From NCBI GenBank assembly GCA_965261135.1, contig OZ253443.1:2416841-2480840 (forward strand): a DNA stretch of 64,000 nucleotides, read 5' to 3'. Below, in pieces: positions 1-64,000 of the stretch (within the stretch, counting starts at the first letter, position 1; the number at the start of each line of letters is the position of its first letter). Under the pieces are notes generated by a model that saw only the letters and a program-made list of their open reading frames with translations, searched no databases and was not told where the DNA came from. The stretch comes from Acidimicrobiia bacterium (GTDB taxonomy: Bacteria; Actinomycetota; Acidimicrobiia; Spongiisociales; ZC4RG35). The position numbers were made by a program, and so were the translations under genes.

Positions 1-2
1 CG

Positions 3-1217
3 GTGGATACCCACTTCCACTGCCGGGCGCCCAGCAACCCCGAGCGGGCCACTTTCGCCTCCGAGTCGCGGGCGGCCGCCGCGGCGGGCGTCACCACGCT
101 CCTGGAGATGCCGATCTCCAACCCGCCATGCAGCACCCCCGAGGTCTTCGAACTCCGACGACAGCTGGGAGAGGCCGAATGCCTGGTCGACTTCGCGCTG
201 TACTCGGGAGCGGGAATAACCGACCCGGCCCGGGCAGAAGCAATGGTCGAGTGCGGGGCGATCGGATTCAAGCTATTCACCCACACTCCACCACCCGAGC
301 GGCTAGTGGATTTCGACGGTCTGTGGGCTTCGGCGCCCGAGGAGATCTACGACTGCCTGCGGACGGTGGGCGCCACGGGCCTGCGTTGCGCAGTCCACGC
401 CGAGAGCCAACAGTTCATCGAACGCTTCCGCGTCGACCCGGACCGCTTCGGGCATCCCTCCCGTCCTCCTCTGGTGGAAGCGGCGGCGGTGGGGCTGGTG
501 GCCACCATCGCCCGGGAACTCGGTATCCCCGCCCACATCGTCCACATCACATCCCGCATGGCTACCGAAGAGGTGAAGGCCGCCCAAGCCCTGGGCGTCG
601 ACCTCTCCGCCGAGTCCTGTCCCCACTATCTGCTGTTCGACGAGTCCCAGATTCCCCGGCTCGGCAATTTCGTGAAAGTGGCGCCGCCGCTTCGCCCGGC
701 CGAGGACGTCGAATTTCTGTGGGGAGCGCTGATCGACGGGTCGCTGTCGGTCGTGGCCTCCGATCACGCCCCATTCACGCCCGAAGAGAAGGCCGCCGCC
801 GACTTCGCCACCTCCGGACAGGGGATTCCCTCCCTGGAGATGCTGGTTCCGACGATGCTGGACGCCGGCCTCACCGGACGGCTTCCGTTGGCCCGGGCCG
901 TGGAGGTGATGACCGCCAATCCGGCCAAGCTGTTTGGCATCTACCCGCGCAAAGGCGCCGTCTCCCCCGGATCGGACGCCGACCTGGTGCTGGTGGACCC
1001 CAAAGCCAGCCTGATTGCTGACTCGGCCCGGTTCCTGAGCCGATCGGGTGGAAGCGGCAAGGTCTATGACGGATTGGACCTTGCGGGCCGCATCCTCACC
1101 ACACTGTCTCGAGGCCGCATCGTGTACGACCAGGGACATGTCACAGAAGGGCCGGGGGGTAAATTTGTCTCTCCGGACGGTCCACCCCTCCCCTTTTCGG
1201 AAACCCTCCCCAGCTAG
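3..1217 (+). CDS. cyclic amidohydrolase (allantoinase/dihydroorotase/hydantoinase superfamily), 5' end outside window
   Basis: Protein opens with metal-ligand motif DTHFH and an AAAGVTTLLEMP segment typical of TIM-barrel cyclic amidohydrolases. ORF begins at nt 3 with no start codon inside the window. Confidence 0.65.
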   Translation: MDTHFHCRAPSNPERATFASESRAAAAAGVTTLLEMPISNPPCSTPEVFELRRQLGEAECLVDFALYSGAGITDPARAEAMVECGAIGFKLFTHTPPPERLVDFDGLWASAPEEIYDCLRTVGATGLRCAVHAESQQFIERFRVDPDRFGHPSRPPLVEAAAVGLVATIARELGIPAHIVHITSRMATEEVKAAQALGVDLSAESCPHYLLFDESQIPRLGNFVKVAPPLRPAEDVEFLWGALIDGSLSVVASDHAPFTPEEKAAADFATSGQGIPSLEMLVPTMLDAGLTGRLPLARAVEVMTANPAKLFGIYPRKGAVSPGSDADLVLVDPKASLIADSARFLSRSGGSGKVYDGLDLAGRILTTLSRGRIVYDQGHVTEGPGGKFVSPDGPPLPFSETLPS

Positions 1218-1381
1218 CTGCAGGTCGGGGATCGCCTCACCGGCGGTTATGCGCTGAGCACGGCCACCAAAGGTAACCCTGACTCTCTTTTCAACGCCGC
1301 CGCGCCGGCCCACCCTCGACCGACAAGCATGTGCTCCTCGCCGAGCCCGACTCAGGTCCTCCCCAACCGGGGAATCGTGGC

Positions 1382-2407
1382 CTACAGTTGGAGGGCGCCT
1401 CTGCGCCAGGCTCTCAGGTAGTTCATGCAGAACTCGTCCCCGCCCAGCAAGGCGTCTTCGGCAATTCGATAGGGCGTCGATTTCCGGTCGGCGGCGAACA
1501 CGGCGGAGAGTGGGTTCATGACCGGGTCGATGATGCCGCTGTCCGCGCCGGCATCGACAGCCAGGTTGATGAACACGGTGTTCATCAACTTCCGGGCCGG
1601 GATGCCGAAAGAGACGTTGCTCATCCCTCCGGTGATATGGATCTCGGCACCGAAACGACTGCGGAGCGTGCGGATCGCGTCGAGGATGTGCATCCCGAAA
1701 GCTCCATCCACGGAGATGGGAAACACCAGGGGGTCCACAAAAATGTCGCATAGTTCGATCCCCGCTCCGAGGGCCGCCTCCACCATCCGCGAAGCGTTCT
1801 CGATCCGCTCGGCGGCGTCCGACGGCATACCGGCGCCGCCAGCGGCCGTGACTATCACCCGTGCTCCGTACTCGACAGCCAGGTCGACTGCTTCCGTCCG
1901 TTCCAGAGACGCGGAGTTGAGCATCGGTCTCCCATCTCCGGTACCGGTGGCTGCCGCCAGACCGGTTTCGATGACGGTGATGTCGGAGGAATCAACCGAG
2001 ATCGGAAGCGTTGTCAACAACTGCACGTAGCCCACCAGCCACGCCATCGCCTGGCGCTGCTCGGCGGTCTTGAGGGATATCTCGTCGACGTTCACGTCGA
2101 GGTAGTGGGCACCGGCCCGTTCCTGGTCAACCACCACCCGCCGGAGGTACTCATAGCCCACCTCCGCCCCCTGGCCGCCAGCCATCGCCGTCTCGACCGC
2201 CAACGCGATGTGCTTGATGCGTCCCTCTTCATAAGCCTGGCTTCCGCGCATGGTCCCCGATATGTCCAAGAGACCCGGAGCGCCGTCCACCGAGACGAAC
2301 TTGACCCCCTCGACTCCCCCGTTAGTGGCGAACCGCCGGCCCTTTTTGAGAACGATCCGACTGGTGTGGACATTCTCGCCGATGACCGTGAACCGCCGGG
2401 GGGTCAT
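1382..2407 (-). CDS. methyl-corrinoid:tetrahydrofolate methyltransferase (pterin-binding domain, MT2 type)
   Basis: 341 aa with FTVIGENVHTSR opening and dihydropteroate-synthase-like TIM-barrel signature. Last gene of the co-directional methyltransferase operon. ATGA overlap with upstream gene at 2404-2407. Confidence 0.65.
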   Translation of the reverse strand: MTPRRFTVIGENVHTSRIVLKKGRRFATNGGVEGVKFVSVDGAPGLLDISGTMRGSQAYEEGRIKHIALAVETAMAGGQGAEVGYEYLRRVVVDQERAGAHYLDVNVDEISLKTAEQRQAMAWLVGYVQLLTTLPISVDSSDITVIETGLAAATGTGDGRPMLNSASLERTEAVDLAVEYGARVIVTAAGGAGMPSDAAERIENASRMVEAALGAGIELCDIFVDPLVFPISVDGAFGMHILDAIRTLRSRFGAEIHITGGMSNVSFGIPARKLMNTVFINLAVDAGADSGIIDPVMNPLSAVFAADRKSTPYRIAEDALLGGDEFCMNYLRAWRRGALQL

Positions 2408-4083
2408 GATCCAACCAGTTGCACCACCGGCCCCGGGCCCGGAAGGGTGGCGGGCATCGGTTTGAACTGGCAGCCTTCGACGAAGATATCAAAGAAATCC
2501 GGAGTGGTCTCCAGTTCGATGTGGGTGACCCACTTGGTCACTTCCTCCGCCCGGCGTCGTTTCTCCTCTGACAGCAAGAGCGCGCGTGCGCCCTCGACCG
2601 CCGCGTTGCCCACCTTGACCACCCGCTCGGCCGCCACCGGCGCCATGAGCCCGATCTCGATGGCGGCGCCCATGTCGAGATAAGTGGCAAACCCTCCCGC
2701 CAGGTACAGCCGCTCGATCTCCGCCGGCTGCACCCCCGCGGTGCGCATCACGATCAACTGTCCGCAGTGGTTGGCGGCCTTGGCTTGGGCCAGGTTGCTG
2801 ATATCCTCACGCGAGAACGTGATCCCCCGATCAGGCACCACGTCCATGGAGAAACGCTTGCGATCATTGGCGAACGCGCCCCGCTCGGTCATGAGCCCAT
2901 GTCGGCGGAGGTCAGCCAGCAGGTCAACCAGCCCCGAGCCGCATATCCCCACCGCAGGCGCCCCACCGATCGTCTCATAGGAGGTGGCGGCGCCGTTCGC
3001 TGACAGCCGGATCGACTCGATGGCGCCGTCGTAGGCTCGCATGCCGTAGCTGACCAGACCACCCTCGAAAGCCGGGCCCGCCGGGCAGGAAGCCGCCCAC
3101 ATGCGGCCCTGATGGCTGAGAATCACCTCGGTGTTGGTACCCATGTCCACCAGCATCTCGGTCCGTCCCCCCTCCCCGAGCCGTACTGTCTCGAGGCACG
3201 CCACCGCGTCGGCGCCCACATGGCTGGCCACCAGCGGTATTCCGTACACCTTGGCATTGCGATTTGCCCGCAGGCCCAGCGTTCGACTGTCGGTCAGGAG
3301 AGCCATGTGGGGACGGCGCCCGGCCAGGTAGTCGTGTTCGGTCAACGACTTGTATGGTTTCTGGCCGATGCTCTGCACGCTCAACCCGAACAGGATGTCC
3401 CGCATGGTGGAGTTGGCGGCGACCACGATCTCGTAGACGTGAGGAGGGCGTCGGCCGGCACGGCGAGCCAGATCCCGTACGCCCTGGTTGATAGCTGCCA
3501 CTGCCGCATTCTGGAGTTCACCACCAACTCCGGGGCGGGCTTCATAGGAGATGCGGTTCATCACGTCGCTGCCGCCGAACCCCTGGGGGTTCTCGAAACC
3601 GGCCACCCCCAGGCTGATTCCCGTCTCGAGGTCCACCAACTCCACAACCACCGTGGTGGTGCCGAGATCCACGGCCAAGCCGCATATCGCGCCCCGGTAG
3701 CGGTCGAGGACCGCATCCCCGTATCTGACCTCGTCGCCGACCCGGGTAACTGCCGGATGGAAATCGCCGGACGTCCGCGCTCGGAGGAGACTACTTTCGA
3801 GAATCCTCGGGCGTCTCCGCAACGGCGCGAATCTGATCGGGAGGTCATCGCGCACCACCCGGGCCTGACACGCCAGGCGGAAATCACCTCGGAGGAAGCG
3901 CTCGGTTTCGGTTCGCTCCGTCAGCCCTCCCATTCCCTCGGTTATCTCCACCACGCATTCATGACACTCCCCCTTGCGCAAGCACGATGTGGGAACCTCG
4001 ACCTCCAGCTTGTCAGCGTGGTCGAAGATGGTTTCACCGACTACGACGGGGCGCGTCTCGGCGCCATGGGAGACGGTGCTCAC
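2404..4083 (-). CDS. RACE-type reductive activator of corrinoid enzymes (2Fe-2S ferredoxin + ASKHA ATPase)
   Basis: N-terminal plant-type ferredoxin Cys motif CLRKGECHEC followed by a long ASKHA/DUF4445-like body. Start re-assigned to GTG at 4081-4083 (VSTVSHG...). The track ORF extends to 4272 only because no stop intervenes. Confidence 0.65.
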   Translation of the reverse strand: MSTVSHGAETRPVVVGETIFDHADKLEVEVPTSCLRKGECHECVVEITEGMGGLTERTETERFLRGDFRLACQARVVRDDLPIRFAPLRRRPRILESSLLRARTSGDFHPAVTRVGDEVRYGDAVLDRYRGAICGLAVDLGTTTVVVELVDLETGISLGVAGFENPQGFGGSDVMNRISYEARPGVGGELQNAAVAAINQGVRDLARRAGRRPPHVYEIVVAANSTMRDILFGLSVQSIGQKPYKSLTEHDYLAGRRPHMALLTDSRTLGLRANRNAKVYGIPLVASHVGADAVACLETVRLGEGGRTEMLVDMGTNTEVILSHQGRMWAASCPAGPAFEGGLVSYGMRAYDGAIESIRLSANGAATSYETIGGAPAVGICGSGLVDLLADLRRHGLMTERGAFANDRKRFSMDVVPDRGITFSREDISNLAQAKAANHCGQLIVMRTAGVQPAEIERLYLAGGFATYLDMGAAIEIGLMAPVAAERVVKVGNAAVEGARALLLSEEKRRRAEEVTKWVTHIELETTPDFFDIFVEGCQFKPMPATLPGPGPVVQLVGS

Positions 4084-4418
4084 CGGTTCCGGTCCTCCCC
4101 GGAACGGCGTCTCCGCCGCTCTGCGGCGTCTCGTTTGATCCTGACGATCTTTTTCCGGGTCCGCTCGTAGGCTCGGGGGTTGGATTCCCAGGCGCTGCGG
4201 TAGTCGAAGGTTCCGTCGTGGCCACAAGAAAGCTCGTTCGAATCGCCGGCCACGGGAAGCTGATTGCGGCATCGGAACAGAGCGGTGCAGAGATCGTGGC
4301 GGTCGCGATACGGACAGCGGGTGAGGGAGGACTCCTCGGCATGGGAAACGATGTCCGAGAAGATCGCAGCCATGCGGTCCAGCCGCTCCTGGTAGGCCTG
4401 CTTTTCGGAGTCGGACAT
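4080..4418 (-). CDS. hypothetical small Cys-containing protein (112 aa) inside the methyltransferase operon
   Basis: ATG at 4416-4418 lies 11 nt after the corrinoid-protein stop. Its TGA (4080-4082) overlaps the GTG of the activator gene (GTGA). Four Cys in CPYRDRHDLCTALFRCRN...SCGHDG. Arg-rich C-terminal tail. Confidence 0.45.
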   Translation of the reverse strand: MSDSEKQAYQERLDRMAAIFSDIVSHAEESSLTRCPYRDRHDLCTALFRCRNQLPVAGDSNELSCGHDGTFDYRSAWESNPRAYERTRKKIVRIKRDAAERRRRRSGEDRNR

Positions 4419-4429
4419 ATCTGTCCTGT

Positions 4430-5179
4430 TCAGTTGACCTCGACGGCTAGCTTCTTGGCCAGTTCCACGCAGGCGAGCGCGTCCTTGCCGTAGCCGTCGG
4501 CGCCCACGTCCTTGCCGAACTCGGGGGTTACCGGAGCGCCTCCAACCATGAACCGCACCGAGCCCCGCAAGCCGGCGTCCTTGAAAGCCTCCACCGTTTT
4601 GGCCATGTTCGGCATGGTCGTGGTCAGCAAAGCGGACATGCCGATCAGATGAGCGCCGTGGGTTTCCACCGCGGCGATGAACTCGCCCGGGGAGGTGTTA
4701 ACGCCGAGGTCAATCACCGCGAACCCACCACCGCGCAGCAGCATGATGCACAGGTTCTTGCCGATGTCGTGCAGGTCGCCTTGTACGGTGCCCATGATCA
4801 CTGTGGCGATGGGTTCAACTCCCGACGCGGCCAGGATCGGCTCGATGTGGGCCATCCCGGCTTTCATCGCCCGCGCAGACACGAGAACTTCCGGAACGAA
4901 CACGTACCCCTCACGGAACTTGATGCCGACTATCCCCATCCCGGCGATGAGCCCATCGTCCATGATCTCACCGGCGCCCACCCCCCTGTCGAGGGCTTCT
5001 CTGGTAAGTTGATCGACGGTGATGTTGTCCCCATCGATCAGAGCAGCGGCGATGTCCTGCATAGCAGGCGACACCCGGCAGAAGAGGACTATGTTCCTCT
5101 CGATCTCTTCGGGCCGCTCGAGGAACTCCTCGATCTCGGAGCGGATGAACTCGTTGGCTATGTCAGATAACTCAGCCAT
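4430..5179 (-). CDS. corrinoid (cobalamin-binding) protein, MtaC/MtvC-like
   Basis: 249 aa. B12-binding Rossmann domain with DxHxxG motif (GDLHDIGKN) and an N-terminal helical cap. Confidence 0.75.
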   Translation of the reverse strand: MAELSDIANEFIRSEIEEFLERPEEIERNIVLFCRVSPAMQDIAAALIDGDNITVDQLTREALDRGVGAGEIMDDGLIAGMGIVGIKFREGYVFVPEVLVSARAMKAGMAHIEPILAASGVEPIATVIMGTVQGDLHDIGKNLCIMLLRGGGFAVIDLGVNTSPGEFIAAVETHGAHLIGMSALLTTTMPNMAKTVEAFKDAGLRGSVRFMVGGAPVTPEFGKDVGADGYGKDALACVELAKKLAVEVN

Positions 5180-5224
5180 GGAATGGGTGGATGGTCGATG
5201 TGTGTGGTTGCAATGGGCGCATCA

Positions 5225-6292
5225 TCACTCCGTTTCAGCCGCCGGTGTCTGCGGAGGAGGATCGTGAACGACTAGCCGACCGTCGGGTCGGTGCGTGTTG
5301 GAGTAGTCGCGGGCCGAGTTTGTCAGCGCCCGGAGCACCTCCATCTTGGTTCCTAGCGGCACCGAGCCCTCCGGGGCGATCCCGTTGACCCCAGATTCGA
5401 GCACTTTCATGCACGCCTCGTAGGTGTCCTCATAAGTGCCGCTGAACAGGGTCGTAGGGTTGTTGATGTTGCCCATCAGCGACATGCGGTCCCCGGCGAT
5501 CTCTTTGGCGACGTAGGGATCGACCTGGGACTCGAAATGGAAACAGTCCCAACCCGCCTCGGCGAAGTAGTCGATCCGGTCGGTCGTCTCCCCACAGCAG
5601 TGAAAGATGCTCGGCCCACCCATTTCGACAGTCACCCCTTTGTGCATCTCGAGGAGAAAATCACGATACGTTTCAGGACTGACCAGCTCCCGGTTGGCGT
5701 GGTCGGCCCACATCACCGCGTCGGCGCCCGCTTCCAGTTGAGCGTGGGCCGACATCATGCATGCGGGAAGCAGCACTTCAAGATAGCGGCGGATCTTGTC
5801 CGGGTCGAGAATCGTATCCATGAGGAAATTCTCGATCCCGACGAGGTGGTACCCCACCGACCAGGGACCGTACACCTTCCCGACGATGCCGACATCGGGG
5901 TAACGCTTCCGGAGCAGTCTGATGGCGCCCAGCGCCGCTTCGAACGACGGCCGTTTCAGGTAGTCGGAAGGGATTTTGAAGTCTTCGGGGTCGGATAGCA
6001 CATGGTCGCTGGTAGCCGGCCAGTTGTCCACGGCTCCCCACCAAGTTGCCGCGTCGAGAGCGTCGGCTTCGAGTTGGGAATGGAATACCGGCATGATCGT
6101 GTCGAGACCGAGTTCTTCGTGGGCGGTGGCCGCCAGGCGGGCCATCTTCTCTGCGTCGAGATGCGCCTCGGGGAACCACGCGTCGGCGATTTCCATTGCA
6201 TCAAGGGTTACCACCGAGCTGAGTGTCATGGCAGGCACCTTGTCGACCCGCCCGCCGTACAGCGCGGACAGGAAACGGCGGCGTGGGGTCAT
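5225..6292 (-). CDS. substrate:corrinoid methyltransferase, uroporphyrinogen-decarboxylase (URO-D/MtaA/CmuA) family, MT1 type
   Basis: URO-D-fold sequence (FHCCGETTD, GIAPEGSVPLGT). Start trimmed to the ATG at 6290-6292 (MTPRRRFLSALYGG). The track ORF runs to 6514 with no intervening stop. Confidence 0.65.
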   Translation of the reverse strand: MTPRRRFLSALYGGRVDKVPAMTLSSVVTLDAMEIADAWFPEAHLDAEKMARLAATAHEELGLDTIMPVFHSQLEADALDAATWWGAVDNWPATSDHVLSDPEDFKIPSDYLKRPSFEAALGAIRLLRKRYPDVGIVGKVYGPWSVGYHLVGIENFLMDTILDPDKIRRYLEVLLPACMMSAHAQLEAGADAVMWADHANRELVSPETYRDFLLEMHKGVTVEMGGPSIFHCCGETTDRIDYFAEAGWDCFHFESQVDPYVAKEIAGDRMSLMGNINNPTTLFSGTYEDTYEACMKVLESGVNGIAPEGSVPLGTKMEVLRALTNSARDYSNTHRPDGRLVVHDPPPQTPAAETE

Positions 6293-6566
6293 CCACTCAC
6301 CGGTGAGCCGGGTGAAGTTCTCACCCCTTCTCTTTATCTTTGCAGGAGAGATAGCCGATCCTTTCCACGCGCTGGCCTCACCCGGACGACAGGATAGGGG
6401 GGTTTTCGAAAAGCGCTTACAGTTGGAGGATAACAACCGGGTGTGCTGCCCAATGACCCCTTGGGGGGAGAATCCCAGAGCTTCAACCTCGGTCTGGGGC
6501 ATCGCGGCGCTCACCCCAACTAATATCCACTAAGAAGCGCTTGCTCAGAGACAAGGAGTAATAACC

Positions 6567-7733
6567 ATGACACATGTCCCCGTATCCCATCTCACTTCGG
6601 ATGCCGAGCGTGCCCGACGCTACGCCGCCCTCCGGGAAGTCATGGCCGGCGCCGGCCACGATGCCTGGGTTATCTGCAGCCGCGGCGACGAGTTCGTGCG
6701 TGGACGGGTCCAGTACGTAAGCGACATCTTCCAGTGGGCGGGCCGTGGCTTCGTGGTGTTCCCCTCCTCGGGCGAGGCCATTTTCGTGGTCGACCCGCTC
6801 TGGGGTACCGGCTACGCCATGCAGGGCAGATGGCTCAACGACTACCGCCAGCCCGACAACGCCGGAGCGGAAATCGGAGCGATCCTTTCCGACCTTGGGG
6901 TGTCCAACGGAACCGTGGGAGTAGTGGGACTGGCCGACATCACCGCCGTTGCGGACTACAACGACATGCGCAATGCCCTCCCCAACGCCACCTGGCAGGA
7001 CGCCACCGACCTGTTCGATGACGTCCGGATGATCAAGAGCCAAGAGGAGATCGACGCCACCTACGAGACCGGCAAGATCGTGCGCCAGGTGTTCAGAGGG
7101 ATAGAGGCGGAAATACGCCCCGGTGTCCAGGAGCTCGATGTCCTCTCCGAGGCGCACCGACTGGCGCGTCAACTGGGCTGCATGGAGGGTATCGCCCTGA
7201 TGGGCCGCGCCCCCTTCGAGTGCTTCGGACCGGGAACCCGCGGAGTGATCGAGGAAGACGACATCATGGTGTTCGACCTGGAGTGGGGAGGCCCTTCAGG
7301 CTACTGGGTGGAGGTTCGCAGGGTGTACAGCTTCAAGCCTCCAACCGCTGAACAGCAGGCGTTCTGGGAGATGCGGGTGGAGAGCTTCGATGCCGTCGTG
7401 CAGGCAATGAAAGCTGGAGAGTCATCCAACACCGTCCTCGACGCTCGCGATCGGGTCTACGAAGCCTGGGGATATCCTTCGGCGAAGGGCATCAACTCCT
7501 ATACCGCCCACGGCATCGGCGTCGACTCCCTGGAACCGCCGTGGATACCGGGGAAGGAGCGGATCATGCAGGAGAACATGATCATCAACACCCATCCGGC
7601 GGTCCGAATCGACGACCCCGTGAAGGGCTCCATGCTGGGCGGGATCAGCATCGCCGACAACGTCCTGGTCACCGCGGACGGTCCGGTCCGGATGGTCGAT
7701 CAGGTCGACGAATGGATCGTGCTCGACTGCTGA
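6567..7733 (+). CDS. M24-family metallohydrolase (Xaa-Pro aminopeptidase/creatinase fold)
   Basis: N-terminal creatinase/prolidase-like domain plus C-terminal pita-bread domain with HGIGVD motif. AAGGAG Shine-Dalgarno precedes the ATG at 6567. Divergent from the methyltransferase operon. Confidence 0.6.
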   Translation: MTHVPVSHLTSDAERARRYAALREVMAGAGHDAWVICSRGDEFVRGRVQYVSDIFQWAGRGFVVFPSSGEAIFVVDPLWGTGYAMQGRWLNDYRQPDNAGAEIGAILSDLGVSNGTVGVVGLADITAVADYNDMRNALPNATWQDATDLFDDVRMIKSQEEIDATYETGKIVRQVFRGIEAEIRPGVQELDVLSEAHRLARQLGCMEGIALMGRAPFECFGPGTRGVIEEDDIMVFDLEWGGPSGYWVEVRRVYSFKPPTAEQQAFWEMRVESFDAVVQAMKAGESSNTVLDARDRVYEAWGYPSAKGINSYTAHGIGVDSLEPPWIPGKERIMQENMIINTHPAVRIDDPVKGSMLGGISIADNVLVTADGPVRMVDQVDEWIVLDC

Positions 7734-7927
7734 GCGCTTTCCCCCTTAAGTAAGAACCCCTCGACCGGCCGAGGCCGGGGCTCAGCGCTCCGGCCTCGCG
7801 TCGCGTTCGGGCGAAGTCTCCACTCCGACCTAGGCCCGCGGCGCATCTGCGCTGCGACATAGCCGTAGTCCGGCAGGTGGTTTTCCGAGGATGGACTTCC
7901 TGCGCCTAAAGGGCGTGAACGCCCCGT

Positions 7928-8677
7928 TCAGTCCGGATAGTTGTAATAGCTCCCTCGGAAATACCCCAGCGCGGGCCGGTCGGTTTCAGCCATCTCCATT
8001 TTCTCCACTTCACCCAGGTAGATAACATGGTCGCCGCCGTCATAGCCGGCGATCACCCGGCACTCGAACCGCGCTATGTAGTCAGAGAGGAGAGGAACCC
8101 CTCCCAAACCCGGCGACCAGGAAACTCCATCGAGTTTTTCTGCCCCGGAGAGATCGCTCCGAGTGAATCGTCGCGACACCGACTCCTGATCCGCCGAGAG
8201 AACATGCACCGCGTAGCGGGTGGCAGTGGACATGATGCGGTAGCTGTTGGTCTCCCGATCGATGCACACCAGAACCAAGGGCGGATCGAGAGAAACCGAT
8301 GTGAAAGAGTTGACCACCAGCGCGGTCGGGACAGAATCCTGATCGATGGAGGTGACCGCGTTAACTCCGGTCATGAACTGTCCGCAGGCCTTTCGGAACT
8401 CGTTGGTGTCTACAACGTCTCGAGCCGAGATTGGCTCATCGCTCTCCACGCTGTCGCCCAACCAACGGATCAGACTACCGACCCGACGAGCCGGAAAAGG
8501 AAGCCTCTCATCACCCTCCACACTGTGACCCAGCCTGCGAACCAGGTGCCCCACCCGACGAGCTGGAACCAAGACCCGCTCTTCCACCCCTATGCCGTCG
8601 CCAAGCTTGCGAACCAGACGCCTAACGTGCTGCGGCGAAGACGGAGATTCCTTGTTCGATTCCATACCGTTCTCCAT
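7928..8677 (-). CDS. flavin reductase (HpaC-like FMN-binding split barrel) with repeat-containing N-terminal extension
   Basis: C-terminal ~170 aa carry FRKACGQFMTGVNAVTS and VLVCIDRETNSY segments typical of NAD(P)H-flavin reductases. N-terminal ~75 aa are three degenerate 22-23 aa repeats. Confidence 0.6.
   Translation of the reverse strand: MENGMESNKESPSSPQHVRRLVRKLGDGIGVEERVLVPARRVGHLVRRLGHSVEGDERLPFPARRVGSLIRWLGDSVESDEPISARDVVDTNEFRKACGQFMTGVNAVTSIDQDSVPTALVVNSFTSVSLDPPLVLVCIDRETNSYRIMSTATRYAVHVLSADQESVSRRFTRSDLSGAEKLDGVSWSPGLGGVPLLSDYIARFECRVIAGYDGGDHVIYLGEVEKMEMAETDRPALGYFRGSYYNYPD
8431..8640 (-). repeat. three imperfect ~66-69 bp tandem repeats encoding the PARRVGxLVRRLGxSVEGDE units
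   Basis: Repeats visible at DNA level (ccgacgagccgg...gcgaaccag... reiterated) and in the protein as VRRLVRKLGDGIGVEE / ARRVGHLVRRLGHSVEGDE / ARRVGSLIRWLGDSVESDE. Confidence 0.55.
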
Positions 8678-8739
8678 CTATTCCTCTCTATTCAGAGTAA
8701 CAGTAGACAAATTGCCATGACAGTTGAAGAGCCCGGAGG

Positions 8740-9345
8740 CTATTTAGCCTCGATCCCTTCCCAAACCATGGCAGTGAAGGTGTCCGCCACCTCCTCAGCC
8801 GACAGCTTCCCTCGAGACGAATACCACTGATACGCCCAGGCGCACATGCCAATGATCCCCAACCCCACCACCCCTGCCTCCAGATCGGCTCTGATCCGGC
8901 CGGTTTGCTGACCCCTTTTCACCACGTTGAAGAAGATGTCCTCCATCTGGTCGCGCTTTGTTTTGACCTCGACGAATCCCTCCTCGGTCAGAAACCTTCG
9001 CTCGCCGAGGAAAACCGCCACATGAGATCGGTAATGCTCCACCGCCTCCACCGCGGTCCCTATGAGGCCCCGGAGTTGTTCCCCGGGATCGTCTGTGGAG
9101 GCCAGCACCGCCTGCACCGCAGCCAACTGATGATCGATGTACTCGTCATGAATGACCCGAAGCAACTCTTCCTTGCTGACGAAGTGGTAATAGAAAGCCC
9201 CTTTGGTCAGACCGGCGTCATCAACAATCGACTGCACCGAGGTGGCCGCGAACCCGTTGCGTTCGAACAGCTTGCGAGCGCTGGACACCAACGCCTGACG
9301 GGTGGCGGTGGTCGAATACTTCCTCTTGCTCCCGGACACTGACAC
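8740..9345 (-). CDS. TetR/AcrR-family transcriptional regulator
   Basis: HTH segment TRQALVSSARKLFERNGFAATSVQSIVDDAGLTKGAFYYHF. Start placed at GTG 9343-9345 because the upstream acyl-CoA synthetase ends at 9356. GTG at 9339 or 9354 are alternatives. Confidence 0.6.
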   Translation of the reverse strand: MSVSGSKRKYSTTATRQALVSSARKLFERNGFAATSVQSIVDDAGLTKGAFYYHFVSKEELLRVIHDEYIDHQLAAVQAVLASTDDPGEQLRGLIGTAVEAVEHYRSHVAVFLGERRFLTEEGFVEVKTKRDQMEDIFFNVVKRGQQTGRIRADLEAGVVGLGIIGMCAWAYQWYSSRGKLSAEEVADTFTAMVWEGIEAK

Positions 9346-9355
9346 TTGCCGCACT

Positions 9356-10921
9356 CTACCCGGTCGAGACCGGGGCTTCCCCGGCCTGGGCCAACCTGCT
9401 CTTCTCTTCCCGTTCCTTGAGGACGGTTTTGAGCACCTTGCCGGTGGGGTTGCGGGGAAGCCCTTCCATAAACTCCACATAGCGCGGCATCTTGAAGCCT
9501 GCCAGATGCCCTCGACAGTGGGAGATCAACTGATCAGCGGTGAGTTCCATTCCCCTGTGCAACACTACAAACGCCTTGGGAGTCTCGACCCACTTGGGGT
9601 GCGGGACACCTACCACCGCCGCTTCATATACGGCCGGGTGCTGGTAGATGGCTTCTTCAATCTCAGAGCTGGCGATATTCTCGCCGCCACTTCGGATCAT
9701 GTCTTTCAAACGGTCGATCACATACAGATAGCCATCCTCGTCAAAGCGGCCTATATCACCGGAATGAAACCACCCATTGCGATGGGCGGCAGCCGTCGCC
9801 ACCGGATCCCGCCAGTAGCCGGGCCCCACGGTGGGACCGCGCATCACGATCTCTCCCAGCTCACCCACCGGCGCCGGGGCCCCGGACTCGTCCACCACTC
9901 GGATGTCCACCCGCGGCATGGGTCGTCCCACCGAACCGGTCTTGGAAAGCATGTGAGCCTCATCCAGATAGGACACCCCGTTGCAAGTCTCGGTCATCCC
10001 GTAGCCTTCGATCAGACGGGCTTTGGGAAATACCTCGCGGGTCTCGTGGTAAAGAGACTCCGGCACTTGGCTGAAGATCAGCCACTTGACAGAGTCGGTG
10101 TCGTAATCCTTGCGATCCTCCAGTTTCCTGATCAGATGCACCATGGTGGCCACCATCACCATCCCGGTGATCCGCTCCCTGGTGACCACCTCCAAGATCC
10201 GCCGCGCGTCGAACCGCCGCAGAAGGATCATGGTGGCCCCCACATACCAGGTCCCAAAGCCGGGGATGTCCAGCCCGCCCACGTGATAGAGAGGCGCGAA
10301 GTTGAGGATCCGGTCATCACGGGTGAGCCCCAACTCCACCACTTGGGCGTCCATGTTGGCGTTGGAGTTACCGTGGGTGATCATGGCCCCCTTGGGACGG
10401 CTGGTGGTGCCCGAGGTGTACAGGATCCGCTGGAGATCGTCGTCGCTTCTGTGCACGGTTTTCACCCGCTCCCCGGCATGGGCCTCCAGAAGCTGGTGAT
10501 AACCTACCCAGCCTTCGGGGACCGTGGGAGAGAGTGAAAGCAGGTGTTGAACTTCCGACAGACCTGCGCAGATAGAGGAAACCACCTCGAAAAACTCATC
10601 TTCGGTTGCTACAACCACCGCTCCCGAGTGCCCGAGCAGATAGTCGAGTTCCCTTTGGTGAAGACCGGTGTTGAGAGGAAGGAACACCCCTCCGATCTTG
10701 GCCACCGCCAGGGTGGTGTTCAGATAAGAGGGAGAGTTGCGGGCCACCAACGCCAGCATGTCACCCTCCCCCAAGCCAATCGAGAGCAACCCGGCGGCTA
10801 CCGCGTTCACTTCATCGTCGAGCTCCGCATAGGTCCACTCCTGGTCTTCATAGATCAGAGCGGTCCTGGTCTCGTGGCGATACCGATTCCAGTCCAGAAT
10901 CTGGGCCAGGTTGGCAGTCAT
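9356..10921 (-). CDS. AMP-dependent acyl-CoA synthetase/ligase
   Basis: AMP-binding signature YTSGTTSRPKGAMITHGN and C-terminal GK...L motif region. 521 aa. Confidence 0.8.
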   Translation of the reverse strand: MTANLAQILDWNRYRHETRTALIYEDQEWTYAELDDEVNAVAAGLLSIGLGEGDMLALVARNSPSYLNTTLAVAKIGGVFLPLNTGLHQRELDYLLGHSGAVVVATEDEFFEVVSSICAGLSEVQHLLSLSPTVPEGWVGYHQLLEAHAGERVKTVHRSDDDLQRILYTSGTTSRPKGAMITHGNSNANMDAQVVELGLTRDDRILNFAPLYHVGGLDIPGFGTWYVGATMILLRRFDARRILEVVTRERITGMVMVATMVHLIRKLEDRKDYDTDSVKWLIFSQVPESLYHETREVFPKARLIEGYGMTETCNGVSYLDEAHMLSKTGSVGRPMPRVDIRVVDESGAPAPVGELGEIVMRGPTVGPGYWRDPVATAAAHRNGWFHSGDIGRFDEDGYLYVIDRLKDMIRSGGENIASSEIEEAIYQHPAVYEAAVVGVPHPKWVETPKAFVVLHRGMELTADQLISHCRGHLAGFKMPRYVEFMEGLPRNPTGKVLKTVLKEREEKSRLAQAGEAPVSTG

Positions 10922-10934
10922 GCTTCCGCCACCA

Positions 10935-12110
10935 TCAGTATGCAGCCTCCAATAAAGCGGTGACTTCGGAGAGCGAGTTTACCGGTCTGGGGTTGTTGTT
11001 CACCACCATGTCCTCCATGGCGGATCTGGCCACCAACCTCAAATCCGAGCGGTCGACACCCAGTTCTCGGATCCTGGTTGGCAACCCCAAGCCGGCTATG
11101 AATTCTTCCAGCAACGAAGCGGCGAATTCAGCTCTGGCGTTTTCATCGCCCTGGGCGCCCAGTATCTCCCCTATCCGGGCTTGGGGCGCCACCGCGTGGT
11201 CCAGATTGAATCGCATCACTTGCGGAAGCAGCACGCAGGAGGTCATGCCATGCGGAACGTTGCACCAGGCGCCGAGTTGGTGACCGAGGCCGTGGCTCAA
11301 CCCCGACATCACGTTGACAATTCCGAAGAAGGACTCCCAAGCTCCCACCTGACACTGGGCGCGGGCTTCGGTGTTTCCGGGGTCAGTCACGGAGATCGGC
11401 AGGTTGTGGACCAGCCGTCGCAATCCGTCCAGACACAGGGCATCGGTGACCGGCTGCGCCGAAATGGAATAGAGAGACTCCACACAGTGGTCGACCGCCC
11501 GAATCCCGGTGGAAGCCCACAGCCACTGGGGGGTGCTCACCGTCAACTCCGGATCAAGCACGATCACCTTGGGAGTTACCGGCCGCTGCAGATAGATACG
11601 TTTGATGCGTTCGTGGGTGATACCGAACCCGTGGGTGAACTCTCCTGCGGACAACGTGGTCGGCAGGGTGACTATGGGCGGCGGCGTACCGCTCATTTCC
11701 GGCAGACGGACAGTCTTGGGATACCGGAACTCAATCCTCATCCCCTCCAACCCCTGGGAATCCGTGATGTCTTCGGCCAGGCACATGGCCACAGCTTTGG
11801 CCAAATCGGCAATGCTGCTGCCGCCCAGAGCCAGGAGCCCGTCGACCTCCAGTCGGCGAGCCATCCGGGTGGCCTCCAGAACATTGCGCAGGGGAACATG
11901 CTGGCTGCTGCGGCTGTAGGTTCCCACCCACCGGGGACCCGCCAACTCCATGACCTGCTCGGCCAGGGGAGTCTTCTCGGACACGCTGGGGGTGGTCAAC
12001 AGCAACCATCGGCTACCGAGTCGATCCAACTCGTCGCTCAGCGACCGGACGCTCCCGGCTCCGAAAATCACCCGGTCTATGGGGAGAATGTCGTAGGTGC
12101 GGGGATCCAT
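10935..12110 (-). CDS. iron-containing alcohol dehydrogenase family (maleylacetate-reductase-like)
   Basis: 391 aa. Fe-ADH fold markers (GGSSIADLAKAVA, histidine cluster region). In an operon with an LLM and an acyl-CoA ligase. Confidence 0.6.
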   Translation of the reverse strand: MDPRTYDILPIDRVIFGAGSVRSLSDELDRLGSRWLLLTTPSVSEKTPLAEQVMELAGPRWVGTYSRSSQHVPLRNVLEATRMARRLEVDGLLALGGSSIADLAKAVAMCLAEDITDSQGLEGMRIEFRYPKTVRLPEMSGTPPPIVTLPTTLSAGEFTHGFGITHERIKRIYLQRPVTPKVIVLDPELTVSTPQWLWASTGIRAVDHCVESLYSISAQPVTDALCLDGLRRLVHNLPISVTDPGNTEARAQCQVGAWESFFGIVNVMSGLSHGLGHQLGAWCNVPHGMTSCVLLPQVMRFNLDHAVAPQARIGEILGAQGDENARAEFAASLLEEFIAGLGLPTRIRELGVDRSDLRLVARSAMEDMVVNNNPRPVNSLSEVTALLEAAY

Positions 12111-12126
12111 GGCGGGTTGGCCCGTC

Positions 12127-13110
12127 CTAAACCCCGGCCAAGGCGGGCACCACTTCTGCGCCCAACAGCCGAATGCTCCGCTCCGCTATCGACGGATCCA
12201 TTCCCATCCAATCCACGCGGCACATGATCTCGGTCACCCCTGCCTCCTCCCCATAGGCGTGGCAACGGGCGATCACCTGATCCGGGTCGCCAATCGCCGC
12301 GTGCTCCGCCAGAGCGTTCTTGGCCGTTAACTGCTCGGCTGAATCCCAGGATCGATAACCCCTGTATTGACGGGCCAGATGAGGCCAGACTGCCTCGATA
12401 GCCGCCTCGCTGCTCTCGGCCACCGCCACTTCCCTGGCCAACGGGTAGGCGCGGTGCTCGGAACGGCCCCACCGACGGAGCGCCGCCCGAAAGATCTCGA
12501 AACGCTCCGCCACCACAGAAACGCTTCCATCGGGAGTGCCGAACCAGGATGCGTCCAGCCGGGCCGCTCGCTCGATACCTTTGGGCCCGAAGGCGCCCAT
12601 CCAGACTTGCGGTCCGCCGACTTGGACGGGTCTCAGATGCACTTTTGCCCGGTCGGTCTTTCCCCAATCCTCGTCGTATGCGACGGTCTCTCCCTTCCAC
12701 AGCGCCCGCATCAGTTCCAGATATTTCTCAATGCGCTGATTTCGGTGAGCCCAGGGAATTCCCAACGCCTCGTACTCCACTCGCCGGTACCCCACTCCGA
12801 ATCCAGCCGTCAACCGGCCTCCGCACAGCACATCCAGGGTGGCCAACTCCTCGGCCAGCGCCAGTGGATGGTGCAGCGTCGCCAGATAAATGCCCAACCC
12901 GATCCGGATGCGGTCGGTGACCGCCGCTAGGTAGGAGGCGGTGGACAGCGGCTGCAAAAACTGGGAGGAGGAGAGATAATGGTGTCCCAAAAAGACCGTC
13001 TCAAATCCCAAAGACTCGGCGAGTTGGGCTTGATGGGTGATGACCCGTAAGCGTTCGGCTGGTGATTCACCGAGGTCAGCCTGGGCGGAGAGGAAAAGGC
13101 TGAGACGCAC
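12127..13110 (-). CDS. LLM-class (luciferase-like) flavin/F420-dependent oxidoreductase
   Basis: TIM-barrel LLM signature. Paralogous to six other ORFs in the window. Confidence 0.7.
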   Translation of the reverse strand: MRLSLFLSAQADLGESPAERLRVITHQAQLAESLGFETVFLGHHYLSSSQFLQPLSTASYLAAVTDRIRIGLGIYLATLHHPLALAEELATLDVLCGGRLTAGFGVGYRRVEYEALGIPWAHRNQRIEKYLELMRALWKGETVAYDEDWGKTDRAKVHLRPVQVGGPQVWMGAFGPKGIERAARLDASWFGTPDGSVSVVAERFEIFRAALRRWGRSEHRAYPLAREVAVAESSEAAIEAVWPHLARQYRGYRSWDSAEQLTAKNALAEHAAIGDPDQVIARCHAYGEEAGVTEIMCRVDWMGMDPSIAERSIRLLGAEVVPALAGV

Positions 13111-13264
13111 CGGATCAGCCGGAAGGGAGGAGATTACCGGCCATTGGTTTTACAGTGGTCTCCCGAAACTTCAATAATGTCGAAATCCACCGGGGCCGGG
13201 CGCTGGGTGCTCGTTTTCATACCAAACGGTTTAAACTCTATACCCGCTCGGAGCACTCCCGAAT

Positions 13265-14002
13265 TCAGCCGGCGCCCAGAAGTTTTGTGGCCTCATCAGA
13301 GCGGACCGTCGCCAGTCCCGCCTTGGCCACCAGATCCTCGACTTCTCCAGGCGAAGATGTGGACGCCTCGGAGGCCAATCGCTTGGTGGACCTCACAACA
13401 GAAGGTGAAAGCCTCTCCAACCTCCCCACGAATCGTTCCCTGTCCTCGGCATCGGCCACCATAGCCACCATCCCCATAGCCAGTGCCTGCTCGGCGCGGA
13501 AGGGGGTCGCGGTCAGCACCGACAAGAGGGTGGCCCGCACTCCCAACGACTCAACCAGTGCTGGTAGGACCACCGCCGGAACCAAACCGAGTTCCGCTTC
13601 GGGAAAGTAAAACCGGGCGTTCGGGTCGGCCACCGCCAAGTCGACCGCCACGGCCAAAGCCGCCCCGAACCCGACCGCGCTTCCCTGCACCAGCGCCACG
13701 GTGAACTGAGGTATTTCCCCCAGTCGGCGCAGCAGGCGACAGTTTTGCACCATGTAGGAAGCCACTTCGTCGTCATCGGAGGCGGTTAGTCGGTCGAATT
13801 CGGATAAATCCCAGCCGGCGCAAAAATGGTCCCCCGCTCCTTCCAGAACGACAACCGCCAGATCATCCCGGTCGGCTATTTCTTCCAAAGCGGAGAAGAG
13901 GGCCCGGCCGGTTTCCTCATCCAGGGCGTTGCGGCGATGAGGGCGATTGAGAAGAATGCGGACCAGCGATCCCAAGTAGGTTATTTTCAGTGGAGCGGTC
14001 AT
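13265..14002 (-). CDS. enoyl-CoA hydratase/isomerase (crotonase fold)
   Basis: RNALDEETGRALFSALEE and oxyanion-hole segment GAGDHFCAGWDLSEF. Confidence 0.7.
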   Translation of the reverse strand: MTAPLKITYLGSLVRILLNRPHRRNALDEETGRALFSALEEIADRDDLAVVVLEGAGDHFCAGWDLSEFDRLTASDDDEVASYMVQNCRLLRRLGEIPQFTVALVQGSAVGFGAALAVAVDLAVADPNARFYFPEAELGLVPAVVLPALVESLGVRATLLSVLTATPFRAEQALAMGMVAMVADAEDRERFVGRLERLSPSVVRSTKRLASEASTSSPGEVEDLVAKAGLATVRSDEATKLLGAG

Positions 14003-14047
14003 GTGGTTCCAGCCCGTTTGGTGACAGGTAGCCTCCTTCGAGAGTTG

Positions 14048-14881
14048 ATGCCAAACGAATATACGGACTTCTCCCCGACCGGAGAAACGGTGAACTCCCC
14101 TTTGCAGATCGAGCAGCGCTCGGCTTCGCGCTGGCTGCGGATGAATCGGCCGGGATCCGCCAATGCCCTATCTCCCGACCTGGTTTCGGCCATCGACCTG
14201 GCCCTCACCCAAGCCCAGTCCAGCCCCGACACCAGAGCCGTGGTAGTCACCGGCGTCGGCCCTGTCTTCTGCGGAGGAGCGGACGTGACAGTTGCCGGGG
14301 CCATGCTGGACAGCAAGCAACCCGAACACCTGGCCGCCTACATGGAAGAGGCCAACAACCTCTTGGACCGGATCGAGGACTTTCCCCTGCCGGTGATCGC
14401 GGCGGTGAACGGTGCGGCCTTCGCAGGAGGTCTCGAGTTGGTGCTGGCCTGCGACCTGGCAGTGGCCGCCTCCACTGCGCCCATTGGAGATGCCCACGTT
14501 CGCCACGGCTTCGTTCCAGCCTGGGGAGCGAGCTGGAGACTTCCGGCAGCCCTGGGCCCCGCCCGTGCCGGGCGGTTGATGTTGACCGGAACCGCCCTCA
14601 CCGCCGCCGACCTTCCGGAGATGTTCGCCGCAGTGGTTCCCCCTCACGATCTGGAGAGAGAAGTGATGGCGCTGATCGGAGAAATCGTTTTGTCCAGCCC
14701 GACGGCTATCACCGAAATCAAAAGGCTCTTGGTCTCCGACCGCTCCGCACGGGCCGCCTCTCGGCGCAGGGAATGGAATGCTCTGGAGCGCCAACTGGGA
14801 ACTTCGGATCTGGCCGAGGGATTCGCCGCCTTCCGAACCGGCCGCCGACCCGTTTTCAGCCGCGCTTCCGACCTTCTCTAA
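14048..14881 (+). CDS. enoyl-CoA hydratase/isomerase (crotonase fold)
   Basis: LRMNRPGSANALSPDLVSAIDLAL and VTGVGPVFCGGADV. Start trimmed to the ATG at 14048 (MPNEYTD) to avoid overlap with the convergent gene. Confidence 0.65.
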   Translation: MPNEYTDFSPTGETVNSPLQIEQRSASRWLRMNRPGSANALSPDLVSAIDLALTQAQSSPDTRAVVVTGVGPVFCGGADVTVAGAMLDSKQPEHLAAYMEEANNLLDRIEDFPLPVIAAVNGAAFAGGLELVLACDLAVAASTAPIGDAHVRHGFVPAWGASWRLPAALGPARAGRLMLTGTALTAADLPEMFAAVVPPHDLEREVMALIGEIVLSSPTAITEIKRLLVSDRSARAASRRREWNALERQLGTSDLAEGFAAFRTGRRPVFSRASDLL

Positions 14882-14892
14882 CCTCCGCGCCC

Positions 14893-15873
14893 ATGAAATT
14901 CGGGATCCTGCTTAATCATCAGTTTTCGCGAGAGGATTTGCTGGCAACCCGGCTGGAGGAGGCCGTGGAACAGGTTACCGCCGCCGCTGAACTGGGACTC
15001 GACTCGATATTCGGGATACATCACTACCTTGCTCGTTTGCAGACCCCCCAGCCCCTGACGCTCTTGGCGCGCCTCATCCCGGTCTCCGGAGACATGGAGT
15101 TGGGAACGGGGGTTTACATCAGCACCATGGCCCATCCCGTTCACATCGCCGAGGAGGTGGCCACTCTCGACCAACTGTCAGGTGGCCGGGTGATACTGGG
15201 AGTGGGCGCCGGATATCGACGCGACGAATTCCACAGCTTTGGTGTGAACTCCAAGACCAAGGGTAAGCGGTTCGTGGAGTCTCTGGAGGTGCTCAGGGCA
15301 CTCTGGTCGGGCAAGCCCGTGACCTACGAGGGAGAGTTCTATCGGCTGGAAGACCAGACCATCAGCATTCCTCCCGCCCAACCCGGCGGTCCTCCCCTGT
15401 GGATAGGCGCCAACGCTCCTGGCACCATCCTGCGCGCAGCTCGGATCGGCGACGCCTGGCTTCCCTCCCCCAATGTGAAACCGCGCTGGGCGATCGGCAA
15501 TCTGGAATCCTTCCGCCAGGAGGCAGAGGCTCATGGTCGGCTCGATCAGATCAGGCGATACCCGATTCTGAGGGAGATGTACGTCTCCACCGACCGCGCC
15601 CAAGCCGAGAAGGAGGCAGGGCGCTACATCAGGGATGAATACCTCCATTATTCCGGCTACCGCCTCGAATTCTTCGACACCATGTTCGACGACCTGCGGC
15701 AAAAGGCCTTTCTGTGGGGTTCGCCCGATGACATTGCAGCCGGGATAGACAACCTGGCCCAAGCCGGGTTCGATCACTTCATGTTCCGGATGTCCTGGCT
15801 GGGAATGCCGTTCTCGCTCACCATGAGAAGCCTCGAACTCTTGGCCCGAGAGGTCATCCCCCGCTTTCGGTAG
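14893..15873 (+). CDS. LLM-class oxidoreductase (copy 1 of tandem duplicate)
   Basis: Begins MKFGILLNHQF. ~80% identical to the ORF at 16069-17046. Start at the ATG 14893. Confidence 0.7.
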   Translation: MKFGILLNHQFSREDLLATRLEEAVEQVTAAAELGLDSIFGIHHYLARLQTPQPLTLLARLIPVSGDMELGTGVYISTMAHPVHIAEEVATLDQLSGGRVILGVGAGYRRDEFHSFGVNSKTKGKRFVESLEVLRALWSGKPVTYEGEFYRLEDQTISIPPAQPGGPPLWIGANAPGTILRAARIGDAWLPSPNVKPRWAIGNLESFRQEAEAHGRLDQIRRYPILREMYVSTDRAQAEKEAGRYIRDEYLHYSGYRLEFFDTMFDDLRQKAFLWGSPDDIAAGIDNLAQAGFDHFMFRMSWLGMPFSLTMRSLELLAREVIPRFR

Positions 15874-15879
15874 GGTCGC

Positions 15880-16057
15880 CATGCCTTTGGGACCGGTCCA
15901 TCCGGTCTCGATTCCAGTAACCGATCTGGACCGATCCAAAGCCTTCTTAAGGAATGACCTGGGGTCAAATGGGACCTTGACGATCTGGCCGAGGGGATAG
16001 CCACCTTTGGATCTGGCCGGCCGACCCGGTTTCAGCCGCGCTTGCGACCTTCTCTAA
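15880..16057 (+). pseudogene. junction stubs of the duplication: truncated VOC 5' fragment and crotonase 3'-tail copy
   Basis: 15887 onward reads MPLGPVHPVSIPVTDLDRSKAF..., a degenerate, prematurely terminated copy of the VOC N-terminus at 17054. 15960-16057 is a degraded copy of the crotonase C-terminal coding tail. Confidence 0.5.
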
Positions 16058-16068
16058 TGTCGGTGCCC

Positions 16069-17046
16069 ATGAAGTTCGGGATCCTTCTCAGCAATCAATA
16101 TCCGCGGACCGATTCGCTGGCCACTCGTTTGCAAGAGACCGTGGAATTCGTTACCGCCGCTGCGGAACTGGGTTTCGACTCGGTGTTCGGCGTACATCAC
16201 TACCTGGGCCGCTTGCAGATCCCCCAGCCTTTGACGTTGCTGGCGCGCCTCATCCCGGCTTCGGGAGACATGAAGTTGGGAACCGGAATCTTCATCAGCA
16301 CCTTGGCCCATCCCGTTCACATCGCCGAAGAGGTGGCTACCCTCGACCAACTCTCGGGAGGCCGGGTCATTCTGGGAGTTGGCGCCGGATATCGCAACCA
16401 TGAGTTCCAAAGCTTCGGAGTGGACTCCAAGACTGTCGGCAGGCGGTTCGTCGAATCCCTGGAGGTGCTGCGGGCGTTGTGGTCGGGAAACCCCGTGTCC
16501 CACCAGGGAGAGTTCTTTCAACTCGTGGACCAGACCATCAGCGTTCCCCCTGCACAACCCGGCGGGCCTCCCCTCTGGGTAGGCGCCGGCGTTCCGGCAA
16601 CCATTCTTCGCGCGGCGCGGATCGGTGACGCCTGGCTTCCCTCACCCCACGCAAAGCCGCGCTGGGTCATCGGAAATCTGGAGAACTTCCGCCAAGAAGC
16701 GGCGGCTCATGGACGTCTGGAGCGGATCCAAAGCTATCCGATTATCAGGGAAACCTACGTCTCGACCAACCGCGCCCAGGCCGAAAGAGAGGCGGGGCGC
16801 TTTATCAGGGACGAGTACGTCGACTACTCCCGTTATCTCGAATTCTTCGGCGCCATGTTCGAGGACCTGCGTCAGAAGGCATTTCTGTGGGGATCGCCCG
16901 ACGACATAGCAGCAGGGATAGACAATCTTGCCGCGGCCGGTTTCGATCACTTCATCTTCCGCATGTCTTGGCTGGGGATGCCCTTCTCTCTAACCATGAG
17001 CAGCCTCGAGATGATGGCCAGAGAAGTCATTCCCAGATACCGGTAG
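16069..17046 (+). CDS. LLM-class oxidoreductase (copy 2 of tandem duplicate)
   Basis: MKFGILLSNQYPRTD... Paralog of 14893-15873. Confidence 0.7.
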   Translation: MKFGILLSNQYPRTDSLATRLQETVEFVTAAAELGFDSVFGVHHYLGRLQIPQPLTLLARLIPASGDMKLGTGIFISTLAHPVHIAEEVATLDQLSGGRVILGVGAGYRNHEFQSFGVDSKTVGRRFVESLEVLRALWSGNPVSHQGEFFQLVDQTISVPPAQPGGPPLWVGAGVPATILRAARIGDAWLPSPHAKPRWVIGNLENFRQEAAAHGRLERIQSYPIIRETYVSTNRAQAEREAGRFIRDEYVDYSRYLEFFGAMFEDLRQKAFLWGSPDDIAAGIDNLAAAGFDHFIFRMSWLGMPFSLTMSSLEMMAREVIPRYR

Positions 17047-17053
17047 GGTTGCC

Positions 17054-17581
17054 ATGCCTTTGGGACCGGTTCATCATGTCTCTCTTTCCGTTACAGACAT
17101 GGACCGTTCCATCGCCTTCTACCGGGATATCCTCGGGTTCCGGCTCACCCTGGTAGCGACGGTTAGCGATCCCGAACATGATCTCTATATTCGTCTTCCC
17201 CAGGGGACTTCCGCACAGGTGGCGATCCTGCAGGCGGGGTCGGTGACCATCGGTGAGGTGGAACTCATTCAGTGGTCTTTTCCCTCCTCATCGCCCCCTC
17301 CGGCCAACCCTCCCAAGCGGCCCGGTGACCCCGGACCGTTTCTTATGGCTTTCGAGGTGACCGGCGAAGAACTGGAGGAAATCTGCAAGCGGTTGACCAG
17401 AAAAGGGGTGGAGTTCTGGTCGGAGCCGATCACCTCGCACATCGACGGCTACGGAGACATCAGGGCGGTGGTGTGCGAAGACCCCGACGGCACCATGATC
17501 GAACTGCTGACGCTTCCCACCCGTCAGGAAATACTGAATACCCGCGCCGCTTACATGGAGCGACGGAAACAACAGCCTTAA
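17054..17581 (+). CDS. VOC-family (glyoxalase/bleomycin-resistance/extradiol-dioxygenase fold) protein
   Basis: MPLGPVHHVSLSVTDMDRSIAFYRDILGF and a second beta-alpha-beta-beta-beta module. 175 aa. Confidence 0.65.
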   Translation: MPLGPVHHVSLSVTDMDRSIAFYRDILGFRLTLVATVSDPEHDLYIRLPQGTSAQVAILQAGSVTIGEVELIQWSFPSSSPPPANPPKRPGDPGPFLMAFEVTGEELEEICKRLTRKGVEFWSEPITSHIDGYGDIRAVVCEDPDGTMIELLTLPTRQEILNTRAAYMERRKQQP

Positions 17582-17584
17582 GAG

Positions 17585-17632
17585 GAAGCGAGTCCCCTCG
17601 GAAAGGGGACTCGCTTCTCGTTTTTCTCTTTC
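17585..17632 (+). terminator. intrinsic terminator hairpin (13-bp perfect stem) between convergent genes
   Basis: gaagcgagtcccc-tcggaaa-ggggactcgcttc followed by tcgtttttctctttc. A-rich tract on the other side may allow bidirectional function. Confidence 0.6.
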
Positions 17633-17647
17633 GAGTTGGCTGGGGGT

Positions 17648-19345
17648 TTAGCCCATCGAGATCAAGAAGTAGTCGTGGAGGTCATCCCGGGCGGGTACGA
17701 ACCCGTGTACCTGATCGCTGTATCCATAGGAGAGCACCTGCTCATAGAGGGGAATCCAGCACACCAGATCTACGATTCCGATCCGGCCCAGTTCGTCATA
17801 GGTGGCGTTCCGCTCGCCTGCCTCGGTAGCAGCCAAGCCCTGGTCGGCCAAGGGATCGATCCGGTCGTCGGGACAGGTCTTGGTGATGGCGTTGCTGGTC
17901 ATGAACGCCCGCACCAGCACATCCTCGTGGGGGTAGACGGGCACTGTGGCGAACATGAACATTCCGTCCAACTCACCGCCGATCACCTGTCCGAAGAACG
18001 TACCCACATCCAGAGGATTGCGGGTGACGCTGAATCCGACCGCCTCCAGCATGCCGGAGATAGCCTCGCCAACGTCGGCGTCACTGGGATAGCGACCGGT
18101 GGTGTAGGTGTTGGTGATTGACACCTCTCCGCCCACTTCGGCCAGTAGCGCACTTGCTCCGTCGGGATCATAGTTGATGGCTTCTTCGTCACCGTCCACG
18201 CTTTGGAAAAAGGTATGGAAGAAGTTGGTATTCGGCGAAGCCCCGGTGCCGTCGAAAATGGCGTCCACCAAGAGCTGACGGTCGATGGCCTTGGCAGCCG
18301 CGGTCCTGACCCTGACATCATCGAAGGGTGGAGCAGTGGCCACCATGAAGATGGTCATGTTGGACAGAGCCGCCACCGGATGGATAGTCAGACCATCCTG
18401 GCCGGCTACATCATCCTGGAGTTGGGTTGGCACGTTCACCACCAGATCGGCCTGCCCGGTCTGGAGCAGAGCCACCCGGGCGGCGTCATCGCCGGCCCAG
18501 GACCACTCGATCTCATCCAACGACGCCTGGCCTCGCCAATGGTCGGGATTGCGGGTCGCCACGATCGACGAGCCTGCGTTCCACTCGGAAAGCACAAAAG
18601 GACCGGTGCCGATCGGGGCCAGTCCGTAGCCATCATGTCCCACATTTGAGTAATACAGAGTCGGGAATACGTAGAGGTTGGCCAACAGTTCCGGCACCGC
18701 ATTGGTGGGAATAGTGGTTGTGACTTCGAAAGTGGTTTCATCCACTACCAGCACATCCGCAAACACTTGGAAAAAGCCCTTCAACACGGATCCATCGGTG
18801 TCCCGGTGGGTAGTCAGGGAGAAAGCCGCCGCTTCTGCGTTGGCAGCCTCGCCGTTGGAGAAGGTTACGCCTTCCCTCATCGTGAAACGCCAGGTGAGAT
18901 CATCAACCCGTTCCCAGCCATTGACCAAGCCGTCGGTTGAGGGAACCGCGTTGGCGTCAGTGGTGACCAGCCTCTCGATAATGGAGATGGCCACGACCTG
19001 GTCGGACCGCGTACCGGTCATGGGGTTGAGCGTGGAAGGCTCAGCGCCGATAACCATCCGCAAGGTGCCGCCCATAGGCATTTCCTCTACCACGATTTCC
19101 TGGGCAGCAGTGGTCGTGGGGGCTGCCTCGGTGGTATCGGTAGTCATTTCCTCTTCGGGCTCTTCGGCGGCTGCAGTGGTCTCGGTTGTCTCCTCAACCG
19201 CTGGTTCATCTGGAGCCGCGGTGGTAGTTGGAGCCGGTGCGGCGGTGGTGGGCGCCGGTGCGGCGTCGTCATCTCCTCCGCAGGCTGCGGCGATTAACCC
19301 AAATACCAGCAAGAGCGCAAGCAGGGATCGTGTGGTTCTTCTCAT
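17648..19345 (-). CDS. ABC transporter substrate-binding lipoprotein, family 5 (peptide/nickel, DppA/OppA-like)
   Basis: Signal peptide plus lipobox (LIAAACGG), long acidic/Pro-Thr-rich linker, then SBP family-5 body. Start trimmed to the ATG at 19343-19345 (MRRTTRSLL). Confidence 0.7.
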   Translation of the reverse strand: MRRTTRSLLALLLVFGLIAAACGGDDDAAPAPTTAAPAPTTTAAPDEPAVEETTETTAAAEEPEEEMTTDTTEAAPTTTAAQEIVVEEMPMGGTLRMVIGAEPSTLNPMTGTRSDQVVAISIIERLVTTDANAVPSTDGLVNGWERVDDLTWRFTMREGVTFSNGEAANAEAAAFSLTTHRDTDGSVLKGFFQVFADVLVVDETTFEVTTTIPTNAVPELLANLYVFPTLYYSNVGHDGYGLAPIGTGPFVLSEWNAGSSIVATRNPDHWRGQASLDEIEWSWAGDDAARVALLQTGQADLVVNVPTQLQDDVAGQDGLTIHPVAALSNMTIFMVATAPPFDDVRVRTAAAKAIDRQLLVDAIFDGTGASPNTNFFHTFFQSVDGDEEAINYDPDGASALLAEVGGEVSITNTYTTGRYPSDADVGEAISGMLEAVGFSVTRNPLDVGTFFGQVIGGELDGMFMFATVPVYPHEDVLVRAFMTSNAITKTCPDDRIDPLADQGLAATEAGERNATYDELGRIGIVDLVCWIPLYEQVLSYGYSDQVHGFVPARDDLHDYFLISMG

Positions 19346-19476
19346 TATCTGAACTCCGATCGTCGTTTTTTCGTACGGACGCAACTTTGGTCGTATTCCC
19401 TCTCCGAATATATCACTATCTGCGGCAAAACATACCGACCGGTAGGGATTTTCTTTGTGCCTCCGTCTGCAGGACT

Positions 19477-20328
19477 CTACCCCAGGGTGACGGTGTCAAA
19501 ATCGTTGGCCACTATCACCTCTCCGGTGTAACCACCGCAGCGGACATCGTCCACAAAACCCTGCCGATCCTCCTCGGTGACCGGCTCCGGGATGAGGTGG
19601 GTCAGCACCAGAGTTGGTATCTCAAGTTCTTGGGCTTGGGCTCCTATTAGCACTGTGTCGGCGTGATAGTCCAGCACAAAGTGCAAGTGCTCAGGACGAG
19701 CCCGGATCAGCTCGAAGCGCATCGCCTCGTAGACAAGAACATCGGCTCCGCCGGCCAGAGCAGCCATCTCGGGGCACACCAAGGTGTCACCACTGATAGC
19801 CACCACTCCGGCAGGCGTTTCCACCCGATACCCCACCGCCGGGAAGACCGGCTCATGCCGCACCGGCCCTGCTAACACCCGAACCTCGCCCTTCGACCAG
19901 ACTTCGATCAAAGAATTTCCGATCTCAAACGGCGTCACTTCGAGGCCAGGGCGGGTCCCCCTACAGGTATGGGCGCTCCGCACCTCCAAATCATGCTCCC
20001 AGGGGTCGAGCATCCTCTCTAAGAAGTCCGTCGCCGGCCCGGCAGGCGCCAAGATCGGAAGAGGCGGCGCCTCGTCGAGCCGGTCCATAATCCACCGCGA
20101 CATCACCAGATCCTCCAAACCACTGACATGATCACTGTGATGATGGGTGACAAACACCGCATCCAAGTCAACCGGCGAAACCCCGCAACTCGCCAGACGC
20201 ATAGAAGTCGCCCGTCCCGCATCGAACTGCAACGCCACTCCCTCCGACCGCACCAGCACCCCCGGCCCCGCCCGATCCGGCGAAGGAACCGGCATCCCAG
20301 TTCCGGTGATTGTCGCCGACGTGACCAT
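19477..20328 (-). CDS. MBL-fold metallo-hydrolase
   Basis: HxHxDH motif VFVTHHHSDHVSGL. Start trimmed to the ATG at 20326-20328. Confidence 0.65.
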   Translation of the reverse strand: MVTSATITGTGMPVPSPDRAGPGVLVRSEGVALQFDAGRATSMRLASCGVSPVDLDAVFVTHHHSDHVSGLEDLVMSRWIMDRLDEAPPLPILAPAGPATDFLERMLDPWEHDLEVRSAHTCRGTRPGLEVTPFEIGNSLIEVWSKGEVRVLAGPVRHEPVFPAVGYRVETPAGVVAISGDTLVCPEMAALAGGADVLVYEAMRFELIRARPEHLHFVLDYHADTVLIGAQAQELEIPTLVLTHLIPEPVTEEDRQGFVDDVRCGGYTGEVIVANDFDTVTLG

Positions 20329-20354
20329 GTCTTGCTGTCTACTCTGCAGTTTCG

Positions 20355-20876
20355 CTATCGGACATCGTGAAAGGACTTGAACATTTCGCTCACATCTCTG
20401 TTGTTCCCTTGGCACAGCTGATCGAAAGCTGATGGCCCCATATTTCCCGGTTCCAATAGGAGCATGGTTGTCTTGGCTGGATCTCCTAGGTCAAGGGCCC
20501 GCACGATCCCAACGATCTGCATGAGGCGCTCCACGTTAGAGGCACTAGGGCTTTTACCTTGTGCCCAAAAGTGCAAGGACCGACGCTGTACGCGCAATGC
20601 TTGCGCAAGTTGTGTCCAAGTCAGTTCGGTCTTGCTCCTGAGTTCCGCTAAGGCACGTTGGCTGGACAGTGGTTCGTGAAGATAGGTACGGCCGTATGTT
20701 GTTCCAATCCCTATTAGCAGGAAAGAACCTTTTTGGTTGTCCGTAAAGGCAGCCCCACTGTTTGTGCCAATAGCTGTCCAAGTGGAGAGAACACCGCTTG
20801 GTCCAGTATCTGTATGCAAAACCGGGTTCTGGCCAATCTGGGATCCTCCCAACAAGAACGGGATTCCTACGTTCAA
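20355..20876 (-). CDS. hypothetical protein with Gly/Thr-rich N-terminus and central XRE-like HTH
   Basis: 173 aa. The only in-frame start before the HTH (LRSKTELTWTQLAQALRVQRRSLHFWAQGKSP) is TTG at 20874-20876, which overlaps the TGA of the upstream gene (TTGA). GGTGG SD 6 nt upstream. GC ~50% vs ~65% background. Confidence 0.45.
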   Translation of the reverse strand: MNVGIPFLLGGSQIGQNPVLHTDTGPSGVLSTWTAIGTNSGAAFTDNQKGSFLLIGIGTTYGRTYLHEPLSSQRALAELRSKTELTWTQLAQALRVQRRSLHFWAQGKSPSASNVERLMQIVGIVRALDLGDPAKTTMLLLEPGNMGPSAFDQLCQGNNRDVSEMFKSFHDVR

Positions 20877-21700
20877 ACTGCACCACCATATTGGCGGAGC
20901 AGATCAGGGCGCACAGCCCACCGGAAGAACCGATAGATGTGTTCCGCGAAACTGGCCCCTATTGAAATCACCTGATCGACATCGAATCTGCTGACCTGGG
21001 TTGTGTACATGTCAAGATCCAGGATCCAGGAGGGAGAAGCGATGGTTTCTCCATGAAGGGGATCGAGTTGTGCATTAGAGGGGAGCCATCCCCAGCGTCC
21101 GTGAAACGTAGCGTTCCCGATTCGATAGGATGTGTCGGAGACGCTATGTACGAGTTCCGCGCCCTCACCCGGGTTGACTGTGACCACGCCTAGCATTTCG
21201 GGTTTGACAAGGGCACCAAGGTTCATCTCGATCTCATCGAGACGAACCCGATCCACGTAGCGGATACCGACCCGATCGTAAGTGGAGGGAGCAATGGTGG
21301 CCGCCAGCGCATCGATGACTGCGTGAAGCCGCCTGAGAAAGTCGATCCTACTTTCGTACTCAGACGTGTCGAGTGCAACAAATGACGGCGCCAAGGAGAC
21401 TTTCCAGGCTGGATTTGTCGGGCGGTCAAGAAACCGCCAGATCGGATTGGACTGACCTGCGGAACTGACACCCTCCTGAGTGAGAACGATGTTCGCCTCA
21501 CGCTCTTGGCGTAAAACGGGATAGTCCGCTCGGATCCTCTCTTGGAAAGGCCCGATGAACTCCTCCCGCGTGATCGACACAATGGGCGGAAACCTGACCT
21601 GTGCCACAACAGCGACCAGAGGTGCTGATGAGAGTGGGATCTCCTCAACAGGTTCCCCAAACGGAGTCTGCAAATCTAACGCGGCGGTCACACTCCCCAT
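20873..21700 (-). CDS. hypothetical protein (recalls the uncharacterised TIGR04255-type family; unverified)
   Basis: 276 aa from the ATG at 21698-21700 (MGSVTAALDLQTPFGEP..., APLVAVVAQVRFPPI segment). GC ~55%. Translationally coupled to the downstream HTH gene. Confidence 0.4.
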   Translation of the reverse strand: MGSVTAALDLQTPFGEPVEEIPLSSAPLVAVVAQVRFPPIVSITREEFIGPFQERIRADYPVLRQEREANIVLTQEGVSSAGQSNPIWRFLDRPTNPAWKVSLAPSFVALDTSEYESRIDFLRRLHAVIDALAATIAPSTYDRVGIRYVDRVRLDEIEMNLGALVKPEMLGVVTVNPGEGAELVHSVSDTSYRIGNATFHGRWGWLPSNAQLDPLHGETIASPSWILDLDMYTTQVSRFDVDQVISIGASFAEHIYRFFRWAVRPDLLRQYGGAV

Positions 21701-21769
21701 TTTAATCACTTCGCGATCCCTCCCGGAGTGTGTAGTATTGTGTGAAATAGAAGAAAGGAGGTGAAAACC

Positions 21770-21895
21770 ATGGCAACTCGGAAAGTCCACCGCTCCGCGG
21801 TGTCGGGCCGCTTCGTAAAGCCCTCGACAGCTAAGCGACACCCTCGCACCACCATCACCCAGACCATCAAAACGTCAAAGAAGAAGGGCAAGTAA
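21770..21895 (+). CDS. unannotated 41-aa highly basic small ORF with strong Shine-Dalgarno
   Basis: AAAGGAGGTGA then an 8-nt spacer then ATG. MATRKVHRSAVSGRFVKPSTAKRHPRTTITQTIKTSKKKGK. Divergent from the 20873-21700 gene. Below the ORF-track length cutoff. Confidence 0.3.
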   Translation: MATRKVHRSAVSGRFVKPSTAKRHPRTTITQTIKTSKKKGK

Positions 21896-22094
21896 AGAGA
21901 GTCAGGCAACCAAACCGCCATCACAGAATGAGGAGAGGCCCGCAACAACCGTAACAGGAGTGTCGCGAAGCCTTGCCGAGCGGCCCGGTTCCCTGATCCC
22001 TACGAGGCATCTCAACGAAGCCGAATCACTTGCCCAGCAAGAGGTGGGATGACTTTCATCCCAGCCGTCAGCCATACACCAGAAAGGAAGCGAT

Positions 22095-22382
22095 ATGACA
22101 CAATACGAATATAACGGCGAAACATTCTTCATCGATGACGCGGCAGACACCTGTGAAATCAAGGTTTCCGACAAGACCAATACCGTATCCATCACTCTGA
22201 ATCAAAACGGGGCTAGCACCTACAGAGTATCCACAATTGAGGGCAACTGGTGGTGGCACACCAGCACAGTTGAGGAATCTGTCAACAGAGCATGTCGGGT
22301 GTTGATTGACTATGAAAAGGCTACTCCTTCGGAAGAAGCTTGTGCGGATATGCACAAATTTGTAAAGAATCTCCCTGCCTAA
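22095..22382 (+). CDS. hypothetical 95-aa protein, low-GC orphan
   Basis: GC ~45% in a ~65% genome. SD-like gaaaggaag before the ATG. No recognisable motif. Confidence 0.4.
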   Translation: MTQYEYNGETFFIDDAADTCEIKVSDKTNTVSITLNQNGASTYRVSTIEGNWWWHTSTVEESVNRACRVLIDYEKATPSEEACADMHKFVKNLPA

Positions 22383-22601
22383 CAGCTCTCATCAGATAGA
22401 TCTGGGGTTTGATAGCTTGGAGGAAACGGAATATCTTTGACCCCCGTGAGGACGATTACCAATCACCGCCAGGTTTCAGCCCTAAACGCTGTGCGCACAA
22501 TACTTGGAATAAAATGGTGCCCGTGGATCGGAGCCTTTCTTGAAGGCTGGAGCCTATCAGGGCTCCCTACGCCCCATGGCTTCATCGGACGGAGCGGCGT
22601 C

Positions 22602-24152
22602 TTAGGTCTTCTCTAGACCCCTGAACTTGGCTCTTCCTGCGTCACGGAGCCATCTTTTCATTACTTTGCCGGAGTCGTTGCGGACTAGGGCATCCACTAT
22701 CTCGAAGTGCTTGGGAACTTTGAACTTGGCGAGGTTGGCGCGGCAGTGGGCGGCTAGTTCTTCTTCGGTTACAGTCATCCCGGGGAGCGCCACCACGAAG
22801 GCCTTGGGCACCTCGTCCCAACGCTCATCCGGTACTCCTACAACTGCAGTCTCCGCCACTGCGGGGTGCTTGGCGAGGATTCGCTCGATTTCGGCGCTGG
22901 CTACGTTCTCTCCACCGCTTTTGATCATGTCCTTCTTGCGGTCCACGAACCACATATAGCCCTCGGCGTCGATGCGGCAGATGTCACCGGAATGAAACCA
23001 CCCGTCGCGGAAGGCGGCGGCGGTCTCTTCGGGATCGTTCCAGTAGCCCGGCGACACTTTGGGTCCGCGGGCGATTAACTCTCCGGGCTCCCCGGGCGGC
23101 GCCGGTCGGCCTGCGTCGTCCACTATCCGAAGATCGATGTTGGCAAAGGGCCTCCCCACAGATCCTATTTTGTCGGGAGGAGGGTTGGCCTCTAGGTAGG
23201 CGGCGCCGTTGGTCAGTTCGGTCATGCCATAGGCCTCCGACAGCCGCACGTGAGGCAAGGTCTCCTGGAAACGGCGATAGACCGGTGCGGGCAGCCCTCC
23301 GAAGATGATCCACTTCAGCGACGAGAGGTCGTATTGATCTCGGTCTTCCATCCTCATGATCTCGTGGATGATCTGAGCGGCCAGCACCCCTCCCGCCACC
23401 TTCTCCTTCGCCACCAGCTTCACGATCTCCCGGCCCGCATAGCTATGAACGACCACCAGGGTCGCTCCGATGTACAGAGCGGTGAGTCCGGGGACATCCA
23501 ATCCGCTGACATGAAAGAGCGGCGCCGAGAGCATGACCCGGTCGGAAGGGACCATTTCCATTTCCAGGATCTGGCCCAGTTGGTTCCAGATCACGTTTCC
23601 GTGGGTGGTGATCACTCCCTTGGGATGGCTGGTGGTGCCCGAGGTGTAAAGGATGCGAGCCAGATCATCAAGGCCCATCTGCGCGTCGGGAACCACCGCT
23701 CCTGCGGCGGCAGCCATCATTTCCTCGTAGATGTGCCAGCCGGGCAGTCCTTGGTCGGCATGGGTAATGACATGACGGATAGCGGGCGAGGAAGCAAGAG
23801 TCTCGCTTGCCTTGTCGTGGAACCGTTGATCGACAACCAGTCCCACCGCTCCGGAATGGTTGAGGATGTAGATCAGCTCGCGGGGATGAAGACGCCAATT
23901 GAGAGGGATAAAGGCCGCTCCGATCCGGTTGATGGCCAGGATCTCGATCAGGTAGCGATAGGAGTTGTCGGCCAGGATGGCGATTATGTCTTCCCTCCCA
24001 TATCCAAGGTCGGACAGTCCCTGGGCCATCTCGCTAACCGCTGCGTCCAGTTGAAGGTAGGTGAGCCGCATCTCCCCGTCCACCACCGCTTCCTTGTCGC
24101 CGAAGCGATGTTTGTTGCGCTCCAACAGACGGCTGAGGTTGGCGGTGGGCAT
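22602..24152 (-). CDS. AMP-dependent acyl-CoA synthetase/ligase
   Basis: YTSGTTSHPKGVITTHGN AMP-binding motif. 516 aa. Confidence 0.8.
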   Translation of the reverse strand: MPTANLSRLLERNKHRFGDKEAVVDGEMRLTYLQLDAAVSEMAQGLSDLGYGREDIIAILADNSYRYLIEILAINRIGAAFIPLNWRLHPRELIYILNHSGAVGLVVDQRFHDKASETLASSPAIRHVITHADQGLPGWHIYEEMMAAAAGAVVPDAQMGLDDLARILYTSGTTSHPKGVITTHGNVIWNQLGQILEMEMVPSDRVMLSAPLFHVSGLDVPGLTALYIGATLVVVHSYAGREIVKLVAKEKVAGGVLAAQIIHEIMRMEDRDQYDLSSLKWIIFGGLPAPVYRRFQETLPHVRLSEAYGMTELTNGAAYLEANPPPDKIGSVGRPFANIDLRIVDDAGRPAPPGEPGELIARGPKVSPGYWNDPEETAAAFRDGWFHSGDICRIDAEGYMWFVDRKKDMIKSGGENVASAEIERILAKHPAVAETAVVGVPDERWDEVPKAFVVALPGMTVTEEELAAHCRANLAKFKVPKHFEIVDALVRNDSGKVMKRWLRDAGRAKFRGLEKT

Positions 24153-24177
24153 GGCTCGTCAGTCCTTTGGTGGGGTC

Positions 24178-24684
24178 CTAGGTATCCTGGGCCTGCTTAC
24201 TACGGTAGGCCAGAATCTCCGCCCGGGTGGGAAGAGCTACGAATTCCAACAGATACCCGTCGGGATCCTTGGCAATGAAGGACCGGATCACTCCGTAGTT
24301 CTCGAGTTCCACAGCCAGAGGCTCGCACAGAAACTCGGCGCCAGCCTCTTGCGCCCGACGGTACTGATCGTCAATCGTGTCTCCCTCTTTGACTTCAAAC
24401 GACATGAGAAACCCGCCCAAGTCCTTCATTCCTCCCGGCCTCGTTGCCGGCGTCAGCCCATCATCCCATTCGATTAGTTCGATCTGACCCAATTGCGACG
24501 GGCCTTGCAGGAACACCGAGCGACCGGTGGTGCCGGGCGGAAGCGCCAGGAACTTCTCCACATCTTCTCCCTCCTGTTTCATTCTCAGAGTCGGCCGGTA
24601 GCCCAGAACTTGCTGATAGAACGCAACCGATCGGTCCAAGTTGGTCACCGGCAGGGCGACATGGTGGATTTCGCTGACGCTCAC
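24178..24684 (-). CDS. VOC-family protein
   Basis: Only the C-terminal 168 codons of the 483-aa track ORF are credible (VSEIHHVALPVTNLDRSVAFYQQVLGY). GTG at 24682-24684 overlaps the TGA of the upstream LLM gene (GTGA). Confidence 0.6.
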   Translation of the reverse strand: MSVSEIHHVALPVTNLDRSVAFYQQVLGYRPTLRMKQEGEDVEKFLALPPGTTGRSVFLQGPSQLGQIELIEWDDGLTPATRPGGMKDLGGFLMSFEVKEGDTIDDQYRRAQEAGAEFLCEPLAVELENYGVIRSFIAKDPDGYLLEFVALPTRAEILAYRSKQAQDT

Positions 24685-25745
24685 ACCAGAGCCAACTGAT
24701 CGGCCGTCTGCAATTGGGGGATCACCTCGGCAGCGAACGTCTCCATGGCCGTCAGGGCAGCGGACCGACCCAGCGATGGTATACGAAACCAGCCGATGTA
24801 ATGAGTCACACCCAATTCTTCGCCCAGCAGGCTCAGGGTGTTGACCACCTGGTCGACCGAGCCGAAGTTTCCTCCGTGGGTGAGAGTCTGCTCCAAGGTG
24901 AGAAGCTCGATGTTCTCCCGCACCTTGGCGTAATAGGCCGCTTCCGAGGCAAGCGCATCGTCGGATCCGGGGATCACCTTGCCGACTGATTGGTAATAAC
25001 GTAGAGCGGCTTCGGCAGCCTCCCGCAGGTCGGCGGGATCGGCGCCTGCCCACACCTGCTGCATGAACGGCATTTCGTAGTCGGCAGGGTTGAAGCCCCC
25101 CTCCACCAGAGATTCCCGATACACCGCGAAGTTGTCTTTCATCTTGCCCAGCGGAGTGAAGTTGGGAGAGGTGATGATGTTGGAGCCGTCCAGGCCTCTT
25201 TGTCTGAAAGAACTGGGAGAAACTGCGCCGTGCACCAGGGGCGGACCGCCCGCCTGATAGGGCCGTGGGTAGGTGGTGAGGTCGTCGTACTGGAAGTGTT
25301 GTCCTCGATACGACCAGCCCTCCTGACTCCAGGCCAGGGTGACGATATCCATTGCTTCGGCATAGAGCTCCCGAGATTCCGCCGGATCCACCCCGAAACC
25401 CTTGAACTCTTTGGGCTGGTATCCCCGTCCCACTCCCATCTGAAACCGGCCCTTGCTGATCACATCCAACGCCGCTCCCTCTTCGGCCAGGCGAATCGGG
25501 TCGTGGAAGGGAACCACCATCACTGCGGTTCCGACCATGATCTTGCGGGTGCTTGCGGCGATCGCCGCTCCGAATTGCAGTGGGTTGCCCAGTATGCCAT
25601 AGCGGGAAAAGTGGTGCTCGGCCAGCCACACCGAATCGAAACCCAGTTGATCGGCGATTTGGATCTCCTCCAAGGTGTCGTGGAGCACCTGGTGGTCTTC
25701 CTGCTCACCCGCCGATGGAAACAGATTCATGATTCCGAATTTCAT
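24681..25745 (-). CDS. LLM-class flavin/F420-dependent oxidoreductase
   Basis: MKFGIMNLFP... LLM TIM-barrel pattern. 354 aa. Confidence 0.7.
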   Translation of the reverse strand: MKFGIMNLFPSAGEQEDHQVLHDTLEEIQIADQLGFDSVWLAEHHFSRYGILGNPLQFGAAIAASTRKIMVGTAVMVVPFHDPIRLAEEGAALDVISKGRFQMGVGRGYQPKEFKGFGVDPAESRELYAEAMDIVTLAWSQEGWSYRGQHFQYDDLTTYPRPYQAGGPPLVHGAVSPSSFRQRGLDGSNIITSPNFTPLGKMKDNFAVYRESLVEGGFNPADYEMPFMQQVWAGADPADLREAAEAALRYYQSVGKVIPGSDDALASEAAYYAKVRENIELLTLEQTLTHGGNFGSVDQVVNTLSLLGEELGVTHYIGWFRIPSLGRSAALTAMETFAAEVIPQLQTADQLALV

Positions 25746-25823
25746 TATTTGGACTGCCCTTTTCCTTCCATTCCGACCGGTCAGTATGTTAGGGGTTTTC
25801 TCCCAAGTGTGTCGAGCGAGGCG

Positions 25824-26816
25824 CTAACCGCCTCGGAAATGCGGAATGACCTCCTCGGCGAACCGCCTCACCGAATCGGTGGAGATCGAAGCGGGCATCC
25901 CGGTCCAAAACGGGCGAAAGATCACGTGATTGATGCCTAACGCCCGAAGCGATTCGATCCTTGCGATCAGGGTGGCGGGTGAGCCCATGTGAAAAGTGCC
26001 GCGGACCAACTCCTCGATACGGGACTTCTGCCAGGAGATCGCTTCGTACTCGGAGTAGATCATGTACTCCTTCTCTATGTACGGCAGAGCTGATTGGACC
26101 GCGGTCTGGTCATCGGGACCACAGAAGAGTTCAACGATCAGGGGATATTCCCTTCCCTCCCGGGTCTTCCCGGCCTCGGCCAACGCCTGGTCGTGCAATG
26201 CCAAGGCATTCTCCAGATATCGGGGACTCGGAGCGTTACCCGGCGCGAACCAGGCGTCTCCCATGCGAGCGGCTCGTTTCACCGCCGGTTTGCCTCCCGC
26301 TCCGATCCAGATGGGAGGACCTCCGGGCTGGTGAGGAGGAACGCTGATTGTGTGGCCCGACACCTGGTAGTGGCGCCCCTGATAGTCGACGGGCTGACGG
26401 CTCCAGAGAGCCCTGATGATCTCGATCGATTCGGTTAGCCGGCCCGCCCGCTCCGCCCGGGGGATGCCGAAGGCATCGAACTCGTTGTCGCGATATCCGG
26501 CGCCCAACCCCAGCACCACTCGGCCGTCGGAGATCTGATCCAAGGTGGCAAACTCCTCGGCCACATGGACCGGATGCAGGAACGGCGCCAGCAGTATGGC
26601 GGTGCCGATGGTCATGGTGTCGGTGAGCCCGGCTAGTCGGGCGGTCATCGAGATGGGCTGGAACGTGGCCAGGTTGGCCAGATAATGGTGGATGGTCCAC
26701 ATTGAGTCGTATCCGAGTTCTTGGGCGGTCTCAGCCAGATCCCATAACTCGGCGAGCCTCTGTTGCAGGTCGTCGGAATGCAGGTATTGATGGGAGGCCA
26801 GAAGCCCGAACTTCAT
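25824..26816 (-). CDS. LLM-class flavin/F420-dependent oxidoreductase
   Basis: MKFGLLASHQ... 330 aa. Paralog of the 14893 and 16069 genes. Confidence 0.7.
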   Translation of the reverse strand: MKFGLLASHQYLHSDDLQQRLAELWDLAETAQELGYDSMWTIHHYLANLATFQPISMTARLAGLTDTMTIGTAILLAPFLHPVHVAEEFATLDQISDGRVVLGLGAGYRDNEFDAFGIPRAERAGRLTESIEIIRALWSRQPVDYQGRHYQVSGHTISVPPHQPGGPPIWIGAGGKPAVKRAARMGDAWFAPGNAPSPRYLENALALHDQALAEAGKTREGREYPLIVELFCGPDDQTAVQSALPYIEKEYMIYSEYEAISWQKSRIEELVRGTFHMGSPATLIARIESLRALGINHVIFRPFWTGMPASISTDSVRRFAEEVIPHFRGG

Positions 26817-27802
26817 GTCGAGGATCCATCGGAATCAGTGGGCTTCATCCTCCCTCCCAGCCGGAAAAAGGGCGCCACCGCCTCGTCGCGCTCTCTGAGG
26901 GCCCGGGCCAGGCCCTTGTCCCTTCGTTCCCGGAGGAAATTGAACTCTCCCTCCTCCAGCACCAGATTGGTGGCCCAGCCGTGGCCCACCCATCCGGTCA
27001 TCTCACCCACTCCCTTGCCGCGAGCCTCCATCACCATCTGCATCATGGCCTTGCCCATCATGATTCCATCCAGAGGCATCATGGTGATGGCGGTGGCGTA
27101 GTCATCCACCCAGCGATCCAACTCTTCGCGTGGGACCACCTTGTTTACGAACCCGATTTGCTCGGCCTCCGACGCCTCCAAGGGCCGCATGGTGAGCATG
27201 ATCTCTTTCATCTTCTTCAGCCCCAGGTTTTCTATCCACGCGTACATGTCCTGGGGAGCGGCGCCCAGGTAGCGAAAGGCGGGATGGGTGAACAGGGCGT
27301 CGGGGGAGGCTATGACCAGATCGGTGGCCAGGGCGATCTGCATGTGCCCCCCGTAGCAGTAGCCGTGCACCTGGGAAATGGTGGCCTTCAGGCAGTTGGT
27401 GATGGGATTGGTGAACGCCCCGAAGATCAGGTTGCGGTCGGGAAGCATTCGTTGGCGCTGGGCGGGGCGTCGCCGGGAGGTCCGGTCCTTTCCCTTTCCG
27501 TAGCCGATGTAATGGCCCAACTCCGAGGCGTCGGCGCCGGTGCCGAAGCAGGGCCCCACGCCCCGGAATACGATCACCTTCACGTCGTCATCCACCTCCG
27601 CCTCCTTCACCAGATCCCCGATTCGTTCCAGGGAGGCAATGGGAAGGGCGTTCAGGCGCTCGGGGACGTTGAAAGTCACATAGGCGATGGGCTTTTCGGG
27701 ATTCTTTTCATAGAGGACGCTTTTTTCCAGGACCGCCGGCTCGATTTCCATCGCCTCGGCGTCCCACTGTTCTCCCAAAAGGTCGTGTTCACTCTTTTTC
27801 AT
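26813..27802 (-). CDS. crotonase-fold enzyme (enoyl-CoA hydratase/isomerase family, long form)
   Basis: YVTFNVPERLNALP... VIVFRGVGPCFGTGAD. ATGA overlaps with both neighbours. Confidence 0.65.
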   Translation of the reverse strand: MKKSEHDLLGEQWDAEAMEIEPAVLEKSVLYEKNPEKPIAYVTFNVPERLNALPIASLERIGDLVKEAEVDDDVKVIVFRGVGPCFGTGADASELGHYIGYGKGKDRTSRRRPAQRQRMLPDRNLIFGAFTNPITNCLKATISQVHGYCYGGHMQIALATDLVIASPDALFTHPAFRYLGAAPQDMYAWIENLGLKKMKEIMLTMRPLEASEAEQIGFVNKVVPREELDRWVDDYATAITMMPLDGIMMGKAMMQMVMEARGKGVGEMTGWVGHGWATNLVLEEGEFNFLRERRDKGLARALRERDEAVAPFFRLGGRMKPTDSDGSST

Positions 27803-29322
27803 TGGGTGGTCCTCTCCAGGTTTGGCTTCTCCAACAGGGCCCGGTTGATCTTGCCGGTTTCGGTGCGGGGCAGGGCGAAGACGAACTCCACCTGTCTGAT
27901 GGCTTTGAAGTGCGCAAGGCGGTCTCTCACGTACTCCATCAACTCGGCGTCCATTCCGTCGGAAACAATATCAGACGCCACCACAAAAGCCTTGGGAATC
28001 TCGCCCATCCGCTGGTCGGGAACCCCGATCACTGCGACATCCGCCACTGCCGGGTGGGAACGCAAGACCTCTTCCAACTCGGCAGGCCACACCTGAAACC
28101 CTCCGGTCTTGATCATGTCCCGCTTTCTCCCCACCAGGAATAACACTCTGTCGTCGTCGACGTAACCAACATCACCAGAGTGAACCCATCCATTTCGGAC
28201 CAGCTTCCCACTGGCCTCCCGGTCGCCCAGATAACCCTTGGCAAGGTCACTTCGCACGCAGATTTCGCCCACTTCTCCCAATCCCAGAGCCTTGCCCTCT
28301 TCGTCGCGGATCTCCAGGTGAACCCCGTCATAGACCCGACCGGCAGACCCTGGTTTCCAGCGGCCCGCGGCTAGGTCTGCCCGAGTCCATCCCGCCACAT
28401 GTCCCGTTTCGGTCGAGCCATAGTTGGTGGCAATGGGGATGCCAAAGCGCTCCTCGAATCGTCGCCGAACTTGGGAGTCGAGTGCCTGTCCGGCCACCAA
28501 TACCGCTCTTACCGAGGCCAGGTCCACCGACTCCTCCAACGCGCACAGGTCATAAAGCATGGTGGGCATCAGGAACAGATTGTCGATCCGGTACTGAGCG
28601 ACCAACTCCGCGACCCGCCGGGCGTCGAAGCGCTTCATCAACAACAACGGTCTACCCACATAGAAAGCGAAAAGCAGGGTCTGCTGACCTCCGCTGTGAA
28701 AGAGCGGCAGCGCCAGCAGGTTGGGAGGGACAGCAGGATGGGCCAGTTGGAAGGGCCCGGGCCTCCCCTTGGAGACTTCGGCCAACTGCCTGACGGCCCC
28801 CAGTGTGCCCCCGTGGGTGGTGACCACCGGCTTGGGAAGGCCGGTGGTTCCTCCGGTGAACAGCACCACCGCCTCGGCGTCTTCCTCCATCTCCACCGGC
28901 GATTCCAGAGCTTCCAGCATATTGAAGGCCCTATCCCAGCTTCCCATACTGGGCCCGGCCACGCAAAGGGTTTCCCACCCATCCAGCGGCGGCGTTTGCA
29001 GGGTGGTCATCACCAGCCGCGGGCGGGTTTGATCCAGCGTCTTGGCCAGTTCATCCCGGTTATAGAGCGAGGAGACGGTCACCGGGACCGCCCCCATTCT
29101 CCACAACGCGAAGAGCAGCGCCACCACCTCCGGGCAGTTGGGAATCACCAAGGCCACTCGATCGCCCTGCCTCACTCCCCGCTCCTTCAGTTCCTGAGCC
29201 GCGGAGGCCGATATTCGGTCCAGCGCTCCCCAACTCCAAGTCTGGCCCTCCTCGAAAACCAAAGCTGTCCGATCCGAAGCCTCCCGGGCTCGATCAGAGA
29301 GCACCGCGGCGATATTCACCAC
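27799..29322 (-). CDS. AMP-dependent acyl-CoA synthetase/ligase
   Basis: FTGGTTGLPKPVVTTHGG motif. 507 aa. Confidence 0.8.
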   Translation of the reverse strand: MVNIAAVLSDRAREASDRTALVFEEGQTWSWGALDRISASAAQELKERGVRQGDRVALVIPNCPEVVALLFALWRMGAVPVTVSSLYNRDELAKTLDQTRPRLVMTTLQTPPLDGWETLCVAGPSMGSWDRAFNMLEALESPVEMEEDAEAVVLFTGGTTGLPKPVVTTHGGTLGAVRQLAEVSKGRPGPFQLAHPAVPPNLLALPLFHSGGQQTLLFAFYVGRPLLLMKRFDARRVAELVAQYRIDNLFLMPTMLYDLCALEESVDLASVRAVLVAGQALDSQVRRRFEERFGIPIATNYGSTETGHVAGWTRADLAAGRWKPGSAGRVYDGVHLEIRDEEGKALGLGEVGEICVRSDLAKGYLGDREASGKLVRNGWVHSGDVGYVDDDRVLFLVGRKRDMIKTGGFQVWPAELEEVLRSHPAVADVAVIGVPDQRMGEIPKAFVVASDIVSDGMDAELMEYVRDRLAHFKAIRQVEFVFALPRTETGKINRALLEKPNLERTTQ

Positions 29323-29325
29323 CTG

Positions 29326-30315
29326 TTACCCACCGCCGGAATGAAGCGGCGCCCCCTCGGGCTGAATGCAACGAGACCCGTGGTCGTGATGGGTCTGTGT
29401 CCAATCCACATCGACATCCGAGCAGGCTTGCACAGCGTGGGCGCATCGGGAAGCGAACCGACATCCCACGAACCCGGGCGTCACCCGCGGTGGGGTCCCG
29501 TCGATTCCCACCAGCGGCGCCTTCTTAGCCCACACCGGTACCGACCTCAAAAGACCCAGCGTGTAGGGGTGCTGGGGTGAGTTGACGACTACCGAAGTCG
29601 GGCCCAACTCGACGATCTCTCCTCCGTACATCACCGCCATCCGGGTGCACACTTCGGCGGCCAAGAGCAGGTCGTGGGTGACATAGATCAAAGAATGCCC
29701 CATATCGGTGGCCAATTCCCTCACCAATTCCATCACCTCGGCCTGGGTGGTGACATCCAAAGCCGACGTGGATTCATCGGCGATGACGATCTCGGGCTCG
29801 GAAACGATGGCAATGGCGATGGCAGCCCGCTGTCGCATTCCTCCCGACAGTTGGTGGGGATAGGACCTCAATACTCGCTTGGGATCGTGGAACCCCATCC
29901 GGGAGATAACTTCCTCAATTCTCTTCGCCCGGCCGGCGGCGCTCTGACCGGAGCGGTTGGCCTTGAGCACCTGTCTCATCTGGGTATTGATCCTCAACAG
30001 GGGGTTGAGCGAACTGGAAGCGTTCTGGAAAACCATTCCCACATGACGTCCGCGGAGGCGGCCCAGATGATTCTTGCCGTCTCCCAGCACCTGTTGTCCA
30101 TGGAAAAAGACCGAACCCCGGGTGATGCGGACGTTTCGCTCGGTGAGGCCCAGAATGCTTCTGACCGCGGTGGTCTTTCCGCTGCCCGACTCTCCGATCA
30201 GCCCGATCACGTCCCCCGGGTAAACATCCAGATCGAACTTGTCCACAGCCACGATCGTCCCCACCGAACTGGTGGCCTCCACCCGCAAAGACCGAATGCT
30301 GAGTAGGGGATCCAT
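29326..30315 (-). CDS. oligopeptide/dipeptide ABC transporter ATP-binding protein (DppD/OppD-like)
   Basis: Walker A GESGSGKTT, signature LSGGMRQR, C-terminal oligopeptide-ABC extension. Start trimmed to the ATG at 30313-30315. The track ORF over-extends into the permease frame. Confidence 0.75.
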   Translation of the reverse strand: MDPLLSIRSLRVEATSSVGTIVAVDKFDLDVYPGDVIGLIGESGSGKTTAVRSILGLTERNVRITRGSVFFHGQQVLGDGKNHLGRLRGRHVGMVFQNASSSLNPLLRINTQMRQVLKANRSGQSAAGRAKRIEEVISRMGFHDPKRVLRSYPHQLSGGMRQRAAIAIAIVSEPEIVIADESTSALDVTTQAEVMELVRELATDMGHSLIYVTHDLLLAAEVCTRMAVMYGGEIVELGPTSVVVNSPQHPYTLGLLRSVPVWAKKAPLVGIDGTPPRVTPGFVGCRFASRCAHAVQACSDVDVDWTQTHHDHGSRCIQPEGAPLHSGGG

Positions 30316-30317
30316 GA

Positions 30318-31208
30318 CTACAGGTAGGTCCGCTTGCGGGGGTCGTATCGAGCGCGGAGGGCGTCGCCCAACAGGTTGATAGAGAGCACCACGAAGGTGA
30401 TAGCGATTCCGGGAAAGGCCACCACCCACCAGGCGTCCTGGATGAACTCCCGGCCGCCGGCCAACATCCCGCCCCAGCTGATATCGGGGGAGACCACCCC
30501 CAGTCCCAGGAAGCTGAGAGCGCTCTCGGCAAGAATCATGGTCCCCACCTCCAAGGTGGCCAGCACCAACACCGTGCCCCCCACATTGGGAAGGACGTGA
30601 CGGAGGATGATGCGGGTGGGCGAGGCGCCCGCAGCCCGCAACCCAAGAATGAAAGGCCTCTCTCGAAGGGAGAGCGCTTCGGCCCGAATCACCCGGGCGT
30701 ACTGAGCCCAACTGATGATCGCCAACACCGCCACCAGCACTACCAAGGATCGGCCCCGGCTGACGATGATGGCAATGGCCAGCAGAATGAAAGGCAGCGC
30801 CAGTTGGGCGTCCACCACCCGGGCGATGATGGTGTCGACCCAGCCTCGGCGATAACCGGCGATCATTCCCAGCAAAGTCCCGAAGACCGAGCCCACCAGC
30901 ACCGCCGCTATGGCGATCACAAAGGTCAACCGGCCGCCGTAGATGATGCGGGCCAAAAGATCCCGGCCCAACTGGTCGGTGCCGAGCGGCTGTGTCCATG
31001 AGCCCCCCTCCAGAAAAATGGGGGGAATAAGCCGGGCTCGCAAATCCTGGATCCCCGGATCGGCCAGCGGGAGAAGCGGCGCCGCCAGCACCACCAAGCC
31101 CAACAGTGCCAACGGCAATCCCATCAGCCATAACGACCGGTTCCGCGTCCAACGGTTCCCTCGGTTTACTTTTTCGGACACCGGGGTGTTCGGTTCTCTT
31201 TCACTCAT
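30318..31208 (-). CDS. ABC transporter permease (DppC/OppC-like)
   Basis: Six-TM BPD-transporter pattern with the EAA-like loop. Confidence 0.7.
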   Translation of the reverse strand: MSEREPNTPVSEKVNRGNRWTRNRSLWLMGLPLALLGLVVLAAPLLPLADPGIQDLRARLIPPIFLEGGSWTQPLGTDQLGRDLLARIIYGGRLTFVIAIAAVLVGSVFGTLLGMIAGYRRGWVDTIIARVVDAQLALPFILLAIAIIVSRGRSLVVLVAVLAIISWAQYARVIRAEALSLRERPFILGLRAAGASPTRIILRHVLPNVGGTVLVLATLEVGTMILAESALSFLGLGVVSPDISWGGMLAGGREFIQDAWWVVAFPGIAITFVVLSINLLGDALRARYDPRKRTYL

Positions 31209-32134
31209 GATCCCTGCTCCCGGATCCGGGGATCGATGATCCCATATAGGACGTCCACCGACAGGTTGATGAGCACGAAGGTGACGGCCCCCACTATGAC
31301 TATCGCCTGGACCAGGGAAAAGTCCCGGAATTGGACGGCCTGGGTGGCCAGGGTGCCCAGCCCCGGCCAGGCGAACACGAACTCAACGGTGACCGCGCCG
31401 GAGAGGAGCGTCCCGGCCTGGAGTCCCATGATGGTCACCACTGGCAGGGCGGCGTTACGAATCGCATGGGTGATGACCACCGTGCGCTCTTTCAACCCTC
31501 TGGCCCGGGCGGAGGTGATATAGGTCTCCTCCAGCACTTCGCTCAGGCTGGAGCGGGCCAAGCGGGCGATGCGGGCCATGGGGAGCACCGACAGAGTAAC
31601 CGCCGGCAGCACCAGATGCTGCCAAGTCCCCGACTGCCCGGCTGGGAGCCACCCCCAAGCCACCGCGAATAAGAGGATGAACATCAGACCCAGCCAGAAA
31701 AGGGGAATGGACTGGCCGAGCAGAGCAACAAATACCGAGATACGATCCCAGATTCTCCCTTCCTTGAGCGCCGCCACCACCCCCAGAGGGAGCCCGATCA
31801 GGGTGGCGATCAGCATCGCCGCCACTGTCAGTTGGATCGAAGCGGGAAAGCGGCCCAGGATCAACTCCCAGTTGGGGCGGCTGTAGCGGAGGGATTTGCC
31901 CAGATCGAACGATGCCAACTGGCCGAGATAGTTCACGAACTGAACAGCCAACGGCTTGTCCAATCCCAACTCCACCTGCTTGGCCAGCACCTGCTCCTCG
32001 GTGGCGAACTCCCCGAGGATGTTTCGGGCCGGATCGCCGGCGGTGCGAGCCAGGAAAAAGGCCAGACTGAGCGCGATCAGCAGAGTGACCAGCGCCCCCA
32101 GCAACTTGGGCGCCAAGAACCGGGCGAAGCTCAC
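31205..32134 (-). CDS. ABC transporter permease (DppB/OppB-like)
   Basis: BPD permease. ATGA overlap with the downstream permease gene. Confidence 0.7.
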   Translation of the reverse strand: MSFARFLAPKLLGALVTLLIALSLAFFLARTAGDPARNILGEFATEEQVLAKQVELGLDKPLAVQFVNYLGQLASFDLGKSLRYSRPNWELILGRFPASIQLTVAAMLIATLIGLPLGVVAALKEGRIWDRISVFVALLGQSIPLFWLGLMFILLFAVAWGWLPAGQSGTWQHLVLPAVTLSVLPMARIARLARSSLSEVLEETYITSARARGLKERTVVITHAIRNAALPVVTIMGLQAGTLLSGAVTVEFVFAWPGLGTLATQAVQFRDFSLVQAIVIVGAVTFVLINLSVDVLYGIIDPRIREQGS

Positions 32135-32967
32135 CGGGAGACCTCCCCGATACTCCCGCCGTCTACGTCTCCGAGAGCCGATCGATCCCAGTCCTTGCCG
32201 GGAATGGCTTCTATCAGTTGACGGGTGTAGGGATGGGAGGGCGACTCCAGCAAATCCTCGGTCTCCCCCTCTTCGACCACCACACCGTCCTTCATCACAT
32301 ACACGCGGTCGCAGAGATTGCGAACCACGCTCAGGTCATGGCTGATCAAGAGAACCGAAATTCTCTCCGAGGCACGCAACTGCAGCAAGAGGTTGAGAAT
32401 CTGAGCCTGCACCGAGACATCCAGAGCCGAAGTCGGCTCGTCGGCCACCAGCAGTGAAGGGCGCAGCAGGAGAGCGCGGGCTATCGAGACGCGCTGAGCC
32501 TGGCCCCCGCTCAACTCATGAGGGAGATGGTCCAAGAGGTCTTCGGTCAACCCCACCTTGGCCACCAGTTCGGAGTCGGTGACCCAACCGGTTCGATCGG
32601 GGTGGAGGGACCGAAGTTCGGAAAGTCCCTGGCGTACGGTTTGACGAGGATCGAGCGAACCATGCGGATCTTGGAAGACCACCTGGATTTGGGAACGCAG
32701 CCGCCGCATACCCGAGCGGGAGATGCCGATGATGGAATGCCCCTCGATACGGATTCGGCCCTCGGTGATGCTTCCCAATAGCGCCGTGGCGAGCGCCAGG
32801 GTGGTCTTGCCCGATCCGGACTCGCCCACCAATCCCACTATCTCGCCCTGCTCGACATGAACGGAAACTCCATCAACCGCCACCACGTCGGGTCTCCTCC
32901 CCAAACCCCGTTCAGAGAACACCACCCGGAGATCTTCGATTTCAAGAACCGCTGTGGGTTTGTTCAC
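32131..32967 (-). CDS. ABC transporter ATP-binding protein (DppF/OppF-like)
   Basis: Walker A GESGSGKTT, LSGGQAQR signature, Walker B LLVADEPTSALD. Confidence 0.75.
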   Translation of the reverse strand: MNKPTAVLEIEDLRVVFSERGLGRRPDVVAVDGVSVHVEQGEIVGLVGESGSGKTTLALATALLGSITEGRIRIEGHSIIGISRSGMRRLRSQIQVVFQDPHGSLDPRQTVRQGLSELRSLHPDRTGWVTDSELVAKVGLTEDLLDHLPHELSGGQAQRVSIARALLLRPSLLVADEPTSALDVSVQAQILNLLLQLRASERISVLLISHDLSVVRNLCDRVYVMKDGVVVEEGETEDLLESPSHPYTRQLIEAIPGKDWDRSALGDVDGGSIGEVSR

Positions 32968-33045
32968 GTTCGGTCCCTATGGGCCGGCCGAACGGCGGTC
33001 TCCGGCAGATGCCACGAAAAGTATGCCATTTGCCAGGTCTCTCAT

Positions 33046-34098
33046 TCAGAGACGGGACGGGTCGGCGTATCCCGAAAAGCGGGGAACAATTTCCGTGCCT
33101 ATCCCCTCGATCGTTTCCAGAGTCTCTTCCAGGCCAGGACCTTGAAAATGGCGGAGCCTCAGGATGATCTCTTCGGGTCCAACCAGCTCTATCCACTCCG
33201 GAAGAGTCTCCAGCCAGTGCTCCAGCGATCCGCACAACACCCGATCCGCCAGCACATGTTCCACCGTCAGATCAGCCGGACCGGAGAGGTCGGCGAACCA
33301 CGGCTCGTATTTGGGGTGATAGCTGTTGCCTCTCTCCATGTAGACCCGGTGGTACCCGAGCACGAACTCGCCGTAGGTGTCACGAGCGGCTTGGTCGGTA
33401 TCGCCCAGCCAGGCTTCTCGCAGCATGGCGATTCTCGGCTTCCTTCCCACCTTCTCACATTCCTCCCGATACACCTTGGCAAGGTCGGCCAGCCAGTGGA
33501 TATTACGAATCGGGCCGGTGATCCAACCGTCCGCATAGCGGGCCGCCCTCTTAACTCCACCCGCCGACCAAGCACCGGCGAACACCTCCAACTCCACGTC
33601 GGCCACGGCTTCGTCCCTGACGGGAGTCATGCCGAGATAGGGACCGTCCAGCACGATCTCGCGGTCATTGCGATAGGCGTCGATGGCTTGCAGGCCCTGC
33701 TCCATCCGCGCCGCCCGCTGGCCATGATCCACCCCCAATAGCTGGAAGTCACCTTGCATGTACCCGGCGCCCACGCACAGCCGGAAACGTCCCGGGTGGA
33801 GAGCCGCCAACATGGTGGCGTCCTGGATCACTTCCACCGGGTGGTGAAGAGGCAGCACAATCAGCCCGGCGGAGAACATGATCCTATCCACTGCCCCCAA
33901 GCCATAGGCGGAGAGCAATATCGGGTTGTGCGAATAGGACGTGGCGCCGGAACTGCGCCGCTCCCCGGTGTACACGCAGTGGAACCCTGCCGCCTCCGCC
34001 GCCGCAGACTCCGCCACGAACCCGTTAAGGTCATAACGACGCCGACCATCCTCAATTATCTGGTTGGGGGTTGCGATGCTAAAAAGAATGGTTGGAAC
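33046..34098 (-). CDS. LLM-class oxidoreductase, start codon unresolved
   Basis: C-terminal ~350 aa align with the paralog at 38920-39966. At the homologous N-terminus (…VPTILFSIATPNQ…) the in-frame codons are GTT/ATT/CTT with no ATG/GTG/TTG. The track ORF runs on to 34818 without a stop. Confidence 0.5.
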   Translation of the reverse strand, partial: VPTILFSIATPNQIIEDGRRRYDLNGFVAESAAAEAAGFHCVYTGERRSSGATSYSHNPILLSAYGLGAVDRIMFSAGLIVLPLHHPVEVIQDATMLAALHPGRFRLCVGAGYMQGDFQLLGVDHGQRAARMEQGLQAIDAYRNDREIVLDGPYLGMTPVRDEAVADVELEVFAGAWSAGGVKRAARYADGWITGPIRNIHWLADLAKVYREECEKVGRKPRIAMLREAWLGDTDQAARDTYGEFVLGYHRVYMERGNSYHPKYEPWFADLSGPADLTVEHVLADRVLCGSLEHWLETLPEWIELVGPEEIILRLRHFQGPGLEETLETIEGIGTEIVPRFSGYADPSRL

Positions 34099-34161
34099 CC
34101 GGTGACGACTAGAGACATAGAGTAACCCTTTGGCGGCAAAATCCCGATAGTCCCTCCTATT

Positions 34162-35607
34162 TTGGGACTGACAATCGAAAGGAGCCCGAGGTTGGAGTAC
34201 CAGGATTACGATGCGATAGGACTGGCCGAGTTGGTACAGAGCAAAGAGGCGACTCCCACCGAGTTGCTGGAGACGGCGATCGAGCGGATCGAACAACTGA
34301 ACCCGGTGCTGAACGCGGTTAACCGCAAGATGTACGACAAGGCCCGGGCTTCCATTGAAAGCGGCCTGCCCGATGGTCCCTTCACCGGGGTTCCTTTCCT
34401 GCTCAAGGACCTGCGGGCGGCCTATGCAGGGGTGCCCACCGTGGCCGGCAGTGCCTTCTTCGTGGACAAGGTGGCTCCCCACGACAGCGAACTGGTCCGT
34501 CGCTATCGGGCGGCGGGACTGGTGATTGCCGGTAAGACCAACACTCCCGAATTCGGAGGGGCGCCCACCACCGAGCCTCGCCTGTTTGGTCCCACCCGTA
34601 ACCCCTGGAACATCGATCACAGCAGCGGCGGATCGAGTGGCGGATCGGCGGCGGCGGTAGCCGCAGGGATGGTGCCCGCCGCTCACGGCAGCGACGGAGG
34701 GGGATCTATCAGAATCCCGGCGGGGTGTTGCGGGGTGTTCGGCATCAAACCCACCCGGGGACGCACCCCGGCCGGACCCGACTACGGCGAAGCCTGGAAT
34801 GGGTTGAGCGCCGAGCATGTTCTCAGCCGGACCGTGCGCGACAGCGCGGCTCTGTTGGATGTCACCACCGGTCCGGCGCCGGGCGATCCCTATTCGGTGC
34901 CGCCCGCCAAAGATTCATTCCTGTCGTCTGTGTCACGGCCGACCGGTCGCCTGTCGGTGGCCATGACCACCTCGACCGCGGCGGGCCCGGCGCATCCCGA
35001 TTGTGTGGAGGCGGTGGAGAAGACCGCTGAACTGCTGTCGGAACTGGGCCATCAGGTCTCAGAGGACAGCCCGGAGTGGGACCGCCCGACCGCCGGGGCC
35101 GCCTTCCGACTATTGATTGCGGCCAATGTGCAGGCCTCGCTGGACGAATACGCCGAGCAACTGGGGCGACGCCCCAAAGATGATGAACTGGAGAACGTGA
35201 TCAGTGTGTTGGGCGGGGAAAGCTACGACTTCACCGCCGTGGATCTGGTGAGAGCCACCTGGGCCATGCACCGAGCAGGCCGAGCGGTGGCGCCCTTCTT
35301 TCAAAAATACGATGTATGGCTGACGCCCACCGTCGCCACTCCTCCTCCGCCGCTGGGCTACATCGACATGATGACGGCCGACATCGACACCTATCTGGTC
35401 ACCGTTTTCGGATATATACCATTCACCGCCCTGGCAAACTTCGCCGGTCTCCCGGCTATGTCGGTGCCGCTTCACTGGAACGCCGATGGTCTGCCTATCG
35501 GAGTCCACTTCGTGGCCGGCTACGCCCGCGACGATCTGCTGTTCAGCCTGGCCGGACAACTGGAGCAAGCCCAGCCCTGGGCCAACCGACGACCCCCGGT
35601 CAACTAG
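34162..35607 (+). CDS. amidase-signature (AS) family amidase
   Basis: [32 protein letters not shown] Ser-cisSer-Lys signature block. 481 aa. Confidence 0.8.
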
Positions 35608-35642
35608 GCGCCGAGCTTAAAGAAGAGACGAGCTAAAGAAAA

Positions 35643-35691
35643 CGAGGGGGTCGACTGATGTCGACCCCCTCGTCAGTTGTCTTGTGTTGTT
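35643..35691 (+). terminator. hairpin terminator between convergent amidase and SBP genes
   Basis: cgagggggtcgac-tgat-gtcgaccccctcg (13-bp stem) flanked by an A-tract upstream and a T-rich tract downstream. Confidence 0.55.
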
Positions 35692-35700
35692 AGTTGGCTT

Positions 35701-37446
35701 CTACTCCTGGAAGTAGAGACCTTCGTAGTCAATCTGCAGATCGAGGCGGTGGTTGAAGCCACCCACACCTGTGGTGTAGGCGAAGTTGTCCACTTGGTCG
35801 AACAAGGAAACCCAGCAGACCAAGTCGACCAGCACGATCCTCTCAACCTCGCTGTACGCCGCGTTGCGCTCTTCTGCGGTCTGCGCAGTGGCGCCGATGA
35901 CCGCTAGTTCATCCAAGCGCTCATCGGTGCAGGCCTTCACCAAACCGGCGGAGGTGAAGGTGGTGCGCATGAAGACGTCCTCATGCGGATACCGAACGTC
36001 GAACGGCAACTGGTGGGTACCACCCAACTGGTTGGTGAACAGCGCCACGATGAACTCGCCGGGCTCGAGCCCACGGGCCTCCAGCGGCAGTCCGACCGCC
36101 TGCAGCATTCCGACCACGGCTTCGCCGATGTCCTTGTCGCTGATGTAGCGGCCGATCGTGTAGTTGATCGGGATCGGCGGGATCTCGCCTTCGGCTTGCA
36201 CTTCGGCGATCAATTCCCTGGCCCGGTCCGGGTCGTAGGCGTAGTAATCGTCGACATGCGAGCCGGTGCTGGCAAAGAAATTATGGAAAGCGTTGGCGTT
36301 CTCAATTCCGCCACGGCCCTCCAGGACACCTTGCACCAGACCTTCGCGGTCGATGGCGTGAGCTATCGCCTGGCGGAGACGGATGTCATCCAGGGGAGGA
36401 CTGTTGATGTTCATGCCCATGAAGAACTTGAAACCACCCGGCGCGGCAGAGAGCACCAAATTGCCGTCCGCCTCAACATCGTCGAAGAGCTGTGGCGACA
36501 GGGTGACGATCATATCGGCGTCGCCGGTTTGTAGCAGCGCCAAACGAGTGTTGGCGTCAGCCGCAAATGTCCACTCGACTCCGTCAAGGTTCGGGGCGCC
36601 GTTCCAGTAGTCCTGATTGGCCGAGGCCCGAATCATCTGTCCGGGTACCCATTCTTCGAACACCAACGGACCGGTGCCGACCGGCGCCAGACCGAACTCT
36701 TCGGCGCCCACTTCCGCCAGATAGGCGGGCGGGAACACAAAGGTCTCGGTCAGCAGAGCGGGGATCAAGCCGATTCCCGATGCAGCGGTAGTCGTGATCT
36801 CGAAGGTGGTGTCGTCAATGGCCTGAGCGTCTGCGATCAATGTGAAGTAAACGCGCAAGCCGCCGGTGTCGCGGTTGGCGCGCACCGAGGCCGCCGCCGC
36901 TTCAGCGTTGAAAGGCTCACCGTTGTGGAAAGACACGCCCTCTCGGACCGTAAGACGCCAAGTGAGATCATCCACCTGCTCATAGGCGGTGATCAGGCCA
37001 CTCGGCTCCGGATGATTATCGGCACTCTTCTCCATGAGAACATCGATGATTCCCCGCGAGATGTGCTGGGCAAACCTGGAAGTGGCTATGGAGGGATTCA
37101 GAGAACGAGGCTCGGTTCCGATCACCATCCGCAGAGTGCCGCCATCCACCTTGGTGGGTCCGGCCTGGGTGGTCTCGGTCATCTCCTCCTCTTCTTCCAT
37201 CTCCTCCTCTTCCACTTCTTCCATCTCCGCCGCCGTGGTGGTGGTCGTAGCGCGGGTGGTGGCAGTGGTGGTCTCCGGAGTGGGTTCCTCCTCAGCCGCT
37301 GTGGTGGCGGTGGTCGTGTCTGGCTGGGCAGCCGCAGTGGTGGCGGCGGGTTCGTCCTCGTCGCCTCCACACGCAGTTACCAACAAGGCCAGCGTGGCCA
37401 GCACGGCGATCAGCTTCAATCGCGAATAGCGGCGGTTTCTTCGCAT
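35701..37446 (-). CDS. ABC transporter substrate-binding lipoprotein, family 5 (paralog of 17648-19345)
   Basis: Lipobox LVTACGG, acidic/Thr-rich linker (EEEEMEEEEEM), SBP_5 body. Start trimmed to the ATG at 37444-37446 with an AAAGGAGAA SD. Confidence 0.7.
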   Translation of the reverse strand: MRRNRRYSRLKLIAVLATLALLVTACGGDEDEPAATTAAAQPDTTTATTAAEEEPTPETTTATTRATTTTTAAEMEEVEEEEMEEEEEMTETTQAGPTKVDGGTLRMVIGTEPRSLNPSIATSRFAQHISRGIIDVLMEKSADNHPEPSGLITAYEQVDDLTWRLTVREGVSFHNGEPFNAEAAAASVRANRDTGGLRVYFTLIADAQAIDDTTFEITTTAASGIGLIPALLTETFVFPPAYLAEVGAEEFGLAPVGTGPLVFEEWVPGQMIRASANQDYWNGAPNLDGVEWTFAADANTRLALLQTGDADMIVTLSPQLFDDVEADGNLVLSAAPGGFKFFMGMNINSPPLDDIRLRQAIAHAIDREGLVQGVLEGRGGIENANAFHNFFASTGSHVDDYYAYDPDRARELIAEVQAEGEIPPIPINYTIGRYISDKDIGEAVVGMLQAVGLPLEARGLEPGEFIVALFTNQLGGTHQLPFDVRYPHEDVFMRTTFTSAGLVKACTDERLDELAVIGATAQTAEERNAAYSEVERIVLVDLVCWVSLFDQVDNFAYTTGVGGFNHRLDLQIDYEGLYFQE

Positions 37447-37558
37447 CGTGGTTCTCCTTTTTAGGTTGTTGAGTCGGTATGACAAATTCTTTACATACCA
37501 ATCGGTTTGATTCACTATCTAGCTTATATACACCATTTCGGCATTGAGGCGGGAAAGG

Positions 37559-38566
37559 CTAGTGCCTTCGGGGTGTGGGGATCATTTTGCCGGGCCATCC
37601 CACCGCGTAGGTGAATTCGCCAGGCTGGACGATGGCGGGTCGGGCCGGGGCCAACATCAAATAGGGCTTTTCGGTGACGGTGAACTCCCGCATAGGTCCG
37701 GGTCCCCATAATTCGAAACCCGGTCCCATTCCCGCTTGGCTGCCGACCTCATCCACTACGAATTCCTCGATTCGCTCCCCTGTCACCAAATCCGTCACCC
37801 ATCCCACCGGGCCAGCCTTGGCGCGGATACCCACCTGGGAGGGCCCGTAGCGCCCATCGAGAGCCCCCGCATGGGAAGCCAGGAATACTTTGATCTGGTT
37901 GAGAATGGGGACGTGATCGGGACCGGTCGGATCGGTGTCGAGATGACCCCGATACCGCAGTGTGTTGAGGCACCCCTCCACCCCCAGAGTGGGGTCGTTG
38001 GATTCTCCACCACCAAACTCGGCCAGGAAAGAGGAAGCCCCAGCCGCGGTCGCCGCATGGCTCAACTGGCCGGGAACATGACGGTTGATCACCACCGGCA
38101 GGTAACCGAAGGAAGCGCTCAACTCCAGATCACCGTAGTCGTAGGTGTAGTGCAATCCCCGGGCGGGGGTTCCCGAGTGAAGGTCAACAATGCAGTCGGC
38201 CTCTTCCAGTAAGGCGCTCAATAGGGCATGCGCCACCTGATCGGACAGAAATCCCATGGGGCGACCTGGGAACCGACGGTTCAATTCCAAGAGGTCGGGG
38301 TTATGCCGGGTTCCGGCGGTTAGACCGAACAGGTTGGCGGCGGGAACCAGAGTCACCGTTCCGGCCAAATCGGATCCCAGCAGTATCTTGCGCAGCTCAT
38401 GGACCGCCAACACCGCCAGGGGTTTATCTCCTATCACCCCCGCCACGATGGCGGTGGCCGGCCCGGGCCGAGCGCCGACCAGCCGATGAAACCGCGTCTT
38501 CCAGGTCCCACCGTCCACCCGGCGAGCACCGGTCTCCACCTCGAAGGTCGCCTCTTTAACGCTCAT
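37559..38566 (-). CDS. succinylglutamate desuccinylase/aspartoacylase (AstE/AspA) family deacylase
   Basis: M14-like zinc-deacylase pattern (…HELRKILLGSDLAGTVTLVPAANLFG…HSGT…). Start trimmed to the ATG at 38564-38566 with an AGGAG SD. Confidence 0.55.
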   Translation of the reverse strand: MSVKEATFEVETGARRVDGGTWKTRFHRLVGARPGPATAIVAGVIGDKPLAVLAVHELRKILLGSDLAGTVTLVPAANLFGLTAGTRHNPDLLELNRRFPGRPMGFLSDQVAHALLSALLEEADCIVDLHSGTPARGLHYTYDYGDLELSASFGYLPVVINRHVPGQLSHAATAAGASSFLAEFGGGESNDPTLGVEGCLNTLRYRGHLDTDPTGPDHVPILNQIKVFLASHAGALDGRYGPSQVGIRAKAGPVGWVTDLVTGERIEEFVVDEVGSQAGMGPGFELWGPGPMREFTVTEKPYLMLAPARPAIVQPGEFTYAVGWPGKMIPTPRRH

Positions 38567-38919
38567 GCTCTGCTCCTTGGTCGACTCGGGTTCCTGCCCG
38601 AATGCGCGAAAAATACATCGTACTTCTCCAGAAACCCCATCCGCCCAACTTGAAACTGTCACCGCCCCGATCCATATTGATATAAGCCACAAAAACCTCC
38701 CGGGCCACCTCGACGTCACCGGCCCGCTGGCAGGTCATACTCCGAACCGGGCTTCCGCCAAGACCCTGGCGGCCCGCGCTCGAACCTCCGCGGCGGTGGC
38801 GGGGGAGGGCCCATTGGGTGGAAAGGGGGGAGGCGAATTTCGCGAGATGGGGAGAGGTTCCCCTAGGAGACGCACCCAAGGAGGGGGACTGGACAGATGG
38901 ATAGTCGAACCGCCAACCT

Positions 38920-39966
38920 TTAGCTGAACCGGGGAATGATCTCGCGGCCGATTCGCTCGATCACCCTTAAGGTGTCGTGGGGTGGGGGGCCGCTTTGGAA
39001 ACGCAAGCGCAACACTATTTCCTCAGGTTGGATGGTCTCTATCCACCCCTCCAGAAGCTCCATCCAGGTGTCCACCGATCCCACCACGAACCGATCCTCG
39101 AGCAGGTGATGAAGGGCTAACTCCTCTTTGCGCTCGATTTCTCTCAGCCACGGGTCCACCCTCACGTCATAGGGCTTTCCCTCTCCCGTCTCTTCACTCT
39201 TCCAGCCTCCCTTCATGCGCGGAAAATATTCCGCATGGGCGTGGACGACGTGCGGACCGTATTGGGAACGGGCCTCTTGGTCGGTGTCGGCCAGCCAGGC
39301 CTCCCGCAAGAGGGCGATGCGAGGTTTCTTCCCATGCTCCCGGCATTCGGCCCGATAGACCTCGGCCAGATCGGCCACCACCTTCCCGGTGCGCATCGGG
39401 TCGGGCAACCACCCGTCCGCCAGCCGAGCGGTTCTCCGCACCCCCGCTTCGGCCCATGAGCCCACCCACACTTCCGGCATGTGCGGACCCATGGCGGGAT
39501 CCAGAGCAGGAACCGGTCCTCTGCCCACATCAATACTGATCTCGCCACGGCGAAAAGCGTTGATGAGCCGTAGTCCCTCCTCCATGTCCCGACCCCGTCG
39601 GGAGAGCTTCTTTCCCAACATCTCGAAGGCGTGTTCGTTGTATCCCGCCCCCACTCCCAGCCGGAACCTACCCGGATACAGCGAATTGAGGACGGCGGCG
39701 TCCTGAATCACCTGATAGGGGTCGCGCAGTGGGAGTTGCACCACCGTTATGGCGAAATTCAGACGGGTGGTAGCTTGCAGAGCCGAGGCTGCCAGGACAT
39801 GAGGGCTGGTGGTGTAGGCAGTCACCCCGATCCGGCGTTCCCCCACAACCACCGAATAGAACCCGGCCCGCTCAGCGGCCTGGCATTCGGCTATGAAGGC
39901 GTCAAAATCGAACTCATAACGCCCGTTGACTGTCCGTTGCAGTGGTACGGCCAGACTGAAACGCAT
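38920..39966 (-). CDS. LLM-class flavin/F420-dependent oxidoreductase
   Basis: MRFSLAVPLQ... Paralog of 33046-34098. Confidence 0.65.
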   Translation of the reverse strand: MRFSLAVPLQRTVNGRYEFDFDAFIAECQAAERAGFYSVVVGERRIGVTAYTTSPHVLAASALQATTRLNFAITVVQLPLRDPYQVIQDAAVLNSLYPGRFRLGVGAGYNEHAFEMLGKKLSRRGRDMEEGLRLINAFRRGEISIDVGRGPVPALDPAMGPHMPEVWVGSWAEAGVRRTARLADGWLPDPMRTGKVVADLAEVYRAECREHGKKPRIALLREAWLADTDQEARSQYGPHVVHAHAEYFPRMKGGWKSEETGEGKPYDVRVDPWLREIERKEELALHHLLEDRFVVGSVDTWMELLEGWIETIQPEEIVLRLRFQSGPPPHDTLRVIERIGREIIPRFS

Positions 39967-39978
39967 GTCCCTGCTCCC

Positions 39979-40682
39979 TCAGACCACCCAGGATTCGGGA
40001 TGCCGCAGCGAGTATTCGTGTCTGACCACGTGATAGCTGGGACGGGTTAGAAGGGGTCCCATCGCCTCCTGATGGCGACCGATGACACTCTCTGCATCCC
40101 CCTCTGCCATGGCATAGGAGACTCTTCCCCACTCGAGCATCACCATGATCTCCGGTTCGCTTCCCGGATACACCGTGTGCTTCCCGTCCTCGAAACAAAC
40201 CCTGCCGCGGAAAAAGCCGGGCAAGAGCCGAAGCCGGGAGAATTCCTCGGCGCGGTACCACTCCAACAACCGAGATCGCTTGGCGGCGGGCAGATCGAAG
40301 CGGATGGTGGTGACCGTCGGGCCAACCAAGGCTCCGGCCAGGCTGGGCCGGTGCGGGTCGTCATGAACAGAGTCAGGGATGCCTTCGGTGAGCACCTGGT
40401 CGTAGATCATCAGGGAGTGGTTGAATATCTTTTCAGCAATGACCACGTCCAACTGCGGGTCGGACGCTCTCATGCGGTCATAGACCTCGCGAAGATCTCG
40501 ATGCCCGGGATTTCATAGAAGTTGCAAATCCACGGTGACCCGACCACCGCCTGATAGCCATGAGCGCTGTACTGACCCACCGATACCGCGTCGGGACCGT
40601 GCCGTCGCTTGTACCAGTCCGTGAACTCTGGGATGTAGTCCGGATCCACATCCATACGAGAGTTGTACATCCTGGGCAGCAA
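39979..40682 (-). pseudogene. frameshifted paralog of the 40861-41565 gene
   Basis: Track ORFs 40470-40682 (70 aa) and 39979-40473 (164 aa) together align to the intact 234-aa neighbour. The break near 40478-40485 involves a ~6-nt deletion plus a 1-nt shift. Confidence 0.5.
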
Positions 40683-40860
40683 TCCCTGCTCCTCTCTTGG
40701 CGCCGAACGGGTCGGGAAGGGCGCTCACCAGCCTAGCGCTCGCTAATCACAACCTCCCGGGTGACTTCTAAAGAGCCAACCTGCATGTGACAGGAATTGT
40801 TTCCAAACGAACCACACCTAGAACAGAGAGAACGGCTGAACTTGGGGACGGCGACCCAGT

Positions 40861-41565
40861 CTACGCGACCCAGGAATCCGGGTGCCGAAGGGAGTATTCA
40901 TGTCTGACCACGTGATAGCTGGCACGGGTCAATCCCGGTCCCATCGCCTCCTGATGACGACCGATGACATCGTCTGCATCTCCTTCTGCCATGGCATGAG
41001 CAACGCTTCCCCATTCGAGCATCACCATGATCTCCGGTTCGCTTCCCGGATACACCGTGTGCTTACCCTCCTCGAAGCCCACTCTGCCTCGAAAGAACCC
41101 GGCCACCCCCCGCAGGCGGGGGAATTCCTCGGCGCGGTACCACTCCAGGAGCCGGTGACGCTCGGTGACGGGCAGATCGAAGCGGATGGTGGTGACCGCC
41201 GGGCCGATCACAGTACCGGCCAGGCTGGGCCGGTGCGGATCGTCATGAACAGAGTCGGGGATGCCTTCGGTGAGCACCTGGTCGTAGATCATCAGAGAGT
41301 GGTTGAATATCTTTTGGGCAACGATCACATCCAACTGCTGGTCGGCCATCCTGGTCCGGTCATAGGTCTCATTGAAGATCTCCGCTCCCGGGATTTCATA
41401 GAAGTTGCATATCCACGGCGACCCCACAACGGCTTGGTAGCCATGAGCGCTGTACATGCCTACCGATACCACATCCGGACCATGCCGACGCTTGTACCAG
41501 TCGGTGAACTCCGGTACATAGTCCGGATCCACATCCATTCGGGAGTTGTACATCTTCGGCAGCAT
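40861..41565 (-). CDS. conserved hypothetical protein (234 aa), family not recognised
   Basis: MLPKMYNSRMDVDPDYVPEFTDWYKRRHGPD... Intact copy of a tandem pair. Possibly an alpha+beta barrel type, but unassigned. Confidence 0.5.
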   Translation of the reverse strand: MLPKMYNSRMDVDPDYVPEFTDWYKRRHGPDVVSVGMYSAHGYQAVVGSPWICNFYEIPGAEIFNETYDRTRMADQQLDVIVAQKIFNHSLMIYDQVLTEGIPDSVHDDPHRPSLAGTVIGPAVTTIRFDLPVTERHRLLEWYRAEEFPRLRGVAGFFRGRVGFEEGKHTVYPGSEPEIMVMLEWGSVAHAMAEGDADDVIGRHQEAMGPGLTRASYHVVRHEYSLRHPDSWVA

Positions 41566-41643
41566 CTGCGCTCCTCTCTTCCGGTGAAAGGGCCGGAAAG
41601 GACGCCTCCCAGACTAGTGCCCGGAGGACGATTTCTTCCCGGG

Positions 41644-42897
41644 TCACCTCCCCTTTTCCACGACCCCGAAAGTGACGGGAAGCTTCTCCAACAGCCGGAA
41701 TTGAAAGTGGGGCCGGCGATGAAACTCGCTGGCCGCCAACCGGATGGGGTGAAAGCGTCGAAGCAACTCTCTGATCGCCACCTGTGCCTCCATGCGAGCC
41801 AAGGGCGCCCCCAGGCAGAGATGCCGACCACCACCGAAAGAGAGGTGCTTGATGTCTGGCCGGTCGACATCTATCTGGTCAGGATGATCGTAGAGATCGG
41901 GGTCGCGGTTAGCGGCGGCGATCAGCGCCAGGACCCTCTCTCCCGGGGACATCCGCTCCCCGTCCACTTCCCAATCGGTGGTCAAATAGCGGTAGTGGGC
42001 ATGAAGCGGCGCCTCCCAGCGCAGGAATTCCTCCACCGCGTTGGGCACCAAGTCCGGAGAGGCCCGCAGCATCGCCATCTGGTCGGGATTCTGGAGGAGG
42101 CCCAGCACCATCGAGCCGATCAAACCCATGGTGGTCTCGAACCCGGCGGTGAGCAGGCCGCGAAGGGTGGCGATCAGTTCGTCGCGGGACAGTCGGTCTC
42201 CGACCTCTTCCAGAGCCACCAGACGGGAAGTGAGATTGTCGGTAGGCGACTCCCGATGGCGATCCACCAAGCAGCCCAGATATTCAATGAAATTGGCGCA
42301 GGAACGATGGCACAACTCGATCCCCTCTTCGTCGTTGGCGTCGGGAACGAACATGCGAAGCAGATCGGGAGTCCAATCCATCAGAATCTGCCAATCCTCA
42401 TCGGGTATGCCCAACAGCCCACAGATCACCCGCATGGGCACCACCATGGCAAACTCCGACATCACTTCCATCTCTCCCCGCGGCTGCACCGCATCCAATG
42501 CCTCGGTGACAACTCGCTCAACCATCGGACGGTAGCCCTCGGTAGCCCGGGGTGTAAAAGCGGGTGTCAGCAAACGGCGCAGGCGGGTGTGGTCGGGTGG
42601 GTCTGACATGGAGATGCTGTGCGCCCACATACGGGCCGCCGGGCCTCCCCGCAGGACCTCTGGAATCTCTCCTCCGGGCGCGCGCATCCGGGAGGCCGGG
42701 CTTCCCAACACCGCTGCTGCGTCTCGGAACCGGCTCACCACCCGGACACCACCGTCACCCAAGGCCGCATGGCCGACCGGACACTGTTGTCGAAGCCGCT
42801 CATACACCGAGTAGGGATCATCCAAGAAAACGGGGTCGGTCGGATCGTAGACGATCCCCGTCTCGCTCGTCTCTTGCCCAGAAGCTCCTCGGTTCAT
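41644..42897 (-). CDS. cytochrome P450
   Basis: Heme-thiolate loop FGGGRHLCLGAPLARME, plus EXXR and the I-helix AGFETT. Confidence 0.85.
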   Translation of the reverse strand: MNRGASGQETSETGIVYDPTDPVFLDDPYSVYERLRQQCPVGHAALGDGGVRVVSRFRDAAAVLGSPASRMRAPGGEIPEVLRGGPAARMWAHSISMSDPPDHTRLRRLLTPAFTPRATEGYRPMVERVVTEALDAVQPRGEMEVMSEFAMVVPMRVICGLLGIPDEDWQILMDWTPDLLRMFVPDANDEEGIELCHRSCANFIEYLGCLVDRHRESPTDNLTSRLVALEEVGDRLSRDELIATLRGLLTAGFETTMGLIGSMVLGLLQNPDQMAMLRASPDLVPNAVEEFLRWEAPLHAHYRYLTTDWEVDGERMSPGERVLALIAAANRDPDLYDHPDQIDVDRPDIKHLSFGGGRHLCLGAPLARMEAQVAIRELLRRFHPIRLAASEFHRRPHFQFRLLEKLPVTFGVVEKGR

Positions 42898-42915
42898 GCG
42901 ATCGTTTCTGGTGGT

Positions 42916-44514
42916 TTACGCCCCACTCATTCCCCGCAGTTCACGTTTGAGGATCTTTCCTTGGGTGTCAATGGGAAGGTTCTCTACCACATGGACCGCC
43001 TTGGGGACCTTGTAACCCGCCAAGTGCTGTTTGCAGTGGGTGATCACCGCATCCGAATCCACCGCGACGCCGGGGCGGGCCACCGCGAAGGCGGTGACTG
43101 CCTCCGACCAGTAGTCGTCGGCGACTCCCACCACCGCCACCTGCATGATCCCGGGATAGCCGTAGAGCACCCGCTCCACCTCCTGGCTGGAGACGTTCAT
43201 GCCGCCGCTCTTGATCATGTCTTTCTTGCGGTCGAAGAAGAACAGGTTGCCGTCGTCATCGATTCTCACCAAGTCGCCGGTGCGCAACCACCCGTCCCGG
43301 AACGCCTCCGCGGTCTTCTCCGGATCGCGGTAGTAACCGACCATGGCCGAGGGAGACCGGCAGGCCAACTCGCCGATCTCGGCATTTTGATCCTCGTCAT
43401 CGAACACCGCTATCTCCAACTGCGGAACCGCTTTGCCTATCCAAGTGGGGTCCCCGCCGGGTATTTCATCCAGGCTGCGAAACCAACCCACCGAGCCCAA
43501 CTGGGTGAGTTCGGACTGCCCCCAATAGGTAGCCCAAAGCACGTCGGGGTTGGCCTTGGCCCATCCTTCCAGCATGGCCTGAGGAACCGTGCCCCCGTAG
43601 GTGATGCAGCGGCGCAGGCTCGAGAAGTCGTAGTCCTCGAAGCCCTCCACCTGGGTCATCGCCAGATAGAAAGTCGGCGTCTGGGCCATGATTGTCACCT
43701 TCTCGTCGGCCATCATCTCGGCCGCCTGCGGAGGATCGACCGCGTGGACTAACACCAAGGTGGCGCCCAACAGGGTGAGGGTGGTCATGCTGCCCAGGCC
43801 GGCGATGGTGAAGAAGGGCATCAGGAACAGCCAGATTTCGTCGGGGGCGATTCCCAGCGCCGACTGCCAGGCGGGAGTGGTGGAGATCAGATAGTTGCGA
43901 TGGGGGATCATCACCCCCTTGGGGTAGGCCTCGGTTCCGCTGGTGTACTGGATGATGGCCAGGTCGTTTTCGTGAACGATTGCCTCCGGCTCCGAAGCAT
44001 CCTGATCTTCTCCGACCAGAGTGGAAGTCCGGGTCCAGCCCGGCGGACCGGCGTCGGAGACCACATCCGAGACCAGGAAATGCTCCACGCCCGCCAACTG
44101 GTCGGCGATAGGCTCGAAGCGATCCACGAACGCCGACTCCACCACTAACACCTTTGGCCGGCAGTGATCCACCTGATAGGTGATCTCGCGGGCGGTGAAA
44201 GTGAAATTGATGCCCGTCAGGGCGGCGCCCAGTTTGAGGGTGGCGTAGTAGATCGCCACGTAGTCGGGACTGTTGCGGGACATGATCGCCACCACATCGC
44301 CGCGCTCCACCCCTCGCGCGGAAAGGGCATGGGCCAGACGGTTGACCATCCGGTTCAGCGACCCGTAGGTGTGCACCTCTCGGTCACCCTCGGTGGTGTA
44401 AAAAATCAAAGCCGGCTTGTGGGGCTGGAGTCCGGCGTTGCGCCGCAACTGGTCCCCGATGGTCGCCCGGCCAATGACCGTGTCCCGCTGGTGCATTCCT
44501 GTGTCGACGATCAT
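42916..44514 (-). CDS. AMP-dependent acyl-CoA synthetase/ligase
   Basis: YTSGTEAYPKGVMIPHRN motif. 532 aa. Confidence 0.8.
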   Translation of the reverse strand: MIVDTGMHQRDTVIGRATIGDQLRRNAGLQPHKPALIFYTTEGDREVHTYGSLNRMVNRLAHALSARGVERGDVVAIMSRNSPDYVAIYYATLKLGAALTGINFTFTAREITYQVDHCRPKVLVVESAFVDRFEPIADQLAGVEHFLVSDVVSDAGPPGWTRTSTLVGEDQDASEPEAIVHENDLAIIQYTSGTEAYPKGVMIPHRNYLISTTPAWQSALGIAPDEIWLFLMPFFTIAGLGSMTTLTLLGATLVLVHAVDPPQAAEMMADEKVTIMAQTPTFYLAMTQVEGFEDYDFSSLRRCITYGGTVPQAMLEGWAKANPDVLWATYWGQSELTQLGSVGWFRSLDEIPGGDPTWIGKAVPQLEIAVFDDEDQNAEIGELACRSPSAMVGYYRDPEKTAEAFRDGWLRTGDLVRIDDDGNLFFFDRKKDMIKSGGMNVSSQEVERVLYGYPGIMQVAVVGVADDYWSEAVTAFAVARPGVAVDSDAVITHCKQHLAGYKVPKAVHVVENLPIDTQGKILKRELRGMSGA

Positions 44515-44538
44515 CTCGGCGTCCTCCTTACATATTTC

Positions 44539-44958
44539 TCATGCCGATGTCATATCTTCTCTGCTCCGGCGTCTGAAATCGACCAGCCGCCGCGCCTCTT
44601 CAACAATGTCCGAAAACATGGATCCGGGCGGAAAAGTAGAGGCTCCTCGGTCCTGCAGGGCCGATCGGTGCTGAGGCTGGATGGTTCCACCCACCATCAC
44701 TCCGGCGTCGGGAGCGCGACTCTCCAGTTCATCGAGGATCCGCATCACCACCGCCAGACTACCCCCCACGTTCAGACCCACCACGTCCGCGTCTTCTTGA
44801 ACCGCCGCCGCCGCTATCTCGTCGGCGGTGGCCATCCCCAGATAGATCACCTCGAATCCGGCGTCCCGCAACACGTGTACCACCACCGCCGGACCTCGCC
44901 AATGGCCGTCGAGAGCCGTCTTGGCAAACAACACCTTGCCGGGCCGGTCAACGCTCAA
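44539..44958 (-). CDS. B12-binding small subunit of a split acyl-CoA mutase (MCM C-terminal-domain homolog)
   Basis: 139 aa. GPAVVVHVLRDAGFEVIYLG pattern and DxHxxG-equivalent region. ATGA overlap with the large-subunit gene. Confidence 0.7.
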   Translation of the reverse strand: MSVDRPGKVLFAKTALDGHWRGPAVVVHVLRDAGFEVIYLGMATADEIAAAAVQEDADVVGLNVGGSLAVVMRILDELESRAPDAGVMVGGTIQPQHRSALQDRGASTFPPGSMFSDIVEEARRLVDFRRRSREDMTSA

Positions 44959-46589
44959 AATGAGATCGGCACCTTCCAGTCGCCGAAAACCTCGCTGAAC
45001 ACATCACCGAATTCCCCCAAGGTGGCTTGTGCGGCCACCGCTTCCATCACAGCCGGCATGACGTTGGCGTCTCCCCGACACGCCGCCTCCAGATCGCGCA
45101 GGGCGACCACCGCGGTTCGCCCGTCCCGTTCGCGCCGGACCAGGCTCAATCTCTCCATAGAGCTCTCCCAGACTCCCTCCACCGGTTCGAACCCGGTCAT
45201 CTCCCAAGGCGTCACATCCTCGGTGAAGGCATTGACACCCACTACCGTCCGGGCGCCAACGCTGACCGCGCCCGCCATCTCCAGTTGGTTGGCGGCGGCC
45301 AGGGAATGAAGCCACCCCTCGTCCAGCACCGCCCCGAAGCCGCCCCTGTTCTCGATTTCTTCAAACATCTCCCAAGCGCGGGTTTCCAATTCCGCGGTCA
45401 GCGCCTCCACGTAGTGCGATCCTCCCAAGGGGTCCGCCACTGCGGGGATGTTGGTCTCGTGATGGATGATCTGTTGAATCCGAAGCGACATCTGGTGGGC
45501 ATGTTCGGAGGGAACCGACATGGCCTCGTCGTAGGTCGACACTCCCAGGGACTGTGTGCCGCCCAGCACCGAGGCCAGGGCCATGATCGTTCCCCGGGCA
45601 ATGTTGTTGAGAGGCTGCTGATAGGTCAGGGACGATCCGGCGGTGACGATATGGATTCGCATTCGGGTGGCGCGCCCGTCGGTGATCCCATAGCGGCGTC
45701 CCAGCAGATCGGCCCACATCTTGCGGGCCGCCCGCATCTTGCAGATATCCTCGAAAAAGTCCATTGACACCCGCAGGTTGATTCCGCCCACCATGTAAGC
45801 CAGGCGCGCCAGGTTCTCCGGCGCCCGGCGTTGGATCTCATCGAGATACACCACCGCGTTGGCGAAGAGCGCGGCCAACTCCTGATAGGCGTTCAAACCG
45901 GTGTCCGCGGCGTTGTATGCGGCGATCGAGACCGGAACCCACCGGGGGAGATGCTGGCCGCAGAATTCGATGATGTCGGTGTTGAGCCGGATCCCCGCCG
46001 CGGTGGGGATCTGGCGTTTGGGAATGCACCCCAGGTAGGTGAGGAAAAAGTCACTCTGGCCGGTGCCCGCCAGCCGGGACAGATCCATGCCGCGCCGCTG
46101 GGCGACGGTCCAATAGCACCCCAGCGCGAAGGGAGCGTGCTGAACCACCGCTCCACCGGGATGGGCGTAGTTGCGGCTCATGTCGATTCCGTCGAGCACC
46201 GTTTCGTAGTCCCGCACGCTCTGGATAACCGCCCCGGTCTGTCCGACATCCTCACGCCGGGCCACCACCTCGGGGTGATCAACGTTGTAGAGATGGTCTG
46301 CGGTGTTGCGGTCATGCTCCATGATGAAACCCGTCTCGCCCTGATTCAGCAGGAACTTGATCCGCTCCCGCTCATCCTCGGGATTGCCGTGTCCGCTGAG
46401 CTGGAACACCCGCCAGGGTTTGGTCCGGTACATGCCGGGATAGGCGCCGCGCAAATAGGGAGGTACCCCCGGCGGACCGGCCGCTGCCTCCCGTGACTCC
46501 GGGGGGACATCACCGGGGCCGTACCAACCGGCCAGGGGTATCCCCGAGGCGGTGAAGAACCGGTCAGATTCGCCCTGTCTGGAACTCAT
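44955..46589 (-). CDS. acyl-CoA mutase large (substrate-binding TIM-barrel) subunit, methylmalonyl-CoA mutase family
   Basis: 544 aa with MCM N-terminal-domain features (PYLRGAYPGMYRTKPW..., FFTAS...). The B12 domain is encoded separately downstream. Confidence 0.75.
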   Translation of the reverse strand: MSSRQGESDRFFTASGIPLAGWYGPGDVPPESREAAAGPPGVPPYLRGAYPGMYRTKPWRVFQLSGHGNPEDERERIKFLLNQGETGFIMEHDRNTADHLYNVDHPEVVARREDVGQTGAVIQSVRDYETVLDGIDMSRNYAHPGGAVVQHAPFALGCYWTVAQRRGMDLSRLAGTGQSDFFLTYLGCIPKRQIPTAAGIRLNTDIIEFCGQHLPRWVPVSIAAYNAADTGLNAYQELAALFANAVVYLDEIQRRAPENLARLAYMVGGINLRVSMDFFEDICKMRAARKMWADLLGRRYGITDGRATRMRIHIVTAGSSLTYQQPLNNIARGTIMALASVLGGTQSLGVSTYDEAMSVPSEHAHQMSLRIQQIIHHETNIPAVADPLGGSHYVEALTAELETRAWEMFEEIENRGGFGAVLDEGWLHSLAAANQLEMAGAVSVGARTVVGVNAFTEDVTPWEMTGFEPVEGVWESSMERLSLVRRERDGRTAVVALRDLEAACRGDANVMPAVMEAVAAQATLGEFGDVFSEVFGDWKVPISF

Positions 46590-46692
46590 GGGTTAGTGGC
46601 GATTCGCAGCATTCTTGCAACCTCATCATAGAGAACGCCTCTACTCTTCTCAGCGAAAGGGCTCATCTGCCAACAGGTGTCGAGGGGAGTTG

Positions 46693-47079
46693 TTACCAAA
46701 GGACGCCGGTGCCGAAATGCCTGAAGGCGGCGTCTCTGGTTACCAGGGTCAGCAATTCCATGTCAGCCTGGGCGGCCAGCATCCGATCGAAGGGATCACG
46801 GTGATCCACTGAATAGGTCCCAGCTCTCAGACAATGCAGGTAGTTGACTGCGAGATGTTGAAACCCATCCGCTTGTACCAAGTCGTGGAAGCGGCGCACG
46901 GCGTCGGGAGCATGGTCAAGGCGCCCCAGGCGCCGCAGCGTTGCGATCTCCCAGGCACTGGCCGCGCTCACGTACACCTCGGATGCCGAATCGGCGATAG
47001 CGCTCCTGGCTCGTATCGAAAGACTGGAATTGTCGGTCCACCACCACAACAGCACATGGGTATCGAGCAGCAGCCGCAT
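46693..47079 (-). CDS. vapC: PIN-domain ribonuclease toxin, VapC family
   Basis: MRLLLDTHVLLWW... with the conserved acidic residues of the PIN fold. 128 aa. Directly downstream of the antitoxin remnant. Confidence 0.75.
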   Translation of the reverse strand: MRLLLDTHVLLWWWTDNSSLSIRARSAIADSASEVYVSAASAWEIATLRRLGRLDHAPDAVRRFHDLVQADGFQHLAVNYLHCLRAGTYSVDHRDPFDRMLAAQADMELLTLVTRDAAFRHFGTGVLW

Positions 47080-47267
47080 TATCTCCGTTCCCAGGCGTCG
47101 AGCTCGGTCTGTGGCAGAGGATCGAGTATCTCGGGACCGACGAACTGGTCCGAGAGCCGTCCGGGGCGGCGGGCGGCCTCGGGTGGGGGAAGGGGCCCCA
47201 GCACCGCGTAGGGCTTGCCTGCTTTGGCGAGGATGATCTCCTCCCCGGCATGAGCGCGATCCAACAA
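47079..47267 (-). pseudogene. 3' portion (62 codons) of a Phd/YefM-type antitoxin gene, severed from its 5' end by an IS insertion
   Basis: Reads (L)DRAHAGEEIILAKAGKPYAVLGP..., the conserved core of Phd/YefM antitoxins. It lacks the N-terminal beta-strand. The only in-frame start is the TTG at 47265-47267, inside the target-site duplication. Confidence 0.55.
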
Positions 47268-47271
47268 TTTG

Positions 47272-48618
47272 AGGCTTCGCGATATGTTGGGATTCGGGTA
47301 GGGAGGGGGTCCTTGTTTAGGGGTTGAGGCCTCGCTGGAATAGGTGGTGTAAATCTGCCTATCCAGGAGGCCTCAATGAGTTTCGATGTTATGAGGGTGC
47401 GGTTGCACCTGCGTGGTGTTGGTGTGACCGGTGTGGTGGTGGACACCCCCGCAGAGTTGGTGGTGGAGGTGATGTCCACCAGGAAGTTGTCATCGTGTCC
47501 GTTTTGTGGGCGTTCTTGCCGGCGGGTTCATGACCGTCGCCGGAGGGAGATCCGTGATCTGGAGCACGGCGGCCGCCCGACGGTGCTGTTATGGACCCAG
47601 CGGCGGTTCGTGTGCAACCATTGTGGAAAGCGTCATATGGAAACCCATCCCCAGTTCGAGGGTGGTCTCACTCGCCGGTTGGCGCGCAGGCTGGTCCAAG
47701 ACGCTCAGGTGATGCCGATCAGTGCGGTGTCCCGCCGCCACCGTGTGGGGTGGCATCTGGTCATGGGACTGCTCTGTGACTGGTCGGGACTGGTCCAAGA
47801 TCATCGTCGCAAACAGTCCTGTCGGGTGTTGTTGATTGATGAGACCTCGATCCGCAAACGGCATCGTTATGTGACCGTGATCCTCAACGGTGACACCGGA
47901 GAGCTGTTGGACATGATCCAAGGACGCTCCAAAGCTGCTCTGAGCAGGTTTTTCATCGCGCAAGGACCCCGATGGTGCCAGAACGTGAATACCGTGGTCA
48001 CCGACGGTTCCCACTCCTACCGCGCAGCTATTCATCGTTATCTTCCCCGAGCCCGTCACGTCCTGGACCGCTTCCACGCCGCCCGATGGTTCACCCAAGG
48101 ACTGACCCTGGTACGCCGGGAACTGCAACGCCGCCAACCCCCAGGAGTGAAACCGGCCTACGAACCGGACCTGTTCAGAGCCCGGTTTTGTCTGCTGAAA
48201 CGAAACGACCATCTCACCCCTGCAGACCAACGACGTCTCCAGCGTTTGTTCGCTGCTCATCCCCGTCTCAAAGTGGCCTGGGACGCCTTACAGGAGCTCT
48301 ACGGCCTGTACGAGGCCAACGATCTCCAAGGCGCCCTGGAAGCCCTCGACCGTTTCGGGGACCTCTACAACAGCGGACAGATTCCCGAGTACCACGACAC
48401 CGTGGACACCATCCTCAACTGGGCCGACGAAATCCTGAACTGGCACCACAGCCGCCGTTCCAATGGACCCCTCGAAGGCATCAACAACCTAATCCAAACC
48501 CTCCGCAGAACCGCCCACGGCTTCACAAACCCCCAAAACTACGCCGCCCGAGGACTCCTCCTAACATGAACCCCACCACCAACCAGCCAGACCACAATCC
48601 CACGAATTCGCGAAGGGC
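47272..48618 (+). mobile_element. ISL3-family insertion sequence (~1.35 kb) with a 10-bp target-site duplication
   Basis: Direct repeat CAACAATTTG at 47262-47271 and 48619-48628. Imperfect terminal inverted repeats: gaggcttcgcgatatgttggg at the left end, and cccacgaattcgcgaagggcc at the right end in the inverted sense. Single transposase ORF inside. Confidence 0.75.
47376..48569 (+). CDS. ISL3-family transposase
   Basis: N-terminal zinc-finger CPFCG...CNHCG. DDE domain with the characteristic ISL3 C-terminal region (…HHSRRSNGPLEGINNLIQTLRRTAHGF). Confidence 0.8.
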   Translation: MSFDVMRVRLHLRGVGVTGVVVDTPAELVVEVMSTRKLSSCPFCGRSCRRVHDRRRREIRDLEHGGRPTVLLWTQRRFVCNHCGKRHMETHPQFEGGLTRRLARRLVQDAQVMPISAVSRRHRVGWHLVMGLLCDWSGLVQDHRRKQSCRVLLIDETSIRKRHRYVTVILNGDTGELLDMIQGRSKAALSRFFIAQGPRWCQNVNTVVTDGSHSYRAAIHRYLPRARHVLDRFHAARWFTQGLTLVRRELQRRQPPGVKPAYEPDLFRARFCLLKRNDHLTPADQRRLQRLFAAHPRLKVAWDALQELYGLYEANDLQGALEALDRFGDLYNSGQIPEYHDTVDTILNWADEILNWHHSRRSNGPLEGINNLIQTLRRTAHGFTNPQNYAARGLLLT

Positions 48619-48672
48619 CAACAATTTGGACAGATGCGTCTTCGCTTGGTGGACGTTCACGATCGAAGTCAT
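48619..48672 (-). pseudogene. stranded 5' end (18 codons) of the antitoxin gene with its SD
   Basis: Minus strand reads AAGGAGGAGAAAGCC-ATG ACT TCG ATC GTG AAC GTC CAC CAA GCG AAG ACG CAT CTG TCC AAA TTG TTG (MTSIVNVHQAKTHLSKLL). This joins in frame to DRAHAGEE... at 47267 once the IS is removed. Confidence 0.6.
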
Positions 48673-48810
48673 GGCTTTCTCCTCCTCTTAGTCTGCCTGT
48701 GGACTTATCTATAGGTAATATTAGCTAAGTCTATAAACTAAGGTATCTATTCGGGTCCTGCCAAGGGAAGCCCCGCTTCTTCTTGCCTTGGAGGCAGCCG
48801 GGCATATCAC

Positions 48811-48893
48811 AAGCCGGGGGTCTTCGGATGCTCCGGTGCACAAACGGCAATTCCCATAGCCGTCAAGCCCGCTCCGATCACTTCAACTGGCAA
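48811..48893 (-). pseudogene. degenerate duplicate of the eamA 3' end
   Basis: ~85% identical over ~80 nt to 50346-50425 (C-terminal codons and stop of the EamA gene), but with in-frame stops and an indel. Confidence 0.45.
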
Positions 48894-48904
48894 AAGCGAT
48901 TTGC

Positions 48905-49912
48905 TCAAAAGCCGTGGTTCGTATCTTGGTCTTGCAGGTCTCCCATGATCTTCTCGATCCGTGGGTCGAATTCTTCTTTGAACTTGGGCAAGAGATCAAG
49001 CATCCACGCTCTAATGTCCTTCTGTTTCGCTGGTGAGTCGGTTATCGAGCCGTCTCTCTTTAATGAGTTGATTTCGGAGAACAGAAAGGGGTTATGTCTC
49101 CGCCAGTCCCACTCCAATGATGGCTCCGCGGTGATGGTTCTTTCAATCTCCTGGCGATCCGCCTCCAAGGCATCGAATATGCATTTGGTCAGATCCTTTT
49201 CGTGGGTCGCAATATGAAGGGTCACCCAGGCAGCCTCTTCAACCCCAAGAGTGACCGTGTACCAAATGCCTTTGTTAACGGGAGAAGGAAAGCCACGATC
49301 CTTATAGCTAAAAATCTGGATAGGTTGCTTTTTGAAAGCGCCTTTCTGGATCAGTTTGTCAACCAAAGGCTTGAAAAACTCTTGGTGGATCAACTTCTCG
49401 ACGGGCAGGTCGGTTGGACGCAGGGTGAGTTCCTTGTTCCAGCCGCCGGGGTAGACCACTTTGCGGAATCTGGGCTCGGGTTGTGAGCCTACCGGGGCCT
49501 TCACAGCTTCGATCTTGACACCGTAGAGCCGGGTCCCATCCGCAGTCCTCTCATTGAGCCAATGCAGAGCTTTAGCATGCTCACGGAGGAATTCGGGCGC
49601 AACCCATATCATCACTTGCGCCCCACGACCCGCCGCGTAGGTGAGCAACTTGCCCAGATGGTCGTGGTCGGTCCACTTCAATTGGTTCTCGATTGCAACC
49701 AAGGTTTCCTGGTCCGAATCGGCTTCTTTCGCCAGGATGTCCAAAGAGAACCGGCCTACTTGTGTTTCCTGGCCGACTAACTCCAACCGGAGCCCGATTT
49801 CCTCCCCCAATAGGTGCAGATTCTTAGCTAGCCATGGGGTGAATTCACGCGCCTCATGCTTCCATATTGTATGGACATCTACCTGCTCGGCGCCCGGTTG
49901 GCTCTCACGCAT
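48905..49912 (-). CDS. hypothetical protein with PD-(D/E)xK nuclease-like N-terminal motifs
   Basis: GRFSLDILAKEADSDQETLVAIENQLKWTDHDHLGKLLTY resembles the D...E-x-K/Q ... (Q/K)xxxY core of restriction-endonuclease-like folds. GC ~50%. Start is the ATG at 49910-49912 (MRESQ...) or the ATG at 49943-49945. Confidence 0.45.
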   Translation of the reverse strand: MRESQPGAEQVDVHTIWKHEAREFTPWLAKNLHLLGEEIGLRLELVGQETQVGRFSLDILAKEADSDQETLVAIENQLKWTDHDHLGKLLTYAAGRGAQVMIWVAPEFLREHAKALHWLNERTADGTRLYGVKIEAVKAPVGSQPEPRFRKVVYPGGWNKELTLRPTDLPVEKLIHQEFFKPLVDKLIQKGAFKKQPIQIFSYKDRGFPSPVNKGIWYTVTLGVEEAAWVTLHIATHEKDLTKCIFDALEADRQEIERTITAEPSLEWDWRRHNPFLFSEINSLKRDGSITDSPAKQKDIRAWMLDLLPKFKEEFDPRIEKIMGDLQDQDTNHGF

Positions 49913-49919
49913 GAGTTCC

Positions 49920-50276
49920 CTATTCCTTCCTGACACCGCTGTCACCGGGTCTGATCACGAAGTCGCGACGGTCCCGATAGAGCAGCGCCCGGTTCAGCAC
50001 ATAGTCGTCAGACTCCAAGTCGATGTCCGGGCACTCCGTCATCGTCCAGTACTTGTAATCACCCAGGAACAGATAGTTTCGCTTCTGGTGGAAGAACCAG
50101 CATTCCACGCCCTCATCTGCGGCGATCCGGGCACAAAACGCAGCTAACAAAGCCTGCTGTCCGTCCCTTTTGATCACCACGTATTCGTGAGGCCAGGAAT
50201 TCCGGTATGTAACCGCCTCCCGCCACGGAGCACTGGATATCAACCCCATAATTTCCACAATTCGCTCTTTCGACAC
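49920..50276 (-). CDS. hypothetical 118-aa protein, partner of the nuclease-like gene
   Basis: GTG at 50274-50276 preceded by AGGAGGA at 5-nt spacing. Only the 3' third of the 362-aa track ORF is plausible. Ends 7 nt before the next start. Confidence 0.4.
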   Translation of the reverse strand: MSKERIVEIMGLISSAPWREAVTYRNSWPHEYVVIKRDGQQALLAAFCARIAADEGVECWFFHQKRNYLFLGDYKYWTMTECPDIDLESDDYVLNRALLYRDRRDFVIRPGDSGVRKE

Positions 50277-50341
50277 AGACTCCTCCTTCAACTGGCAATC
50301 CACGCTATCAGGGCCCTGTGACAGGCCGCCGGGGTTTGAAC

Positions 50342-51235
50342 CTAGAAGCCGGGGTTCTTGCGGATGCTCCAATGCACTACGGCAATGCCCAGAGCCGTCA
50401 AGGCCACTCCGATCGTCTCCACTGCTGAGAGGGCCTGGCTCAATGCCACCCAGGCGGTCAGCGTACCCACTATGGGCTCGGAGGTGGCCGCCACCCCCAT
50501 TGGACCAGGACTGATGTGACGAAGTGCACTCATCAGCAGCAGATACCCTATCGCCATTCCCAGGATCGACACCCAGGCCACTCCTACCCAGCCTGCCAAT
50601 GAGAGTTCGGGAACCTCCACCGGAAGCGCTGCCAGCCAAATCACCGCCGCAAGGGTCAGGCTGTAGGAACTGTAGGTAAGAGGATGGAGGGTCTTGCCCA
50701 GCTTCTCCGCCGTGATCGTCAGGGCGGCGTAGGAGACAGCCGCTCCCAAGCCGGCCAACACGCCTATCACATCGGCGTAGTCGGCGGTGAAAGCACCCGT
50801 GATCAAACCGATTCCGACGACTGCTCCCAGCGCTCCCAGCCAGCCGACGACGGGAACCTCCAATTGTTGAACGAAGCGTCGCCACATCAGCATCAGGATC
50901 GGTCCCAGATACTGGATGGTGATTCCCGGGCCCACCCCCAAACGCTCCACCGCCACATAGAAGACATAGGTGATCACAGCGGTTATCACTCCCAGCAGCA
51001 CCAACCACCCCAACTGTCCCTGGTGGTGCATCAGGCCCTTTCGGGCCGCTATAAAGGAGATGACCACCGCGGCCACCACCAACCGGTACTGATTGAGTTC
51101 GGCCGGACCGATCGATGAAAACAGGCCGGCGGCCACCGTGTCCGATATGGCGAAGAGAATTCCGCCGGACAACGCCATTGCAAATCCCAATCCCGGTCGC
51201 CGGGACAAGGGGGCGGGATTCGGAGGTGACTTCAT
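50342..51235 (-). CDS. EamA/DMT-superfamily transporter
   Basis: Ten predicted TM helices and a duplicated EamA domain pattern. 297 aa. Confidence 0.7.
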   Translation of the reverse strand: MKSPPNPAPLSRRPGLGFAMALSGGILFAISDTVAAGLFSSIGPAELNQYRLVVAAVVISFIAARKGLMHHQGQLGWLVLLGVITAVITYVFYVAVERLGVGPGITIQYLGPILMLMWRRFVQQLEVPVVGWLGALGAVVGIGLITGAFTADYADVIGVLAGLGAAVSYAALTITAEKLGKTLHPLTYSSYSLTLAAVIWLAALPVEVPELSLAGWVGVAWVSILGMAIGYLLLMSALRHISPGPMGVAATSEPIVGTLTAWVALSQALSAVETIGVALTALGIAVVHWSIRKNPGF

Positions 51236-51365
51236 TCCGATCCCAGACTATGCCCGACAGTTCCGCCCTGATCCGGATTTTGCAAAAGGGCGTCTGCCGA
51301 ATCCCCAGATCATGAGTAATCTGGACTTAGTTCCCACTACACAACCGGATCGGCTACAGCTTCCT

Positions 51366-53486
51366 ATGAAAACTTCCGGCCCTCCAGCGGCCGCGTATCG
51401 CATCGGGGTCGATATCGGGGGCACTTTCACCGATCTGTTGCTGATAGATGACCGGTCCGGGGAGACGGTGGTGGGCAAGGTGCTGACCACCCCCGACGAT
51501 CCTTCCCGAGGGGTTGAAGACGTGCTTGTCCAAGCCCTTGATCGCAGCGGCCTCGACCCGTCGCAAATCAGACATCTGGTGCACGGAACCACACTGGTTA
51601 CCAACACCATCATCCAGCGCAAGGGCGCCCGCACCGCCCTCCTGGCCACCAAGGGTTTTCGCGATTCGGTCGAGATAGGACGAGAACATCGCTACGAGCT
51701 CTACGACTTGTTCCTGGAACTGCCCGTCCCCCTAACTCCCCGCCATCTTCGCTTCGATGTACCCGAAAGGTTGGCGGCGGGGGGCGAGGTCCTCAGGGAA
51801 GTGGATGAGGGGATGGTGGAAGCCTTGGCAACCGAGTTGGCCGAGCGGGAAATTGAAGCGGTGGCGATCAGTTTCCTTCACAGCTTCGCCAATCCCGCCA
51901 ATGAACAGGCCGCCCGGCGAGCGGTGAACCGTGCGGCGCCGGGGATCCGGGTCTCCATCTCCTCGGAGGTGGCCCCCGAAATCCGAGAATACGAACGCGC
52001 CTCCACCACCATCGCCAACGTCTACGTCCAGCCCATGGCCGAGCAATACTTGCAAGGCTTGGAGGGTCGCCTAGCCGATCTGGGATTCGGAGGATCCTTT
52101 TTCGTGATGCTGTCCTCGGGGGGTATCGCCACGGTGGAAACCGCCACCCGCTTTCCCATCCGGCTTCTCGAATCCGGCCCGGCGGCCGGGGCTCTGGCGG
52201 CGGCGACCCTCGGTGCGGACGCCGGGGTGGATAACCTGCTGTCCTTCGACATGGGAGGCACCACCGCCAAGCTGTGCGTCATTGCAGAGCAGCGTCCGTC
52301 GGTCACATACGACTTCGAGGTCGACCGGCGGTACCGGTTCCGGAAAGGCTCCGGCCTTCCGGTGAAGGTGCCGGTGATCGAGATGATCGAGATCGGGGCG
52401 GGAGGAGGCTCGATCGCCCGGATCAACCAACTCGGACTGCTCAAGATCGGACCGGAGTCGGCCGGATCGGATCCCGGCCCGGTCTGCTATGCCCTGGGCG
52501 GTACCCAGCCCACCGTCACCGATGCCGACCTGACCCTCGGCTATCTCGATCCCGACTACTTCCTGGGCGGCCGAATGACGCTCGACACCGAATCCGCCCG
52601 CCGGGCCATCGAAACCCGGATCGCCGGACCGCTGGGGCTGTCGGTGACCGAGGCGGCCTGGGGCATCCACCAGATGGTGAACGAGAACATGGCCAACGCC
52701 GCCCGCGTCCACGTGGTGGAGCGGGGCAAGAACCCCCGGTCGCTGCCGCTGGCCGCCTTCGGAGGAGCCGGGCCGGTGCACGGGTACCGGGTTGCCGAGC
52801 TGACCGGCAGTCCCGGCCTGATTCTTCCGCCTTCGGCCGGGGTCACCTCGGCCCTGGGGTTCCTGTTCGCACCCCTGGCATTCGACTTCGTCCAATCCCA
52901 TTATGCCCAACTGGACGACCTCGACTGGGATTACCTCAATGGGATGTTCTCGGATTTGGAGAGGCAGGGGACCGAGCTACTGGCCGACTCGGGAGTTGCG
53001 CCGAAGGACATCAACCACACCCGGAGCGTCGACATCCGCTACATCGGACAAGGTCACGAGGTTAGGGTCCCGGTCCCCGGAGGGGTCCTGGGAGAGGAGG
53101 ACTACCAGTCCCTTCAAGAGGGTTTCGACCGGGTCTATCGGGAACTATACGGCCGCTCCGGCCCCGGGGTGGGGCTGGAGGCGCTGACCTGGAGGGTGGT
53201 CAGCTCCGGGCCGGCGCCGACGATGCGACGACAGAACGGCCACCGACCTGGCGCCAACCGAGCGGCCCTCAAGGGAAAGAGACCGGCCTATTTCCCCGAG
53301 TACGGGGCCTTTCGGGAGACTCCCGTCTACGACCGATACCTGCTGAGAACAGGCGACGAGATCAACGGCCCGGCCATCATCGAGGAACGGGAGTCGACGG
53401 CGGTGATCGGCCCGGGCGGCGCCATCCGGGTGGATTCCCGACTCAACCTGGTTGTGACCTTGGAAGAAAGGGACGGCGGGACATGA
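51366..53486 (+). CDS. hyuA: hydantoinase/oxoprolinase family A subunit (N-methylhydantoinase A / acetone-carboxylase-beta-like)
   Basis: Start trimmed to the ATG at 51366 (MKTSGPPAAAYRIGVDIGGTFTDLLL). ASKHA-type ATPase fold of the HyuA family. ATGA overlap with hyuB. Confidence 0.75.
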   Translation: MKTSGPPAAAYRIGVDIGGTFTDLLLIDDRSGETVVGKVLTTPDDPSRGVEDVLVQALDRSGLDPSQIRHLVHGTTLVTNTIIQRKGARTALLATKGFRDSVEIGREHRYELYDLFLELPVPLTPRHLRFDVPERLAAGGEVLREVDEGMVEALATELAEREIEAVAISFLHSFANPANEQAARRAVNRAAPGIRVSISSEVAPEIREYERASTTIANVYVQPMAEQYLQGLEGRLADLGFGGSFFVMLSSGGIATVETATRFPIRLLESGPAAGALAAATLGADAGVDNLLSFDMGGTTAKLCVIAEQRPSVTYDFEVDRRYRFRKGSGLPVKVPVIEMIEIGAGGGSIARINQLGLLKIGPESAGSDPGPVCYALGGTQPTVTDADLTLGYLDPDYFLGGRMTLDTESARRAIETRIAGPLGLSVTEAAWGIHQMVNENMANAARVHVVERGKNPRSLPLAAFGGAGPVHGYRVAELTGSPGLILPPSAGVTSALGFLFAPLAFDFVQSHYAQLDDLDWDYLNGMFSDLERQGTELLADSGVAPKDINHTRSVDIRYIGQGHEVRVPVPGGVLGEEDYQSLQEGFDRVYRELYGRSGPGVGLEALTWRVVSSGPAPTMRRQNGHRPGANRAALKGKRPAYFPEYGAFRETPVYDRYLLRTGDEINGPAIIEERESTAVIGPGGAIRVDSRLNLVVTLEERDGGT

Positions 53487-55219
53487 GCGGGATGGACCCG
53501 ATCTTCCTGGAGGTGCTCTGGAACCGCCTCCTGTCGGTGGTGAACGAACAGCAGGTGGCCCTTATGCGCACCGCGTTCAGCACCATCGTTAGAGAAACCC
53601 AGGATCTGGCCTGCGGGGTGTTCAACACCGAGGGCGCCATGGTCGCCCAGTCACTCACCGGCACTCCCGGCCACATAAACGCGATGGCCACCGGGATGCG
53701 CCACCTGCTGGCCGAGTACCCGCCCGAGCGGCTGTCGGAAGGCGACGTGCTGCTCACCAACGACCCGTGGATGACCGCCGGGCAGATCAACGACATCACC
53801 GTGGCGACCCCGGTGTTCCGGCAGGGACGGATCGTGGGTTACTTCGCCAACACCTGCCACGCGGCCGACATCGGAGGCAGGCTCCTCTCCGCCGAAGCCC
53901 GAGAGGTTTACGAGGAGGGTCTGCGGTTGCCCATCATGAAGCTCTTCAGGCGTGGGAAGATCAACCGGGACCTCATCAAGCTGATCCGGGCCAACGTGCG
54001 TACCCCCGATGAGACCGTGGGCGATCTGTACGCCCAAACCACCAGCAACGAGGTGGGGGCTCGAGCGCTCCTCAAGTTCATGGACGAATTCGAACTCAAC
54101 TCCATCAATCCGGTTGCCCAGGAGATCATGGACCGCTCCGAGGAGGCCATGCGCCAGTCGATCCAGACGATTCCCAACGGTCGGTACGAGCACGAAACCT
54201 GGAGCGACGGGTTCGACGAGCCCATCAAGATCAAGGTGGCGGTGACCGTGGAGGACCGGGACATCCACATCGACTTCGCCGGCTCCTCGCCCCAGAGCCA
54301 GAGAGGAATCAACGTGGTGTTCAACTACACCCACGCCTACGCCTCTTTCGCCATGAAAGCGGCGGTGAGCCCCGATGTTCCCCACAACGAAGGGGCCTTC
54401 CGGCCCGTGCACGTCTCCGCTCCTCCCGGTTCCATCTTCAACTGCCGACCGCCCGCCGCAGTCGCTTCGCGGCACATCCTGGGACATTTCCTGCCAGGGG
54501 TGATCTTCGGGGCGCTGGCGGAGGCGCTACCTCTAATGACGGCCGGATCCGACCCGATCTGGATCAGCGTGTGGCGGGGACGGCCCGCCGGAAAAGAACG
54601 TCTTTTTACTTTCACTCTCTTCCAGTGCGGAGGAGGAGGCGCCCGCGCCGGAAAGGACGGCCTCAGCGCCACCGGCTTTCCGAGCGGGGTGGCGGGGGTG
54701 CCGGCCGAAGCCGTTGAGACCCTGTCCTCCCTCATCCAGCGCCGCCGGGAACTCCGGCCTGACTCCGGCGGGCCGGGCCGTTACCGGGGAGGCTTGGGGC
54801 AATACACCGAGATGGGATGTCGCACCGAGGAGACCTGGACGGTCTCGGCCATGGTGGACCGGATCAACCATCCACCCGAGGGGATGCTGGGAGGAGGCCC
54901 CGGCGCTCAGGGGGAGTTTCTCCTGGACGGCCAGGAGAGAGGCCAGCCCAAGGCCCTGCTTGCCCTCGGGCCCGATCAGCGAGTGCAACTCAACCTTCCC
55001 GGCGGTGGGGGATTCGGTGATCCACTGGAACGGGATCCGGCGAGGGTGCTGGCCGACGTGGTGGAGGGCTATGTCTCGATAGCCGGGGCGGGGCGGGACT
55101 ACGGAGTGATTATCCGCTATACCGGCTCGCCGGACCGGATGGTTCGCCTGCCCGAGGACTATCAGCTCGACGAGAAAGCCACCGAGGCGCTGCGTGCGGA
55201 GCGTCGGGGTTCCTTATAG
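53483..55219 (+). CDS. hyuB: hydantoinase B/oxoprolinase family subunit
   Basis: MSGMDPIFLEVLWNRLLSVVNEQ... Typical HyuB N-terminus. 578 aa. Confidence 0.75.
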   Translation: MSGMDPIFLEVLWNRLLSVVNEQQVALMRTAFSTIVRETQDLACGVFNTEGAMVAQSLTGTPGHINAMATGMRHLLAEYPPERLSEGDVLLTNDPWMTAGQINDITVATPVFRQGRIVGYFANTCHAADIGGRLLSAEAREVYEEGLRLPIMKLFRRGKINRDLIKLIRANVRTPDETVGDLYAQTTSNEVGARALLKFMDEFELNSINPVAQEIMDRSEEAMRQSIQTIPNGRYEHETWSDGFDEPIKIKVAVTVEDRDIHIDFAGSSPQSQRGINVVFNYTHAYASFAMKAAVSPDVPHNEGAFRPVHVSAPPGSIFNCRPPAAVASRHILGHFLPGVIFGALAEALPLMTAGSDPIWISVWRGRPAGKERLFTFTLFQCGGGGARAGKDGLSATGFPSGVAGVPAEAVETLSSLIQRRRELRPDSGGPGRYRGGLGQYTEMGCRTEETWTVSAMVDRINHPPEGMLGGGPGAQGEFLLDGQERGQPKALLALGPDQRVQLNLPGGGGFGDPLERDPARVLADVVEGYVSIAGAGRDYGVIIRYTGSPDRMVRLPEDYQLDEKATEALRAERRGSL

Positions 55220-55271
55220 TCGGGACTGCCGTCTCCGGTCGGCTAGGCGGAAAACGCGGAAAGGGGCGATT

Positions 55272-56390
55272 ATGAGCAACAACGATCGAGTACGAGTGGG
55301 AGTGGTGGGCGCCAGCCCGCCCGGCTTCGGTGATCGTGCCCATCTGCCGGCGATCCAATCGGCTCCCGGACTGACGTTGGAGGCGGTTTGCACCACCCGC
55401 CCGGAGACAGCCAAGGCTGCGGCCCAAAAGTGGGGAGCTCGCAAGTGGTACGCCGGTGTAGAAGACCTGTGCAACGACCCCGAAGTGGACCTGGTGACGG
55501 TGGCGGTCCGGCCCCGCTTTCACCATCCGCTGTCCATGGCGGCTCTCCGAGCCGGCAAACCGGTATTCTGCGAATGGCCGCTGGCCCTCGACACCACGGA
55601 GGCTCTGGAGATGGTGTCCACGGCGGCACAGGGGGGTATCCCCACCGCGGTTGGTTTGCAAGGCCGCTTCGCCCCTGCGGTCGGCTGGGCGCGAAAACTG
55701 CTGGCCGACGGCGCCATCGGCCGGCCTCTTTCCTTCCTGGCCTCCCAGATGCTCTCGAAGTTCGAAGTGGACTCCGACCGGTCCTGGCTGGTGCGTCACT
55801 CCGAAGCCAGCGGCGCGCTGTTCGTGGCCTTCGGCCATGTGATGGACTCGGTTCGTTTCATCCTGGGAGACGTGAAAAACATCTCCGGCCGCCAAATGAC
55901 CCTGTCGCCGGCAGGGGTGTTCAGCGAAGGGGGGACCTTCGAGTGGAAGACCGCCGACACGGTGATGGCCATCGCCGAGTTGACCGGAGGTGCGGTCGGG
56001 ACGGCCTACGCCTCCAACGCCACCTCACCTCCCCTGGGATACTCTCTGCGAATCCTCGGAGAGGAGGGACAGATCCTCCTGGGCGCGCCATCCTATTACC
56101 AATTCAGCCCTGTCAGGCTGTCGGTAGGCCCTCTGAAGGTTTCGGTAGGCGGAAGGGAAACAGACAATCTGGAGCAGGTTGAAATCCCCGGCGAATATTT
56201 TTCGGAGACGCCGCTGACCGAGAGTCACTCCGGCTACAACGTGGCGAGAGCCCTGACAGATTTCGCCGATTCCATCCGGGAAGGACGACGTTTCCGACCC
56301 GACTTCGATGACGGAGTGGAGCTCCATCGGATTCTCGATGCCGTCATGACCTCCAGCCGGGAAGGCCGGCGGGAGACCATCGGGTCGTGA
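55272..56390 (+). CDS. Gfo/Idh/MocA-family NAD(P)-dependent oxidoreductase
   Basis: Rossmann VRVGVVGASPPGFGDRAHLPAI and the EWPLA catalytic region. Start trimmed to the ATG at 55272. Confidence 0.7.
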   Translation: MSNNDRVRVGVVGASPPGFGDRAHLPAIQSAPGLTLEAVCTTRPETAKAAAQKWGARKWYAGVEDLCNDPEVDLVTVAVRPRFHHPLSMAALRAGKPVFCEWPLALDTTEALEMVSTAAQGGIPTAVGLQGRFAPAVGWARKLLADGAIGRPLSFLASQMLSKFEVDSDRSWLVRHSEASGALFVAFGHVMDSVRFILGDVKNISGRQMTLSPAGVFSEGGTFEWKTADTVMAIAELTGGAVGTAYASNATSPPLGYSLRILGEEGQILLGAPSYYQFSPVRLSVGPLKVSVGGRETDNLEQVEIPGEYFSETPLTESHSGYNVARALTDFADSIREGRRFRPDFDDGVELHRILDAVMTSSREGRRETIGS

Positions 56391-56516
56391 TGCTTCCATC
56401 TATCTAAACACTGTGACCTTCTGCTGACCCTGCGACGCCGATAGTGTAGTGTTTGTTTTGCCAAGTTAGTGTTGTGCGGTAGTGTTTTGTCACACGCCTA
56501 CGGCATACTGGTAGAG

Positions 56517-57725
56517 ATGAACAAGACAGCTATCAACGGGCGAACCGCCAATGAGGCGAGACTGTTGGCGCCCACCCTGCCGGTAGACGAAGCTACCTTG
56601 GAACAGCTTCAGGATCGGTTGCAGTCCGCCATCCGGGTCGAGAACCAAGCAGCCGCAATCCAGGCGGAGACCCTGGCGGAGATGACCCGCCGGGAAGGAA
56701 TCGAACTAACCGAGAACACCCTCCGAGAAACCGGTCTGCGGTCCCGCCGCAAGGCCCGCTCAGAAGCAGAAACCGCCAAGGAACTCAAAGACCTACCGGA
56801 AACGTCGAAGGGTTTGCGTGATGGGGAGATTTCCTATGACAACGCCCGGATCCTGGCCAAGGCCTCCCAGCGGGGAGAGATAGACGAAACCGAACTGGGT
56901 GACGCGGCAAGGTCGCAGTCACCTGACAAGTTCGCCGGAACCGTCAGAAAATATGAGCAACAGCGTTCCCAAGACGACGGAATGTCCCGGTTGGAGTATC
57001 AACGTTCCCAACGGTTCGCCAGGATCAAAACCGATCCCGCCGATGGTATGAAAGTGCTCTACGGACGGTTCGATCCGATCACCGGAGCATTGTTGGAAAC
57101 AGCCCTGTCACAGAAGATGAACGAGTTGTGGCGGGAAGAAGACCCCCAGGATCGGCGCACCCCCGGCCAGAGAATGGCAGACGCCCTCACCATGTTGGTA
57201 ACCAGAGAAGACACAGACGAAGATGAGAACTCTCGGGGACCCAGGTTGTTGCTGATCGCCGACTACGACGTCATCAACCGGGAGCTCCGTAACGGGCGTC
57301 TGTCCGATGGGACACCCGTTCCTGTGGAGAAGATCCGCGACCTGGCCTGTCAGGCCGACTTACTTCCCGCAGTATTCCGGGGCGTGTCACAACCCCTGGA
57401 TCTGGGACGGGCCCGGCGGATCGCCAGCCCGGCTCAACGGGTGGCTCTGGTCGCTCGGGACCGGGCATGTGTGGGATGTGGAGCCTCTACCACTTGGTGT
57501 CAGGCGCATCACATAATCCCATGGGCGGTGGGAGGGAACACCGACCTGGACGACATGTGTCTCCTATGCTCCCGCTGCCACCACAAAGTCCACGACAACA
57601 ACTGGGTAGTACGCCGAACCCCCACCGGCAAATACACCCTCAAACCACCACGCAAACACCACCATCACACAGGCAACCCACGCAACCATCCTCGCAGGCG
57701 GACCACCATCAAGCAGCGGAAATGA
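56517..57725 (+). CDS. DUF222 + HNH endonuclease domain protein (REP13E12-type)
   Basis: C-terminal HNH: CVGCGASTTWCQAHHIIPWAVGGNTDLDDMCLLCSRCHHKVH. N-terminal region typical of the actinobacterial DUF222 family. Start at the ATG 56517. Confidence 0.7.
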   Translation: MNKTAINGRTANEARLLAPTLPVDEATLEQLQDRLQSAIRVENQAAAIQAETLAEMTRREGIELTENTLRETGLRSRRKARSEAETAKELKDLPETSKGLRDGEISYDNARILAKASQRGEIDETELGDAARSQSPDKFAGTVRKYEQQRSQDDGMSRLEYQRSQRFARIKTDPADGMKVLYGRFDPITGALLETALSQKMNELWREEDPQDRRTPGQRMADALTMLVTREDTDEDENSRGPRLLLIADYDVINRELRNGRLSDGTPVPVEKIRDLACQADLLPAVFRGVSQPLDLGRARRIASPAQRVALVARDRACVGCGASTTWCQAHHIIPWAVGGNTDLDDMCLLCSRCHHKVHDNNWVVRRTPTGKYTLKPPRKHHHHTGNPRNHPRRRTTIKQRK

Positions 57726-57886
57726 ACCACCGCGCCTACCCGGTACACAGACTGGTCCCTGGTACCTCCCCGACGAAGAATGCCGCCACGGCTCCCGTGT
57801 AGTTCGATTGACCACAGGGGTGACTTGGTGATTCGGGCCCCTTCAGGCGATCCGCCCCGACCGCCAGAGGTAGACTTACACGCCAA

Positions 57887-58735
57887 ATGGACACAAAATG
57901 GTTTACCAATTCAGCTGGCGAACGGATTGCTTATCACGACATCGGTTCGGGTGATCCGGCGCTGATCTTTATCCATGGCGTTTACGGAAGCCGGGGAGGC
58001 TTTGGCCTCCAGGAGGAGTACTTCTCTCCCAATCACCGGTGCCTGGCCGTCGACCTGGTGGGCAATACCGGCGAAAGCGACAAGCCCGATCGGATCATCA
58101 CCATGGCTGAGCATGCCGACCATGTCGCCGAATTGATTCGTCATCTTGGTTTGCACAAACCAGTTCTGATCGGCCAGAGCATGGGAGGACAGGTGGTTAT
58201 CAGCGTCGCTGCCCGGCATCCCGACTTGGTGGGAGCGATAGCCAGTCTCGATTCACCCAGCAACGCTCCGGGGTGGACCAAGAACCACATCGACCCCTTC
58301 AATCATTTGATGGTTCATGGAGGCCCTATTCGGGAATCGCTGCAGATGTTCATCGGCGCCGCCTATCTCTCCACCGACCCCGATCATGCGGGAAGCTTCA
58401 TTGAAAGAATGACCCCGGTCCCCGATTATGTGCTGGTCAATGGCTGGCAGACCATGACCCTATTCGACCCCGTCCCGGTGCTGCCCGAGGTGAAAGCGCC
58501 TTATCTGTACATCGACTGCGGCCAGCCCGGTGTGGACTTTGTCTGGCTCAGAGAGCTTTGTCCCCAGGTTGTGATCGGAAAGACAGTGGGCTCCGGACAT
58601 AAGGCTCTTCAGGATGTTCCCGACCAGGTCAATGCCATGCTCAGACGGTTCATCGAAAACGCCGACGCCCTGGCCGCCGAAATGATCCGCACCGGCGGAG
58701 TATTCCAGTACAGCTTCCCACCGACTGAATCCTGA
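57887..58735 (+). CDS. alpha/beta-fold hydrolase
   Basis: Nucleophile elbow GQSMGG. HGVYGS oxyanion region. 282 aa. Confidence 0.7.
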   Translation: MDTKWFTNSAGERIAYHDIGSGDPALIFIHGVYGSRGGFGLQEEYFSPNHRCLAVDLVGNTGESDKPDRIITMAEHADHVAELIRHLGLHKPVLIGQSMGGQVVISVAARHPDLVGAIASLDSPSNAPGWTKNHIDPFNHLMVHGGPIRESLQMFIGAAYLSTDPDHAGSFIERMTPVPDYVLVNGWQTMTLFDPVPVLPEVKAPYLYIDCGQPGVDFVWLRELCPQVVIGKTVGSGHKALQDVPDQVNAMLRRFIENADALAAEMIRTGGVFQYSFPPTES

Positions 58736-58787
58736 GGCTCTCCTCGTGATGGCCGTGGGCACCCCTTTAGACTAAGAATCCCCAGCC

Positions 58788-58858
58788 GGCGGGTGTAGTT
58801 CAATGGCAGAACACGAGCTTCCCAAGCTCGGAGTGGGGGTTCGATTCCCCTCACCCGC
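58788..58858 (+). tRNA. tRNA-Gly (anticodon CCC), CCA not encoded
   Basis: GCGGGTG/CACCCGC acceptor stem, anticodon loop TTCCCAA, T-arm GGGGGTTCGATTCCCCT. Near-identical in architecture to bacterial glyU. Confidence 0.8.
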
Positions 58859-58938
58859 TCTCCATCGGAGCCGCCTACGGCATGCTCCGTGGCGGTGACT
58901 ACGCTATGTATCGTCAATCCTGACCCCTTCCCTGGAGG

Positions 58939-61900
58939 ATGACTGTGGCTGTTAGATCGTCCCGGTTTGTAACCCTGTTCGTGGCTCTAGCGATGCTTGC
59001 AACGCTCCTCGCCACCCCCGTAGCTGGTGCCGACGATAGGGCCTACGAGGATGTTTCCTCTCAGAATGTCCACGCTCCGGCAATTGAGGCCCTGCACGCT
59101 ATAGGACTCTTTACCGAGACGGATTGCGCCGAAGGCAGCTTCTGTCCCGACGAGCCTGCGCAACGCTGGGTTATGGCGGTATGGCTCGCCCGGGCGATCT
59201 TCGGGTTCAACCCTGGGCAGGAGGCGCCGTCGACACGATTCGCCGACCTGGACAATGAAATAATGTGGGCAGCTCCCCACATTGAACAACTGGTGGATCA
59301 CGGCATCATGGAGGGATGCGGTGACGATCCGCTCAGGTTCTGCCCCGAGGACAGCCTGACTCGTGCGGAGATCGCCACTGTCCTGACCCGTGCCTTCAAG
59401 CTCCCGCCGGCGGGCTACATCGGGTTCGGAGATCTGGCAGGCGTCGAAAACGCCGGTGACATCAATGCGCTAGCCGCCGCTCGCCTGACCGTTGGTTGTT
59501 CCGCCGACGCTTTCCTGTACTGCCCCTCCGCCGTTGTAACACGCGGTCAGATGGCAACCTTCCTGGCGCGTGCAGTGGGACTGGCGCCGCTACCCGGCTA
59601 CCAGCCGGCCGTGGACTCGACTCCCCTGCCCACCGACCCGGTGCTGCGCATCGGAACCCTCGACAATGGATTCACCTATTACCTTCGACACAACGAAAGG
59701 CCCGGAAAGAGCGTAACTCTTCGCCTGGTCGTGAAGGCGGGGTCGATCAACGAACCCGGACCGGGCCGGGGCATCGCTCACTTCCTGGAGCACATTGTGT
59801 TGGAGGGAACCGAGGCATATCCAGAGGAAGCTTTCACCGCCACGGTTCGTTCTCTGGGCGCCGAACTCGGCCCGGACATCAATGCCGGTGTCTGGTACGA
59901 CCAGACCATCTTCGAGTTGACTGTGGCCGCTGATCCGGTTGAGAATGTGAGCACGGCGCTGCATTTGCTGTCGCAGATGGCTCATGCCGCCCTCATTGAC
60001 CCGGAGGGGGTAATCGCAGAGCGAGGGGTGGTTCTGGACGAGTTGCGTTTCCGGACCGAGACCAGTGGAGGTCAGATCGGCGCCGAGTTCGATCGCATTT
60101 ATACCCATGGCACCCCTTACGAGGGGTATTACCCGGGCGGTACGGCGCCGTCTCTGGAGTCGATGACCGCCGAGGACCTGAGGGAGTTCTACGAGACCTG
60201 GTACGTCCCCTCCAACATGGCCATCGTGGCGGTGGGTGACGTACCCGAAGATGACCTCTATGCCCTGGTGGAGGAGCACTTCGGATCGATAGAACCAGGT
60301 ATCCCTCCAGCATTCTCGCTCACCGAAGTGACACCCGACCCGGCGCCGTCCTACCACGTGGTCACTGATGAAGCACAGGGCTACACATTCATTTCCTTCG
60401 ACATCCCCATTCCGTCGTTCAATACCGGCACGTTAGGTGGAGAGCGCCTCCTGCTGTTGGACAGCCTGGTGGAATTGATGATCGGCAATCGGCTCGAAGA
60501 CGCCTATTACCGCGGTGAACTGGCACAGGTGGATCGCCCTCACTTCGACACCTTCAACCACAACCGGGGATTGCGCTACTACGGCACCAACTGGCAGGGC
60601 GAGAATCTCGACACGGCTTCCAGCAACTACTTGTCGGTGTTGCAGACCGCCCAGAGGTACGGCTTCACCGATGCCGACCTGGTCCGCGCCAGAGAAGAAG
60701 TCGCCACCGTATTGGAGCACCGGCTTGAAACCGCCGCTACTACCACGGACCCGCAGTACACGGGAAACTACGTAGACCACTTCCTGCGTGGCGCTGACAT
60801 CAGTGCCCCCGAGGATCGGTACGACCGGGTCTCGGCCCTTCTCGAAGAGGTGACTGCCGAGGAGTTGACCGATCACTACCGGTGGCAGATGAGCCGGGCC
60901 GGGCCGATTCTGATCGCAGTCGGTCCCAATGCTGCCAGCCTCCCTTCCACCGCTGACCTGGAAGCTGCGGTGGCGGCCGCATCGCCGCGCAGCGAGCCTC
61001 CTCCGATCGAGCCGGAAATCGATCAGTTGATGGCGGTTCCCGAGCCGGTGGAGCCGGTTTCCAGTGGCCCCTCGGACGTACTGGAAGGCACCCAGTGGGA
61101 GTTCGCAAACGGAGCCAGGGTGGTGTTCGTGTACTCCGACATCACCGAAGCGACTGTGCACCTGCGCACCCGGTCGCTGGGGGGATGGTCCCAACTGGAG
61201 CCGGGCGCGCGGGCGCTCGCTCCCCGAGCGGTCGAAGCGGTGGTGCGCAGTGGCTTCGGTGACCTGACACAATTGCAGATCAACCGTTTCCTCGGGGAGA
61301 GCACCGCCTCCTTGAGCGCGTCGATCGGTGAGACCACAGAAGGTTTCGATGGCGGCGCCAACAGTGAAGATCTCGAAACGCTGTTCCAACTCCTGCACCT
61401 GCTCGTCACCGCTCCCCGGGTGGACGACATCGCCTTCGAGCAGGCATTGAACAGTGCCACGATCCGCACGCAACTGGCCGAGGTGCATCCCGCCTGGCAG
61501 GCGTGGGTGGCCTATAACGAAGCCCGCTTCGATCCGGCCTGGTACCGACCGGTGGCAACCCCCGAACAGCTCGCCACGATGAGCCCCGAGTCGCTACTCG
61601 ATCTCTACCGGCGCCGACTGGGTGATGTGGACGACATGGTGGTGGCGGTGGTGGGTGACACCGATGCCGAGGTTGTCGAACGACTCGCCCGCCATTACAT
61701 CGGGACTCTCCCCGCCGGTGATTCCGACACGTACGTTGACCGCCATTCGGCGCCACCCGATGGCTTGGTGCGGCGGGAGATACCGATCGGCGGGAATATG
61801 AGCGCCGTTCTGCAGATGTACCACGAAGCCGAGGGTGCCGTTACCCCGTCGGCGAGAGTCAATGCTCACATACTTCGAGTGATTCTGGACGACCGTCTCA

Positions 61901-62325
61901 CCCAGTTGGTCCGCGAAGAGTTGGGCGCCTCTTACATTGCGGGGGTCTCGATCGAACCGGCCCTCACGCCACGGCCCACGATCTACTCGGATCTGTTTTT
62001 CACCGTCGATGCTGCCGGCTACCAAGACGCCTACAACAGGGTCCTTTCGATCCTGGCCGATCTGGTGGCCAACGGACCTACCGTCGAGGAAATCCAGCAG
62101 GCCAAAGCCGTTGCCCAGGCCGATTTCGACAAGGTCAACAACGCCGGGCTGCTCAATGTCATCACCAGCCGGTTGCACCTTGACGACGAAGGCCTTTTCA
62201 CGTCGGCGCGTTCTCTGGAGGAACTCCAGAAGGTCACGGCGGCAACCGTGCAGTCTCTTGCAGCCGAACTCTATGACAAAGAAACTCGTGTCGAGATCGT
62301 CCGGGTACCGACCCCGAGCCGGTAA
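58939..62325 (+). CDS. SLH-domain-anchored M16 (pitrilysin/insulinase) family zinc metallopeptidase
   Basis: Signal peptide, then three SLH-like repeats (YEDVSSQNVHAPAIEAL..., FADLDNEIMWAAPHIEQL..., FGDLAGVENAGDINALA...), then an M16 active half with the inverted zinc motif HFLEH and a second inactive M16 half. A GTG at 58945 is the alternative start, with GGAGG 6 nt upstream. Confidence 0.7.
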   Translation: MTVAVRSSRFVTLFVALAMLATLLATPVAGADDRAYEDVSSQNVHAPAIEALHAIGLFTETDCAEGSFCPDEPAQRWVMAVWLARAIFGFNPGQEAPSTRFADLDNEIMWAAPHIEQLVDHGIMEGCGDDPLRFCPEDSLTRAEIATVLTRAFKLPPAGYIGFGDLAGVENAGDINALAAARLTVGCSADAFLYCPSAVVTRGQMATFLARAVGLAPLPGYQPAVDSTPLPTDPVLRIGTLDNGFTYYLRHNERPGKSVTLRLVVKAGSINEPGPGRGIAHFLEHIVLEGTEAYPEEAFTATVRSLGAELGPDINAGVWYDQTIFELTVAADPVENVSTALHLLSQMAHAALIDPEGVIAERGVVLDELRFRTETSGGQIGAEFDRIYTHGTPYEGYYPGGTAPSLESMTAEDLREFYETWYVPSNMAIVAVGDVPEDDLYALVEEHFGSIEPGIPPAFSLTEVTPDPAPSYHVVTDEAQGYTFISFDIPIPSFNTGTLGGERLLLLDSLVELMIGNRLEDAYYRGELAQVDRPHFDTFNHNRGLRYYGTNWQGENLDTASSNYLSVLQTAQRYGFTDADLVRAREEVATVLEHRLETAATTTDPQYTGNYVDHFLRGADISAPEDRYDRVSALLEEVTAEELTDHYRWQMSRAGPILIAVGPNAASLPSTADLEAAVAAASPRSEPPPIEPEIDQLMAVPEPVEPVSSGPSDVLEGTQWEFANGARVVFVYSDITEATVHLRTRSLGGWSQLEPGARALAPRAVEAVVRSGFGDLTQLQINRFLGESTASLSASIGETTEGFDGGANSEDLETLFQLLHLLVTAPRVDDIAFEQALNSATIRTQLAEVHPAWQAWVAYNEARFDPAWYRPVATPEQLATMSPESLLDLYRRRLGDVDDMVVAVVGDTDAEVVERLARHYIGTLPAGDSDTYVDRHSAPPDGLVRREIPIGGNMSAVLQMYHEAEGAVTPSARVNAHILRVILDDRLTQLVREELGASYIAGVSIEPALTPRPTIYSDLFFTVDAAGYQDAYNRVLSILADLVANGPTVEEIQQAKAVAQADFDKVNNAGLLNVITSRLHLDDEGLFTSARSLEELQKVTAATVQSLAAELYDKETRVEIVRVPTPSR

Positions 62326-62407
62326 CGTTCGTGCGGCTACAGTGCCGGAGGAAGAGTTCTGTTCGCCCCAGAGGTGGACAGCGGCAATGGCTTGAGACGA
62401 GGACATA

Positions 62408-62983
62408 GTGATCTTTTCTGACCGATCCATAAAGGAAGCCTTGGAGGAGGGCCGGATCGACATCGACCCCTATAAGGAGTCACATGTCCAGCCCTCCAGC
62501 GTGGATCTGAGGGTGGCGTCGACCTTCCGGGTCTTCGCCAATCACCTCTATCCCTACATAGACCCCCGCCGACACCAGGAGAAACTCACTTCCCTCCACG
62601 AGGTGGAACCCGACAATCACTTCATTCTTCATCCCGGCGAATTCGCCTTGGGCGCCACCCTGGAGCGAGTCCGGCTGGGAGACGATGTGGTGGCCCGGCT
62701 GGAGGGCAAATCCAGTCTGGGGCGGCTGGGTCTGATGATCCACTCCACGGCCGGATTTGTCGACCCGGGCTTCAACGGCCGCCTCACCCTGGAACTCTCC
62801 AACGTCGCCCAGCTCCCCATCGCCATCTATCCCGGCATGCGGATCGGACAGATCAGCTTCTATCAGATGTCGACCCCGGCCGAAAACCCCTACGGAAGGG
62901 GGATCATCGGCTCCAAATACCAGGATCAGACCGGCCCAACCCCCAGCCGCAGCCACCGGGACTTTCAACAACGTCAGAAATAG
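62408..62983 (+). CDS. dcd: dCTP deaminase
   Basis: dUTPase-like fold with the characteristic [15 protein letters not shown] region. GTG start. Confidence 0.8.
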
Positions 62984-63013
62984 CGGCCCTTTTCGACCCC
63001 CCGGGACGCGGAA

Positions 63014-64000
63014 TCAGTATTCGTGGTCTGCGCGGCGCTGGCGGGAAGGTTGCACCCGGGGAGGCTCACCGGGCTGCTTTGGATAGTGGGGGGGCCAGGG
63101 CGCGTCGCCCAAGCCGTACTCCTCCTCGTCACGCACCACCCATTCCAACAGGGTATGAATCTCCCCCGCCGACTGATCTATGCCGTCCGTCAAATCACCC
63201 ACCGCCTGATAACGATCGGCGAATCGGTTCATCGGAAAGTCCTCGATCTCAACATCAGGCAACTCATCCCAGGTGAGGGGAGCCGAGACGTATCCGGTGG
63301 GCCGGACCCCGTAGGCGGAGGAGACGGTCTTGTCCCGGGCGTTCTGGTTGTAGTCCACAAAGATTCCCCGACGCTCCTCCTTCCACCACTTGGTGGTGAC
63401 CAGGTCCGGCAGTCGTCTCTCCAACTCTCTGGCGAAGGCCAGCACCGCTCGGCGGGTGTGGTTGAAGTCATATTCACGCGCTATCCGAACATATACATGG
63501 ATTCCGCGGCTGCCCGACGTCTTGGGCCACCCCCGAAGTCCCACCTCCTCCAACAACGTGCCGGACGCCAGCGCCGCCTCTTTCACTTGGGCGAACCCGA
63601 AACCGGGGGTGGGATCGAAGTCGAGCCGCAGTTCGTCGGGGTGGTCGATGTCGTCCGCCCGGACCGGCCAGGGGTGAAAGTCCAGAGAGCCCAACTGCGC
63701 CAGCCGGATGATGTCCGCACGAGAGATCGGAACATTCATAACCCCGGGACGCTGGGAGGGGAAGCGAATCGAGACGGTCTGGAAAGGACTGCCCCGCTTG
63801 GCCCGTTTCTGATAGATGGGAGGCTGCTCCACCCCTTTCATGTAGCGCTTGAGCATGGTGGGGCGGTTGGCCACCCCCCGGAGCGCTCCCTCCGCGCACA
63901 CCGCGAAATGGCTTACGACATCCAACTTGGTCCACCCCCGCTGCGGAAACACCACCCGGGAGGGACTGGAAATCCGCACCTCCTCTCCGGCGATCTCAAC
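63014..64000 (-). CDS. LigD polymerase/primase (PrimPol) domain protein, N-terminus beyond window
   Basis: RISSPSRVVFPQ... SGSRGIHVYVRI ... archaeo-eukaryotic-primase motifs of NHEJ LigD-Pol. Reading frame stays open to the window edge. Confidence 0.7.
   Translation of the reverse strand, partial: VEIAGEEVRISSPSRVVFPQRGWTKLDVVSHFAVCAEGALRGVANRPTMLKRYMKGVEQPPIYQKRAKRGSPFQTVSIRFPSQRPGVMNVPISRADIIRLAQLGSLDFHPWPVRADDIDHPDELRLDFDPTPGFGFAQVKEAALASGTLLEEVGLRGWPKTSGSRGIHVYVRIAREYDFNHTRRAVLAFARELERRLPDLVTTKWWKEERRGIFVDYNQNARDKTVSSAYGVRPTGYVSAPLTWDELPDVEIEDFPMNRFADRYQAVGDLTDGIDQSAGEIHTLLEWVVRDEEEYGLGDAPWPPHYPKQPGEPPRVQPSRQRRADHEY

Follow-up and report, generated by a model that had tools for sequence, protein, structure and literature searches.

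The interval between eamA and a methylmalonyl-CoA-mutase-like gene (MCM) in an Acidimicrobiia bacterium is a hypervariable defense hot spot between core genes. The duplicated eamA 3' ends found in it are probably scars of homology-anchored illegitimate recombination, by which small defense and toxin-antitoxin (TA) cassettes would come, go, and be reshuffled among related Acidimicrobiia. The DNA analyzed (the window) comprises 64,000 nt of contig OZ253443.1 (GCA_965261135.1; 2,416,841 to 2,480,840), and all coordinates are window positions. About 30 related Acidimicrobiia loci served as the comparison set; L numbers denote the loci compared.

A duplicated eamA 3' end brackets two genes

The features of the region are as follows.

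44955 to 46589, minus strand: MCM, the conserved far flank (located by tblastn)
46693 to 47079, minus strand: vapC, intact PIN-domain toxin gene (Pfam PIN, E 5e-15)
47079 to 47271, minus strand: vapB 3' fragment (tblastn to vapB of L009, L011, and L013; continuity from L014)
47272 to 48619, plus strand: ISL3-family insertion sequence (IS), with its transposase at 47376 to 48569 (Pfam DDE_Tnp_ISL3, E 3e-61)
48620 to 48672, minus strand: vapB 5' fragment, Phd/YefM-type antitoxin gene truncated by the IS
48673 to 48806, minus strand: spacer between r1 and vapB (GC 48.5%), with an imperfect hairpin, GCCTCCAAGG..CCCTTGGCAGG, and a vapB operator-like repeat, CTTAGTTTATAGACTTAGCTAA
48807 to 48908, minus strand: left repeat copy r1, a displaced, frameshifted, 5'-truncated eamA 3' end
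48905 to 49912, minus strand: gene for a predicted NucS-like PD-(D/E)xK nuclease of 335 aa with a C-terminal DUF4268 (PDC-S11, MdgA-like)
49920 to 50276, minus strand: g2 (118 aa), with a GTG start and the ribosome-binding site GAAGGAGG
50302 to 50323, minus strand: conserved g2 upstream motif, TGTCACAGGG-N5-GATAGCGT, the 5' boundary of the g2 module
50324 to 50341, minus strand: 18-nt spacer, GTTCAAACCCCGGCGGCC, from the eamA stop to the g2 upstream motif
50342 to 50443, minus strand: right repeat copy R, the last 33 codons of eamA plus stop, functional
50342 to 51235, minus strand: eamA, intact gene for an EamA/DMT-family transporter (Pfam EamA, E 5e-27)

Each repeat copy corresponds to the last 99 nt of eamA plus the stop codon. 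The two copies, in the same orientation, are identical at 78 of 103 alignment columns (76%), rising to ~86% with two 1-nt indels over a core of 48811 to 48880 against 50346 to 50415, which bears out the ~85% identical, same-orientation copy reported in an earlier note on this DNA. The extent given there (48811 to 48893 and 50346 to 50425) does contain a match, but the repeat is ~15 nt longer and at the r1 edge reaches as far as the nuclease gene's stop codon. With a local alignment score of 86, against 28 for the next best match to the eamA end in the whole window and 16.3 ± 2.2 (maximum, 28) for 2,000 shuffled controls, the repeat is real, lies far above chance, and has no other copy in the window. 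A profile built from functional eamA ends likewise recovers r1 by nhmmer (E 7e-16, model positions 48 to 146), and copies of r1 in L014, L017, L018, and L035 are 93 to 99% identical.

Read in the eamA frame, r1 gives LSKSLLPVEVIGAGLTAMGIAV..PGL*, with +1 and -1 indels 17 nt apart and the homologous stop retained. Rather than the stop-riddled copy first described, it is a promoterless pseudo-fragment with a truncated 5' end, and its identification as the displaced 3' end of eamA stands. Between the copies lie 1.43 kb of DNA with a GC content of 54%, versus 61.3% for the window; only 1.8% of same-size windows are equally GC-poor. The interval holds the two minus-strand genes that had been called there, at a measured GC content (g2, 55%; nuclease gene, 53%) higher than the ~50% originally ascribed to them.

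The intact eamA encodes 297 aa from the ATG at 51235 (a 278-aa form in the database annotation). Its orthologues in 13 Acidimicrobiia MAG species share 74 to 83% amino acid identity, and hyuA/hyuB adjoin the gene in every one. Sliding comparisons of the window with the conspecific L035 and L017 reveal patches of 73 to 88% identity within flanks of 96 to 100%, and in a set of 12 conspecific alleles, variable residues number 9 in the final 33 of EamA and 21 in the first 245 (Fisher p 0.004). The gene is a recombination mosaic.

The cargo pairs g2 with a predicted defense nuclease

The predicted nuclease matches the PADLOC PDC-S11 profile over its full length (residues 9 to 321; E 1.2e-72) and Pfam DUF4268 at 29.7 bits (cut-off, 27), and it carries the motif D58...E75-N-Q-L, in which AIENQL (E75) matches VIVENKL at E77 of MdgA, as given by the sequence of the E77A primer. 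C-terminal tails vary among its homologues. Judged by profile, DUF4268, and NucS-type motif together, it is an MdgA-like member of the candidate defense family PDC-S11. MdgA combines NucS and DUF4268 domains, is a modification-dependent anti-phage nuclease, and is sufficient alone in E. coli (bioRxiv 10.1101/2025.02.28.640651). The two proteins, compared by motif and domains and not over the whole sequence, have the same domain make-up and an (A/V)IEN(Q/K)L catalytic-Glu motif at the same position; unlike MdgA, the nuclease gene here is preceded by g2.

This g2 is a conserved partner of the nuclease gene, separated from it by a 7-nt gap both here and at several unrelated loci and fused to it in several clusters. 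The two genes recur at 75 to 85% identity at unrelated loci and in MAGs with different phyla-level labels. To judge from its motif similarity to MdgA and its HMM hit on a candidate family, the cargo is likely an anti-phage, type IV-like nuclease; g2 would accompany or control its activity.

The g2 module has a sharp 5' limit. Nucleotide homology to the g2 modules of L003, L007, L010, and L011 begins at 50323, the motif TGTCACAG upstream of g2 also occurs at the unrelated loci L029, L030, and L019, and at non-eamA loci the module extends no further than this upstream motif and has no eamA-like sequence in the flank. The upstream motif is probably a promoter or operator; a scan with the sigma-70 consensus did not call it. 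The 18-nt spacer that separates it from eamA is kept in L017 and L035.

The eamA-MCM interval is variable among relatives

Across related loci, the eamA-MCM interval ranges from 40 bp, in the empty site of L004, to more than 8 kb; it measures 425 bp in L002, and L009 has the order eamA-vapBC-MCM without g2 or the nuclease gene. The search for empty sites in related genomes that the earlier note proposed thus identifies the interval as inserted DNA. Its cargo in relatives includes PDC-S11, vapBC, McrBC, a MunI-like restriction enzyme with a D12 methyltransferase, Fic, and Macro, and it differs even between strains whose flanks are 97% identical. Conserved flanks consist of hyuAB-eamA on one side and MCM, a B12-binding protein, and an acyl-CoA synthetase on the other. 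MCM itself is 88 to 92% identical at the amino acid level in 8 species (tblastn; Pfam MM_CoA_mutase in L014) but only its 5' part is left in L036 and L037. A different arrangement occurs in L001, L005, L007, L008, and L010, where a 230-aa membrane-protein gene is followed by g2, with or without the nuclease gene or Fic, and then by ctaB/ctaA.

The genes beyond r1 form a VapBC type II TA system, its antitoxin gene interrupted by the IS in this strain. At the same position, L014, L017, and L018 have an intact 78-aa PhdYeFM_antitox gene, and the ISL3 element, with a target duplication of 9 to 11 bp, (CC)AACAATTTG, is missing from the 99.5%-identical L014, which supplies the empty-site sequence. 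The vapC product is 92% identical to that of L011, and L009, L011, and L013 have the operator-like repeat in their vapBC modules too. A functional eamA adjoins vapBC in L006, L009, and L013, an order that r1-vapBC mirrors. As had been suggested, the TA module and the IS share one variable region: vapBC is cargo that varies from species to species, and the IS is strain specific.

The absence of an integrase from the islet, stated in the earlier note, is borne out by Pfam searches of all genes in the interval. Nor was any integrase present at the ~30 related loci, searched over the window and flanks of up to 10 kb. Precomputed Pfam tables for ~15 of them, including L014, L017, L018, and L031 to L038, list no integrase or recombinase domain, and a motif screen of the window's open reading frames, a weak test, found no recombinase.

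Related strains carry additional eamA scars

Searching by nhmmer with the profile of functional eamA ends, we found one or two additional 3'-end scars in conspecific strains, for up to three per strain: r2 in L017 (model 25 to 146, E 6e-13) and in L035 (model 25 to 146, E 2e-13) and r3 in L017 (model 100 to 147, E 3e-9). Every scar reaches the stop codon, and their 5' limits differ (about -135, -100, and -57, for lengths of ~57 to 135 nt). In all, orphan eamA 3' fragments lie downstream of the gene in its orientation, each with its own cargo after it, in the window (r1-vapBC), L017 (r1-vapBC, r2, and r3-RM), L035 (r1 and r2), and L011 (scar-g2). The array is not of the integron type: there is no integrase, and what separates one cassette from the next is an eamA fragment instead of an attC site with its imperfect palindrome.

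Decay is least advanced in the outermost scar. Scar r3 of L017, the most distant from eamA, adjoins a strain-specific MunI-like/D12-methylase (RM) cassette and is ~96% identical to present functional alleles, compared with 76% for r1. Being both distal and fresh, it indicates that the RM cassette came in distally with a piece of a donor eamA end, although gene conversion by the functional copy could in principle also have kept it fresh. In L011, a degenerate eamA scar and a TTCAAAC remnant stand ahead of g2, 3' of vapBC; since this junction of eamA end, TTCAAAC spacer, and g2 comes after vapBC, the two blocks are in reversed order there. Scars r1 and r2 have several derived characters in common (a +1 T, AAATCGCTT, GCCAGTTGAAGTGAT, and GGAGCGGGCT) that occur in no sampled functional allele, which marks them as sister copies or as products of gene conversion; a simple model of one event per scar does not account for this kinship. 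At the joint between the nuclease gene and r1, at most a GGCTTT/TTGAGC-type overlap of ~6 nt is arguable as microhomology.

Discussion

In this species, the region consists of two tandem blocks, each an eamA 3' end followed by cargo: the working end, 18-nt spacer, g2, and nuclease gene form the first, and r1 followed by vapBC the second. The duplication would be the scar of a recombination in which eamA or MCM served as the homologous anchor and the non-anchored end was joined illegitimately ~100 nt ahead of the eamA stop, whether by homology-facilitated illegitimate recombination (HFIR) of linear donor DNA or by a Campbell-type single crossover of a circularized fragment. One complete end would stay with the gene, and the other would be orphaned, still bearing the cargo formerly 3' of it. 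We infer this from end products, and HFIR, Campbell-type recombination, and integrase-mediated integration yield the same topology; the differing scar lengths, fresh outermost scar, lack of an integrase, and mosaic state of eamA favor homology-anchored illegitimate recombination over site-specific integration.

The elements e14 and phage 21 integrate into the 3' end of the protein-coding gene icd of E. coli and supply a replacement end; such elements carry their integrase gene beside the att site, and their recombination takes place within a fixed core. The earlier note read the present locus as the footprint of such site-specific integration, which would call for a small element whose attP carried the last ~100 nt of eamA and whose tyrosine or serine integrase was lost or is encoded elsewhere. 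As in icd, DNA of foreign composition lies between direct repeats of a gene's 3' end, with the gene intact and functional and the displaced end a pseudo-fragment; relatives have empty sites, several scars crowd into the final 135 nt of a single gene, and the variable part of conspecific EamA alleles starts about where r1 starts. Unlike in icd, the cargo is only 1.4 kb, no integrase occurs at ~30 loci, exact matches between the copies reach 10 nt at most, and scar starts vary. The freshest scar is also the farthest from eamA, which contradicts serial integration at a single att site in the gene. Further, g2 modules elsewhere lack eamA-like sequence, g2 was not found in IMG/VR viral contigs, and the opposite flank gene, MCM, is also truncated in some strains. 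The footprint claim is therefore not upheld, and we regard integration of this kind as unlikely.

The polarity may also be the reverse, with the vapBC block and its own partial eamA end, instead of g2 and the nuclease gene, as the newcomer. Here, eamA-g2-nuclease would be resident, and a donor fragment starting ~100 nt before the donor eamA stop and carrying vapBC (and r2) would have used homology on the MCM side as its anchor, its other end being joined illegitimately where the nuclease gene ends. The r3-RM cassette of L017 came in distally in just this way, bringing part of a donor eamA end with it, the r1 frame is open to the homologous stop, as expected of a copy from a working gene, and a recombination breakpoint between strains lies within the last ~20 to 100 nt of vapC. 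Against this, r1 is only 61 to 71% identical to every sampled functional eamA allele, more diverged than the alleles are from one another; none of 34 orthologues has an r1-type C terminus in a functional allele; and the adjacency of functional eamA and vapBC in three other species fits vapBC as the older neighbor. Either block may have come last; the version just described seems to us improbable.

Three to four illegitimate joints, all in the last 135 nt of eamA, are more clustered than random joining predicts, which could hint at a preferred site. It is conceivable, if doubtful enough that we raise it as speculation, that the last ~100 to 135 nt of eamA dock stacked promoter-to-stop defense cassettes (g2-nuclease, vapBC, and RM) through a trans-acting site-specific or single-strand-annealing system not yet recognized and, jointly, that g2 is a new, obligatory partner that controls MdgA/PDC-S11-type nucleases. 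Purely local rearrangement, in which the eamA end and its surroundings were tandemly duplicated in one genome and then partly deleted with no horizontal input, is highly improbable: the sister-like r1 and r2 do suggest that local duplication or gene conversion may yield some scars, but the cargo deviates in GC content, recurs as g2 plus nuclease gene under different phyla-level labels, is unlike between strains with near-identical flanks, and would have to consist of native paralogues, of which the window holds no second copy.

Homology-anchored illegitimate recombination has a precedent in the C-terminal displacement arrays of rhs genes and of Vibrio cholerae T6SS effector-immunity loci, for which an origin by HFIR has been proposed (Kirchberger et al. 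2017, PMC5361080; also Jackson et al. 2009, as cited there). In both settings, the 5' gene body is conserved, a replacement 3' end brings downstream cargo, and the old 3' end and its cargo are shifted downstream in the same orientation, leaving several orphans; there is no recombinase, and the flanks are recombination mosaics. Unlike in those arrays, the anchor here is a housekeeping-type membrane transporter and no polymorphic toxin, the ends exchanged are nearly synonymous and bring no new function, predicted anti-phage and TA genes take the place of immunity genes as cargo, and at least one cassette (r3-RM of L017) arrived on the distal side.

The cDHS of Pseudomonas aeruginosa is a core defense hot spot without mobile-element genes (Johnson et al. 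2023, PMC10250203). The two loci share a fixed pair of flanking core genes, defense content that varies strongly among close strains, and turnover without a responsible integrase or transposase; the eamA locus differs in retaining physical scars, orphan flank-gene ends that lie between cassettes and so offer direct evidence on how these were joined.

It is an open question how defense genes reach chromosomal hot spots that lack mobile-element genes and how they pass from one such spot to another. The eamA-MCM locus has repeatedly collected small defense cassettes without an integrase, which places it in a known class of recombination hot spots. Because scars are kept between cassettes (up to three in a strain), the joining events can be reconstructed; the scars at eamA speak for homology-anchored illegitimate recombination. 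For the PDC-S11/MdgA-type nuclease, catalogued as a one-gene candidate, g2 is a widespread and sometimes fused partner. Were the eamA end truly a docking site, uncultured Acidimicrobiia would have an integron-like cassette platform that does without intI.

Duplicated eamA 3' end

The following features of the window bear on the analysis.

46693-47079, vapC, PIN toxin gene, intact
47079-47271 and 48620-48672, fragments of vapB, antitoxin gene
47272-48619, ISL3 element of 1348 bp (transposase Pfam E value, 3e-61)
48807-48908, r1, displaced eamA 3' end
48905-49912, nuclease gene, 335 aa, PADLOC PDC-S11 (candidate defence family)
49920-50276, g2, GTG start, 118 aa, identical to database protein P0001
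50342-51235, minus strand, eamA (Pfam EamA)

Flank alignment bore out the earlier note's observation that the 3' end of eamA is duplicated around an insert: the final 33 codons and stop of the gene (50342-50443) recur as a direct repeat at 48807-48908, with 78 of 103 columns identical overall and about 86% identity, with two 1-nt indels, in a core (48811-48880 and 50346-50415). This match is unique in the window and far above chance level, its local alignment score being 86, against 28 for the next-best site in the entire window and 16.3 +/- 2.2 in 2,000 shuffles. Because r1 lacks the 5' part and a start codon, it is a pseudo-fragment; it is not riddled with stops, as had been claimed, since translation in the frame of eamA gives LSKSLLPVEVIGAGLTAMGIAV..PGL* through to the homologous stop, six codons being scrambled by +1 and -1 indels 17 nt apart. 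Two genes do lie between the copies, but the GC content of that interval (48909-50341), put at about 50%, is 54% (window, 61.3%), among the lowest 2% of windows of equal size.

Cargo genes

The nuclease gene and g2 point the same way, 7 nt apart. The nuclease matches PDC-S11 over its full length (E value, 1.2e-72), with a C-terminal DUF4268 domain (Pfam) and a PD-(D/E)xK signature (..LDIL..AIENQL..) in its N-terminal half. It resembles MdgA, a single NucS plus DUF4268 protein acting as a modification-dependent anti-phage nuclease, whose catalytic E77 lies within VIVENKL (2025 preprint, bioRxiv 10.1101/2025.02.28.640651); the same motif occurs here at E75. The 1450 homologues of g2 form 388 clusters at 50% identity and retain 75 to 85% identity even where the MAG carries a Chloroflexi or Rhodospirillaceae label, and g2 has no match in Pfam, NCBIfam or PADLOC. 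It adjoins the nuclease at unrelated loci (L019-L026, L029), occurs without it in L001, L008, L030 and L031-L034, and is fused to full PDC-S11 in four or more distinct clusters at 50% identity (P0128, P0134, P0135, P0143), to the DUF4268 domain only in P0123 and P0126, and, in a g2-like form, to an ADP-ribosylglycohydrolase in P0208. This occurrence as an N-terminal domain on varied fusion partners suggests that g2 is a modular sensor or regulator domain, more than a nuclease neighbour. The cargo is probably an anti-phage nuclease of type IV-like kind, accompanied by a conserved but uncharacterised protein, g2.

The eamA-MCM interval in related genomes

We compared 13 species-level Acidimicrobiia MAG loci from a genome scan with EamA, adding conspecific and sister loci through exact-protein look-ups. 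One side is conserved as hyuB-hyuA-eamA and the other as a methylmalonyl-CoA-mutase-like gene (MCM) followed by genes for a B12-binding protein and an acyl-CoA synthetase.

Content of the eamA-MCM interval in related loci
L004: 40 bp
L002: 425 bp
L009: vapBC alone
L001, L005, L007, L008, L010: convergent 230-aa membrane-protein gene, then g2, then ctaB/ctaA
Companions of g2: nuclease (L007), nuclease fragment (L003), Fic gene after g2 (L005)
L006, L011, L013, L018, L035, L037: McrBC
L017: MunI-like fragment and D12 methylase
L036, L037 (11204-11479 and upstream): 5' fragment of MCM immediately after eamA, then Fic, McrBC (L037 only) and Macro

Given conserved flanks, contents varying from the nearly empty site of L004 to several cassettes, and no integrase at any related locus compared, matching its absence from the window reported earlier, the interval is a defence and toxin-antitoxin hot spot between core genes. 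Its far flank, too, can be broken by rearrangement (L036, L037).

The ISL3 element splits vapB, with a target duplication of 9 to 11 bp, and may silence vapC by polarity or deprive it of its antitoxin. In L014, a 99.5%-identical strain, vapB is whole (78 aa) and the element is missing, so the insertion is recent. The earlier note had thus drawn the variable region correctly: the toxin-antitoxin module, itself variable cargo, and the insertion sequence share the hot spot with g2 and the nuclease.

In the L017 cassette (8830-9138, 9634-10728), the D12-class adenine methylase is intact and the MunI-like gene is reduced to a 102-aa C-terminal fragment; possibly the restriction gene decayed, leaving the methylase orphan. 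The hyuAB-eamA-g2-nuclease-vapBC block occurs twice on ctg362279, near opposite ends of the linear contig (L017 at 2.71 Mb and L018 at 0.10 Mb of 2.73 Mb), with restriction-modification and McrBC genes, respectively, as distal cargo; P0283 and P0284 are likewise paired on one 483,723-bp contig. This arrangement probably represents two strain haplotypes merged by the assembler, not a true duplication.

Other features were seen in the window. A second low-GC islet (~20355-22500), amid metabolic genes, equals the studied one at about 53.5% GC. A DUF222 plus HNH gene is present in the window and L035, and L036, L037 and L038 lack it at the corresponding place; it is a further presence/absence polymorphism, of a possibly selfish gene.

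20355-20876, minus strand, XRE-type HTH protein (second islet)
20873-21841, minus strand, 322-aa ORF, no Pfam match (second islet)
22095-22382, plus strand, 95-aa ORF (second islet)
56469-57725, plus strand, DUF222 plus HNH endonuclease gene, between GFO_IDH-type oxidoreductase and alpha/beta-hydrolase genes

Scars and mosaicism of eamA

All loci were searched with an nhmmer profile built from the final 150 nt of 14 working eamA genes. It picked up r1 at five loci (window, L014, L017, L018, L035). L011 has a scar lying between its vapC and g2 genes (E value, 5e-6). In L017 and L035 a further scar, r2, follows vapBC (E value, about 1e-13; model positions 25-146), and L017 also has a third, r3 (positions 100-147; E value, 3e-9), directly adjoining the strain-specific restriction-modification cassette. 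All scars end at the eamA stop, and their starts vary (about -135, -100 and -57 relative to the eamA end). Scar-cargo order copies the functional eamA-cargo order seen elsewhere: functional eamA-vapBC occurs in L006, L009 and L013, and eamA-TTCAAAC spacer-g2 is functional in the window and scarred in L011, so that the two blocks exist in both orders.

The nuclease-r1 junction is identical in all five r1 loci except for one T, which in L035 extends the nuclease ORF six codons into r1; the r1 duplication therefore had a single origin, after which the group carried or exchanged it. Derived characters shared by r1 and r2, including a +1 T, were found in none of 34 functional eamA orthologues, and the two are sister copies or products of gene conversion. 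Although farthest from eamA, r3 is about 96% identical to current functional alleles (r1, 76%) and has the CGCAGAAAC variant of the L035 allele, which suggests that a cassette came in distally with a piece of a donor eamA end.

The anchor gene is itself mosaic. Compared with the window, L035 is 96 to 100% identical in hyuAB and 73 to 88% identical along about 700 nt within the body of eamA; identity recovers to about 95% for the end of eamA and for g2, ranges from 52 to 94% in the likewise mosaic nuclease gene, and reaches 95 to 99% in vapBC. Smaller divergent patches occur in L017. Across 12 EamA alleles from conspecific strains, 9 of the 33 C-terminal residues are variable, against 21 of the 245 before them (P = 0.004, or 1e-4 once the most mosaic allele is left out), and C-terminal sub-blocks are reassorted between alleles.

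Mechanism and significance

The topology, a complete gene followed by cargo, an orphan end and older cargo, agrees with the earlier proposal that inserted DNA displaced a gene end. It would be attainable by integrase-mediated integration into the 3' part of the gene, by a Campbell-type single crossover, or by recombination that was homologous on one side and illegitimate on the other. Scars starting at different positions, repeat copies without a common core, the absence of integrases at all compared loci, the freshness of the distal r3, the breakage of MCM in one lineage, the mosaic eamA, and g2 modules elsewhere without an eamA-like flank argue for displacement through homology-anchored illegitimate recombination over a dedicated integrase. 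The same evidence makes site-specific integration into the eamA 3' end, by a resident integrase or in trans, unlikely, and the earlier reading of the repeat as its footprint is probably wrong; we retain it as a minor alternative because all joints fall, oddly, within the final 135 nt of eamA. Homology-anchored illegitimate recombination has also been put forward for rhs and T6SS effector-immunity loci, as the origin of their C-terminal displacement arrays (PMC5361080). Here the newcomer may have been either g2 plus the nuclease or r1-vapBC.

The locus is a newly seen, well-preserved form of known phenomena, a defence hot spot and a 3'-end displacement array, and not a new type of element.
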